From assembly GCA_026770705.1 (NCBI GenBank), contig JANJGN010000021.1, positions 99,634,001 to 99,698,000 of the forward strand: a DNA stretch of 64,000 nucleotides, in the 5' to 3' direction. A program made the translations under genes and the position numbers. Below, one piece after another: positions 1 through 64,000 of the stretch. Each line of letters opens with the position of its first letter. Position 1 is the stretch's first letter. The notes beneath the pieces are model-generated. The model saw only the letters and a list, made by a program, of their open reading frames with translations, ran no database searches and was not told the origin of the DNA. The DNA comes from Isurus oxyrinchus (Eukaryota).

Positions 1-689
1 AGCCCTCCATCACCAAGTATACGGTCTACATGATACAGTGCCAATATGGCCAGCAGCTCATCTTGGGGCCAAATAGGTCACTGAGGTTGTGCAATAGGAA
101 ATTGAGGTCCTAGAGGGACGATTCTTTATATTTCAGTCACCATTCATTACCCACCCAACATCCTCTGTCGCGTGAGGCTGTTGACGTATTGCTGGTAGAG
201 GCTCTTGCGGAGGTATACAGCATCGTAGATTGTGAAGATGCTGTATAGGTATCTCTGCTGTCCAATACTGAGGTCCTGGAGGAGACACATCAACTTAATC
301 TGAGTGATCAATCAATGCGGTTGACGCTTAACTACTCTCAAGGGCAATTAGCGATGGGCAACAAATGCTGGCACTGTCTGCAAGGCCCACATCCCATGGA
401 AGAATAAAGAGTAAGATTCACCTGCCACAGAGGGAAAGCCTTGGAGGGATTTCTAAAGACTCGCTCAGCACTAAGTCAAGGACTGCGATCCCTGTGTCTT
501 GAGTTTAGGACCCATCATATCCCTCTCCCATCACTATGACCTTTTCTACAACCTCCGCAACTTCACCCCTATCCACCCCTGCCTTGGCCAATTGGCTGCT
601 GAAATGCTCAGTGCGTTTCCAACACCTGCAAAATCCATGGGAACGAGGGGGGTTCCAGTCACAGGATTGGGGGGGGATCGACTGTTTCC

Positions 690-1985
690 GACTTAGATGA
701 GGAGGAAATTTCTTTGCCCAGAGATTGTGAATCTTTGGGATTCTCTACCCCCAGCAAGCTGTGGATGCTCAATCAGTGAGAATGTTCAAGACTGGTATTG
801 ATAGATTTTTGCACACTGAGGCACTGAAGCAATATTGGAACCGGGGTGGGAAAGTGGAATTGAAGGAGATGATCAGCCACAATGTTATTGAGAATGGCGG
901 AGCAGGCTCTCGGGGCCTAATGTCGTCCTCCTGTTTTTAACTCCTCTTACAAAGTCAACAATGGAAGAAACAAAGAACTCGATGGGCTGAATGGCCTCCT
1001 TCTGTGCTGCAGCAACACTATGACTCACCTTCAGGAGTGAACCTTCCAGCATTGATTGAGGAATCTTAACTCTTTTCATCATTCTGTCGAGGCCAGCGGG
1101 GATTGGACAGCAAGCGTTGCCCATTTGACCTCTTCTCCCACCAGGCGATGGAGAATGATTCTCGATTGGCTGGGATGGACAGAAATGTGAGAGAGAGCAG
1201 GAGTATACTGTGGGGGAAAATGTGAACTTGTCCACTTTGGCAGGAAGAATAGAAAACCACCATATTATTTGAATACAGAGAGATCGTAGAACCCTGTGTT
1301 ACAGAGGGGTCTGGATATCCTGGTACAAGTGATTAGGAAGGCAAATTGAATATCATCATTTATTGCAAGAAGAATGGAGTATAGAAGTAGGGAAGTTTTG
1401 CTACAGTTGTATAGGGTGTTGGTAAGACCACTTCTGATGTGCTGTGTATAATTTTGGTCTCCTTACTTATAAAAAAAACTGCATTGGAAGCATTTCAGAG
1501 GAGATTAACTCAGCTGATTCCAGGGATTAAGGGGTTTTATGAAGAAAGATTTTGCAGGTTGGTCCTGCATCTATTGGAGTTTAGAAGAACGAGAGGTGAT
1601 TTTATTGAAAGATATTGGAACCTGAGGGGACTTGACAGGGTGGATGCTGAGAGGATGTTTCCCCTGGTGGGAGAGACTAGAACTAGGGACACAGTTTAAA
1701 AATAAGGAGCCTTCCATTTCAGATGAGGAGGAATTTCTTCTCTCGGTGGTCTTTAATCTTTGGCATTCTCTCCACTGACAGCGGTGGGAGCTGGGTCATT
1801 GAATATATTCAGGGCTGAGTTCGATAGATTTTTAATTGACAAGGGAGTTAAGGGTTAGGGGGAAGCAGACAGGAAACTAGGGTTGAAGCCACAGTCAGAT
1901 AAACCATGTTCTTATCAAATGGTGGAGCAAGCTCGAGGTGCCAAATAGCTTAATCCTGCTCCCAATTCACATGTTCGTATGTTTG
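690..1985 (+). mobile_element. CR1-type LINE 3' fragments (degenerate)
   Basis: ORF 1439-1699 (ALEAFQRRLTQLIPG...LEFRRTRGD) and the typical CR1 3' region. At least two fragments; boundaries approximate. Confidence 0.75.
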
Positions 1986-2489
1986 GCGTAAGGATTGTTC
2001 CCGGCCTCCATTTGATGGTTCAGTAATGGACAACAGCAACACTTGCATTTATATAGCACCTTTGCACTCATCGAGACTCGACAGTTCCAACATTCTCCTG
2101 GCTGGTCTTGCATCATCTGTCCTCTGGAAACTTTAGCTCTTCCGGAACTCTGCTGCCCTTTATCTGAACTCTCTAAATCCCAATCACCCATCATTTCCTG
2201 TACTACACCAGCTCTCAGTCTGGTAATGGCTTGATTTTACAATTCACATCCTTTTCTTCGAATCCCTGCATGTCGTCATTGACAGCCCCTATCTCTGTAA
2301 CCTCCTCCCTACACCTCTCCCTATCTCTGTAATCTTCAGCCCCTACACCCCTCCCTATCTCTGTAACCTCCCTACACCTCTCCCTATCTCTATAACCTCC
2401 TCCAGCTCTTACACCCCTCCCTATGTCTGTAATACCTTCCATCCCCTGCACCTCATCATCTCTGTAATCTGTGATAACGCAGCACTTCT

Positions 2490-3125
2490 TAGAACTGTTC
2501 CTCTGACAGTGCAGTACTCCCTCAGTACTGCCCCTCTCACAGTGCAGCACTCCCTCAGTATTGACCCTCTGACAGTGCAGCACTCCCTCAATGCTGTCCC
2601 TCTGACTGTGCAGCACTCCATCATTACTGACTCTCTGACAGTGCAGCACTCCCTCAATGCTGTCCCTCTGTGCAGCACTCCCTCAGTGCTGTTCTTCTGA
2701 CTGTGCAGCACTCCATCTGTACTGCCCCTCTGGCAGTGCAGACCTCCCTCAGTACTGCCCCTCTGACAGCGCAGACCTCCCTCAGTACTGCCCCTCTGAC
2801 AGTGCAGATCTCCCTCAGTACTGCCCCTCTTGACAGTGCAGACCTCCCTCAGTACTGACCCTTTTGACAGTGCAGCACTCCCTCAGTACTGACTCTCTGA
2901 CTGTGCAGCACTCACTCAGTGCTGTCCCTCTGACTGTGCAGCACTCCATCAGTGCTGTCCCTCTGACTGTGCAGCACTCCATCTGTACTGCCCCTCTGAC
3001 AGTGCAGACCTCCCTCAGTACTGCCCCTCTGACAGCGCAGACCTTCCTCAGTACTGCCCCTTTGACAGTGCAGACCTCCCTCAGTCCTGACCCTTTGACA
3101 GTGCAGCAGTCTCTCAGTATTGTCA
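2490..3125. repeat. 33-bp minisatellite (GACAGTGCAGCACTCCCTCAGTACTGCCCCTCT)
   Basis: About 19 tandem copies read directly. They explain the repetitive ORFs in all frames. Related units lie in the opposite orientation at about 27900-28165 and 59950-60235. Confidence 0.9.
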
Positions 3126-3438
3126 CTCACAGTTTCTCTGATTGCAGCCTCCTCAGTCTCAGTCACTGAGCAAGGAGTGTAAACAAATCAGGCGCTGGGC
3201 AACGGGAAGCCTGATTGGGTGGAGTCACTGTGAGGACAATGAGCTGGAATTGCAAGAAGTTTCTCAATCTCTACAAGGTAGACAGGGTTAGAACAGGGAG
3301 AGAACTGATCAGAATCCTTCACATTTCAGTCACTGCTAATAATCTCGATTGGCCAATGCGAGAGAGAAAGGGAGCGAGAGAGACAGAAACAGGCAGTGGC
3401 AGACAGGTGGAGTCAGAGATAGAGACAGGAAGCGAGAG

Positions 3439-4981
3439 TGTCACCCATAAGTAGTTGTGATATAGATTTTGTAAATAAAGCCCCTTTTCAAAAGGACAGA
3501 AGAAGCCTTGAAGATGGTTGCCAAAAGTCACCTGACCTTTTCCACTGCAACGTGGCTAAGCTTTCAGAATGTTCCAAGTGGGTTGCAGGTAGGCATATCC
3601 AGACATGCGGAGACCGAAACTCAATGTGGCTTCCTTGGAGCTGTGAATAGTTCTTCCTTATCTCCTCAAACTTGGGAGAAGGGGAAACCATTGAAGTTAA
3701 TGGCTGAGACCTTTAAAAGGCCACTGTGCCTCGACCCTGCCCACACAAGATGGCTGCACAAGATGGCTGCCGATAGCAGAAATAGAAACGCAATGACGTC
3801 ACTCCACTGCACCCTGAGGTGTTGTTGCCCATAGTAGAAATTCATTCTTTCACCTCATTCATCACGTTAAAATGAAACTGTGCTAGTTTGCTTTCTATGA
3901 ACAGTTCCACGGATCAAGGTGCAGCACCAGTTAAAGCTACAGTCTATTTTTTGTTGCTTCACACAAGTTGTAAATTTCTGGCTAACGTAACTCAACATCT
4001 GCACAAATGTTTCAGTCTCTCTAAATTTAATCTTTTTTCGCAATTTTTTTTTACTGACTCTAAGGAAAAGATGGCAGTCCGATACTGGTTTTTGTCCCCT
4101 TTTAAGGAATTTTCTTCCACTATTACAAATCCTTCTAAACCTGTAAGGTTACCCCGCTGGCGTAACAGAGTAAAACACTACAACTGCGCATGCAAGGTTT
4201 TGGTGATGAACTCAGCCTTAAATGGTTAATTACCTTGTCTAAAATGACAATGGATGGGACTATGCCTCCCCAGACTAACTCGATATCTAATATGGAAGCA
4301 TGATTTGATAGTTTGGGGTAGCAGCTATTTTAAGTTTTTGAACTGTATAGAGTCTGGCTATGAACAACCATTTTGTTTGCAGAACCACCTTCTATAGCGT
4401 GAGAGAAACACCTTGAAACAGAACCTGCTTCTCAACCGGGAGAGACCAAGGAAGGCTCCCAGAAACAGCTATCAGACTGCTGTACTAAATCAGGCTATCA
4501 GGGACCACCACCTGCAGTACAGCAAAAGTGGAAACAGGAGCCTTCATCTCACTTCCAGGACCCATTCTGCTGGTTGAGTCCACCCGCAAAGGCAGCTCCA
4601 ACTCTTCAACTGCAGAAGCCATCACAGCCGCTAAACCGAACCTCAAGTTTAAACACCTTCACTTCAGAAAGGCCCGCAACGATATCTCGCAAAGACTGAT
4701 TTTAAATCTCATCTTTAAGTATCTTTTTTATCTTTACCTGCATTTTAATCTTTGTATCCATTTTATTTAATAACTTTATCACTTTTACTCAAATAACTTT
4801 CAGCAGTAATTTTGTAATAAACTAACCTTTTTGTCTTGTTTAAGAATAAAGCTTGTCTGCTGGGTTATTTTTAAATTGAGCTACTCCCACATTAAAAGGG
4901 GCCTACACACACACACATAAACACACACAAATTCTTAATCACAGACCACTTTAAGGAAATGCTTTTTACATGGTCATGTCA
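3439..4981 (+). mobile_element. LTR-like insertion (probable solo LTR, possibly nested)
   Basis: Starts TGTCAC, ends ...GGTCATGTCA, flanked by GAGAG/GAGAA. It splits a GA-rich tract (3360-3438 continues at 4982-5290). AATAAA motifs near 4816 and 4845. Confidence 0.45.
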
Positions 4982-5294
4982 GAGAAAGACAAAGATGGGC
5001 GGTCAGAGAGACGGAGTGAGAGAGAGACAGAGAGAGGCATCGAAGAGACAGAGTGAAAGACAGGGAGACAGAGACAGGGAGTGAAGAGATGGAGTAAAGA
5101 GAGAGAGAAACAGGTAGCAAAGAGACAGGGAGCCAGAGAAAGGCAGTGAAGAGACTGAGGAGTGAGAGAGAAAGAGACAGAGTGAGAGAGACAGAGACTG
5201 GCAGTGCAGAGAGAGTGAGAGACAGAGACAAGCAGTGAAGAGTTGGAGTGAGGGAGAGAGAGACAGAGGTAGGGGGTGAAGAGATAGGGGCTGT

Positions 5295-6810
5295 GCCTGC
5301 CAGTCTATCAGGTTGGAAGCTGTGGAAGGAAGATCCCCAGAGGAGATGAGGTCAGTAACAGTCCTGGAAACAATGGCTTGATGTTCAGTGGTGGGGGTCA
5401 TGGTCCAGGGAGAGGTAGGAGGAAGTGTCTGCAAGTTGACGCTCAGCCTCCGCGAGGTAGAGGTCAGTGCACCAGACAACAACAGCACCACCCTTGTCAG
5501 CGGGTTTGATGATGATGTCAGGGTTGGACCTGAGAGAATGGAGTGCAGTAAGTTCAGCGAGAGAGAGATTAGAATAGGTGAGAGGAGCAGAGAAATTGAG
5601 ATGACTAATGTCATGCCGACAGTTCTCAATGAAAAGATCAAGAGAAGGTAAGAATCCAGAGGGAGGGGTCCAGGTGGAGGGAGAATATTAGAGGTGGGTG
5701 AAAGGATCCGTTGAACGGGGAGAGGACTCCTGCCCAAAGAAGAGAGCACGGAGACGAAGGCAGCGGAAGAAGAGTTCAGCATCATGCCGAGCCCAAAATT
5801 CATTGAGATGAGGGCATAAGGGTATGAAACTGAGTCCTTTGCTGAGCACTGAATGTTCAGCATCGGAGAGGGGAAGGTCAGGGAGTATGGTGAATACACG
5901 GCCGGGGCTGGGATTGGAAGATGGGATGGGGACAGAGGGACAGGCAGGGGTGGAGTGTCCTGGATGGGTGTTGGTGTTGATGAGTTGTTGGAGCTTGCGT
6001 TCCTTTGCACCTGAAAGAAAGAGACAAAGTTTCTTGTTGAGGCGTCGGATGAGACTAAGAATAAAATGAAACTTTGAAAAAGGGTACGGTGGTGCTGCTG
6101 GTGGGAGAGATCAAGTGTGTTCTTATGGCGGCGCATGGCACTGAGTGTGGATCTCAGAATGTGACGGGAACAGCAGTCCGAGGAGCATTGTATGTACCGG
6201 AGATACCTGTAATCCTGGGTGGGTTTGAAACATGAGGGGTGGAATTTCAGTTGAAATCCACGTGGGGTAAGTTGGAGACAGATAGTCACTGAGAAAGGAG
6301 ATATGGCTGTGGAAGCGGGTTTTAGTAAACACCTTGTCAAACACCTGGAGAGAAATGGAAAGCAATGAAGGTGAACAAGACAAAAGAGAGATACGAAAAT
6401 CCTGACAGAGAGAAGAACAATACTTCTTCAAGGTAGGCATTCCTTGAAGAGAAGTGGCAGTCAATTAAACACTAAGATAAAAGCAAAAAACTGCAGATGC
6501 TGGAAATTCAAAACAAAAACAAAAATACCTGGAAAAACTCAGCAGGTCTGGCAGCATCTGCAGAGAGGAGCACAGTTAACGTTTCGAGTCCACATGACTC
6601 TTCAACAGAACTAAGGAAAAATAGAAAAGGGGTGAAATATAAGCTAGTTTAAGGGGGCGGGGGGACAAGGAGAGCTGAATAGAGGGTCATGATAGGTGGA
6701 GATAACCAAAAAATATCACATACAAAAGGACAAAGAGGAGTTGAAGGTGGTGATATTATCTAAGGAATGTGCTAATTAAGGGTAGAAAGCAGGACAAGCA
6801 AGGTACAGAT
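5295..6810 (-). mobile_element. Penelope-like retroelement fragment (RT N-terminal region plus pseudo-LTR)
   Basis: Minus-strand translation near 5300-5560 gives LRSNPDIIIKPADKGGAVVVWRTDLYLAEAERQLADTSSY...PTTEHQAIVS (PLE KPADKG motif). The pseudo-LTR at about 6470-6810 carries a hammerhead. Confidence 0.8.
6574..6612 (-). ncRNA. minimal type I hammerhead ribozyme (Penelope pLTR), one core variant
   Basis: Minus strand reads AGTT-CTGTTGA-A-GAGTC atgtg GACTC-GAAA-CGTTA-ACT. Helix II is perfect and helix III palindromic, but the core is CUGUUGA instead of CUGANGA. Confidence 0.6.
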
Positions 6811-6829
6811 AGATAGCCTGAGTCATTTA

Positions 6830-7395
6830 TCCTGACTCACTGCTTTCTGTTGGATAGCCAATCCTCTATTCAAGATAATATATTACCCCTAACTCTGTGT
6901 GATCTTATCTTGTGTATTAATCTTTTGTGCGGCACCTTATCAAAGGTCTTCTGGAAGTCCAGATATACTACATCTACAGGATCCCCATTATCTACTTTGC
7001 TTGTCACATCTTCAAAGAACTCTAGCAAATTAGTCAAACATGATTTACTCTTCATAAAACCATGCTGACTCTGATGGATTGCATTATGACTTTCTAAATG
7101 CCCCATTACTACTTCCTGAATAACGGATTCCAACAATTTCCCAACAACAGATGTTAAACTAACTAGTCTATAGCTTCCTACTTTCTGCCTCCCCCTCTTT
7201 TTGACTAAGGGCGTTATATTAGCATTTTTCCAATCAATAGAACCTTTCCAGAATCCAGAGAATTTTGGAATATTATAGCCAATGCATCCACTATCTCTGC
7301 TGCCTCTGCCTTTAAGACCCTGGGATGTAGGCCATCAGGTCCTGGGGACTTGTCACCCTTTAATCCCAATAGTTTGCTCAGTACATTTTCTCTAG
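6830..7395 (-). mobile_element. CR1-type LINE RT fragment
   Basis: ORFs 6870-7136 (SQHGFMKSKSCLTNLLEFF...VYLDFQKTFDKVPH) and 7214-7420 (KSPGPDGLHPRVLK). Confidence 0.9.
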
Positions 7396-7739
7396 GATGG
7401 TTCCAGGGATGAGACTTCAATTACTCTGATAGACTGGGGATGTTTTGCTGGAAGAAGAGAAGGTTGAGAGGGGATTTGATAGGAGTTTTAAAGTCATGGG
7501 GGAGCTGAACAGAGTGCGTAGGAAGAAACTGTTCCTGTTGGTGGGAGGGTTGAGAACCAAAGGGCACAGATTTAAAGTGATTGGAGAAATAATCAAGAGC
7601 TGGACACTGGGGTATTAACCCTCGGTTCAGCAAGGGATCAGGGAATGAGGTCACAGGCTGTGGGTTAACTGTGGGGGTTTGGTGGAGAAAATCGGGTGGG
7701 GTGGATGTTTCCCCCCTCTGTTCAGTTGGGGATTTGTAA

Positions 7740-7970
7740 TTGGTGTTTTGTGGTTCATGTCCTGATGTCTCTCTCTCTCTCTGTGTTTAGTGTTTTGTGG
7801 TTCATGTCCTGATGTCTCTCTCTCTCTCTCTGTGTTTGGTGTTTTGGGATTCATATCCTGATGTCTCTCTCTGTATGTTGTTAGGTATTTTGGAGTTCAT
7901 GCCCTGGTTCCTTTGTGTGTGGGTGTTGGTGTTTTGGGTTTCATGCATTAACGTCTGTCTCTGTTTTGTT
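7740..7970 (+). repeat. tandem copies of the alpha1 splice-acceptor tract
   Basis: Repeated GGTGTTTTGTGGTTCATGTCCTGATGTCTCTCTCTC...TGTGTTT units match the tract before the alpha1 exon (10170-10263 and 50490-50544). Confidence 0.6.
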
Positions 7971-8214
7971 TTATTCTTTCATGGGATGAAGACATTGCTG
8001 GCAAGGCAAACATTTATTGCCCATCCCTAGTTGCCCTTGAGAAGGTGGTGGTGAGCTGCCTTCTTGAACTGTTGCAGTCCATGTGGTGTAGATACACCCA
8101 CAGTGCTGTTAGGGAGGGAGTTCCAGGATTTTGACCCAGCGACAGTGAAGGAACGACAATATATTTCCAAGTAACTAGTAGGGTAGACAAAGGGGAATTA
8201 GTAGATCACCAAGT

Positions 8215-8970
8215 TACAGAATCTTTACAGTGCCATTCGGCCCATCGAGTCTGCATTGGCTCTCTGAAAGAGCATTCCACCTAGTCCCACTCTCCTGCCT
8301 TATCCCCGTAACTTTGCACATTCCCTCTTTTCAGGTAGCAATCCAATTCCCTTTTGAATACCTTGATCAAACCTGCCTCCACTGACCTCTCAAGAAGTTT
8401 GTTCCAGGCTCCAAACACCCTCTGGGTGAAAAATATTTCCTCACATCACACTTACCTATTTTGCTAATTATTTTGAATCTGTGCCCCCTAGTTCTTGATG
8501 CTCCCTTGAGTGCAAACTGTTTCTCATTATTTACCCTGTCCATACCCCTCAGGATCTTGAATACCAATATATGGTCTCCTCTCAGCCTTCTTTTCTCCAA
8601 GGAAAACAGTCCCAACCTCTCCAATCTCTCCTCATAACTACAGCTCTTCATCCAGGAATTATTCTTGTGAATCTTCTCTGTATTCTCTCCAAAACCTTCA
8701 CATCCTTCCTCAAGTATGGCGCCCAGAACTGGACACAGTACTCCAAATGAGGCCTAACTAGTGTCTCATACAAGTTCAACATGACCTCCTTACTCTTGTA
8801 CTCAATGCCCCTATTAATAAAGCTTAGGATACTATATGCTGCTTTATTAACTTCTCTCTGAACATGCCCTGCTACCTTCAGTGACTTATGCACATGTACA
8901 CCAAGGTCCCTCTGTTCCTGCACCTCTTTAGAGGCTCTCCCTTTATTTTATGTTGTCTTTCCATATTCTA
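8215..8970 (-). mobile_element. CR1-type LINE 3' fragment
   Basis: ORFs 8648-8923 (LVRPHLEYCVQFWAPY) and 8367-8651 (LGLFSLEKRRLRGD). Confidence 0.9.
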
Positions 8971-8974
8971 ATAT

Positions 8975-10155
8975 GTAATATACTTGAATTTCCAAAAGGT
9001 GTTTGATAAGGTACCACACAAAAGATGATTACACAAAGGCTCATGGAGTTGGGGGTTTATTGGATGGATGATTGGTTAAAGGACAGCAAGCAGTAGGTAG
9101 GCATAAACAGGGCATTCTCAAGTTGGCAGGCTGTGAATAGTGGAGTGCCACAAGGACCAATGCTAGGGCTTCAACTATTTATAATCTATATTAATGACTT
9201 GGACGAAAAGACCAAGATTAAAGAATCTAAGTTTGCTGATAATACAAAGTTAGGTCTAACTGTAAGCTGTCACAAGGATACAAAGAGGCTGCAAAGGATA
9301 TAGGCTGGTTAGTGAGTGGGCAGGGAAACAAGGTAGCAGATGGAGTATAATGTGGGGGAAGTGTGAGGTTATTCACTTTGGTCATAAGAATAGAAAAGCA
9401 TAATATTTGTTTAAAAGATATGAAATATGTAAATGTTGATGTTCAGAGGGACTTGGTTATGCTTATACAGGGAAAGCAGAAAATTAGCACACAGGCACTG
9501 CAAGCAATTAGGAAGGCAAATGGCACATTGGCCTTTATTGCCAGGAAATTGGAATACAAGATTAAGGAAGTGTGCTGTAATTGTACAAGGCTTTGGTGAG
9601 CCTGCATCTGCAGCACAGTGTGCAGTTTTGATCTCTGTACTTAAGGAAGGATATACTTGCATTGGAGATAGTACAGCGAATGTTCACTAGATTGGTACCT
9701 TTGATGAGAGGATTGGCTTCTGATGAGAGGTTGAATAAATTGGACCTACTTTGTCTGAGTTTAGAAGAATAAGGGGTGCTTTCATTGAACGATACAAGAT
9801 TCTGGAGGGGTTTGACATGGTAGAAACGAGAAGGATGTTTCCCTTGGCTGGGGAACCCAGAACACAGAGTCACAGTCTCAGGATCAGGGACCAATCATTT
9901 AGGATTGAGATGATGGGAAACCTCTTCACTCAAAGGGTTGTGCAGCTTTGGAATTGTCTACACTAGAGGGTTGTGGATGCTCCCATATTTAAGGCTGAGG
10001 TAGACAGATTTTTTATATCTCAGAGAATCATGAGGTATAAGGAGTGGTGGAAAAGTGGAGTTAAAGCTGATGATCAGCAAGGATCATATCGAATGGTGGA
10101 GCTGGCTCGAAGGGGCCAAATGGTCTACTCCTGCACCTGTTTCTTATGTTCTTAT
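8975..10155 (+). mobile_element. CR1-type LINE RT/3' fragment
   Basis: Degenerate GVPQG/FADD-type RT motifs, ORFs 9363-9599 and 9751-9966, and a TTCTTATG tandem tail at 10141-10156. Confidence 0.85.
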
Positions 10156-10263
10156 GTCTCCCACTATGTGGGTGTTGATGTTTTGGGGTTCATGTCCTGA
10201 TATCTCTCTCTCTCTGACTTATTTTGGGGTTCATACCCTGATGTTTTTCTCTTTGTGTTTCAG

Positions 10264-10524
10264 GCTCTCACTCTCTCCAGTATTTCCTCACACAAATGAC
10301 TCCGATTCCTGGTTTCCCGCAGTTTGTGAGTGTCGGTTACGTGGATGAGGTCCAGTTTGTTGTGTATGACAGTGATCAGAAGAAGTTGATTCCACAGCAG
10401 CCATCAGTGTTGGAGAGTGAGGGACCTGAGCCTTGGGAGCGGAAGACGATGCTGGTGCAGGAGCAGGAGCATAATTTCAAAGTCTTTATGCCGGTCCTGA
10501 TGTCTTGGACCAACCTGTCAGGAG
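10264..10524 (+). pseudogene. MHC class I alpha1 exon (copy 1)
   Basis: GSHSLQYFLTQMTPIPGFPQFVSVGYVDEVQFVVYDSD...WERKT...TNLSG. 261 bp, donor GTGGGC. Confidence 0.9.
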
Positions 10525-10705
10525 GTGGGCCCTTGTTCTCCCAATGCTGGACTCTCCCTTCAGGTTGAGGATGCCTGGGATGTGGAGACACAGGGAATGG
10601 AGCAAGAGTTGGGAGCTAGAGGCTGTGATATGAATTGGTTATGGGTATGGTGGATTTGGCCGAGCCATGAGATTGGATCTGATTGACTGTTTTTCTGATC
10701 GACAG

Positions 10706-10970
10706 GAATTCACACATACCAGATGATGACCAGCTGTGACCTGAACGATGATGGGACCAGGAGTGAGGTCCACCAGAGCGGATGGGATGGGCGAGATTTT
10801 ATCAGCTTTGACCCGCAGCACATGGTGTGGGTGACCCCGGTCCAATGGGGAGAGAGCTTCAAAAACACCTGGAACCAGTACAAGGTCGACAAACAGCAAT
10901 TGAAACATCACCTGGAGGGGGAGTGTATTGAAGAAATACCTGGAGTATGGACAGAGAGAACTGAGAGTCG
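10706..10970 (+). pseudogene. MHC class I alpha2 exon (copy 1, frameshifted)
   Basis: GIHTYQMMTSCDL...GWDGRDFISFD...LEGECI, then the frame shifts and KKYLEYGQRELRV continues in another frame. Confidence 0.9.
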
Positions 10971-11250
10971 GTGAGTGAGGGGGGGACTGAGAGTCAGTGA
11001 GTGAGGGGGGGACTGAGAGTCGGTGAGTGAGGGGGGATTGAGAGTCAGTGAGTGAGGGGGGACTGAGAGTCAGTGTGTTAGGGGGGACTGAGAGTCAGTG
11101 TGTGAGGGGGGACAGAGTTGGTGAGTGAGGGAGTCTGAGGGTCAGTGAGTGAGGGGGTTTGAGGGTCGGTGAGTGAGGGGGTCTGAGGGTCGGTGAGTGA
11201 GGGGGTCTGAGGGTCGGTGAGTGAGGGGTGTGAGGGGTGGGAGTCGGTGA
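10961..11250 (+). repeat. about 24-bp G-rich minisatellite beginning at the alpha2 donor
   Basis: About 11 copies of CTGAGAGTCGGTGAGTGAGGGGGGA-type units. Confidence 0.9.
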
Positions 11251-11317
11251 ATGGGTTGCTGCCTGGGAGTCTCTATCTCGAGGTTCCTGTACTGACTCCT
11301 CTTTCTTTATCTCTCAG

Positions 11318-11581
11318 TTGCCCCCGTCGTGTCCTTTACCCATCTGGGTGATTCTAACCAGCTGTCCTGTGTCGTCACCGGGTTTTACCCTCAAGCTATC
11401 GAGGTGACTTTGTGGAGAGACAGAGTGTTGATCGATGAGACCCTGTCCACTGGGATCTTACCCAATCACGACAGGACCTACCAGATCCGGAAATGGATGG
11501 TGTTTGATTTGGAGGATCAGGCTGAGTATTCCTGTTGGGTGGAACACAGCGGGCTGGAGGAGGAGAAAGTGGTGATTTATG
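11318..11581 (+). pseudogene. MHC class I alpha3 (Ig C1-set) exon (copy 1)
   Basis: VAPVVSFTHLGDSNQLSCVVTGFYPQAIEVTLW...LPNHDRTYQ...YSCWVEHSGL. 264 bp, donor GTAAGA. Confidence 0.92.
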
Positions 11582-11974
11582 GTAAGACTGTTTCTCACGG
11601 CAAATGGGATGGTGTATAGGAAGGTGTATCCTGGGTTGTTACCATAGAATAGGACCTGTATATGACGGTGTATGGCACGGTGTGTAGGACAATGTATCGC
11701 GAGATATTATTGTAGAACAAGACCTGTATTTAACTGTGTATGGGATGGTGTATAGAACGGTGTATCCTGGTATATTACAGTACAACAGGACCTGTATATG
11801 ATAGTGTATGAGACGGACTATAGGATGGTGTATCCTGGTACATTACAGTACAACAGGATCTGTATATGACTGTGTATGGGACGGTGTATAGGACGTTGCA
11901 TCTTGAGATATTACAGTGTGGCAGGGCCTGATGTACCCTGGTATCATAGACCAGTCAGCTTAATGTCACCTTAA

Positions 11975-12198
11975 GGTAGGTCGTTTCGTGATTGGGTAAG
12001 ATCCCAGTGGACAGGGTCTCATCGATCAACATTCCGTCTCTCCGCAGAGTCACCTCAATAGCTTGAGGGTAAAACCCGGTGACGACACAGGACAGCCAGT
12101 TAGAATCACCCAGACGGGTAAAGAACACAACGGGTGCAACTGAGAGAGAAAGGAAGAGGAGTCAGTACAGGAACCTCGAGATAGAGAGTCCCAGGCAG
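11975..12198 (-). pseudogene. inverted partial alpha3 exon with its splice acceptor
   Basis: The reverse complement aligns to 11259-11482 and reads VAPVVFFTRLGDSNWLSCVVTGFYPQAIEVTLRRDGMLIDETLSTGILPNHETTY. Confidence 0.9.
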
Positions 12199-12199
12199 G

Positions 12200-13485
12200 T
12201 GGAAATAATCATGGACTTCCTATAAAGGAAAGAGCAGAAGAACAACTAGAAACAAAAACATATATTAATGAATAGTGAACATGGATTCCAAAATAGAAAA
12301 TCTTGTTTGACCAAACTATTTGATTTTTTGAGGAGGTAACAGACAAAGTAAACAATGGTAATTCAGTAGTTGCAATTCATCTACATTTTCAAAAGGCTAT
12401 TGATAAATTGCCCCATAATAGACTAATGAATAAGGTCAGAGAACGTGAAGTCAGGGGATAAGTGACAATGGATTGCTAGCTGGGTTCAAGAGAGAAAGCA
12501 GAGCGTGGGAGTAAAGGATAGTTATTCAGAGTGTCAGAAGATGGGAAATGGTGTTCCGCACGGATCAGTGCTGGGACCACTGCTGCTCACAATTTATATG
12601 AATGATTTGGGCTTTGGAATCAAAAAACACAATTTCTAAATGTGCCCAATTTTGGTGCAGGGCTGGGAGTGTGGTGCAGTAGTCAACACTGAGGAGGAAT
12701 GCAACAAGTTACAGGACAACATTAATAAACTTGTGGAATGGGCAAATAATTGGCAAATGAAGTTCAACACAGATAAATGTGAGGGGGCACGTTTTGGTAG
12801 GGAGAATAGAGAGGTCGCTTATATCTTCTAAGATGCAAAACTAGGTGTGGAGGAGGAACAAAGGTTTTTTGAAGCACAATGACTCCAATCACTAAAAGTT
12901 CTGCCACAGGCTGGCAAGGCCATAAAAAGCAAACCAAGCTCTAGGCTTTATTTCCAGAGACATAGAATTGAAAAGTAGGGAGGTTATCCTGGACCTATAT
13001 CGATCCTTGCATCGATCACTCTTGGAATATGTATGCAGTGCTGTTCGCCGTATAAAACAAAGGACATATAGGCACTGGAGGGCACAGGGAAGATTTACAG
13101 CGATGATACCAGAAATGTATGGCTATACATGTCAGGAAAGGATTCACAGGCCGGGTCTCTTTTCTCTTGAGAAAGAAGAGAGGATACAGAGAGAATGTTT
13201 CCTCTTGTGGGGAAGAGGCCAACAATATAAGATAGTCGCCAAGAAATCCAATAGGAAATTCAGAAATAACTTCTTTACCCAGAAAGCAATGCGAATGCAG
13301 AACTCACCACAAGGAGAGATTGAAGCAAATAGTATAGATGTATTTAAGGGGAAACTAGAAGGGAGGGATGGTTATGATAATGAATTTAGATGAGGAAAGA
13401 TGGAAGGAAGCTCGAGTGGAACATAAACACCAGCATGGAATATTTGGGCTGAATGGCCTGTTTCTGTTTCATATTTACTATGTAA
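12200..13485 (+). mobile_element. CR1-type LINE fragment (shared with copy 2 at about 55800-57110)
   Basis: ORFs 12640-12831 and 12968-13393. Colinear with the CR1 in the equivalent intron of copy 2. Confidence 0.8.
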
Positions 13486-13690
13486 CCTTGAGTCTCTGTC
13501 TCTGTCTCTCTCTCTCTCATTCTCTCTCTCCCTCTCATTCTCTCACCCTCTCCCTCTCATTCTCTCACCCTCTCTCTCTCATTCTCTCATCCTATCTCCC
13601 ACTAGCTCTCTCTCATTCTCTGTCTTATCCCCTCTCTCTCATTCTCAAATGCTTTCTCTTTCATTTGTAATCTCTCATTCTCTCTGATAG

Positions 13691-13798
13691 ATCTGAAGTC
13701 TCACACCCAGATTCCTGTTCCTGTCAGGATTGTGCTTGGAGTCCTTGGGTTGCTGATTTCCCTCAGTGTTATGGCTGTCATCATCCACAGCAAGAAAG
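13691..13798 (+). pseudogene. MHC class I connecting peptide/transmembrane exon (copy 1)
   Basis: DLKSHTQIPVPVRIVLGVLGLLISLSVMAVIIHSKK, AG/GT bounded, preceded by a CT-rich tract. Confidence 0.85.
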
Positions 13799-14440
13799 GT
13801 AGGAACTGGAAGGAAGGTGGCAGCTCTTCACTGGGGGTTTCACGGCATAGCAGACCCCAAGGGTGTAGCCCAGTATGTGGACAGGGCTCGGCGGTGGGGA
13901 GGTGGGGGTTGTGGAGGACCTCAAGTTGGAGGAGGAGCCTCAGTGTTTGAGGGAAGATTTCAAGATGGGGTCACTCAGAGTGTGGGCGGAGAGTCTAAGT
14001 TTTTTGGAGGCGTAGTCCAAGGTGGTGGGTTGTTCCTCAGAGTGGGGCATGCGGAACCCAGGTTAGTAGGTTAAAGGCTCAGGGTGAAGGGTTGGTGGGG
14101 AGAGGAGCTGAGCTGGTTTGAAGGGCTGAGGGTTGGGTGAAGGGTCTCAGGCTCTGTTGCCTCTGGATGCTGGACCTCAGAGTTGAGTTGGGGGGTGGAT
14201 TCAAGGTAGCAGGTGAAAGACCCATGGTTGGAGGAAGGTGTTTAGTTTGTGTTGAGGGGCTCAGGTGAGGGTGGGAGTGAGTGTTTCAGCTCAGGGTGGG
14301 AGTGAAGGACTGAGGGTTTGTTTGGCAGGGCTCAGTATGAGGGAGGGTCCATCTCTCCCTTTCACTCGGCATTTCAGTCTCTCTTCTCTCTGATTTTCTG
14401 TCAGTCTCTCATCACTCACTGAACATTCCTTGTTTTACAG

Positions 14441-14473
14441 TGAGAGGGAAGAGCGGCTACAATCCTACACAGA
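14441..14473 (+). pseudogene. MHC class I cytoplasmic exon with Tyr motif (copy 1)
   Basis: 33-bp exon between TTTTACAG and GTAAGC, encoding VRGKSGYNPTQ, matching the class I GY tail motif. Confidence 0.8.
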
Positions 14474-14820
14474 GTAAGCTGATCATCAAACATCCTCTGG
14501 ATCTGTGTGTAACTGTATGAATTATTCTCCACTCTGTGCCAGATACAGCAATGAGCTCGTTGGACAGTCTCTCTGTGCCAATCTCCCTATCTTTGTCTGA
14601 CTCTCTCTTTCTCTCAGCTTATATCTGTTACCCTCTGTATCTCTGTGAGTCTTTCTCTCTCTCTCTCTCTCCATCCCCTGTCTTATTCTCTGTGTCTGTT
14701 TGTCTCTGCATGTGTCAATCATTTTCTTTTTCTGTATCTCTCTCTCTGCCTTTGTGTCTTGTGCTCTGTGTCAGTCTTGTTATAATGAACAGCTTTTTAA
14801 TGCCCCCCCTTTCTTCACAG

Positions 14821-14868
14821 CTTCTGATAAAGGGGGTTCCTCATCCATCTCTTCATCCAGTTCCTGAG
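14821..14868 (+). pseudogene. MHC class I Ser-rich cytoplasmic exon with stop (copy 1)
   Basis: TTCACAG acceptor, TSDKGGSSSISSSSS*, donor GTATGA 1 nt after the stop. Confidence 0.8.
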
Positions 14869-15004
14869 GTATGAATAGTGTTTTATCAATAGTGGGAGCA
14901 GATTCCTTCTAAATGGAGCATTCCAGCTGGTGTTAACTGTACTATCTGGTGGGTGGAGTGTGACCTCAGTGTCTGCTGCTCCCTGTATGGGGTCACTCAA
15001 TAGC

Positions 15005-15905
15005 AGCTGGTGTTTGAGGTGTCTGATGGGTTTTGCTGCTGTTTAGGAAGTGGGTCTGATGGGTTTTGCTGGTGTTTGGGGAGTTGGTGTGATTGATTTT
15101 GCTGGTGTTCGGTGGTGGGTCTGATGGGTTTTGCTGGTGTTTGGTGAGTGTGTCTAAAGTGTTTTCCTGGTGTTTGTGGAGCAGGTCTGAAGGGCTCTGC
15201 TGGTGCTTGGTGGGTGGGTCAGATGGGTTCTGCTGATCTTTGGGGAGTGGGTGTGATGGGTTTTGTTGGTATTTGGGGAGTGAGTCTGTTCGGTTTTGCT
15301 GTTGTTTGGAGATATGGGTCTGATGGGTTTTACTGGTATTTGGGGAGTATGTCTGATTGGTTCTGATGGTGCCTGGTGGGTGGGTCAAATGGTTTTTGCT
15401 GGTTTGGGAGTAGGTCTGATGGTTTTTGCTGGTGTTTGGTGAGTGGGTCTAATGTGTTTTCCTGGTGTTTGTGGAGTAGGTCTGTTCGGCTCTGCTGGTG
15501 CTTGGCGGTTGGGTCGGATGGATTTTGCTGGTGTTTGGGGAGTAGGCCTGATTGGTTCTGCTGGTATTTCAGGGGTGGGTCTGATGGGTTTTGCTGGTGC
15601 TTGGGGAGTGGGCCTGATGGGTTTTGTTGGTATTTTGGGGAGTAGGTCTGTTTGGTTCTGCTGATGTTTGAGGGGTGGATCTGATGGGTTTTGCTGGTGT
15701 TTGGGGAGTGGGTCTGATGGGTTTTATTGGTGGTTTGGGGAGGTCTGATGGGATTTGCTGGTGTTTGGCAAGTAGATCTGATGGGTTCTGCTGGGGCTTG
15801 ACTGGTGGATCGGATGGGTTTTCTTGGTGTTTGGGGGGGTGGGACTAATGGGTTTTGCAGGTGTTTTATGAGTCAGTCTGATGGGTTTTGTTGGTGTTTT
15901 GTGGG
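15005..15905. repeat. about 33-bp minisatellite (GTCTGATGGGTTTTGCTGGTGTTTGGGGAGTGG)
   Basis: About 27 degenerate tandem copies. Remnants resume at 26460-26580 and occur at 58600-58670. Confidence 0.85.
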
Positions 15906-16958
15906 CGAAGGGGGGAGGGTTCATTGATTCATAGAAATGACAGAAAATTTATAACCCAGTCAGATGCCATTCCGATCACCTTGTCCATTCTGATTAATGA
16001 AGAGGTCCCCAGACCCATCTCACCTCCGTGAACTAGCCTTGCAGGTCTCGGCTCTTTATGTGAACATGTAAGAATTTGTTAAATGTGGCGAGAGTTCCTG
16101 CCTGTGTCATCTTTTCAGGTAATGAGTTCCAGGTCCCTAAAACTCTCTGGGTGAGAAAATATTTCTTCATCTCCTGTATTATCTTTATACAATCACTTTA
16201 AACTTAGGCTTGCCAGTTTTTGACCTCCCCCCATCTCTTGAGGTAAATAGGTCATCTCTATTTATCCATTATGGACCCTCATAATTGTATACCTCAATCA
16301 AATCTATCTTCGGCCACCTATGCTTTTATATTTTTTCTTGGGATTTGGGCATCACTGGCTAGCCAGGCATTTATTGCCCATACCTAATTGCCTTTGCGAA
16401 GGTGATGGTGAGCTGCCTTCTTGAACTGCTGCAGTCCATTTGGCGCAGGTACACCCACAGTGCTGTTAGAGAGGGTGTTCCAGGATTTTGGCCCCAGTGA
16501 CTGTGAGGGAATGGCAATATATTTCCAAGTCAGGATCCTGTGTGACTTGGAAGGAAACTTGCAGGTAATGGTGTTCCTATGCCGCTGTTGCTCTTGTCCT
16601 TTGAGGTGGTAGAGATTTAGAAAATGCACTTAAAAGCTTTGTGTGTGCTGCAGTGCATCTTTCATATAGACACAATACTGCCTGTGTGTGTCAGTGATGG
16701 AGGGAGGGAATGAATGTTTAAGGTCATGGGTGGAGTGGTGAGCAGGCGTCCTTGATAGTGTCAAATTTCTTGAGTGTTGTTGGAGCTGCATTCATCCATG
16801 CAAGCGGAGATCACATTCCTGACTTGTGCCTTGTAGATAGTGTACAGGCTTTGAGGAGACAGTAGGTGAGTTACTTGGCACAGAATTCCCAGCCTCTAAC
16901 CTGCTCTTCCAACCACAGTATTTATTTGGCTGATCCAGTTCAGTTTCAGGTCAATGGT

Positions 16959-17201
16959 TGTTACTCACAATAAGAGGTTGTGGTGGAGGAATTAATCCAG
17001 GCTGGTCTTTTGGTTCAAGCTGGTTTATTTTCAAGACAACTCCTCAGTTATGCCTAACTTCCAAGTAGCTTCTACACACAGTGTTCCAGCTGTATCTTTT
17101 TATTCTGTTTAGATGAGATAATCAATGCCCATCATCTGTTTAACTAGCAATTGCCTTTAACAAGGTGATTGCCATGCAGTGTGATTATTTATACATTGAC
17201 A
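16959..17201 (-). mobile_element. 243-bp solo LTR
   Basis: TGTTA...TGACA termini, exact 5-bp TSD ATGGT (16954-16958 and 17202-17206), minus-strand AATAAA. It interrupts the LINE. Confidence 0.75.
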
Positions 17202-17292
17202 ATGGTAAACCCCAGGATGTTGATAGCGGGGTATTTAGCAATGGCAATGTCATTGACTGTCAAGGGGAGATAGTTAGATTCTCTCTTGTTGG

Positions 17293-17546
17293 TCCGCAGC
17301 TACGTTCGCGGCCGGGTGACTCTGGAGAGGGAGCACGTGGTGTCTGCTGGCACTCTTGAGGCCTTTCGTGCTCGGTGGGCACCGCGGGGACTGGGGTGTT
17401 TTATTGACACCTTTAATCACATTTTGGTTTAAAGTTGTAAGTTTCCTTTAAATTTTGTCTTTAGTCTTACAGCTGACCTGAATTAGGGGCTGTGTTTGAT
17501 TTTTCCTCATTTTGTTGATTTTGTTTAATTGGTTTAACCCAAAGAA
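17293..17546 (+). mobile_element. Tx1/L1-like non-LTR element 3' end
   Basis: RSYVRGRVTLEREHVVSAGTLEAFRARWAPRGLGC...* followed by a T-rich 3'UTR. 13-bp TSD TCTCTCTTGTTGG (17280-17292 and 17547-17559). Clade assignment is inferred. Confidence 0.7.
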
Positions 17547-19474
17547 TCTCTCTTGTTGGAGATCTCATTGCCTGGCGTTCCTGTGGCCTGGTTTTTACTG
17601 CATTTAGGCACAGACTGCTTCAGTATCTGAGGAGTTGTGAATGGTGCTGAACATGGTGCAATTATCAGTGAACATTCCCACTGCTGACCTTATAACAGAA
17701 GGAAGGTAATTGATGAAGCAGCTGAAGATGGTTGGGCTGAGGACACAACCCTGAGGAACTCCTGCAGTGATGTCTTGGAACTGGGATGATTGACTTCCAA
17801 CAACCATCTTCCTTTGTGCTAGGTATGACTTCAACCAGCGGAGACTTTTCCCCCTGATTTCCATTGACTCCAATTTTGCTCGGTCTCCTCTCTCGGTCAA
17901 ATGCTGCCTTGATATCAAGGGCAGTTACTCTCACCTCATCCCAGGAGTTCAGCTCTTTTGTCCATGTTTGGATCAAGGCTGCAATGAGGTCAGAAGCTGA
18001 ATAACCCTGCCGGAACTCAAACTGGTTGTCAGTGAATAAGTTATTGTTGTGTAAGTGCCGCTTGATAGCACTGTCGATGACACCTTCCATCACTTTGCTG
18101 ATAATGGAGAGTGGACTGATGGGGTGATAATTGGTTGGGTTGAATTTGTCCTGCTTTTTGTGTACAGGACATACCTGGGCAATTTTCCACATAGCTGGGT
18201 GATGCCAATGTAATAGCTGTACTGGAATAGCTTGGCTAGGGATGCAGCAAGTTCTAGAGCACAAGTCTTCAGTACTATTGCCGGAATATTGTCAGGGCCC
18301 ATAGCCTTTGCAGTATCCAGTGACTTCAGCTGTTTCTCAGTATCACATGGAGTGAATATAATTGGCTGAAGACTGGCATCTGTGAAGCTGGGGACCACAG
18401 GAGGAGGCTGAAGTGGATCTTTTATTTGGCACTTCTGGCTGAAGATGGTTGCAAATGCTTCAGCCTTGTCTTTATGCACCTTTGTGCTGGGATCCCCAGC
18501 ATTGAAGATGGGGATATTTGTGGCATCTCCTCGTCTGGTTAGTTGTTTAATTATTCACCACCATTCATGACTTGATGTGGCAGGACTGCAGATCTGATCT
18601 GTTGGTTATGGGATCAGTTAGCTCTGTCTGTCACATGGTTCTGCTGTTTGGCACGCAAGTAGTCCTGTGTTGTAGCTTCACCAAGTTGACACCTCATTTT
18701 TAGGTATGCCTGGTGCTGCTCCTGGCATTCTCTTCTGCACTCTTCATTGAACTAGGGTTGATCCCCTAGCTTGATGGTAATGGTGGAGTGGGGGGTATGC
18801 CGGGCCATGATGTTACAGATTGTGATTGAATACAACTCTGCTGCTGCTGCTGTTTCCCACAGCACCTCAAGGATGCCCAGTTTTGAGTTACTAGAGTGCT
18901 TCTGATTCTATCCCATTTAGCATGGTGGTAGTGCCACACAACACAATGAAGGGTATCTAGGACGAAGAGGGATTTTTTTCTTCACAAGGTCTGTGCGATG
19001 GTCACTCATACCAATACTGGCATGGACAGGTGCATCTGCAACAGGTAGATTAGTGAGGATAAGGTGTTTCCCTCTTGTTGGTTCTCTTACCACTTGCTGA
19101 AGGCCATATCTGCCAGATGTTTCCTTCAGGATTTGCCCAGTTCAGTCAGTAATGGTGCTACCAAGACACACTTGTTGCTGGACATTGAAGTCCTCCACCC
19201 AGTATACATTCTGCACCCTTGCCACCCTCAGTGCTTCTTCCAAGTGGTGTTCAACATGGAGAAGCACTGATTCATTAGACTGGGGATGGGGAAGGTGGGG
19301 GGGTATGGGCACGGTACGTGGTAATCAGGAGGAGGTTTCCATGCCCATGTTTGACTTGATGACCCTTGAGACTTCAAGGAGCTCAGAGTTGATGGTGCCG
19401 CCAACTCTTTTGGATCTGTCCTGCCAGTGGGCCAGGATATACCCAGGGGTAGTGATGATAGCAATCACATCTTT

Positions 19475-20584
19475 TTCCTGTAATGTGGTAACCAGAGCTC
19501 TGTGCAGCACTCTAGCTGCAGTCTTAGTGTTGTATACAGTTCCAGCATAACCACCTTGCTCTCTGCTCAGCTAATAAGGGAAAGCATGCTATATACCTTT
19601 TTACCCACGTTATCGACCCATCCTAGCACTTTTACCAGTCTGTGGATATACACTGCAAGGTCCCTCTGTTCCTCCACATTACTCAGTAATTAGCCCCAAT
19701 TTACTGGGGGTTCCCTTTGCCTTGTTGCACCTCCCAAAATGCATTACCTCACACTTCTCCAGGTTGAATTCCATTTTCCAGTTTTCTCTCCAACTGACCA
19801 GACCATCTCTACCTACCTGCAGTCGGAAGCTTTCCTCCTCACTGTCAACCACATCATTTTCTTTAACAAGCCCCTACATTTGACCCTAAATTATTAATAT
19901 AAAAATAAAGGGACCGACTGCTAACCCAGCAGAACCACTGTCCCCACCCCTCACCAAACCCTAGGAACAGACTCCCAGTTGCAAAAGCACACATCAACCA
20001 TCTCCTTCTGCTTCCTGACACTAAGTTAATTTGAGATCCAATTTGTTGCGCTCCCTTGGGGATCCCAAGGGATTTTACGTTTTGACTAGTCTTCCATATG
20101 GGACCTTGTCAAAAGCCTTGTTAAAATCCACGTCCACCACATTGCTTACATCAACCCTGCTTGCTACCTCTTGAAAAAATTCAATCATTAGTCAGAGATG
20201 ACCTTCCTTTAACAAACACAGCTGACTTTCCTTGATGAATCCAAGCCTTTCTAAGTGAAGGCTTGTGCTGTTCTGCTGAGTTGATTCCAATAATTTTCCC
20301 ACCACTGAAGTTAAGCTAACTGGCCTATAATTACTCAGACTATCCCCTCCTCACTTTTTAAATAACAATACAACATTAAAAGTCCCTCCAATCCTCTGGC
20401 ATCACCTCTGTAGCCAGGGGAGATTGAAATATGATGCCCAGAACCTATGCTATTTGCTCCCTTGCTACTTTCAACACTTGGAGTTTTATTTTACCTGGCC
20501 CTGGCTGTTTATCTACTTTCAAAAATCTCTAATCCTTTAATACTTCCTCTCTTACAATGTTTATCCCATCCAATATTTCACACT
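19475..20584 (-). mobile_element. CR1-type LINE fragment (continues at 26159-26460; host of the provirus)
   Basis: Colinear with the uninterrupted copy at 57363-58600, whose ORF 57862-58092 carries CR1 RT motifs. Confidence 0.8.
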
Positions 20585-21091
20585 TGAAAGGTCCGAGGAA
20601 TACTCTGGTACAAAATTTCAACACTCGGAGTCCAGATGCAATATTCAAGTGGTTCCTTTATTACACATGCGGGGAGCAAACACTGGGCAATCCAGGCACT
20701 TCGCCACTGAGGTTCAGATGAGCACAGTTTATATATCTTTTACTTCAGTTACAACTTAATGGTATTAGTTAGACAAAGGCCACAGCACAATGATCCCCCA
20801 GTGGGATGATAATTGTGTTCCTGTACAGTAATTGCAGTGCAGAGACCGGGCATTGTCCTTTTTGATTACGGCTATCAGATGGTGCGAAACGGCCTTCCCC
20901 ATTTCCTGATTGAGTTATTCCCGTGTCCCTGCCTGTGTGTCTCCCATTTCCTAATTGCAGATTTACAGCTGAGCCCTTTGTACAAGTTTTTAGTTTTCAT
21001 GTATGGCTGTGATTATCTGTGTATGCTTTGGCACCCTAGCTGCCAGTCCTGGCTGGCACTTCAAAATAAATCCAAATTTTCTGTACCTTCA
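20585..21091 (-). repeat. 3' LTR
   Basis: 507 bp, about 92% identical to 25654-26158 by hand count. Purine-rich PPT on the minus strand immediately inside (about 21092-21115). Confidence 0.95.
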
Positions 21092-21325
21092 GTCCCCGCG
21101 CCCCCCCCCTCCACCACACCCTTTTGGGTGCATCACTGTTAGGTTAAGCTAGCCAATTAATCTACATCTGATGGTTCTGTCATGGCTCTGGTGGTACCGA
21201 TCCGAGCAAGTCCTATGATCTGTGACATCACCCGGACCTTTCCCCAAGTTTTTAAGCTTCCTAATGTCTGAGACTCCTGACTTTCCGGTGGTGCGTGGCC
21301 ACCAAGATGGGAGGCTAGGACTCTA

Positions 21326-23476
21326 CTACATTAATATTGTGTCCTGTCCCAGCAGATGTTGTTGCTCCTTTAACATTATTTTTGTCCTATGTCTAAGGGC
21401 TTCCTTCTTATAGGTGCCACGTGCTGCAATTCCCCACGCCAATGCTAACACTAACTGCACTGCGATGAGTATATGAGAGATTATTCTTATCCAGGGTTGT
21501 ATATCCACATTCAGCCCCTAGTCCCACACTTGCACCCACCATGTTGGATCACTCAAGTGCTCTTCTGAATTATTGATTAGCCTTTTAAACACCGCCTGTA
21601 ACACGTAATGCTGATTCCTCACCTTTCGTAAGTCACCTTTAAACTTTGTCAGACTTTCGGGAAGGTGGGGAATTGGGGCCTGCTTAGGTTCCTCATACTG
21701 TTCCAGGGTATCATAGAGTGTGTCAGAGGCATTGACTGAGATCTGACCCCTTTGTTGGATGTACACCATTTGCGTGTGTTCAGCAGTAACTGGGAGCCTG
21801 GATTTAAAGCAGAAGTTGGGGGTGGTGATGTTGCAATGTAAGCTCCCGTATGTGTATGACTGCTCAGTAGTTGTCACACAGTATTTCCCCCTTTCCTTTG
21901 TATCCTGAGCGGGTGTGATGGTTTTCACTGTGGGTAATTTCTAATATACAACCCTCCGATCATTTGTACCCACATTCGTCCAGCAACCCCCCCCCACCCG
22001 TTCCGACTGGACGGGGGCAAATTGTGAGACTACCTTTCCTCCTGCACCCGCTCAGTGATACCCCATGTATGCCCTCATTCTTGTGTATGGCATGCATGTC
22101 TATGGGGTAGTACTGGAGGGAGTCATTGTCCCAGATTAGCCCAATGTTGGTACTGAGGGTGCGGGCCTGTGTCTTCTGTGACTGAGGGGATTGCCAATAC
22201 CTTGCCTGTCATGTTCATTTGGTTTGTGGTGCACTTCTGAATCACCGCAGACACCCTGGTCATTCCTTTCAATGTACAGGCGCCGAAGTTGCCTGGGTTC
22301 TTGGTCATCCCCCACAACCGGGTACTGTTGATCCAGCCCAGTACCTCCCCACTTTGGATCTGGCCCAGATTGTGTCTTAATTGCCCGATCATCCACTGGC
22401 CATAAGCTGGCTTTTTTGGGTGCTGTCCTCTTGTCGTTCCTCCCTTTCTATTAATTGGTTGGTGGTTTTAGCATGGGTCTCTATAACGCGTACGCTTTCC
22501 AATACAGATGCCACACTCTTGCCCCCTAGGGCCGCTGCCGTTTCACTGCCCCTCGCTGCTCTTATGAGAAGCTGCCTCATGATTCCTTTAAGATTCATAA
22601 CCTCGGAGTTGATTCCTTGAACGTTGAGAGAGTTTACCAGGGAAGTCCCTGTCAGTACCTCTCTTCTGGCGGTGGAAAGCAGCAGGTCCCCTGAATCTAG
22701 TGACGCCCGTGGCATCGGCCGCCTGATTAATCACAGCCTTACTCAGTCATTTGTATAGTTTTCGTCAAGGCGTTTGGTTACTGCAATACTCAAGCAGTTG
22801 TATACATGCCAAGTTCACAATTACCGGTACAATTTCATGTTTAACATTATCATACAATTGTTCACCGTCCATATACAGAACCAGTCCAATCTTTGGCCCA
22901 GGGGTCATGTCTGGGCAAGATACTCTCTGTGGTGTCGTTGTGTCCTGACAGCGGGGTGGTGTTGGTCCGGGGGTCCGCTGTTGTAGTCAACTCTGCGTGT
23001 TTGGCCCTCAATGTCCAATGCCAGGTATCTGTCATTCCCAAGTCCTCCTCCCTGGGACAGTGACCCCAGTTGTTGTTGTCCCGGGGTGTGAAGGCAAATT
23101 GCGAAAAATCTCTCACACATTGTATCTGGACCTGTGCCCCCTTCTCACATGTCCAGGGTCTGTCCGAACCATCGTTGATCTGGAAGCATGTTGGGCCCTC
23201 ATTTTTCCATCGGAGTTTCATTCCCATATGCGAGCTCTGCCCCAGGCTCTCTCCATCGCTCATTCCAACGGACACTTGCATAAGCCCGGTGCCACACTTG
23301 AAGAGCATTGACCTTTCCATTGTGATATTCACACTTCCTTTCACGCAATATCTGTCGCTGACATTCTTGTAGTATAAGGCCATAGCAGCTGCTGCTTCAG
23401 AGTTTACATTCTGTATGCTGGTGGCTGCAATAGCCAGGGCCCTGGTAATGATTATTGACACCCAGCTTTTTTCCAT
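21326..23476 (-). pseudogene. env: env, class I fusion glycoprotein-like (disrupted)
   Basis: Signal-like start MEKSWVSIIITRALAIAATS, then RR-EVLTGTSLVNSL plus heptad region, Cys-rich SLSGCRRKGSLTICP...ECGY...GC, KYCVTT...CFK, WWVQVW, and TM IISHILIAVQLVLALAWGIA. Several frameshifts and an in-frame TAG at 21518-21520. Confidence 0.8.
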
Positions 23477-23739
23477 CTTGGCTTGGAGGTTACCCGGTTA
23501 TTGTTATTTCTGTAATGAAGCACACTGCTGGTGATCACCAGGGGTTAGGTTGTATATAAGAGGCAGTTTTCTCCTTTACGTCCCTCCTTGTATACTGCCC
23601 ATAGTGACCCTCCCCGTAGTTGAGGATTCCCCCTTTGTCTTTCGGATGGCCAGTCCTCCAGATCAGGAATGAATCCTAAACCACTTGGCTAACAGAGTAT
23701 GGACATTTGCCCGTTTCCCTCCCACTGCCCGGTAATTCA

Positions 23740-24125
23740 GTCTTTCTTACTTACATCATACCTTTTCAGTTGTGACCAGTGTTTCCACCTACCTTTTCCC
23801 TTCATATTGATACAAGCACATGAATCGCTGGTGAAAATAATTTTGTATGGTCCAGTCCATTTTGGGGCAAAACCTGGTTGGCTAAGGGTGATTTGAACAA
23901 ACACCATGTGTCCAACCTCAGCCAGTGGTGACGGAGTCCCCCTTTTGTCCTCTCTTCTAAATCCCTGATAGCCTGTTGGTCCTTCACTTCCTGTTGTAAT
24001 TCCTTTAGCTGTCCATCCAATTGCTTAGTGTAGTTTTTAATTTTATCTCTGATGGGTCCCATATCCTTGCTTCTGGTGGCTATGCCCTCTGGCAAGCGCA
24101 AACCCTCTGGTCATTAACTCATAAA
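23740..24125 (-). pseudogene. pol: integrase C-terminal remnant (GPY/F domain)
   Basis: ELMT..LRLPE...VGHMVFVQ...PKWTGPYKIIF...WKHWSQLKR across frameshifts. Confidence 0.8.
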
Positions 24126-24440
24126 GGGGTTTATCTTAAATCCAGCATTTTTCAGTGCCCTTAAGACAGCCAGGAGAGCTCCGATGTGGCCCCTTCCTGA
24201 TTCTGATGCTATTAGGATATCATCTACATACTGTAAGATTGTACTGTTGTAAGACTCAGCTTCTCACTCATGCCCCAATGGAAAATGTTCAGGCTGCTGT
24301 GGAATCCCTGTGGGAGCCTGATCCAGGTATATTGTCTCCCTCCCACTGTGAAAGTGAATTTATCTTGGGATTCCTGGTCCAGTGGTATCAGCCAAAATCC
24401 ATTGGCTACATCTAAAACTGTAAATATTTTATGTTTGGGT
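24126..24440 (-). pseudogene. pol: reverse transcriptase core remnant
   Basis: KIFTVLDVANGFWLIPLDQESQDKFTFTVGGRQYTWIRLPQGFHSS, then after a frameshift ILQYVDDILIAS (YVDD at 24219-24230)...LKNAGFKINP. Confidence 0.9.
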
Positions 24441-25338
24441 TTTTACATTAAAGCACACCTCGGGTTTAGGAATGTCTGTCGCGGTGGCCACCGTTTCAGT
24501 GGGGTCTGTAACCTCCACTGCCGACACCTTTATCTTAGTTTTCCCTATGTGGTTATCTACCCCAGTGGCCCATCTTTCTAGCTCATCATATGTGTTCTTG
24601 TGTACTAGCACGGTGTCTAGGTTTGCCTGGTTGGCCAGGCTAAGGCCATCCTTGTACAATTGCATAAACTGTACATCATCTCGGTTCGGCACAGCATCTA
24701 CACCCCTGTAGTTACAATATGCCTCAAACTTCCGATTGCCATATTCATGGGCACTCTCACCCTTTTCTTGTTTTACTCCAGTCACTATATTCCAGTTAGC
24801 TGGGGCTTGCCCTAAGACTTGTGCTATTTCTGTTCTAAAGGCTCTGAAATCGGCTTGCTGCTGTGCCTGGTCTGCCTGGTTGTCCGGGCACCAGGGGCAC
24901 ATACTCTATCTTAATTGGGGCCACGGGATATGGGGGTGGTGATTCCCAACCTGCTTCCTACTGTTCCTCATATCCTACTGCCTGTTCCACCAGCCCATTT
25001 CAATCTACATTATCTGCGTATTGTGCAGCTACTAGTGGCTGTGTTAAAGCTGCCGAAACTGACATGAGATTTTTTGCCTGTACCAGCTCTTCATTTTGGG
25101 ATTTGTTGGCCAACATTCTATTTACTTTCTTACTTAACTCCACGTGCTGTCTTAACATTAGGATCCAGGCTTTATCATCATTTTTTCTGATTATCCTACC
25201 ATTTTCTCTGATCAGCGGGTGAATCAAATGGGTTCCAATTGTTCTTTATCATTTTGCCTATTGATTCCTTATTTTGTCAGCTAAATGCCGTATCAGGGAT
25301 CCCTCTGGTCCCCACTCGAGTTTGTCACCACTGGCCAT
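24429..25338 (-). pseudogene. gag: gag (disrupted)
   Basis: ATG at 25338 (MASGDKLEWGPEGS), ORFs 25000-25227 and 24429-24902 with an MHR-like VKQEKGESAHEYGNR and a truncated zinc knuckle VCFN. Confidence 0.8.
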
Positions 25339-25633
25339 CTCTGGGTAAGATGGTCGGGGTATAGTTATCATCAACGGTTCGGTTCTTACCCTGGGTCCTT
25401 TCTGACTGAACTCGTTACTTGTGACTAACACCAGATGTAATTATAACAATCTATAAGACAAGCATTTCTACCCCACCCTTACCACCCCTTGAACTATTGC
25501 CTGGAGCCCAGGTTTCTGATATGTGGGGTGCCTGAAACTTCCTGGGTCGGGACAGAGTCGGATTTAGTATGAATAAAAATGTATTCACACTGTGACTCAT
25601 CCCAGTTCCCTGTCGGTGTCCTGTGTCCTTTGT

Positions 25634-25651
25634 ATCCTGCCGACTACACCA
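25634..25651 (-). promoter_or_regulatory. primer binding site, tRNA-Ser
   Basis: TGGTGTAGTCGGCAGGAT, 2 nt inside the 5' LTR. 17/18 complementary to the vertebrate tRNA-Ser(AGA) 3' end ATCCTGCCGACTACGCCA. Confidence 0.88.
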
Positions 25652-25653
25652 AT

Positions 25654-26158
25654 CGAAAGGTCCAAGGAATACTCTGGTACAAAATTTCAACACTCGGAGT
25701 CCAGATGCAATATTCAAGTGGTTCCTTTATTACGCATGTGGGGAGCAAACTGAGCAATCCAGATGCTTCTCCACTGAGGTTCAAATGAGCACAGTTTATA
25801 TATCTTTTACTATCAATTACACCTTAATGGTATTAGTTAGACAAAGGCCACAGAACAATGACCCCCCAGTGGGCTGATATTTGTGTTCCTGTACAGTAAT
25901 TGCAGTGCAGAGACCGGGCATTGTCCTTTTGAAGATGGCTATCAGATGGTGCGAAATGGCCTTCCCCATTTCCTGATTGAGTTATTCCCGTGTCCCCGTC
26001 CGTGTGTCTCCCATTTCCTAATTGCAGATTTACTGCTGAGCCCTTTGTACAAGTTTTTAGCTTTCATGTAAGGCTTTGATTGTCTGTGTATGCTTTGGTG
26101 CCATAGCTACTGGTCTTGGCTGGCACTTTAAAATAAATCCAAATTTTCTGCATCTTCA
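25654..26158 (-). repeat. 5' LTR
   Basis: 505 bp. Minus-strand TATA-like ATATATAAA (25795-25803) lies upstream of AATAAA (25726-25731). Confidence 0.95.
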
Positions 26159-26624
26159 CACTCTTCTTCTTTAAAAACGACGCCATCATGGCCCTCTCTT
26201 TTCAGAAGACAGCTGCAAAATATTCATTCGGAACCTCACCCACATCCTCTGTCTCCACATGTGGTTTATCCTTATGCTCTGTAGTAGGCCTTATTATGTT
26301 ATTTATGTATTCTTAAAATAGCTTTGGATATTCCTTAATTTTATTGTCAATATTTTTTTCCTTCCTTCTCTCTCCTTTCCTGATTTCCTTTTTAATTTCG
26401 CCCCTACACTTCCTGTACTCTTCTAGGCTTTCTGTGGCATTAAGCTCTCGGTATCTGACGGAAATCTGATGCATTTTGCTGGTGTCAGGTATCTGGTGGG
26501 TTTGATTGGTTTTACTGCTGGTTTCTGCGGGTGTGGCATGGGTCTGCTGGGATTTAGTGGCGATTGTGCTGGGTCTGCTTCATTTTCCTCACTCTGTAAT
26601 CATCTATTTCTTTCTCTTCCCCAG

Positions 26625-27200
26625 TTACCCCCCACTCCTTGTGCGGGCTGGACATCCAGGACTTCAGTTTCCGCGAACAGCGGGAGGCAGGGATGAGGGA
26701 AGCTGGGAGGCTGTGATTTCATCGAGATGACAGCGAGCGATTGACGACGGTTCTACAACTGCGACTTTGTATCACTGAAACTGTGGTGATTGTAGATTAT
26801 CAAATGTCTGAAATTTCTGTTTTGGAGCGAGATGTTTTAAGCTTTGATCTGCCCTGCTGACTCCACACAGACTCGGGGATTCAGACTTGCTGCTGATTCA
26901 CTCACTGCTGTCAGTGTGTAAGAGGGAGGTGTGCAGAGCGTGAGATTTGCTCCCCACGGGTTAGTGTGAAAGTGCTGATGCACTGACCCGCAGGGTGCGT
27001 GCGATTTAGAGGAACTGATCACTGAGGGGTCAAGGAGCTTGTGACTAACAGAATTTTCTGTGGTGTGGGGATGTGGGGGTTTGTGTTTTGCAAGATGGGA
27101 TCTGTTTCTTTCATTTTTAACTTTCTTGCAATTTCTGCAATGAATGTGGTTCATTCTTCACTTCCTGTCTCTGTCTACTCAGCCCTCAGTTCAAATCTAA
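26625..27200 (+). other. probable terminal (3'UTR) exon of MHC copy 1
   Basis: The acceptor TATTTCTTTCTCTTCCCCAG is identical to 58690-58709, and the downstream sequence is homologous to 58710 onward. The 3' end is uncertain. Confidence 0.6.
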
Positions 27201-27799
27201 TATCGCCGTGTTGACAATTTAAGGATGAAATTGCCGGGAATCCACATTAAGAGGAAGTAAGAGCAGTAACTAAGCACCCAGCATAGATTTCAGAAGAGAG
27301 ATTGGTGCTTGTCAAAAGCCCTAGCATTCTTTGAGGAGATGACAGACAGTGATGGGCAAATGTGGAGGATATGGTGCACACGGACTTCATGAAACCATTG
27401 ACAAGTACCACAGAGAAGATTAAATAAACACTTTGCATCTGTCTTCACAAAAGAAAGCTTTAAATGGACTGCGGTGTCCTTGTCCCATTCCAGCCCATCA
27501 TTCCAGACCAGGGCCTGGAATATGCAGGAAGTTGACAACAAGTAATCTCTGAGACCCTGTCTAGCTCCAGCTCCCCCCAGCAATAATTCCTGTCGTTGAT
27601 ATCCCACCACAGACCCAAGTGGAATATTTTCAGTCCTTCCATGTGGAAGTGAATCACTCTGCACGCTTGGATGAGGTGAGGCAATATAAATAAATAGTCC
27701 CATTTTAAAGTGGACGCAGGAATAGAGAGACCTATGCAAAAAAGTTTCTGAAGGTGGCAGGACAAGTTTAGAACAGCTATTAGAAAAGGTGTAATTCTA

Positions 27800-28165
27800 G
27801 TGTGAGCCGTGACTCAGTGGATAACACTTGTCCCTCTTGAGTCAGAAGGCCGTGGCTTCTAGTCCCATTCCAGAGACTTGAGCACAAAGATCTAAGCTGG
27901 TACTTCAGCGTAGTACTGAGGAACTGATGTATTTTGTGAGGTCAGTACAGAGGGAATGTTGCACTGCCAGAGGGGCAGTGCTGAGGGAGTGCTGCACCAC
28001 CATGGGGCAGTACTAAAGGTGTGCTGCATTGCCAGAGGTGTAGTGCTAAGGGAGTGCTGCACTTTTGGAGGAACAGGATTGAGGGAGTGCTGCACGTTTT
28101 GCGGGACAGTACTGAGAGAGCGCTACATTGTCAGAAGGACAGTGTTGAGGGAGTGCTGCATTGTT
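27800..28165 (+). mobile_element. tRNA-derived SINE-like head plus 33-bp repeat tail
   Basis: A-box-like GTGACTCAGTGG and B-box-like GGCTTCTAGTCC, followed by CAGTACTGAGGGAGTGCTGCA units. Confidence 0.5.
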
Positions 28166-28169
28166 GGAA

Positions 28170-30210
28170 GTCACATTCAGTTTGAGGATGAGAAACTTGG
28201 GTCTCAAGCTAGTGTCTTAAATATAAATAAAGACAATTACAAAGATGTGAAGATAGAGCTGACTGAATTAGGCTGGGAAAGTAGGTTAAAAGATAAGGTG
28301 GTCAATAAGCTGTGGTAGATATTTAAGGGGATATTTCATAACTGACTAGAAGGTTGAGAAACTATCAAAAACCAGCAAAAGATAACCAAAAAAGGGCAAT
28401 ACTAGAATATTAGAGAAAACTAGCGAGAAATATAAGAACAGTCAGTAAAAGCTTATATAAAAAGGTGAGGAGTATCTAAAGTGAGTGTTGGTTCCTTAGA
28501 AGATGGGAGTAGGGAATTAATAATGGGAAACAAGGAAATGGCAGAGACTTTGAACAATTTTTTTCTGTCTCTCTTTGTGGTAGAAGACACAAAAAAGCAT
28601 CTGAAGAATAGCAGAAAATCATGAGGCAAAAAGGAGGAAGGGATATAAAACACTCATGAACACTGGAGGAAAAAGTACTGGGAAAAATAGAAGTAATAAA
28701 GACCGACAAGTCTCCTGGTCCAGATGGCCTGCATCCTAGTGCCTTGAAAGAAGTGGCTGCAGAGGTAACGGATGCATTAGTCCTGATCTTCTAAAGTTCC
28801 TTAGATTCTGGAAAGGTCACAGTGGATTAAAAAACTGCAAATTGTACACTTCTATTCAAGTGATGAGGGAGACAGAGCACAGGAAACTTTAGGCCAGCTA
28901 GCCTAACACCTGCCATTGGGAAATGCTAGAATCCATTCTTAAGGAGCTAGCAGCAGGACATTTAGAAGATTGTAATATAATCGGACAAAGTCAGCATGGT
29001 TTTGTGAAAAGGAAATCATGTTTGACATATTTATTAGAGTTCTTTCAGGGTGTAACAAGCAGGGTGGATAAAGGGGAACCAGTAAATGTGTATTTGGATT
29101 TCCAAAAGGTATAAGGTGCCAACATCAAAGGTGACTCCACAGTACAAGAGCCCATGGCATCAGGAGTAGAATATTAGCATAGGATAGAGGATTAGCTAAT
29201 TAACAGGAAATAGAAAGTCGGGATAAATGGATGTAACTAGTGGTGTGCCACAGGAATCAGTGCTGGGGCCTCAATTATTTACAATCTATATTAATAACTT
29301 GCCTGAAGGAATCAAGTATATTGCCAAATTTGCTGGAGATTAGAAGGAAAGCTTGTTGTGAGACGGATTCAAATAGATTGCAAAGGGATAAAGATAGGTT
29401 AAGTGAGTGGCTAAAGTTTGGCAGATGGAGCATCTTGTGGGAAAACACGTGGCAGAAAGAATGGAAAAGCAGAATATTAATATGGAGAGCGACTGCAGAA
29501 TGCTGCTGTACGGAGGGATCTGGGTGTCCTTGTGCATGAGTCACAAAAGGTTAACTTGCAGGTGCAGCAAGAAATGAGGAAGACAAATGGAATGTTAGCC
29601 TTTATTGCAAGGGGGAAGGAGTATAAAGTAGTGAAGTCTTGCTACAACTGTGCAGGGCGTTGGTGAGACCGCACCTGGTGCCCCGTGTACAGTTTTGGTC
29701 ATTGTATTTAAGGGGGGATATATTTCAGTGAAGGTTCACTAGGCTGATGCTGGGATGAAAGAGTTGTCTTATGAAGAAAAGGTTGTGTAGGTTGGGCTTA
29801 TACTTATTGAAGTTGAAAAGAATGAGAGGCGATCTGATTGCAACATAGAAGATTCTGACAGGGCTGACAGGGCAAACACTGAGAGGGTGTTTCCCCTCAG
29901 GAGTGAGTGTAGGACTAGGGGGCACAGTTTAATAAGAGGTATTTCATTTAAGTCAGAGATGAGGATGAATTTCTTCCCAGTGTGTTGTTAATCTTTGGAA
30001 TTCTCTTCCCCAATGAGCAGTGGAGGCTGGGTCACTGATTACATTCGAGGCTGAGTGGGATAGATTTTTTTTATCTGCAGTGGAGTCAAGGGTTATGGGG
30101 GACAGGCAGGAAAGTAGAGCTAAGGCCAAAATAATATCAGCCATAATTTTATTCAATCACAGAACATGCTTGAGGGGCCAGTTAGGCTAGTCCTGATCCT
30201 ATTTCTTCTT
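28170..30210 (+). mobile_element. CR1-type LINE, long degenerate fragment
   Basis: KSPGPDGLHP, ORF 28923-29114 (SQHGFVKRKSCLTYLLEFF), LVRPHL and CR1 3'UTR. Confidence 0.85.
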
Positions 30211-31524
30211 AACTTTTATGAGAAAGAGAGAGGGGGGGTGGGTTGTAATGAGGAGCAAATGGGGTAATGTGGAGGGGGTAAGGTAGAGTTAAAAATGGGG
30301 CAGTGAGGCATTGGGGAGGGATAATGGTGTTGGGGGGGGAGGAATTGGATAGGAATGGGGGAGCGGGCAGAATGGGGTTAATGGGGAAGGGGAAAATGCA
30401 AGAAGGGGGATGGGATGGGTGTAATGGGGAGAGGGTATTGGGGAGGGAGGAAAGGGATAGGAAAAGGGGGAAGGAGTAAATGTAGAAGGGGTGATTGGGC
30501 CAAGCTCATGAGGCTGGGGTATTGTGTGGGTGATTGTGGGTGGGGTATTGGGTTTGTTTTTTTTCCTTCTTCAGTTCCATTTTCAGAGAAGATTCGACAC
30601 AGACTCACTGGGATATATGCTGCAAATGGTTGAGCATTGTTGGCAAAGCCAGCAATTATTGCTCACTCCCAGTTGTTTCTTGAGAAGGTGGTGGTGACTG
30701 GCTTCTTGGTGTGAATGTCATTGGTGAGGCCTGCCTTTCTTATCCAGCTGTCACAGATGCTTTAAAAGGTGCTTCCCCAAAATTGTCCATGAACAATATA
30801 TTTGTATGTCTATGTTTATTTTCTTACCCATGGAGTGGGAAGTTCAATTTAAAGTAGCCCAGCAGCAAAGCCTTTTTACTGAAAAAGAAAAGGTTAGTTT
30901 ATTTCGCTCAATTGCTCTGGAAGTTACTTCGGGAAAAATAAAATTACTAACATATATGCACACAAAAATTAGTTATAAATGAAGATAAAATGATACTTAT
31001 AAAAATTGGATTGGTTTAGTCCATGTTCGGCGCAGGCCTGATAGTTTTGAAGTCGAGATGTGTTGCCCAAAGTGACGGGTTTGAAGTTGTAGGATTGTCT
31101 CTGCAGCTGCGATGGCTTCCACTGTCGAATTGCCAAGGGTTGCTTTAACAGGTGAACAGGCAGAATCAGGGTTTACAGGGAGGAGAGAACGTTCCTTTCT
31201 TCTGATTCTGCAGGCACGGCACTTTCAAACTTCCTAGTTACTTCCAGCAGAAGTGGTGGCAGTTTCTAAATGCCCATCTCTGTCATTCACCTGGGTTGAA
31301 GCTTCTTCAAGGCGGTTCTCTGTGGTTCTGAACATTTCCTGCCCTTTTTAAATAAGGATAGATGGCCACCATTACCACGAAACCTGTACAAGAATGCCAA
31401 GTCATTTTCCATAGGAGGCAAGTGGTAATTCCATTACAGTTACCTGAAGTCTCCTTACCCACTGTAGTAACCTGAAGAGCCACAGTTGTTCACACCTTGA
31501 AGTGCCTTATCAGTTAGTGTCTTT

Positions 31525-33764
31525 GAGCAGAATTTTCTATTTTTTGAGAGTCATTGTGGTGGTGGACATGTTCAGCGGTACCCACCCCGCTGCTCGGAGT
31601 GACGGGAACTCGTGCCCGATTCCACGCTTGGAAGCTCATTAATTATGCACAGGCGAGCATCGGGCTGAATCACCTGGCACATTGGCAGTTGATTCGTCCA
31701 CCCGGCAATAGTTGGCGGCACCGAAGACCCTGGCATCATATTTAAGGGCCAGCTGAACACATACATCTCACTCTCTCTCCAGCCCACCTGTCTCCAGGAG
31801 ACCGTTACAGGCGTCTTCCACCCAGAAAAAGAAGGCTGCAAGCCTCAAGAAGAAGGCAGCATCCCGCTTCACCCACCAGGCCCTCCAGGCCTCGATCAGA
31901 GGAGTTCGGGCGCACCGGCATGTCCTCTATCCCAGGGATGGCTGCAGGAAGCACACCTGCCTCACCTCTCCGACCTGGCAGGCAATCATATTGGAGGTCA
32001 GCAGGGCTGGACTCCATGCCCGAAGCACCATCCAGTGCAGAAAGAGGATGAAAGATCTCATCCGCTCTGCCAGGGTAAGTCAATCTTCAACCCCCACCAA
32101 TATCAAACTCTCATCATGGCATCATTCACTCAAAGGGCTACCCTCTTCAGGGATCTTACACAACCATTAGCGGGGGGGGACACATTACCACTGATTGTCT
32201 CATGGAAACTTTCACATCATCATCATCCCATCTATCATGCTGTTCATACTCCATCCTCAGCTGTTTCTGGGAAGGGCTCACCACACACAAGGGGTACACA
32301 CCTATCCCAGCCTCTGCTCCATTCCTGCTCACCACATAGCTTTCTCTTAGCTTCACCTAGGGCAAGTTTGCCCACAACAGGAGCGGAAAGATCGCAGACC
32401 CAGGGAGGGACGGTCGGCATCATTGCCCTCACTGAATTCGAGGAGGATGTTGCTGAGCTGCTGGAGGAGGTCGGGGATCGCTCCTGTGGGGAAGGGGAGA
32501 TCGGATTGTCTCAGCAGCCTAGTATGGATCACACCTCCATCAGTTCATCCCATTCTGACAATCACAGTGAGTGACATGCAGATGTTTATCCCTCAACCCC
32601 ATTAACTGAAACTCTCTTCTACCTCTATTAGAGGCACCAGCAGATCGAGGCCCACCATAAGTCCCAGCCCCCAGACCACGTCTGAAAAGGAAGCTCATGA
32701 AGAACCATCACAGCGCTCACCCACACTCTCCACCAGTTCAGAGACACACACCTCGGCAGGACATAGTTTTAGATCAGTCTGGGCCTCACCTACTGGAGAA
32801 CACCTCAATGACACGTCCCCGCAGCCCAGGCCTCCAACATGGGGTCGGGGGGAGACGGAGGTGGGGTGGTGGGGGGGTGGGGGCAGGGGGGGATGCTGCT
32901 GGAAACCAGCCACCTGCTGAGTCTGAGTCAGTTGATGAGCCTCTGCGAGCAGCCACCAGCTCAATGCTGGAGATGCAACAACAGGCGGCAGAACATCGAG
33001 CAGAGATTTGACACTGAGTCAGCAGGTTAGAGCAAAGGATGGAGGAGTCCGTCACTTTCTGTCTGATGTCATTGGCTCCAACATGCAAGCACCTTGCCAT
33101 CACTGTGGGAAGGTTGGCAACCACCATGGACAACTTGGTCTAGCAGGTCTTGTTGGATTTGCACTCGGCCCTGGACTCCATGTCCAAACGCTCTTTTGGG
33201 CACCATCAGGATGTAGGCGACATGGGGACGGGGCATCTTGACTTCCCTCTAGGTGCACCATCTCCTCAAGGAGTCGGGACAGGCCCTTTGGCACCCACAG
33301 GGAGGATGAGCATCAGCTAGACAGACCAGGTGTCTCCTCTCAGGGCTCTCCAAGGGAGTCCAGCCACTCTCAGTCCCCTCTGCCTGTAACCCCATCCACT
33401 CCAGCTGCTCAGGCTGAGGAGGGTGTATCTACCCCTGAGTAAGGTGATCCTGATCAGGCCGGAGCCTTCCAGGTCTCGGGTCACCAGAGGACACCCGCCA
33501 AGGTCATCACAGATACCAGGATGTAGCAGTCAGGAAGCTGCCTCCACCTCTGCTGTGGATGTCGGGGCTGCACCCAGGTGTAGTGGTAGGGTTAGGAAAA
33601 TTAACAAATTGTAGCCTCTTAATTGTTGGCGGGTGCACTTTCGAATCTTGCCGAGTGCAATATGTCCGCGATAATGTCAAGATGCCCAGCCAACGTTATC
33701 ACGCGCTATTTCACGCTCAGGTGGTTCAGCCACACACCCACAAGTCGAGCGAAAAATCTTGCCC
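31525..33764 (+). mobile_element. non-autonomous PIF/Harbinger element carrying the Myb/SANT-like gene
   Basis: Imperfect TIRs GAGCAGAATTTTC and GAAAAATCTTGCCC. An exon at about 31840-32073 reads SRFTHQAL...VLYP...TWQAIILEVS...RSTIQCRKRMKDLIRSAR then GTAAGT. The next exon reads GKFAHNR..ERSQTQGG...LTEFEE. Confidence 0.7.
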
Positions 33765-33774
33765 TTGGATATAT

Positions 33775-34370
33775 CCAGGCTTGGGCTGACAAGTGACAAG
33801 TAACATTAGGGCCACACAAGTGACAGGCAATGACCATCTCCAACAAGAGAGAATCTAATTATCGCCCCTTGATGTTCAATGGCATTACCATCACTGAAAC
33901 CCCACTATTAACATCCAGGGGGTTACCACTGACCCGAAACTGACCTGGACTAGCCATAACTGAACTGGCTACAAGAGCTAGGAATTCTGTGGCAAGTAAC
34001 TCACTTTCTGACTCCCCAGAGCCTGTCGACCATCTACAAGGCACAAGTCAGGAGTGCAATGGAATACTCTCCACTTGCCTGAATGAGTGCAGCTTGACAT
34101 ATTTCCAGGACAAAGCAGCCCGCTTGATTGGCACCCCACCCACCACCTTCAGCATTCACTCCCTCCACCACCGACACACAGTAGTAGCAGTGTGTACCAT
34201 CTACAAGATGCACTGAGGAACTCACCAAGGCTCCTTACACAGCATTTTCCAAACCCACAACCACTAGAAGGATAAGGGTAGTAGATAGATGGGAACACCA
34301 CCACCTGGAAGTTCCCCTACAAGCCTCTCACCATTCTGACTTGGAAATATATCGCTGTTCATTCACTGAT
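33775..34370 (+). mobile_element. second-family CR1-like LINE 3' fragment
   Basis: QDKAARLIGTP...HSLHHRHTVVAVCTIYKMH, same family as 16335-19470. Confidence 0.75.
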
Positions 34371-34599
34371 GATAGCCTCCCTTTGTGATATGAACATTCA
34401 TATGGTGTCAACCTCACTAAAGATAGTTTCCACACCCTTGTGTGATGTTAGGGAGATGGCTTAAAATTTTTATTGGAAGTGTGTGATGTATGTGCTTCTA
34501 ACTCTTCCTTCTCATGGAACACCATTGCGTGAGGGCAGCTCACCAGTCTTGAGTTACTAACGGAAATCGTGTCTCCTCAGTGGCAGGTGCAGAAGGCAA

Positions 34600-35290
34600 T
34601 ACAGGACATGGACAGAAGGAGGAGATTCCCAGACATTTCCTCAGCTGAGTGGCCGCTGTGTTTTCATCATTATCTGGCGGCAAATGCTTCAAGCTATTTC
34701 TCACATCGCTCTTGTTCCCCAGTGGACTATCACTTCCCACAGTGAGTGCATTCAGAGGGCAGCACGGACCTTTGCAGAGTTCATGACCCGGTGATTCATG
34801 AGGCCAGAGTGTGCAAGTGTGAATGCAGGACTTGCTCTTGCTGCAAGTGGGTGGACATCCCCTGAGGGCTAGGAGAGATGTGGCTGTTTACCCTTGTCTT
34901 AAATTTACTCCTCCTGGAACCTATAAGGAATTAAAGTGTCGTGGGCACTTCTTCCAGTGAATCCTGCAGCCTGGCTACCTTCATCCAGAGCAAATCTTAG
35001 ATACTGATGTGCCTTCCTGTAAAGGACATCTGTGAACCCCTTTATGCATTGCTGTGTTGCGGACTGAGAGATGCTGCAGAGGTCCCCTGTGGATCCCTGG
35101 AAAGACCAGAGGCAAAGACATTAAGTTTTGTGGCCACTGGCAGGGGATATCCTCCAACTCTGTGGGGCATTATGTATTCACAAAGAACGTGGCAGATGTG
35201 ATCTGCCAGAGCTCGGGACAAGCGCAGATGTGCCCGGCATTGTCTCTCAATTATGTTTAAATAAAACATTCCTCTTCAGAATACCCTTGC
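34600..35290 (-). pseudogene. Harbinger (HARBI1-like) transposase remnant
   Basis: GGYPLPVATKLNVFASG and downstream SAHD- and DKG-like motifs; heavily deleted. Confidence 0.55.
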
Positions 35291-38200
35291 TCTGGCAATT
35301 CGCATCCATTATCTTGATCCCTCCTCTTGCGCTGGTTCCCATTGACCATGGACATCAGGCGGGGCCTCCTGGTGGAGCTGTGCTCAGTGTTTCCTCTCCC
35401 TCTCTCACCTCCTCCACTGCATGAGGACCCTCAGAAAGGCAGCATTGAGCCCTGGATCAATTTCCTATTTGACTTGCTCTCTGAAATTAATGACATTAAT
35501 GAGGAACGGCTGTACATAGTGAAGCTCACAATCTGCCACCTATAGGAACTGTATTGGGCTACCTTGGTTTCTGCTCTACTTGCATTGTCGCTGATGTTGC
35601 CTTGTCTTCGAGGCGCTACTACCCACACTGAGGTGACCAAGCTGCCATCCCAGCAACGTGACTTCTCAATCCCTGGTTGGTGTGAGAAGGTTTGAGTGAC
35701 AGGCGCTACGTTACCTAGCTCAGTCCTCCAATCTATGGTCTGACATTCCAATTAACAATACATTCCTTCTGACTGATGATTTTTGGGCCCGTGAGGAATG
35801 CTGATTCTGGGGAGCGCCTGACTGGACACCATGAATGGAATGCCATAAATGCTGCAGCTGTGCCTCCTCCCCGAGTGCCTGAATTCCCAAATTATACCTT
35901 CAGAATTTTGATGCTGATAGGGAGCAAATTTGAAGTGAAACCATTAAGTTACGAGTATCCCTCGTTCAGCACCGAAAAACACACTGGATTCCAACGGCTT
36001 TCTGCGCTAGGGGGACTTCCTTCTTTCTGTAGAACAAGACCTCAGGTCGCTCTTGCAGCACCAACAAGTTAGAGGGCACCTCCAGAAAGGGCCCCTTAGT
36101 GCATCAGCCTGCTCCGCACTCATAGCCCCAGTCCCCTCTTGTTCAGAATTGCTTCCATTTTTGAATTAAAACTGCGCGATAACTTCAGCAGAGCAAGATG
36201 GTGGTTCTGCAGTACTAATTAGAGACAAGTTTCACATTCCCTCCCTGGCTCTCTGTGCACCCAATATTTACCTCGAACCTCACAAGGTGAAGGTAGAACT
36301 CCCTCCTGTTATTCTCCAGCCTCCCCCAATAATACTTGGTCCCGTAGCTGTTGTGATGGACATTCCTACCTTCCCCCCATGAGCCCATCACTACTTAAGT
36401 GCACATAGCCCATGTGGACTTTCCTTAACTAGAGGCTGTATGGATGGTCACCTACCCAGGGAACCCCCCCCCCCCCCCCCCCCCCCCCCGCCCCCACCCC
36501 CCCCCAACCCTCTCCTCCCACTCGGCCAGGAACACTTCACATGCACCACCCCCAATCCCCCATTTATTATGTGTTCTTCAAAGACAGCTTACAGATGCCT
36601 CCCATCACAATACCATCTGCAGGCATGGCCATGGGCATAGAATGTGAGACAGCCCTGCACACCAAGCTGTGCATTATTCTGACTGAGCGCACAGCCCTTG
36701 CCCCTCCTTGGAGCTCCCAATGTTTACTCCTGCAGCATGCCTGCTGCACTCCATGACTGCCTCCACTACCTGACTGCTCACTGTGACGTCCACAAAGCCC
36801 CTGGGTTGTCTCTGCTCTCTGACTGCTTTCCACAAAGACCCAGGGGTGTTTGTGCTCTCTGACTCCTGACCAGGGACTTTGACTATCACTTCATTACACA
36901 TTGCCTTGATGACTGAAGACTGCACTGCCTCCCTCCCCAACATTCCCCCTCCACCCCCTCCCACCCTCTTTGAGTCTGCGTGCAACCTCTGCCTTTTGTG
37001 GCACACTAACAACCCCCTTCCCCTGAGTTCATTCTTTTCCATTCATACATGTGGTTCCTCTTTCACCCCCTTGTTTGTTCGCATTTTATTTACCCTTGTC
37101 AGGCTGCCCTCTGCCTCTCATCGTTCCCCCTCCTCCTCTATCTTGTAAAGTCTTCCTTCCCCTCTGCCTTCCATCATGCCTTCTTTCTCCCCTTCCCCTG
37201 ACCCCTTGCCCACCCTTCCTTCCCCATTTCCCCTCATGTGCTTACCCTTCCTCATAATGTCCCTCCCCTCTCAAACCCGCTCCCCGGTTGATGTGCTCAT
37301 CTCTGAATGCTCGGCCCTCTCTGAGTGCCGCTGCACACCGGTGTCCATCGGGACAAAGATGGCACCCACCGAAAGGAGGCCACTCCAAACCCACCCCCAC
37401 CCCCCACCGGGTCACAATACTGATCAGTGTATGAAAGTTGAGCCCTGCCTGAGTACTGTTGCACAGTGGTGTCGTTGTGACCATGGAGGCAAGCATCGGG
37501 AGAGCAGCCCTCCAGTCCCAGCAGTATGGCGTTCCACTGGCATTGCAACAAGACCAGCGCTGTTGGAGGTAGGCAACTTGTGTTGCACTCACCTCAAAGT
37601 CACGAGCGAAGTGAGGCCCGACATACGCACAAGATTCAGACCGACATGATTTCCCGCTGGCATGACACAAGGATGCAAGGCAGCACGTGATTCCGGCAGG
37701 AAGCTGCTTTAATGAGTCATTCATGAGATGGTAACCGATGTAAATGGCGTTCGTGAGATACCCAACCCATCATTAACCCACCGTCTGGAGAATTGGAAAC
37801 TGTTTTTACACCAGCAGCTTTCCGATTTTTTTTCTACTCCCGCTAGACTCTCATCTCCCGCCCACCCAGTAAACCGGCTCAGGTGAGATGGGGCAATTGC
37901 GCCTCTTGTGTTTGGAGGACAGATCATCAAGTCAATGAGCTTCCGTTCACTTTTTTGGAACACTTATTGAGTTTTAAATGCTTATGTCTGAGGATGTCTC
38001 CTCTTTGCCTGGCTGAAGGGGTCCCAGCCTGAATCCACAAGGAGAAAGTCAACTGACCCTCAGAGTCCATTTTGGAAACAGTCTTTAAACTCAGTCCAAG
38101 GTTTACAAAATACAACCTTCAAATTGGCTCTTCTAAAACTGTGCACTGTAACGTCCCTCCTCCCTTTGAGGAAAAAATTGAAATTCCATTTTCCTTTTTT

Positions 38201-38699
38201 GACATATTTGTTTTCCACACACACACGCACACAATTGGCTGGTGCCAAACAGTTTCCTATTCCTATTTCCCAATATTTCCCCATTTCATTTTATGTAGTG
38301 GATGGTTTTGGCTGATATTATGTGAGAGCTCACAATTGGCGAAAATATCAGGTATAGGACTCTTAAAGCAGTTAGCATTTGAAGGAAGTTTAGAATTCAT
38401 GCTGGCTCCTAGAGGCAGGCCAAGTTTCGCTTGGTTGCCTTGGACACAAGGGCCAGGATTTTACAGCCCCGTTGCGATGTGCTCCCCACCCCCGGCAGAG
38501 GCGGCAAGCCATATAAATCTCCGTTCAGTTCCCGCCGGGCAGGAGGCACTGTCAAATCCTGGCCAAAGCCTTTCAATATGCAAATCAAGTTGCCTGTCTG
38601 GAGAAAGGTTTTGTCAAACAGTTAACCCTTGCTTGGCTGTGTCCAAAATCCAGGAGCTGGGTAATTCAGGTGGAAATGAGGACTTGAATTTCTAGGATG

Positions 38700-40380
38700 A
38701 TGGATGGAGTAAATTTGTTTAAGACCCTTTGAAAGTGTCAGCAGCCCTTGAACTTCCTTTTGTGCTGTTGTAAGCGCGGTTTGGCTTAAGGGGTAATGAT
38801 TTCCCCAGTTCAGCTATTGTGTCATTTGGGTTGGTCCCCAATTTGCCCCATGTATTTTGGGTCACCTGCATTCACAGGTGCCTGGCTAGCTTTTGCTGCC
38901 TTGCCCGGTGCCTCTTCAACTATGTGAGGCATTTCCCTTTGTTTTGGAACTCACCTGGACCCTTTTTAACACCAAGAAGAAAGTGCCTGCCAACCCAAAT
39001 TTCTGAGTCACTCCCTTCATATTTTTAAAAATTCTGCAGGTCCTTCCTTGGCCTCTATTCTACTGGCCTGGTCTCAGCTTCTTCTGACTCAAGTGGCTTC
39101 TCTTGAGCCACTTCAACCCTCATGGGTTCCTTCGATCCTGCAGGGCAGCTGAACTTTTCCAGCTTTCTGCACCCCTGCCAAATTCTGCTGTTTTCCTCTG
39201 GTCTCTGTAGCCTCTCTGAACTGTCTTTGAATTTTTGGGTGTTACATCACCTGTAGGTCATTCCCTAATAAAATCTCCAGCCCTTGTATGGGTAAGCTTG
39301 AGATTGCACCCACTGATATCAGCCCCCAGAAAGCTCACCATTTAAGTGATTTTTTACTAATGGTACCTCAATACATTCTCCAGTGATTCCTTTGACTAAT
39401 ACACTGGAATTTGTCCTGTTTCTGAGTGGGAAATCTTCAATTTTCCTGTTAGGAGCATCTGTACGCACCCATTACCTTGGAGAATGCTAATCTCCTATTT
39501 CGGTTCCTTGGAACCACTACAGGGCATCTTTCCCTTGAATACAAAATCCTGATAGATATCTGACTGCCCTGCTGTGTTTTCAGAGATTTACAGATCTCGT
39601 GACATGGTCAGTGCTGTAATGTTCCCTGTGGTTCTGTGGGCATGCCAGCAAATTCCTTGACATGTCCTGGTTTGCCACAATGAAAGCTGCTTGTTTGTTT
39701 TCCAGACCCCTTCTTTTAAAAGTTGGAGATTGGTTTGCCCTGCTTTCCCTACTCCCCTTTCCCTCAGGATCTTCTTCTGTCCCTTTTGTGCCCCTTGCTG
39801 ATATGAACTACCTGACCAGGTCTGCTGTGGTTCACCGGTTTGTGAATCAGTCCGTAATCCCCAGCCACAACTTCGGCTGCCCTTCCTCGAGGTGGCAGCA
39901 TGGAATGGAGAATGACTGAATAAAGTGTCTCCAAAATTGAAATGCTAATCAATTAAGAGATTGAACCCATGGATGTGGACGAGGCACTGTAGCTGTAATT
40001 TTCCCTCCTGTTCTGCAGGAGTTACAGTGACTCTTCTGCAGCTCCGTCACCACTTACCCCCTCAACACCACTCCACTCCCCCCAAGACTGCCAGTATTAA
40101 ACACCCCGGGGATTCCTGGTTTCATTCAGTTGCTGGAAGTCTGAGGATAAATATTATGTTTATGAACTGGAAACACTGGAATCCACCTCTGGGTTGCTCT
40201 CAGTTCTTTTGCTTATTCATTAATTGAATAATTGATGTAACCAGATATTTCACTGCGCTCTTGAACTGCTCCCTGAACTTGGACCGGGTCACCCCATAAA
40301 CAAATGTGTACTGCAATTTAATTCAGCCAGCATAATTCCAGCTTCTTGAAAGATGTAAGAAGAATTGTTCAAATATTTGG
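38700..40380 (-). mobile_element. degenerate Gypsy-type internal region (zinc knuckle, protease)
   Basis: Minus-strand FHCGKPGH (about 39660-39690) and LPIQGLEILLGNDL (about 39255-39297). Confidence 0.5.
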
Positions 40381-40407
40381 TATTAATTCCTGTAATGATA
40401 CAATATA

Positions 40408-42112
40408 ACAAAGGAGGACACAAATAACATAACAGGAATATTGGGGAAGACGGTTTAGTGAGAGGGAGGGATTGAAAGAAATCAGTATTAGTAGAGAAAT
40501 GGTGTTGGGGAAATTGATGGGATTGAAGGCCAATAAATCCCTGGGGCCTGATAATCTACATCCCAGAGTACTTAAGGAAGTGGCCCTAGAAATAGTGGAT
40601 GCACTGGTGGTCATCTTCCAAGATTCTATAGACTCTGGAACAGTTCCTACAGATTGGAGGGTAGCTAATGTAACCCTACTATTTAAAAAGGGACGTAGAG
40701 AGAAAGGGAATTATAGATCAGTCAGCCTGACGTCGGTAGTGGGGAAAATTCTAGAGTCCATTATAAAAGATTTAATAGCCAAGCACTTGGAAAACAGTGG
40801 CAGAATCGGACAGAGTCAGCATGGATTTACGAAAGGGAAATCATGCTTGACAAATCTACTAGAATTTTTCAAGGATGTAACTAGTAGAGTTGATGAGGGG
40901 CAGCCAGTGGATTTAGTTTATTTGGACTGTCAGAAGGCTTTCGACAAAGTCCCACATAAGAGATTAGCGTGTAAAATTAAAGCGCATGGGATTGGGGGTA
41001 GTGTATTGAGGTGGATAGAAAACTGGTTGGCAGACAGGAAACAAAGAGTAGGAATAAACGGGTCTTTTTCTGAATGGCAGGCAGTGACTAGTGGGGTACC
41101 GCAGGGATCAGTGCTGGGACTCCAGCTATTCACAATATACATTAATGATTTGGATGAGGGAACTGAATGTAATATCTCCAAACTTGCAGACGACAGAAAG
41201 CTGGGTGGGAGGGTGAGCTGTGAGGAGGATGCAGAGATGCTTCAGTGTGATTTGGACAAGCTGAGTGAGTGGGCAAATGCATGGCAGAAGCAGTATAATG
41301 TGGATAAATGTGAGTTTATCCATTTTGGGAGCAAAAACGGGAAGGCAGATTATTATCTGAATGGCTATAAATTGAGAGAGGGGAATGTGCAACAAGACGT
41401 GGGTGTCCTCATAACCAGTCGCTGAAGATAAGCATGCAGGTGCAGCAGGCGGTAAAGAAGGCAAATGGTATGTTGGCCTTCATAGCCAGAGGATTCGAGT
41501 ACAGGAACAGGGATGTCTTGCTGAGATTATACAGGGCCTTGGTGAGACCACATCTGGAATATTGTGTGCAATTTTGGGCTCCTCATCTGAGGAAGGATGT
41601 TCTTGCTATACAGGGAGTGCAGCGAAGGTTTACCAGACTGATTCCTGGGATGGCGGGACTGACATATGAGGAGAGATTGTGCCGGTTAGGATTATATTCG
41701 CTGGAGTTCAGAAGAATGAGGGGGGGGATCTCATGGAAATCTATAACATTCTAACAGGACTAGACAGGGCAGATTCAGGAAGGATGTTTCTGATAGTGGG
41801 GAGGGGTCCAGAACCAGGGGTCACAGTCTGAGGATATGGGGTACACCACTTAGGACTGAGATGAGGAGAAATTTCTTCACCCAGAGAGTGGTGAGCCTGT
41901 GGAATTAGTGACCACAGAAAGTAGGTGAGGCCAAAACATTGTATGTTTTCAAGAAGGAGTTAGATATAGCTCTTGGGGTGAAAGGGATCAAAGGATATGG
42001 AGAAAAAGCAGGAGCAGGCTATTGAGTTGGATGATAGGCTATGATCATAATGAATGGCGGAGCAGGCTCAAAGGGCCGAAAGGCCTACTCCTGCTCCTAG
42101 TTTCTATGTTTG
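40408..42112 (+). mobile_element. 5'-truncated, relatively young CR1 LINE (RT domain plus 3'UTR)
   Basis: ORFs 40472-41425 (317 aa; YRSVSLTSVVGK, QKAFDKVPH, SGVPQGSVLG, LADD) and 41434-41754, with a TTTCTATG tail. Confidence 0.95.
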
Positions 42113-42434
42113 TAAGAAGTTTATAACATATAAAAGCCACAGGAGTATGAAGCTGCCAGATATGGTGAAGAGTAAAATCACAGACTTCCTTCTGCTCTCC
42201 ATCTCTGGGTCACTGCGATTCTCTCCCTTGCTCTGAGCTGAGGGAGGGTGGTATGTGGTAATCAGTCGTTTTCCATGCCCTTGTTTCTTCTGATGGCATG
42301 AGACTTCATGGAGTCTGGAGTCGATGTTGAGGACTCCCAGGGCAACTCCCTCCTGACTGTATATCACTGTGCCGTCACCTCTGCTGGGACTGTTCTGCCG
42401 GTGGGACAGGACATATCCAGGGATGGTGATAATC

Positions 42435-42681
42435 TTTTAAATGAAAACCAAATCAACAAAATCAGGATAAATCAGGCACAGCCCCTAATTCAGGTCAGCT
42501 GTAAAACCAAGAACAAAGTTTAAAAGAAACTTACAAACTTTAAATCAAAATGTGATTAAAGGGGTCAACAAAACACCCCAGTCCCCACGGTGCCCACCGA
42601 GCACGGAAGGCCTCGAGAGTGCCAGCAGACACCGCGTGCTCCCTCTCCAGGGACATCCGGCAGCGAACGTAGCCGCGGAAG
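42435..42681 (-). mobile_element. Tx1/L1-like 3' end, second copy
   Basis: FRGYVRCRMSLEREHAVSAGTLEAFRARWAPWGLGCFVDPFNHILI*, homologous to 17293-17546. It lies inside a second-family LINE fragment (about 42245-43035). Confidence 0.7.
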
Positions 42682-45214
42682 TTTTTTTTATTGCTGTTGT
42701 CGTTTCTGGTGCCTAGTTCGATGCCGGGTGGTCCGTCCGATTCCATTCCTTTTTTGTGACTTTGTAGAGGTTTGTTACAACTGATTGTCTTGCTCAGCCA
42801 TTTCAGAGGGCATTTAAGAGTCAACCACATTGCTGTGGGTCTGGAGTCACGTGTAGGCCAGACTGGGTAAGGACGACAGGTTTCCTTCCCTCAAGGACAT
42901 TGGTGAATTAGATGGGTTTTTACAGCAATCAATAATGGTTTCATGGTCACCATTAGACTTTTAATTCCAGATTTTTATTGAATTCAAATTCCACCATCTG
43001 CTGAGGTGGGATTCGAACCTGGGTCTCCAGAGCATTAAGATAAAAGCAAAATACTGCAGATGCTGGAAATCTGAAACAAAAGCAGAAAATACTGGAAAAA
43101 CTCAACAGGTCTAACAGCAGAAAGAAAGGTCTAACCGAGAGAAAGACAGAGTTAACGTTTCAAATCTATATGACCCTGAAGAAGACACCAGCACCAGGCA
43201 CATTTTCAGGGTCTCAGGTGGCATGGGGAGTTGAGGTCCAGAGGGGTGGACAGAGAGGGGATGGCATGTGGGTGGAGAAGGCAGGAAGCACCTGCAGGAG
43301 CCAGACCTTTTGGGGGTGGGGTGGAACCACCCGATGTTAAAAGGAGGGTGCTGCTGGAAGCACCCCCAATAATTGGCCGGTTAAGGCCCTCAATTGAGCA
43401 GCCTGGCCTAGGCCTTGACCATCCATGTGTAAAATTATAGCCAGGCCGGGAGTCCAGTGGGAAGGCCACTCAAGAAATGTTTTGATCACCAGCTCCCCCA
43501 CCCCTACCCCCACCCCCGTCCACAAATTCGTTGGCAGGGGCAACGTAAATTTCTGCCTGATGTTGCTTTCATCATGAAAAGCAATATCACATCTCAGTCT
43601 CTATATGGGTCAATGTCGGCTCCCGTCTGCTCATTCTCGTCCCACTCCACCGCTTCCTCTGGGTTCTTTCTCCCTCCCCTCCATTCACTTACCTGACTCC
43701 ACTCCATCATGGCCAACCTCTCCTCCTACCCCCCTGTCCCCTACCTCCATCCCGCAACCCCCTCCCCACCCCCGTTCCCCCACCTCTGTCCCCAGATTTC
43801 CTCCCCAGTAGGGCATTAATGAAGTAGATGAGTTTTTGTGAAAATCCAGTAATTTCATGATCATCGTCACTGAGACTAGTTTTTAATTGCAGGTTTATTT
43901 ATTAATTAAATTTAAATTCCACCAGCTGCTGGAATGAGACTTGAACTCGTGTTGCCAAAGCATTAGTTGTGGCCTGTGGATTACTAAACCTTTCTAAACC
44001 CCCCACCCGACAGCCATTCTGCACCCCTGTCCTTTCTACCACTCCTGTGCCCCCTGCCCTTTCTGCCACTCCTCACTTTCCACCCCCAGACCCTGCCTCC
44101 CCTACAACCCCTTCTCCTCTTCCCCTTCATTCCTCCCCCACCCCCATGCTACTTGCTACTTCCACTGTCCCGTTCCTCTTCCTCACCACCACCCCCCCCT
44201 CCCCCGGCCCCGATAAGAGCTGGATGAAATAAGAGCAGGCATAGAACCTACTGCCCCTTGAGTCTTCTCCATCATCCAACACGTTCATGGTTGATCTCCT
44301 GCCTGAACTCCAATTTCTCGTCTGCTTTCCATTCCTTTATTGCCTTGAAAATCTGTCTATCCCAACTTTAAATGTATGTAACAATGGTTCATCCACAACC
44401 CTCTGGGGTATCAAATTTTAAAGATTCTCAACCATTTGAGTGAAGAAAATTCTCCTCATCTCAGCCCTAAATGATCAGCCCCTTATCCTGAGGCTGTGCC
44501 CCCACAGTCTAGATTCCCCAGCCAGCCAGAGGATGAAACTTCTATGTTTAGTCTACCAAGCCCCTTCAGAATCTTATATATCTCAATGAGATCACCTCCC
44601 ATTCTTCTGAATTCCTGAGAATATAGGCTCGATTTACTCAGCCTCCAGCTTCTTTTAAGAAATAGGAAGAGGAGTAGGCCATTTAGCCCCTAATCATAGG
44701 AAAACCCTTTCATCCCGGGAATCAATCCTGTGAACCTTCATTGTACTGCTTCCAAGGCGAGTGAACCCTTCCTCAGATATGGACACCAAAACTGCACATG
44801 GTTTTCCAGATGTGTTCTCATTAAAAATAATAATAATACTTCCTTATTCTTGTATCCCAACTCCCTTGCAGCATTCGGTTTACTTCCCCAATTGCATGCT
44901 GCACTAGCATACTAGCTTTCTGTGACTGATGTCAGGCTAATTGGCCTGTAGTTCCCTGTTTTCTCTCTCTCTCCTTTCTTGTTACATTTGCTAACTTGAG
45001 CCTTGCTGAAAAAAGAGACATGTTGTTAAATCTTTTCAACTCGCACTTATCAGGACATATGCAAGACTTCGGCGGGACCAGAAGATCCCGCTGGTGGAAG
45101 GGGCAATAAAATTGCGCCCTTGTGTATTACTGAGAAAATGGGCATTTTTTGTTGAAGCTTTTCGTTTTGCACTCATCAGGACAATTCGCAAGAATACCAA
45201 TGTCACGGAAACCA

Positions 45215-45856
45215 ACAGGTGAACACTCACTCAGTCCCAGCACCCTGTTTAAAGGTGAACAGACTCACTCAGTCCAAAGTCCCTGTTTACAGGTGAACTG
45301 ACTGACTCAGTCCCACCTCACTATTTACAGGTGAACAGACTGACTCAGCTCCACCCCACTGTTTACAGGTGAACAGACTGACTAAGTCCCAACCCCTGTT
45401 TACAGGTGCACAGACTGACTCAGCTCCACCCCCCTGTTTATAGCTGAACAGACTAAGTCAGTCCCACACCCTGTTTGTAGGCAGACTGACTCAGCTCCAC
45501 CCCACTGTTTACAGGTAAACAAACTGACTCAGCTCCACCCCCCAGTTTACAGGTGAACAGATTGAGTCAGTTCCACACCCTGTTTATAAGTGAACAGGTT
45601 GACTCAGCTCCACCCCCCTGTTTACAGGTGAACAGATTGACTCAGCTCCACATCCCTATTTACAGGTGAATAGACTGACTCAGCTCCACCCCACTGTTTA
45701 CAGGTGAACAGACTGACTCAGTTTCACCCCACTGTTTACAGGTGAACAGACTGACACAGTCCCACTCCTTGTTTATAGGTGAACAGACTGACTCAGCCCT
45801 ACCCACGGTTTACAGGTGAACAGACTGAATCAGTCCCACCACCCTGTTTATAGGTG
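45215..45856. repeat. 38-bp minisatellite (TTTACAGGTGAACAGACTGACTCAGCTCCACCCCACTG)
   Basis: About 17 tandem copies read directly. Confidence 0.9.
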
Positions 45857-45954
45857 CGCTCAGATTCAGACACGTGCTTCCCCCGAAGTGACGTCCAGGT
45901 CGTTGTAGAATCACTGCTGGAGGGATTGAATCTGAACCAGACTCCGGATCTGAA

Positions 45955-45994
45955 GAGTCTGAAGAAGAATCATACAGACTCGAAATGTTAACTC
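45955..45994 (+). ncRNA. minimal type I hammerhead ribozyme in a Penelope pLTR fragment (to about 46090)
   Basis: GAGT-CTGAAGA-A-GAATC ataca GACTC-GAAA-TGTTA-ACTC. Core boxes intact, helix I GAGT/ACTC, one mismatch in helix II. Confidence 0.65.
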
Positions 45995-46084
45995 TGTTTC
46001 TTTCTCCACAGATGCTGTCAGACCCGTTGAGTTTTTCCAGCATTTTCTAATTTTATTTCAGATTTCCAGCGTCCACAGTATTTT

Positions 46085-46200
46085 ACTTTCACTTTTTCTG
46101 TTTGTTTCTGACCCTGTTTTGAGTCTATTCTGCTGGAGACTGAAGTTCACAAACTGGTTTTATTCTGACTGGTTCAATTGTATTTTGCAACCAATCAGAT
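46085..46200 (+). promoter_or_regulatory. putative class I proximal promoter: ISRE/IRF-like motif and CCAAT box
   Basis: ACTTTCACTTT at 46085-46095 and CCAATCAG at 46191-46198, 110-220 bp upstream of the leader ATG. Confidence 0.5.
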
Positions 46201-46305
46201 TAAAGCTGAGTAAACAGCACAGGAAGCAGCTCACAGCTGGTGGAGATTCATTTTCTTGGAGAGGATTTCCCTCCAAATGTTCCTTCCAGACTGAGGAAAG
46301 CAACA

Positions 46306-46354
46306 ATGATTGGACTGATAGTGCTGGTCCTTTTGTGTGGAGAGGTGTCTGCAG
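46306..46354 (+). CDS. MHC class I leader exon (copy 2)
   Basis: MIGLIVLVLLCGEVSA(G), donor GTGAGT. Confidence 0.88.
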
Positions 46355-49300
46355 GTGAGTAATGGAGTCTGAGAGGGGCAATGCCAGTCTGGGTATGGGG
46401 AATTAATCCTGGGTCAGTGAGGAATGGGGTGTGAGAGGGGTAGTGCTTGTCTGGGTACTGGGAAATTAACCCTGGGTCACTGAGTAATGGGGTCTGAGAG
46501 GGGCAATGTCAGTCTGGGTACTGGGGAATTAACCCTGGGTAAGTGAATGATAGGGTTTGAAAGGGTTTGTGCTAGAGTGGGTACTGTGGCTGGAGAGGTA
46601 AAGTGACCATGGGTGGGAGGGAGAAAGTGAAACACAGCGACATATGGCTGGAGAGGGAGAGCGGGGAGGGTGATTAATATTAGGTGATTGGAACAGGAGG
46701 AGCGTGTAGCTCCTTGAGTCTGTTCCACCATTCGATTAGGTTGAGGTTATTTTGTATTTCAACTTCATTTTCCCACCTTTACTCCATATTACTCGGCACC
46801 CTTTCCCAACAAAAATCCATCTGAGTTTGAAAGCTCTGATTGACCCCCCAGCATCGACAACATTTAGTGGGAGAATGTCCCAGATATCCCTCACCCTTTG
46901 TGTGAAGAAGTGCTTCCTGATATCAACCTGTAACAGCCTGGCTCTAATTATAAGATAATATCCCCCTTGTTCTTGATTCTCCACCAGGAGAAATAGTTTA
47001 TCAGTATTGATTCTATCAAACATAAATGCAAAATACTGTGGTTGCTGGAAATCTGAAATAAAAACATAAAATGCTGGAAAAATTCCACAGGTCTCACAGC
47101 ATCTGTGGAGAAAGAAACAGAGAGGTAGAAGTGTGATGTGATGGATTTTATACTCTTTGGTTGGGGGGGGGGGCGGGGGGGAGGTGTGGAGCAAGTGAAG
47201 CTGGATAGAAGGCCAGTGATAGGTGGGGGCTATGGAGAGATTGACCAAAATGTCATGGACAAAAAGTAAAAGGGAGTGTTAATGGTAGTGGTAAGGGCTA
47301 AAGAAGGTGCTGATAGTGGCATAAAGGTAAGAGAGCAGAATGTGTTAATAGCAGAACAAGGGTAAGTACTCTGTGAAAGAACAACATGGAACAAGTAACA
47401 GATGGCCCTTTGGGGGAGGGGTGGGGGGAGGGGCAGTTGGAGAAAAAGGCATAAAACAGAGGCAGAAAAGGGGATGAAACAATAAATGAATAAATAAGTA
47501 AAAATAAATGTTTAAAAAAAGGATTAAAAAAGGTGTGAAGTTAGAGGAGAGAGTTCACCGTCTGAAGTTGTTGAACTCAATGTTCAGTCTGGAAGGCTGT
47601 AAAGTGCCTAATTGGAGGATGAGATTAGGGTTAGGGAGGGACCAGAAACATGATAGGGTCCCCCTTGTCCTCACTTTTCACCCCGCCAGCTTCCGCATTG
47701 AAAGGATCATCCTTCACCATTTCTGCCATCTCCAGCATGATGCCACCATCAGACACATCTACCCCTCACCCCCCCATCAGCATTCCGTAGGGACCATTCC
47801 CCCCAGGACAGCCTAGTCCACTCCTCCATCACCCCCTGCACCTCAACCCCTTCCCACGGCACCTCCCCATGCAATCGAAGAAAGTGCAACACCTGCCCCT
47901 TCCTCCCTCCTCACCGTCCAAGGGCCCAAACACTGCTTTCAGGTGAAGCAGTGCTTCACTTGCACCTTCATCAATTTAGTCTACTGTATTCGCTGCTCCC
48001 AATGCAGTCTCCTCTAAACTGGGGAGACCAAACGCAGACTGGGTAACCGCTTTGCGGAACACCTTCAGTCTGCCCGCAAGCATGACCCAGACCTCCCTGT
48101 CGCTTGCCATTTTAACATTCCACCCTGCTCTCATGGCCACATGTCTGTCCTTGGCCTGCTGCAATGTTCCAGTGAAGCTCAACGCAAACTGGAGGAACAG
48201 CACCTCATCCTCCTGGCCTTCTATCCAGCTTCACCTACTCCATCCCCCTTTAAACGGTATAAATTTCATCACATTTCTACTCTTTAGCTCTGAAGAAGAG
48301 TCATACAGACTCAAAACATTAACATTGATTCTATGAAATCCTTGTTACATCTTAAACACTTCAATTAGATCATCCTTCAATCTTCTAAACTCAAGGAAAT
48401 ACAATGCTAGTTTATCCAACCTGTTCTCATGTTGTAACTTTTTTAGCCCGGCTATCATTCTTGTGAATCTGTGCTGCACCCCCTCCAAAGCCAATCCATC
48501 TTTCCTGAGGTGTGGTGCCCAGAACTGAACACACTTACTCCAGATGGAGTCTAACCAGAGCGTTCTATAAACTGGAACATAACTTAATCCTAATCCTTTG
48601 TATTCCAGTCTTTGAGATAAAGGTCAACGTTCCATCAGTCTTTCCAAATCCTTATTATATCTGTTCACTGATCTTTAACAGTTGCCCCAGGTCCTAATTT
48701 CCAACAGAAGAACACAGAGGAAATAGGAGCAGGCGTCGTCTATTTATCCCCTCGAGTCTGCTCCACCATTCAATGAGATCACAGCTAATCTGATTGTGGC
48801 CTTAACTCCACTTTCCTGCCTACCTGCCCCCACCTCATTGACTCCCTGATAGATCAAAATTCCCTCTAACTCAACGCTTGAATATATTCAATGACCCAGC
48901 CTCTACTGCTCTCTGGGGTGGTGAAGTACAAAATTTACTGACCTTCTGAGAGAGGAATTTACTCCTCATCTCTATCTTAAACGACAGATCCCTATTTTCA
49001 AACTGTGCCCCCTAGTTCTAGATTCTCCCATGGGTGGAAACACCCCCTCAGCACTTACTCTGTCAGGACCATTCAGAATAGCAAGATCTTCCGTTCTAAC
49101 ACTCGATCCCCCTTGCAATAAAGGCTGCAATTCCATTTGCCTTCCTCATCACTTGCTGCATCTGCACGCTGACTTTTAGTGACTCACGTACAAGGACATC
49201 CAGATCTCTCTGTACCATAGCATTCTCTCATTCTGCTTTCCTATTCTTTCCACTTTCTTTCCTGTGCAGTAAACAAACACAACAATATAGAAGTTTAGAC

Positions 49301-52300
49301 ATATCGAAAATATTCCAATATTATTCATTAAATCTAAGTGTATAACCTTACATTTGCCCCCGTTGAACTCCATCTGCCACAGTTTTGCTGCTCATTTGCC
49401 CTCTCAATAGAATTATGGAATCATTACAGAACAGGAGGAGGATATTTGGCAGGTTGTGTCTCTGCTGGCTCTCTGCCAGCGCCACTCAGCTAGACCCATT
49501 CCCTCACCTTTTTTCCATTTTTTCTCAACTTTTTTCTCTTCAGATAATTATCCAATTCTCACTTGCTATCCTACATTAAATCTCCATCATATTCCCAGAC
49601 ATTGCATCCCAGATCCTAACCACCCCCAGGGTCGGTACCTACAGTCTATATATATGTGTAATAAATATATATTATACAGATATGGGGCAGACCTTTGCAT
49701 ACAGGACACAATCTGCAGATGACACAGCAGTTGGAAGTGTTGTAAACTGTGAGGAGGACAGTGATAGACTTCAACAGGACATAGAGGGGTTTGTGAAATG
49801 GGCTGACAAGCGGCTGATAAAATTTAATGTTGAAAGATGTGAAGTGACCCATTTTAGTGAGAAGACCGACGATGGTCAAAATAAATGGTACAATTCTAAA
49901 GAAACAGAGGGAGCTGGTGCTACATGTGCACAATTTGAAGGTGGCGGGGCAGGTAGAGAAAGTGGTTAAAAAAGCACCCGGGATTCTGGACTTTAAAAAT
50001 AGAGACATAGAGTGCAGAGTAAGGAAGTTATGATAAAACAGTATAAAACACTGGTTTAGCCTCAACTAGAGTACTGTCTCCAGCTCTCAGTACCACACTT
50101 TAGGAAGGATGTGAAGGCATTTTGAGGATGCAGAAAAGATTTACCAAAATGGTTTCACGAATAAGAAACATTAATTACTTTAACAGACTGTAGAAGCTGG
50201 GGATTTTCTCTTGGGGGAGGAGGTTGAGAGGAGATTTGATGGCTGTGTTCAGAATCATTCGGGTCTTAACAGAGTAGATCGAGGGAAGCTGTTCTGACCG
50301 AGGAAGGATTGAGAACCAGAGGGCACTGATTTAAAGTGATTGGCAAAAGAACCAACGGCTGGATACTGGGAAGCTCGGATCAGTGAAGTGTCAGGATGGG
50401 AGATCACAGGCTTCAGGTCAATTGTGGGGGAATTGGAGAAGGAAATCAGGGTGAGGTGGGTCTACCTTTCTGTTGAGTTGGGGTTTTGGGGTTGGTGTTA
50501 GGGGTACATGTCCTGATGTCTCTCTTTCTCTCTCTGTGTTTCAGGCTCTCACACTCTCCGGTATTTCTTCACCGGTATGACTCCGATTCCTGGTATTCCG
50601 GAGTTTGTAGCTGTCGGTTATGTGGATGGCGTTCAGTTTGTTATGTACGACAGCGATGGGAAAGTGTTGATCCCCCGGGAGCAGTGGATGGTGGAGAGTG
50701 AGGGGCGTGAGTCCTGGGAGCGGAAGACGATGCTTGCTCAGGAACAGGAGCAGCATATCAAAAAGGATATTCCGATCCTCATGGCCCGGACCAACCAGTC
50801 GGGAGGTGAGTCCTTGTTGTCCCACCACTCGGTCTCTTCCTGTGGATTGAGATTGTTCGGGATGGGGAGAAACCAGGAATGGATTGGGATATGGGAGCCA
50901 GAGGCTGATTGGCTGAGTGAGCGATGGGTGGAGTCTCCTAGTGGTTCAGTGTCTGATTGGCTCCATATGCTTGATTGACAGGAATCCACACCTACCAGGT
51001 GTTATATGGCTGTGACCTGAACGATGATGGGACCAGGAGTGAGGTCCACCAGACGGGATGGGACGGACGAGATTTTATGAGCTTCGACAAGGAGCACGTG
51101 GTGTGGGTGACACATGTCCCATGGGGAGAGAGCTTCAAAAACAAATGGGACCAGGACCAGGTTGAAAACAACCGATTGAAACATTACCTGGAGGTGGAAT
51201 GTGTGCAGTGGCTGATGAAATACCTGGAGTACGGACAGAGAGAACTGAGAGTCGGTGAGTGAGGGGGGAACTGAGAGTCGGTGAGTGAGGGGGGGATTGA
51301 GAGTCGGTGAGTGAGGGGGGGATTGAGAGTCGGTGAGTGAGGGGAGACTGAGAGTCGGTGAGTGAGGGGAGACTGAGAGTCGGTGAGTGAGGGGGGGACT
51401 GAGAGTCGGTGAGTGAGGGGAGACTGAGAGTCGGTGAGTGAGGGGAGACTGAGAGTCGGTGAGTGAGGGGGGGACTGAGAGTCGGTGAGTGAGGGGGTGT
51501 GAGGGTCGGTGAGTGAGGGGGTGTGAGGGTCAGTGAGTAAGGGGGGACTGAGAGTCGGTGAGTGAGGGGGGACTGAGAGTCGGTGAGTGAGGGGGGACTG
51601 AGAGTCGGTGAGTGAGGGGGGGACAGAGTCGGTGAGTGAGGGGGTGTGAGGGTCGGTGAGTGAGGGGGTGTGAGGGTCGGTGAGTGAGGGGGTGTGAGGG
51701 TCGGTGAGTGAGGGGGTGTGAGGGTCGGTGAGTGAGGGGGTGTGAGGGTCGGTGAGTGAGGGGGTGTGAGGGTCGGTGAGTGAGGGGGTGTGAGGGTCGG
51801 TGAGTGAGGGGGTGTGAGGGTCGGTGAGTGAGGGGGTGTGAGGGTCGGTGAGTGAGGGGGTGTGAGGGTCGGTGAGTGAGGGGGTGTGAGGGTCGGTGAG
51901 TGAGGGGGTGTGAGGGTCGGTGAGTGAGGGGGTGTGAGGGTCGGTGAGTGAGGGGGTGTGAGGGTCGGTGAGTGAGGGGGTGTGAGGGTCGGTGAGTGAG
52001 GGGGTGTGAGGGTCGGTGAGTGAGGGGGTGTGAGGGTCGGTGAGTGAGGGGGTGTGAGGGTCGGTGAGTGAGGGTCGGTGAGTGAGGGGCTGTGAGGGTC
52101 GGTGAGTGAGGGGCTGTGAGGGTCGGTGAGTGAGGGGCTGTGAGGGTCGGTGAGTGAGGGGCTGTGAGGGTCGGTGAGTGAGGGGCTGTGAGGGTCGGTG
52201 AGTGAGGGGCTGTGAGGGTCAGTGAGGGAGGGGCTGTGAGGGTCGGTGAGGGAGGGGCTGTGAGGGTCGGTGAGGGAGGGGGTGTGGGGCTCGGTGAGGG

Positions 52301-55300
52301 AGGGGGTGTGGGGCTCGGTGAGGGAGGGGGTGTGGGGCTCGGTGAGGGAGGGGGTGTGGGGCTCGGTGAGGGAGGGGGTGTGGGGCTCGGTGAGGGAGGG
52401 GGTGTGAGGCTCGGTGAGGGAGGGGGTGTGAGGCTCGGTGAGGGAGGGGGTGTGAGGCTCGGTGAGGGAGGGGGTGTGAGGGGTGGGAGTCGGTGAATGG
52501 GTTGCTGTCTGGGACTCTCTATCTCGAGGTTCCTGTGCTGACTCCTCTTTCTTTATCTCTCAGTTGCCCCCGTCGTGTTCTTTACCCGTCTGGGTGATTC
52601 TAACCAGCTGTCCTGCGTCGTCACCGGGTTTTACCCTCAAGCCATCGAGGTGACTCTGTGGAGAGACGGAGTGTTGATCGATGAGACCCTGTCCACTGGG
52701 ATCTTACCCAATCACGACAGGACCTACCAGATCCGGAAATGGATGGAGTTTGATCCAGAGGATCAGGCTGAGTATTCCTGTCGGGTGGAACACAGTGGGC
52801 TGGAGGAGGAGAAGGTGGTGATTTATGGTAAGACTGTTTCTCACTGTTAGAGAGAACCCAGCCTCAGACCAGGGTCACAGGAGGGAGGATCAGTGCTGAG
52901 CTGTCAGCCCAGGACAGGCTGAGGCCCAGGATCCAGAGAGAGGGAAATTAATATTCACTTTTAGTGAGTCACAGTCATCGCGCCTGTGCTAGAGTAACCA
53001 AGACAGAATATCCTGGGATAGTACAGTATGTCAGGACCTGATGAAACCTGTGATAGTACATTATAACAGGAACCAGTGAATCCTGGGATGGTGCAGTATG
53101 AGAAACCATTGAACACTGGAAAACTACAGTATGACAGGACCCTGTGAATCAGGGGATAGTACAATATGTCAGGACCTGATGAAACCTGTGATAGTACAGT
53201 ATGAAAAAAGCCAGTGAATGTTGGGAATGAACAGTATGACAGAAACCAGTGAATCCTGGAATAGGACAGTATAACAGGAACCAGTGAATACTGGGATAGT
53301 ACAGCATGACAGGACCTGGTGAATCCTGGGATGGTACAGTATGACAGAAACCAGTGAATCCTAGGATAGTACAGTATGACAGAAACCTGTGAGTCCTGAA
53401 TTATACATTATGACAGGACCCCATGAACCCTGGGATAGTACAATATGACAGAAAACAGTGAGTACTGTATGACAGGACCTTTTGAATCCTGGGATAGCAC
53501 ATCATGACAGGACTCTGTGAATCCTGGGAGAATACAGTATTACAGGAACCAGTAAATCCTGGGATAGTACAGCTGGACAGAAACCAGTGAGTCCTGGGAT
53601 AGTACAGTGTGACAGGACTCCGTCAATCCTGGGATAGTACAGTATGACAGGACCTCATGAATCCCGGAATAGTGCAGTATGACAGGAGTCTGTGAATCCT
53701 GGGATAGTACAGTATTACACAAAACAGTGACTCCTGGGATAGTACAACATGACAGGATGCTATAAGTCCTGGGGTAGTACAATATTACAGAAAACTGTGA
53801 ATCCTGGGATAGTACAACATGACAGGATGCTATAAGTCCTGGGGCAGTACAATATTACAGAAAACTGTGAATCCTGGGATAGTACATTATGACAGGACCC
53901 TGTGAATCCTGAGGTAGTACCGTATAACAGGACTTTGTGAATCCTGGGATAGTACAATATTACAGAAAACAGTGAATCCTGGGATAGTACAGCATGACAG
54001 GATGCTGGAAGTCCTGGGGTAGTACAATATGACAGAAAACTGTGAATCCTGGAATAGTACATTATGACAGGACCCTGTGAATCCTGGGATAGTACAGTAT
54101 GACAAGAACATGTAAATCAGGGGATAGTACAGCATGACTGAAACCATTGAAACCTGGGACAGTACAGTTTGATAGAAAGCAGTAAATCCTGGGATAGTAT
54201 GTTGTGACTGGACCCTGTGAATCCTGGGATGGTATAGTATTACAGAAAATAGTGAACTTTGGGACAGCATAGTGTGACAGGACCCTCTGACTCCTGGGCT
54301 AGTACAGTATGATGGAAACCAGTGAATCCTGGGATCATAGAGTATGACAGAAAGCAGTGAAAAGTGAGAGAGTACAGTATTACAGAAAACAGAATCCTGG
54401 GATAGTATGATATGACAGGACTCTGTGAATCCTTGGATAGTACACTATTACAGAAAACAGTGAATAGTGGGATAGTACAGCATTACAGAAAACAGTGAAT
54501 CATGGGATAGTACAGTATTACAGGATTCCATGAATACTGGGATAATACAGAATGACAGAGCCTTGCGAATACAGTGTGGCAAATACAGTGAAGCCTGGGA
54601 TAGTACAGTATGACAGAAATCATTGAAACCTGGGACAGAACAATATAACAAACTACTGAATCCTGGCATAGTGTAGTATGACAGGACCAACTGAATCCTG
54701 GGATAGTACAGTAAACACAGGACCCAGTGAATCCTGGGAGAGTACAGTATGACAGTACCCCACAAATCATAGAATAGTACAGTTTGACAGAAATCAGTGA
54801 ACTCTGGGATCATATGGTACGACAGAAAGCAGTGAATACTGGGAAAGTACAGTATTACAAAAAACAGTGATCCCTTGGATAATACAGTATTACAGGACCC
54901 CATGAATCCTGGGATTGTACAGAATGACAGGGCCTTGAGAATCCTGGGATAGCACAATATTACAGAAAACAGTGAATCCTGGGATTGTGAAGTATGACAG
55001 GGCCCCATGGATTCTAGGCTAGTGGAGTAAATGCAGGACCCAGTGAATCCTGGGATAGTACAGTATGACAGGACCCTGTTAATCCTGGTATAATACAAAA
55101 TGACAGGACCCTGCAAATCCTGGGATAGTACAGTATGACTTGAATCAGTGAACCTTGGGATGGTACATTATAGCAGAACCCATTGAATCCTGGGATAATG
55201 CAATACGACAGGACCCCCTGGATTTTGGGATAGTGCACTGTGACAGGACCTTCAGAATCCTGGGGTACTGCAGTATGACAGGACCCCATGAATTCTGGGC

Positions 55301-58300
55301 TAGTACAGTAAACACAGGACCCATTGAATCCTAGAAGAGTACAGTATTACAGAACCCCATGAATCATAGGATAGTACAGTATGTCAGAAGCCAGTTAATT
55401 CTGATAGTACAGTACGACAGGACCTTGTGAATCCTGCAATCATACAGTATGACAAAAAGCAGTGAATTGTAGGATATTAGAGTGTAACAGAACCCTGTGA
55501 ACCTGGGGACAGTACAGTATCACAGCAACCAGTTAATCCTGAGATAGTATAGTATGACAGGACCCAGTGAACCCTGAGAGAGTACAGAATGACTGAAGTC
55601 AGAGAATCCTGGGATAGTACAGTATGACAGGAGCCTGTGAATCTTGGGATAGTACAGTATGACAGGAACCAGTAAATCCTGGGATAGTTCAGCATGACAG
55701 AAACCAGTGAATCCTGGGATAGTATAGTATGACAAGGCCGCCTGACTCCTGGGATCGTACAGTGTGACAGAAACCAGTGAATTCTGGGCTAGTACAGCTT
55801 AACATCAGTGATTGGAACAATAATGTAATCTCTGCTAAAGGAGAAAATAGAAGAACATCTAGAAAGAAAGAACATGTATATGAATGGTCAACACGGATTT
55901 TAAAAGGGAAAATCTTTTTTGGCCAACCTTATTCTATTTTTGAGGAGGAAACAGAGCGAGAGAGAGAGAGTACACAAGAATGATGCAGTAACTTTAATTT
56001 ATCTGGATTTTTAAAAGACCTCTGATAAGCTGCCCCATAATAGAGTCAGAGAATATGGAGCCAGGGGACAAGTGACATAATGGATTGCTAGCTGGGTTCA
56101 AGAGAGAAAGCAGAGAGAGTAAAGGATAGTTATTCAGAGTGTCAGAAGGTGGGAAATGGTGTTGCACACAGATCAGTGCTGGGACCAATGCTGTTCACAA
56201 TTTACATTAACGATTTGGACTTTGGAAATAAAAACACAATTTCTAAATTCATGGATGACACCAGGTTGGGACGGAGAATCAATACTGAGGAGGACTGCTG
56301 CACATTACAGGAGGACAGTAATAAACTTGTATAATTGGCAAATGAAGTTCAACACAGATGTGAACAAGTACATTTTGGTAGGAAGAATAGGGAGGTGAAT
56401 TATTACTTGGAAGCTGCGAGTCTGGATGGGATAGAGGAACAAAGGGATCTGAGAGTAGAAATACATCAATCAGTAGAATTTCCACCGCAGGTGAGGAAGG
56501 ACATAAAAGATAAAAACAATCCAGCACTAAGTTTTAATTCTGGAGGGATAGAATTGAAAAGTAGGGAAGCGATGCTAAACCTGTGTCGAACCTTAATTAG
56601 AGCATCCTTATAGTACTGTGTGCAGTTCTGGTCATGATATTGTAACAATGATATCGAGGCACTGGAGAGGGTGCAGAGAAGATTCACAATAATGATCCCA
56701 GAAATGCGTGGGTATACATATTGGGAAAGGATTCACAGGTTGGGTCTCTTTTCTCTTGAAAAATGAGGCTGAGGTGTGACCCAATATCTTTAAAATGATG
56801 AAAATGTTTCAATAAAGTCGATACAAAGAGGATTTTCTTCCTCTAGGAGCCATCGATATAAAATAGTGACCACAAAATCTTAAAGGGAGTTCAGAAGAAA
56901 CTCCTTTGCCCAGAGAGCAGTGAGAATGTGGAGCTCAGTACCACAGGGAGTGGTTGGAGCGGATAGTGTGGACGAGTTTAAGGGGAAGCTGGACACCCAC
57001 ATGAGGGAGAAGGGAACAGAGGGTTACGATGATGGAAAGAGATGAGGAAAGATGGGAGGAGGCTGGAATGGACTGGTCAGGCTGAATGGCCTGTTTCTGT
57101 GCCTTATAACCCAACATAATCCTGATTTTCTCACTGATTCTCTCTCGCTCTCTCATTCATTCCCTCTCACTCATGCTCTTTCTCTCTATCATTCCATCTC
57201 TCTCCCTCTCCATCTCTCCCTCTGTCTCCCTCACTTTAATATCACAGAACCAAAGTCTCAGTCCCAGGTTCCTGTTCCGGTTGGGATTATACTCGGGATC
57301 GTCGGGATCATCACTCTCACCGTTGTGGCTGTCGTCATTTATAGGAAGAAAGGTAGGAATTGCAGCTAATACAGGGAAGCATGCTATATATCTTCTTACC
57401 CACATTATTGACCTGTCCTGGCACTTTTACCTGTCTGTGGGTTTCCACTCCAAGGTCCCTCTGTTCCTCCACATTACTCAGTATTTACCCCCCATTTACT
57501 GGAGGTTCCCTTTGCCTTGTTGCACCTCCGAAAATGCATTACCTCACACTTCTCCAGGTTGAATTCCATTTTCCATTTTTGTCCCCAACTAACCAGACCA
57601 TCTCTATTTTCCTGCAGCTTGAAGTATTCCTCCTCACTGTCAACCACACGGACAATGTTTGTATCATTGCAAACCTCTCTATCATTCCCCCTATATTTCA
57701 ATTGAAATTATTCATATAAACTACAAAAAGAAAGGCAGTGAGTGCAGAGCCTTGTGAAACATGCACTGGTAACAGCCTTCCAATCACAAAAACACACTTA
57801 ACCCTTGCTTCCTGTCACTGTGCCAATTTGTCACTGCCCTTTCGGTCCCAAGGGCTCTTACTTATCTACCCAGCTTGCCATATGGGACCATATCTAAAGC
57901 GTTGTTCAAATCCATGTTGACCACATCCACTTCACTGCCCTCATCAACCCTCCTTGTTACCTCTTCAAAAGATTCAATCAGTTTAACCAGAGATGATGTT
58001 CCCTTTCCAAATCCATGCTGACTTTCCTTGATTAAACTACGTCCTTCTAAATGAAGGTTCTTCAAAATGAATTCCAATAATTTTCCCACCACTGATGTTG
58101 AACTAACTTGTCTATAATTCCTCAGTTCTTCAATCCTGTTCCCCGACTCCTGTGGTCAGGCAGGAATGATTATGATGGTCAGAGTCTCTACAATTTCCTC
58201 CCTTGCATCTTTTAACAACATGGTGATTTGTCTACTTTCAAAGACATCAACTCCATTAATAGTTCCTCTCTTGCAATGTTTATCTCATTCACCCATTCAC

Positions 58301-58777
58301 ACTCTTCTTCCTGAACCACATCTTTGTATCATCATAGGTCCCCTGTTTTCCACAGACAGTTGCCAAGTCTTCATTAAGAACCTTACCACATCCTCACACA
58401 GGTTATCTTGTTGATCTCTGATAGGCCCTCCTCTTTCCTTTGTCACCCTCTTGCTCTTTATGTACTTATAAAATGTTTTTGGATGTTCCTTGATTTTACT
58501 TGCATATATTTTTTGATGTCCTCTCTTTGAGCTCCTAATTTCCCTTTTAATTTCACCCCTAGACTTCCTGTCCTCTTCCAGGTTTCTGCAGTTTTAGGTG
58601 TCGGGTGTCTGCTGGGTTTTGTTGTGGGTCTAATGGATTTTGTTGGGGGTGTTGTGGGTCTGCTGGGTTTTCCTCTTTCTCTAACCATGTATTTCTTTCT
58701 CTTCCCCAGTGTCCTCCCAGGTCCTGACCAGTAATCCAGGGATATCAGTTCCCGAGATCAGTGGGAGGAGTGGATGA
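46306..58777 (+). CDS. non-classical MHC class I alpha chain, copy 2 (intact, 339 aa predicted)
   Basis: join(46306-46354,50545-50805,50982-51254,52564-52827,57248-57352,58710-58777) is 1020 nt, with all introns GT-AG phase 1 and no internal stop. The last exon is inferred from homology. Confidence 0.85.
46356..46560 (+). repeat. about 62-bp tandem repeat (x3) starting at the leader-exon donor
   Basis: TGAGTAATGGGGTCTGAGAGGGGCAATGTCAGTCTGGGTACTGGGGAATTAACCCTGGGTCA units. Confidence 0.75.
47021..48323. mobile_element. Penelope-like element, inverted configuration, with GIY-YIG endonuclease remnant
   Basis: About 47630-48323 on + reads DRVPLVLTFHP...FTCTFINLVYCIRCSQC..TGETKRRLGNRFAEH. 47021-47625 is an inverted 3' end. 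TSD ATTGATTCTAT(C/G)AAA at 47006-47020 and 48324-48338, within a minus-strand CR1. Confidence 0.85.
50545..50805 (+). CDS. MHC class I alpha1 exon (copy 2)
   Basis: GSHTLRYFFTGMTPIPGIPEFVAVGYVDGVQFVMYDSD...WERKT...LMARTNQSG, with the conserved NQS glycosylation site. Confidence 0.95.
50982..51254 (+). CDS. MHC class I alpha2 exon (copy 2)
   Basis: GIHTYQVLYGCDL...GWDGRDFMSFD...KNKWD...YLEVECVQWLMKYLEYG, both cysteines present. Confidence 0.95.
51245..52497 (+). repeat. 24-bp G-rich minisatellite filling the alpha2-alpha3 intron
   Basis: About 52 copies, in homogeneous sub-blocks of GAGGGTCGGTGAGTGAGGGGGTGT. Confidence 0.95.
52564..52827 (+). CDS. MHC class I alpha3 exon (copy 2)
   Basis: LSCVVTGFYPQAIEVTLWRDG...LPNHDRTYQ...YSCRVEHSGL. 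Confidence 0.95.
53005..55798. repeat. 35-bp satellite (GTGAATCCTGGGATAGTACAGTATGACAG[AAACCA/GACCCT])
   Basis: About 80 diverged tandem copies, the source of the repetitive minus-strand ORFs. Confidence 0.92.
55800..57110 (+). mobile_element. CR1-type LINE fragment
   Basis: ORFs 56149-56334 (SVLGPMLFTIYINDL...FMDDT) and 56335-56613. Confidence 0.8.
57248..57352 (+). CDS. MHC class I transmembrane exon (copy 2)
   Basis: EPKSQSQVPVPVGIILGIVGIITLTVVAVVIYRKK, AG/GT bounded. Confidence 0.92.
57363..58600 (-). mobile_element. CR1-type LINE fragment (contains the empty provirus site)
   Basis: ORFs 57474-57701 and 57862-58092. TTCACACTCTTCTTC at 58296-58310 has a single CACT. Confidence 0.85.
58710..58777 (+). 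CDS. terminal exon coding portion (new cytoplasmic tail, copy 2)
   Basis: A strong polypyrimidine acceptor gives VSSQVLTSNPGISVPEISGRSG*. AATAAA candidates at 59324 and 59364. Confidence 0.55.
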
Positions 58778-60869
58778 GTGAATCCTGGAGGATGTGTTTT
58801 CCTCGAGATTGAATCGAATGAATCGTGGTGGCTCTACATTGTTACTCTGTAAATAGAACTGTAAAAGTCTACAGTTTCTCTACTTCAGGCCACAATTTTT
58901 AACCTACTCTGATCCACTCTGTTTAACCTGCAATGAGTCTGGGAATGCAACTTGCTCACGGCCAATTCACTCACTGCTTTCACTGTGAGGCAGAGTGGGC
59001 GTCTAGTGAGGGGTCTGCTCCCCGGTTGGTTGTGGGGGGGTCAAGGGGTTGCTCGCAGTTACAATGGTGCAGGAGAAGGGGTTGTTGCACTGAAACCACA
59101 GGCTCAGATCAGGAGGAATTAATTGCTGGGGATCAGGGAGCCTGTGTCTCACAGATCTTTTGGTGCTGTGAGATTATTTGTTTTGTTCTTTACAAACTAG
59201 GACCTGCTCCTGCAATTTTTAACACTTCTCCAATTCCTATGAGAAATTAGGTTCTTTCTCCACTTTCCTGTCCCTCCATTCAAAACATATGCCACTGGTG
59301 GGGAACAATTTGAGACTTTTAGGAATAAAATGATCAGGAATCTGCATCAAGAGAAAATAGAGCAATAAATTAGCAGCCAGCAGAGATTTCAGAAGAGAAG
59401 ATGGTGCTTGTCAAAGCTCCGAACATTCTTTGAGGTGGTAACATATACTGTGATAGAGAAATGTGGTAGATGTAGTGTACATGGACTTCAGGAAAACCTT
59501 TGACAAGTTACCACAAGGGAAATGATTAGAGAAGATTAAATGAGTCTTTTGGACCTCTCTTGTCCAGAGAAAGTTTTAACTGGATCACAAAGATCTTGCA
59601 CCATGTCAGCCCTTCATTCCAGATTAGGACCTGGAATATGCGAGAAGCTGACAACATGTTACCTGTCCAGCTCAACCTCCCCAAATAGTTATTCCTGCCT
59701 TTGATCCAACATAGATCTGGGTGCAGGGCAGATTTCCAGTACTTCTATGTAGGGGCGAATCACTCTGCAAACTTGGATGACGGTACACAGTGTGAACACA
59801 ATGGTTCCATTTTAAACTAGGTGCAGGGACAGAGAGACCTGGGAATGTATGTACACAAATTTCTGAAGGTGACAGGGCAAGTTGAGAACAGCTAGACTAA
59901 GTGGGTAGCACCCTCCCCACTGAAACAGAAGGTTTTGACTTCTAGACACAGCACAGGAAGTGCTGCACAGTTTGAGGGTCGGTACTGAAGGAGTGCTGTA
60001 CTGTCAGAGACGCAGTGTTGACCAAATACTGCACTGTCAGAGGGGCACTCCTGAGGGAGTGCTGCATCTTTGGATTGGTACTTCTGAGGGAGTGCTCTAC
60101 TCTCTGTGGGCAGTACTGAGGAGTTGCAGCATTTTTGGAGGGATGGTACTGAGTGAGTGCTGCACTTTTGAAAGGCAAGTGCTAAGGGTGTGCTGCTCTG
60201 TCACGGCAGGAAGGACTGAGGGAGTGCTGCACGATTATAGGTTACGTTAAGTTTGAAGGTGAGAAACCTGGGTCTAAAACTAGTGTTTTAAACTTTAATA
60301 AAGGCAATTACAAATGTTTGAACCTAGAGTTGGATAAGTAGACTGGGAAAGTAGTGTAAATTTAAGATGGCTAATAAGCACTACCTAATAAGCAACACCT
60401 AAGGATGTATTCCATAACTCTCGAGGAAGATATATTCCATTGAGAAAGAAAGTCTGTACGAGAAGGGGCACCATCCATGTCAAACTAAGCAAGTCAAGAA
60501 TAGTATCAAATTGTAAGAAAATGTGTCTAATGCTGCAAAGATTAGTGGTAAATCAGGAGATTGGGAGAATTTTAGAAACAAGCAAAGGATGGAAAAAAAT
60601 AATGAAGAGGGAGAAATTACCAGTGTCGGTGCTGCTGCCTCAACTAATGGAGGTGCTGTAATGTGAGTCATGAAGAGGGACTGCAGGAGGGGATAATTGG
60701 CAAGGGGAAATGAGGAAGGGAATGGAGGATGTGTAATCGGGAGGAGTAATAGGATGGAAAGTGGGGAGGGGGAAATGTGGGATTGATTAAGGGGGTCAGG
60801 GTAATGAGACTGTCATTTTCTGTGGGCTATTGTGGGCAGGGTAGTAATTTGTTCTGTCCCATTTACAGA

Positions 60870-61856
60870 TGTCGCAGACAGAATGTATTTGCTTTCTTAC
60901 TGCCTGTAATCAATATGTTTTGTATGGAAAGTCGAGTGTCTTTTCTTACTCTTGGAGCGTGTATATAATTAAAAAATTCAACAACAAGCTTTTGTGAGTT
61001 TAAAATAAAGACCATTATTTATTCTTGCATATTTACACCGAATTAATGCAACATCACACACATGGTTTCAGGTATGAACATACACACACAAGACTGGACA
61101 CAGATAAAGCTAGTGCACTTTTATAAATTACAGTTAATTCAGTCTCTGATTTATGATTTCTGTTTCTCACATGGCAGACCTATAGTTCCTTGAAGAGATT
61201 TGATGATTTATAAAGTTGAAGTGAGGGCCTTGTAAAGTGAAGGGTTCACAGCAGGTTGCAAGTTTTTTGCAGTTGAATATCTAGGAGGTTGGTTCTCAGG
61301 TGAAATTTGAAAATGAAACAGTGAATTACACTGACTATTTGATGACTTGCAGCTAGTTTCAGAATCTGGTTCACAGACTTGCTGACAACTGATGATTCTG
61401 TTGGATCTACTGGGTACTGATGTAATAAGGGTGCAGACCCTGAAACCAGCTTTGATCACATGACCTTTTGAGTTAACAGAGGCCCACTCAGTCTAGTTTG
61501 GATGGAGGAGGCTGTTGTGAGACAATGGGAAGTTGAAAGTTGCCATTGAGTTTTGATATTCCCTTTTGTCCAGTATGAAACATGGAGACAGGCAGTCTGG
61601 AAACACCAAAGGTGTTAGATGTTGCCCTATCCTTAAACAGTGAGAGGTGTGAATTCCATAAATGTCTGTGAGGTACCCACACATGTCCATATTAAATTAG
61701 GTATTCACTGGAGACTTGGCACTGTCTGTAGTCCAAATGGAAAAAGTCACATGATTTGCTGCAGCCAGATTAACAACCTATTTATGTACAATTTTAAACA
61801 GGTATTAACTGAAAGTTTGTAATATGACACACCTGTATGGGCCATGACATGGTACA
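60870..61856. mobile_element. about 1-kb LTR-like insertion specific to copy 2
   Basis: TG...CA bounded segment absent from the paralogous position (about 30587), where the flanks are contiguous. TSD not clean. Confidence 0.5.
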
Positions 61857-63299
61857 AGCTCAATACAGACTCACTGGGATTTATTCGCTGGAAATTTGAG
61901 CGTTACTAGCAAGGCTGAAAATTATTGCTCACTCCCAGATTCCTCTTGAGAGGTGGTGGTGACTGGCTTCTTGATGTGAATGTCAGTCACAAGATTGGCA
62001 TTTTTTTCCCACCCCTAATTTCCCTTGAACCGCTGTAGTTTGTGTGGTGAACTTACACCCACAGTGCTGTTAGTTGTGGATGTTCCAGTGCATCAGTCTG
62101 TACTGTGAGCAAATATTTGGGAAAAAAGAAGTATTTATTGAGGGTCTTTCACAGTCCCTGGTGAGTGGGTCCCCATTTCACCCTGTCTGTTATCCCATCC
62201 CCACAGTCCACTGTAACCTCCTTGATCCCCTATGCCCCACCCTATCTCTGTAACCTCCCTCAGCCCCTAAACCTCTCCCTATCTGTAACCCACTCCAGCC
62301 CCTACACCGCACCCTATCTCTGTAAGCTCTTCAAGCCCTGACACCCATTCCGATCTCTAACCTCCTCCAGTCCTACACCCCACCCCTCCCTTCTTCTGTA
62401 ACCTCCTCCAGCCACTACACCCCTCCCTATCTCTGTAACCTTCTCCATCTCCTGCAGCTCTCCCTGTCTCTGTAAGCTCCTCCAGTTCTACACCCCTCCC
62501 TATCTCTGCAACATCCTCCATCTCCTACGTCCCTCCGAGATTTCTGTCCTGCTTTAGTTCTGGCCTCTTGAAGTTTAATTGCTCCTCTGTTGGCAGCTGT
62601 GCCTTCAGCTAGCTGGGCCCTGATCTCTGAATTCTCTCCTTAAACCTCTCCATATCTCTTTCCTCCTACCTTTGATTCAATTTAATCTCTGTGACCAAGC
62701 TTTTAGTTACTGGTCCTAATATCTCCATCTGTGACTCGGTGTCAATATTTGTTTGACAGTCGCTTGTTTGAATCATCTTGGGTAGTTTTACTACCTTTAG
62801 CAAGTTGTTGATTTCTAGACTGAAACATCTTTCAGGATGAAACATTAAAACCTTCCCATCTGCTCTCTCAACTGGACATAAAAGCTCCCATGGCTACTGT
62901 TGGAAGCAGTGCAGAGGGGAGTTCTCCCAGGTTTCCTGGCCAATATTTATCCCTCAAGATACATCGTCTAAAAACAAACTATCGAATCATCACCTCGTTG
63001 CTGTTTGTGGGATCATGCTGTGCACATGAGGAGCTGTAACTCTTGACCACAGGGAGTGATTGAGTCGAATATTGTGGATCCATTCAAGGGGAACCTGGAT
63101 AAATGGATGAATTCCCTCTGTGAGCCTATCTATCTCTCTCTTCCTCTCTCCTCCTTTAAGACTAGCTTTAAAACTAGTTATTTTACCAAGTCTTTGGTCG
63201 CCAAATATGTAGTTTGATATTATTTTGGATTATTCCTTGTCTGACATGCCTTTGAATAGTTCACTATATTAAAGGCATTAGATAATTAAAAGTTAAAAA

Positions 63300-63890
63300 T
63301 GTAAGAAATAAGAAGATAAGTCATAGGAGCCCCTTGAGCCTGCTCTGTTCAATAAGATCATGGCTGATCTGATTATGGCCTTAGCTCCAATTTAGTGTCT
63401 GCCCTCCATAACCCTTGACTCCCTTGTCAACCAAAAATCTGTCTGATTCAGCCTTGAATACATTCAATGACCCTGACTCCACTGCTCTCCATGGAAGAGA
63501 ATTCCAAATACTAAGGATCCTCTGAGAGAAGAAATTCCTCCTCTTTCCCATCTTAAATGGGAGACCCTTCATGTTTAACCTGTGCCCCCTGGTTCTAGAT
63601 TACCCCACAAGGGGAAACATCCTCTCAGCATCTACCCTGTTGAGCCTGCCTCAGAATCTTCCATGTTTCAAACCAAATTAAATTAAAATTATCTCTCATT
63701 CTTCTAAATTCTCCATGAGTTTCGGCCCAACCTTTCCTTCATCCCAGAAATCAGCCTCATGAACCTTCTCTGAACTGCCTCCAAGGCAAGTATGTTCCTC
63801 CATCAGTAAAATGACCAAAACCTGTGCATAATAAGCTAGGTGTAACCTCACCAATGCCCTGTACATTTGTAGCAAGGCTTCCCTATTTCA
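63300..63890 (-). mobile_element. CR1-type LINE 3' end
   Basis: ORF 63381-63572 (RRNFFSQRILSIWNSLP...FKAESDRFL). Confidence 0.85.
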
Positions 63891-64000
63891 TAATCCACCC
63901 CCTTTAAATCTTGAAGGCTTTAAATCTCTCAATGGCCTCACCCAGCACATTCTAACCCCACATTAATATGAATTTCTCCAGCTGGCATAGACACGATGGG

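What the first reader, a model, noticed from the sequence alone, without database searches (positions are those of the whole stretch)
20585..26158. Provirus with tRNA-Ser PBS and an Env resembling paramyxo/pneumovirus F: candidate lokiretrovirus in a cartilaginous fish
Seen: LTR pair, 4-bp TSD, Ser PBS, gag, YVDD RT, GPY integrase tail and a long env. The env lacks the CX6CC/immunosuppressive signature of gamma-type TM. It instead has an early basic site and fusion/heptad segment (RREVLTGTSLVNSLNVQGINSEVMNLK), then a long Cys-rich ectodomain (SLSGC..KG..TICP...ECGY...GC...YCVTT...CF) before WWVQVW and the TM helix, which is the layout of Mononegavirales F. Established: lokiretroviruses are a sister lineage of retroviruses whose Env resembles these fusion proteins. 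As I recall they were described from lampreys, bony fish, amphibians and reptiles; I cannot verify whether sharks have been reported. The family assignment is inference.
Basis: partly seen in the sequence, partly recalled or inferred. Interest (0 to 1): 0.85.

Follow-up and report, generated by a model that had tools for sequence, protein, structure and literature searches.

The report
Shark retrovirus with RSV-F-like envelope
This is a dead, heavily deleted retrovirus copy, likely from a shark; its polymerase belongs to ordinary retroviruses rather than lokiretroviruses, yet its envelope family is predicted to fold like the RSV/measles fusion protein and is distantly similar in sequence to lokiretrovirus envelopes, so this entry machine is likely older and more widespread in retroviruses than published.

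Summary
The provirus is real: LTRs at 20585-21091 and 25654-26158 (K2P 0.080), CACT duplication, tRNA-Ser PBS (17/18). It is a decayed copy missing protease, 5' RT, tether, RNase H and the integrase core. These deletions are shared with sibling copies; undeleted siblings supplied the missing domains. It is not a lokiretrovirus: RT falls inside Retroviridae (99/97), grouping with Loki is rejected (p-AU 0.0013), and RNase H is the gamma/epsilon/snakehead type. It fits a deep, shark-rich lineage of the snakehead-retrovirus-related 'Huo' clade; its exact sister is unresolved. The F-like Env idea holds: an intact sister-family Env, colinear with the window's, folds like RSV/hPIV3 F (Foldseek E 2e-12). 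A family profile scores Loki Env best (46-55 bits), then walleye and snakehead Env. F-like Env is therefore not Loki-specific, and this conflicts with the published statement that Loki and canonical Envs share no detectable similarity. Side finding: the intact sister env shows signs of host retention. The scan noted similar non-Loki elements in two other genomes.

The parts
26159..26162 (.). target-site duplication CACT (5' side of the element)
25654..26158 (-). 5' LTR, 505 nt; TATATA at LTR position 357 and AATAAA at 428; terminal CA decayed to CG
25634..25651 (-). primer-binding site, 17 of 18 complementary to genomic tRNA-Ser(AGA) plus CCA
24440..25338 (-). broken gag (matrix-like start, capsid region); 327-nt deletion at ~24871; cut off before the CCHC knuckle
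   Evidence: capsid ORF vs P0007 46.5 bits
24128..24439 (-). remnant of RT (LDVANGFW, LPQGF, YVDD) between the two large deletions
23740..24127 (-). integrase C-terminal remnant with WTGPY (GPY/F) motif
   Evidence: (MLVIN_C E 0.005, under its cut-off)
21326..23476 (-). broken env (~715 codons): signal peptide, N-terminal extension, F-like core
   Evidence: fold of the sister-family homologue
22660..22671 (-). furin-type cleavage site RQKR, homologous to RDKR of the intact sister Env
22395..22655 (-). fusion-peptide end and heptad-repeat A region (frameshifted from the furin site)
21428..21490 (-). transmembrane helix after the WW membrane-proximal motif (21524-21541)
21092..21125 (-). polypurine tract, longer than in siblings
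20585..21091 (-). 3' LTR, 507 nt, TG...CA
20581..20584 (.). target-site duplication CACT (3' side of the element)

Best explanation
The element is a dead, non-autonomous copy of a canonical endogenous retrovirus, likely of the snakehead-retrovirus-related (clade Huo, class III) kind, whose Env is predicted to be a paramyxo/pneumovirus-F-like class Ib fusion protein. Shown: the RT lies inside Retroviridae, siblings carry tether plus a group-III RNase H, priming is on tRNA-Ser, and integration leaves a 4-bp duplication. Inferred mechanism of the parent virus: Env is cut by furin at R-x-K-R, an N-terminal extension of about 190 residues (absent from Loki Env) binds the receptor, and the F-like core refolds into a trimer of hairpins to fuse membranes. 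Inferred history: nested deletions at short micro-homologies arose by RT template switching, and the resulting pol-less genomes were copied in trans by a pol-competent relative. The window copy then decayed neutrally; LTR distance 0.080 gives roughly 18-180 My depending on the rate assumed.
For: RT trees: 6 family rows plus 4 related rows form a clade (100/100) inside Retroviridae (99/97) and apart from 3 Loki rows. In a 26-row tree the AU test rejects shark+Loki (p 0.0013) but not shark+SnRV (p 0.34). SnRV is the best named reference by identity for all 6 family RT rows, 40-45%, tied with an ERV-L-like protein for one row. RH: 76-98 bits to WEHV, WDSV, gamma and SnRV; 10-11 to foamy; 5.5-6.6 to Loki. 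A published whale-shark ERV with a very similar RT by eye (rh_ty_ERV4) is listed among clade Huo tips, and the SnRV-clustered elephant-shark CmiERV carries the same Ser PBS. Env: the window matches the intact sister Env P0002 colinearly (best E 4e-27). Model pLDDT 72. Foldseek top hits are RSV F (1.8e-12) and hPIV3 F (4.3e-11). VIA-align: the top 9 rows are all paramyxo/pneumovirus F (Z 9.0-12.0; e.g. hMPV F Z 10.0, rmsd 6.1, 283 aligned), with foamy Env at Z 8.4 and 8.1. Atlas top hit carries PF00523 on 21% of members, score 0.94. The 1017-nt deletion is shared by 22 of 31 rows and the 2008-nt deletion by 6 of 31; 7-nt and 3-4-nt micro-homologies, no GT-AG ends. Two different tRNA-Ser PBS types occur in the family (19 vs 3 copies), as expected from real reverse-transcription cycles.
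Against: The sister group inside Retroviridae is unresolved (open polytomy). The integrase does not group with SnRV (p-AU 0.043) and is unresolved near Loki, P0008, epsilon and gamma (p-AU 0.26 for grouping with Loki+P0008), so 'SnRV clade' in the strict sense is not shown. The fold was predicted for a sister-family Env (about 30% identical), not for the window's broken one. TM-scores are only 0.3-0.5 and rmsd is large because of pre/post-fusion differences. No direct Pfam PF00523 or PDB sequence hit was found for any family Env. Shared env variants show no purifying selection (N/S 2.37 vs 2.69 for singletons, p 0.63), so a role of Env in spreading these copies is not shown.
Confidence: 0.85

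Rival explanations
1. It is a lokiretrovirus, the first in cartilaginous fishes.
For: Loki Env is the best-scoring reference for the Env family profile (54.9 and 46.3 bits, controls at most 1.2). Integrase N-half scores 84 bits to Loki vs 40 to SnRV. Loki and this RT share the N-terminal motifs WPV.KP and D.ANGFW.
Against: AU test p 0.0013; Loki PFG motif absent; RH not of the Loki/foamy group; Env about 150 residues longer, with an N-terminal extension. A Loki RT query finds at most 40% identity over near-full-length matches in this genome (150 of 16012 candidates scored), and none of the top 10 loci shows the PFG motif.
Confidence: 0.03
2. It is a recombinant: canonical 5' half (gag, RT, RH) with a 3' half (integrase tail and env) taken from a Loki-like donor.
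For: Env similarity is higher to Loki than to SnRV or foamy Env. The integrase tree does not exclude grouping with Loki+P0008 (p 0.26) and weakly rejects SnRV (p 0.043). Domain shuffling is documented in PMC7947760.
Against: Env identity to Loki is only about 20-25% and needs intermediate homologues: a profile of this genome's own copies gives 1.7 bits. Walleye (hhalign 94.5%) and SnRV (87.9%) Envs match the same profile, which fits old shared ancestry better than one swap. Integrase identity to Loki (36-43%) is no higher than to P0008 or epsilon.
Confidence: 0.1
3. It is a foamy-like (clade Tu) endogenous virus.
For: Best PDB sequence hit of the family RT is foamy virus PR-RT (112.5 bits vs 109.7 for MLV). 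Foamy Env is F-like (PMC11468914). 4-bp TSD.
Against: Eight foamy RTs form their own clade (100/100) without the family. RH scores only 10-11 bits to foamy. Siblings carry a gag CCHC knuckle. Fish foamy-like ERVs were not available as references.
Confidence: 0.02

Closest known systems
Clade Huo / snakehead-retrovirus-related class III ERVs (Xu et al. 2018, PMC6001957), e.g. whale-shark rh_ty_ERV4 and elephant-shark CmiERV lineage I (Han 2015, PMC4422223)
   Same: Canonical RT with RLPQGF and LQYVDD; group-III RNase H; shark hosts. CmiERV scaffold 2 has the same tRNA-Ser PBS. The rh_ty_ERV4 RT is very similar by eye.
   Different: The Env type of these elements is not characterised in the passages read. 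Sister relation to SnRV is unresolved, and the integrase does not group with SnRV's.
Snakehead retrovirus (SnRV; L041, identified by its RT being identical to the published SnRV row and its 10,688-nt length)
   Same: Best named RT identity, 40-45%. Its Env matches the family profile (hhalign 87.9%, E 3e-6).
   Different: SnRV Env ORF is 1134 codons with a long tail, and SnRV has accessory ORFs; none seen here. Integrase differs.
Lokiretroviruses (Wang and Han 2021, PMC7947760)
   Same: F-like Env with signal peptide, R-x-K-R site, heptads and TM, detectably homologous in sequence (P0002-P0028 E 3e-37; P0028-Loki Env E 2e-16); tether plus RH architecture.
   Different: RT clade, RT motif and RNase H group differ. 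Loki Env starts directly with the F core; this Env has an N-terminal extension of about 190 residues.
Foamy virus Env and paramyxo/pneumovirus F (class Ib fusogens; Fernandez et al. 2024, PMC11468914)
   Same: Same predicted domain I-III core.
   Different: Foamy Env inserts its receptor-binding domain upstream of the furin site and F has none. Here the extra domain is N-terminal, the arrangement that paper describes for coronavirus spike.

Membership tests
Lokiretrovirus | RT groups with Loki, outside canonical retroviruses | tested here: not met
   (inside Retroviridae 99/97 and 100/98; AU p 0.0013; 3 Loki references)
Lokiretrovirus | Loki RT motif (RCPFG or similar, short spacer to YVDD) | tested here: not met
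   published alignment read vs RLPQGF and the longer spacer
Lokiretrovirus | RNase H of the Loki/foamy group I | tested here: not met
   5.5-6.6 bits to Loki, 76-98 to group III; the RH tree itself was poorly resolved
Lokiretrovirus | Tether plus RNase H (dual RH) | tested here: met
   siblings L014, L037, L039, L040; deleted in the window copy; shared with all retroviruses
Lokiretrovirus | Integrase related to CGIN1/Loki | tested here: inconclusive
   open polytomy; no CGIN1 reference available
Lokiretrovirus | Env related to Mononegavirales F | tested here: met
   by fold and transitive sequence similarity; no direct PF00523 hit; not unique to Loki
Lokiretrovirus | smc gene (only in some members) | not tested
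   optional feature
Clade Huo / SnRV-related ERV | RT inside Retroviridae, outside gamma, epsilon, class II and foamy | tested here: met
Clade Huo / SnRV-related ERV | RT forms one clade with SnRV | tested here: inconclusive
   not recovered, not rejected (p-AU 0.34); published Huo consensus rows could be read but not added to the tree
Clade Huo / SnRV-related ERV | Group-III RNase H | tested here: met
Clade Huo / SnRV-related ERV | Integrase grouping with SnRV's | tested here: inconclusive
   marginally rejected, p-AU 0.043, fragmentary rows
Spumaretrovirinae | RT in the foamy clade; group-I RH | tested here: not met
   (mammalian-type foamy references only)
Gamma-type Env | ISD plus CX6CC in TM, CXXC in SU (PMC9967133) | tested here: not met
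   no CX6CC in the window or in P0002, P0010, P0019, P0028, P0038; one occurrence in P0046, position not checked; gamma Env scores at control level
Metaviridae / errantivirus | RT among Ty3/Gypsy; single RNase H | tested here: not met
Class Ib fusion protein | F-like domain I-III core, furin site before the fusion peptide, heptads, C-terminal TM | tested here: met
   predicted model of the sister Env; motifs in the window
Class Ib fusion protein | Trimer that drives membrane fusion | not testable with these tools
   needs experiment

The most novel reading that the evidence does not exclude
The F-type (class Ib) Env is the ancestral envelope of all vertebrate retroviruses and lokiretroviruses, kept in Loki, foamy, walleye, snakehead and this shark/frog lineage and replaced by gamma/beta-type Env later; and one shark copy of it (L021) has been domesticated as a host gene, an F-type counterpart of the syncytins.
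Probability: 0.4. Interest if true: 0.8.

Novelty: new member of a known kind. Interest (0 to 1): 0.52.

Why it matters
Wang and Han 2022 (PMC9040795) prefer independent env acquisition by Loki and canonical retroviruses, on the premise that their Envs share no detectable similarity. Here a canonical-RT retrovirus lineage in sharks (with Env homologues in frogs) carries an Env that bridges in sequence to Loki Env and, more weakly, to walleye, snakehead and foamy Env. That makes the origin of retroviral env testable with an Env phylogeny. It also shows that an F-like env cannot be used to call an element Loki. The window copy itself is an ordinary fossil. The apparently conserved sister env would be a candidate host fusogen or restriction factor in sharks.

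Tried and rejected
Pfam found no fusion-protein family for any family Env piece or for P0002, whereas the two Loki Envs did hit PF00523 (E 1.2e-5, 0.0022). PDB sequence searches with P0002 and with profile A1 gave nothing under E 0.02. The word-index protein search with P0002 found none among 6603 candidates; with A3, 3 of 8000. The first fold (alignment A1) was unusable, pLDDT 47, and was not searched. A profile of this genome's own copies did not detect Loki Env (1.7 bits). The IMG/VR scan with P0006 alone found nothing. A Loki Env query found no match in this genome among 36 candidates: not found with this query, not proof of absence. The RH tree was unresolved, so scores were used. The test for selection on shared variants in env, gag and pol of the window family was not significant. 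Splicing as the cause of the deletions was rejected (no GT-AG ends). For the sister env, no RNA holder was listed, and the guessed-RNA runs gave only short mixed pieces. Calcraft et al. 2024 (Cell) is not held and may discuss related Envs. Six literature searches listed no paper reporting an F-like or Loki-related Env in SnRV-related, epsilon or shark ERVs, or a co-opted shark env; subscription papers and bioRxiv supplements were not searchable. The CmiERV env was not compared.
Full report
OBSERVATION. The element lies on the minus strand from 26158 to 20585. The LTRs (505 and 507 nt) match at 466 of 508 columns, K2P 0.080, and CACT flanks both ends. Of 28 sibling loci examined, 15 had both LTRs resolved: 8 show an exact 4-bp duplication, 5 match at 3 of 4 letters, 2 do not match. 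LTR distances run 0.04-0.12, apart from one poorly aligned pair at 0.29. The PBS matches a genomic tRNA-Ser(AGA) at 17 of 18: the tRNA-end pattern occurs 136 times in the genome (control 0), and ARAGORN of 6 fetched loci tRNA-Ser and one tRNA-Phe. With the two rates used in PMC4422223 (2.2e-9 and 2.2e-10 per site per year) the insertion dates to roughly 18-180 My. The host is inferred to be a shark from a 4.98-Gb genome and named homologues.

ANATOMY. A DNA search with the env gave 40 scored matches, mostly 82-88% identical. Against one natural near-complete sibling (L039, 8961 nt), the window lacks 327 nt of gag, about 1017 nt covering the gag knuckle, protease and 5' RT, and 2008 nt covering 3' RT, tether, RNase H and integrase core. 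These deletions recur in 20, 22 and 6 of 31 rows (loci were chosen by similarity to the window or to L019, so shares are biased). The two large junctions carry 7-nt and 3-4-nt micro-homologies and no GT-AG ends. Siblings supply RVT_1, tether (RT_RNaseH_2), RNase_H, Integrase_H2C2 and rve. Nineteen siblings use a second tRNA-Ser(TGA)-type PBS and three copies (window, L009, L039) use the first; 7 were unreadable. The window env runs 23476 to about 21326 in six frames. It aligns colinearly with an intact 724-aa Env of a sister family (P0002, locus L021), best E 4e-27.

POLYMERASE. References came from tools: SnRV (L041) and WDSV (L044), whose RTs equal the rows in the supplement of PMC7947760; WEHV-like, gamma, foamy, class II and Gypsy/caulimo-like contigs (labels by motif and tree, partly inferred); and three Loki elements found with the Loki motif, two of whose Envs hit PF00523. 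In a 46-row RT tree the six family rows, including the window's own 72-residue piece, form a clade with four related rows (100/100) inside Retroviridae (99/97) and apart from Loki. In a 26-row subset the AU test rejects grouping with Loki (p 0.0013) but not with SnRV (p 0.34); deep branches are open. RNase H scores 76-98 bits to walleye, gamma and SnRV, 10-11 to foamy, 5.5-6.6 to Loki. Integrase is unresolved and weakly rejects SnRV (p 0.043). A published whale-shark consensus, rh_ty_ERV4, has a very similar RT by eye and is listed among the tips around the Clade Huo label in the tree text of PMC6001957. The elephant-shark CmiERV scaffold 2, which clusters with SnRV, has the window's PBS. The Loki paper lists 0 positives for the three chondrichthyan rows I saw (5 genomes). 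Here a Loki RT query found no Loki-like hit among the 150 candidates scored.

ENVELOPE. A profile search of 1.84 billion representatives gave 53 homologues. Of ten proteins looked up, the informative names are sharks and two frogs. A model of the P0002 core with a 58-row alignment reached pLDDT 72. Foldseek ranks RSV F first (E 1.8e-12), then hPIV3, Nipah, Langya and NDV F. Among predicted viral proteins it also finds WEHV-1 Env (2.6e-9), feline foamy Env (4.4e-6) and WDSV Env (4.9e-6). VIA-align puts nine F chains on top (Z 9.0-12.0), then foamy Env (Z 8.4, rmsd 19.8, 285 aligned; Z 8.1, rmsd 6.3, 269 aligned). By sequence the profile scores Loki Env 54.9 and 46.3 bits, WDSV 25.7, SnRV 15.4, seven foamy Envs 2.5-13.3 and two gamma Envs at control level; reversed and shuffled controls reach at most 5.1. 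The Loki signal falls to 16-29 bits when the bridging rows are removed and to 1.7 with this genome's 16 rows alone, so it is remote and depends on intermediates. A pairwise chain confirms it: P0002-P0028 E 3e-37, P0028-Loki E 2e-16. The genomic context of P0028 could not be seen. L021's own Env sits beside a pol of this canonical lineage.

MECHANISM. Shown: tRNA-Ser priming site, 4-bp duplication, shared deletions, neutral-looking decay. Inferred: a furin-primed class Ib fusogen with an N-terminal receptor-binding extension; deletion by template switching; copying in trans by a helper, because copies without protease and RT cannot move alone. Whether Env was needed for that spread is not shown.

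SIDE FINDING. L021 env is open for 724 codons, although its LTRs are the most diverged of five measured (0.161) and its pol has about 11 stops and several frameshifts. Its N/S ratio is 0.44 against 1.07 for 26 siblings (p 8.5e-5); about 4.4 stops were expected, and every sibling has 1-18 frameshifts relative to it. Three siblings also have N/S of 0.57-0.62, and L021 was picked because it is intact, so this alone is not proof. Contigs of two runs labelled organism B cover the same locus, flank included. In run X7, non-env pieces differ at 133 of 3788 sites (3.5%) and the one long env piece at 2 of 290 (p 0.006); 8 of 10 listed env differences are synonymous. However, 127 rows were not shown and four of the ten places mix paralogues.

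LITERATURE SEEN. PMC7947760: main text parts 1-3 of 4, supplement passages and part 71. PMC4422223: part 1 of 2 plus supplement passages. PMC6001957: passages and supplement passages. PMC9040795, PMC11468914, PMC12583693, PMC12440569, PMC10435555, PMC13709493, PMC9967133, PMC12193657, bioRxiv 2023.10.26.564294 and 2021.11.05.467493: passages only. PMC9040795 states that canonical and Loki Envs share no detectable similarity; PMC11468914 shows foamy Env is F-like; PMC9967133 calls walleye Env distinct and a more recent development.

VERDICT. A real, ordinary-looking fossil of a known deep retrovirus clade, not a lokiretrovirus, with an F-type Env whose link to Loki Env I did not find in print. 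New member of a known kind; interest 0.52.

Noticed in passing
L021:1352-3523 (G000:C40, minus strand): Intact 724-aa F-like env inside an old, otherwise decayed sister provirus: N/S 0.44 vs 1.07 in siblings, and more conserved than flanking pol in a related organism's contigs. Candidate host-domesticated envelope gene.
   Followed up: partly
window 25634-25651; L001-L039: Two tRNA-Ser PBS types segregate within one family (3 vs 19 copies), each matching a genomic tRNA-Ser gene.
   Followed up: yes
L044:5962-9648 and L041:6131-9532: Walleye dermal sarcoma virus and snakehead retrovirus Envs match the same F-type profile; WEHV-1 and WDSV Env models are Foldseek hits of the model.
   Followed up: partly
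L033, L034, L035: Sister-family copies also lose nearly all of pol but keep env; L034 and L035 have low LTR divergence (0.043, 0.027).
   Followed up: partly
G000:C15:71.9-72.8 Mb and C29:0.19-1.13 Mb: Clusters of family copies close together, probably tandem or segmental duplications.
   Followed up: no
P0063-P0076 (cluster of P0046): A frog genome annotation holds 16 near-identical Env homologues, most 677 aa, suggesting a recently active relative.
   Followed up: no
P0024/P0078, P0035, P0043: Shark gene models named fbxo15, Niban-like and cadherin-related include pieces of this Env family: annotation chimeras or exonised env.
   Followed up: no
L104-L113: Another abundant retrovirus family in this genome has the LPQGF RT motif and about 40% identity to Loki RT; not placed on the tree.
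   Followed up: no
window 15021-15940 and 27939-28168: 33-nt tandem repeat arrays; long repeat-derived ORFs also at 5003-6427 and 51002-52559.
   Followed up: no
window 17665-18554 and 28476-29539: ORF pieces resembling non-LTR retrotransposon RT by eye flank the provirus; not searched.
   Followed up: no
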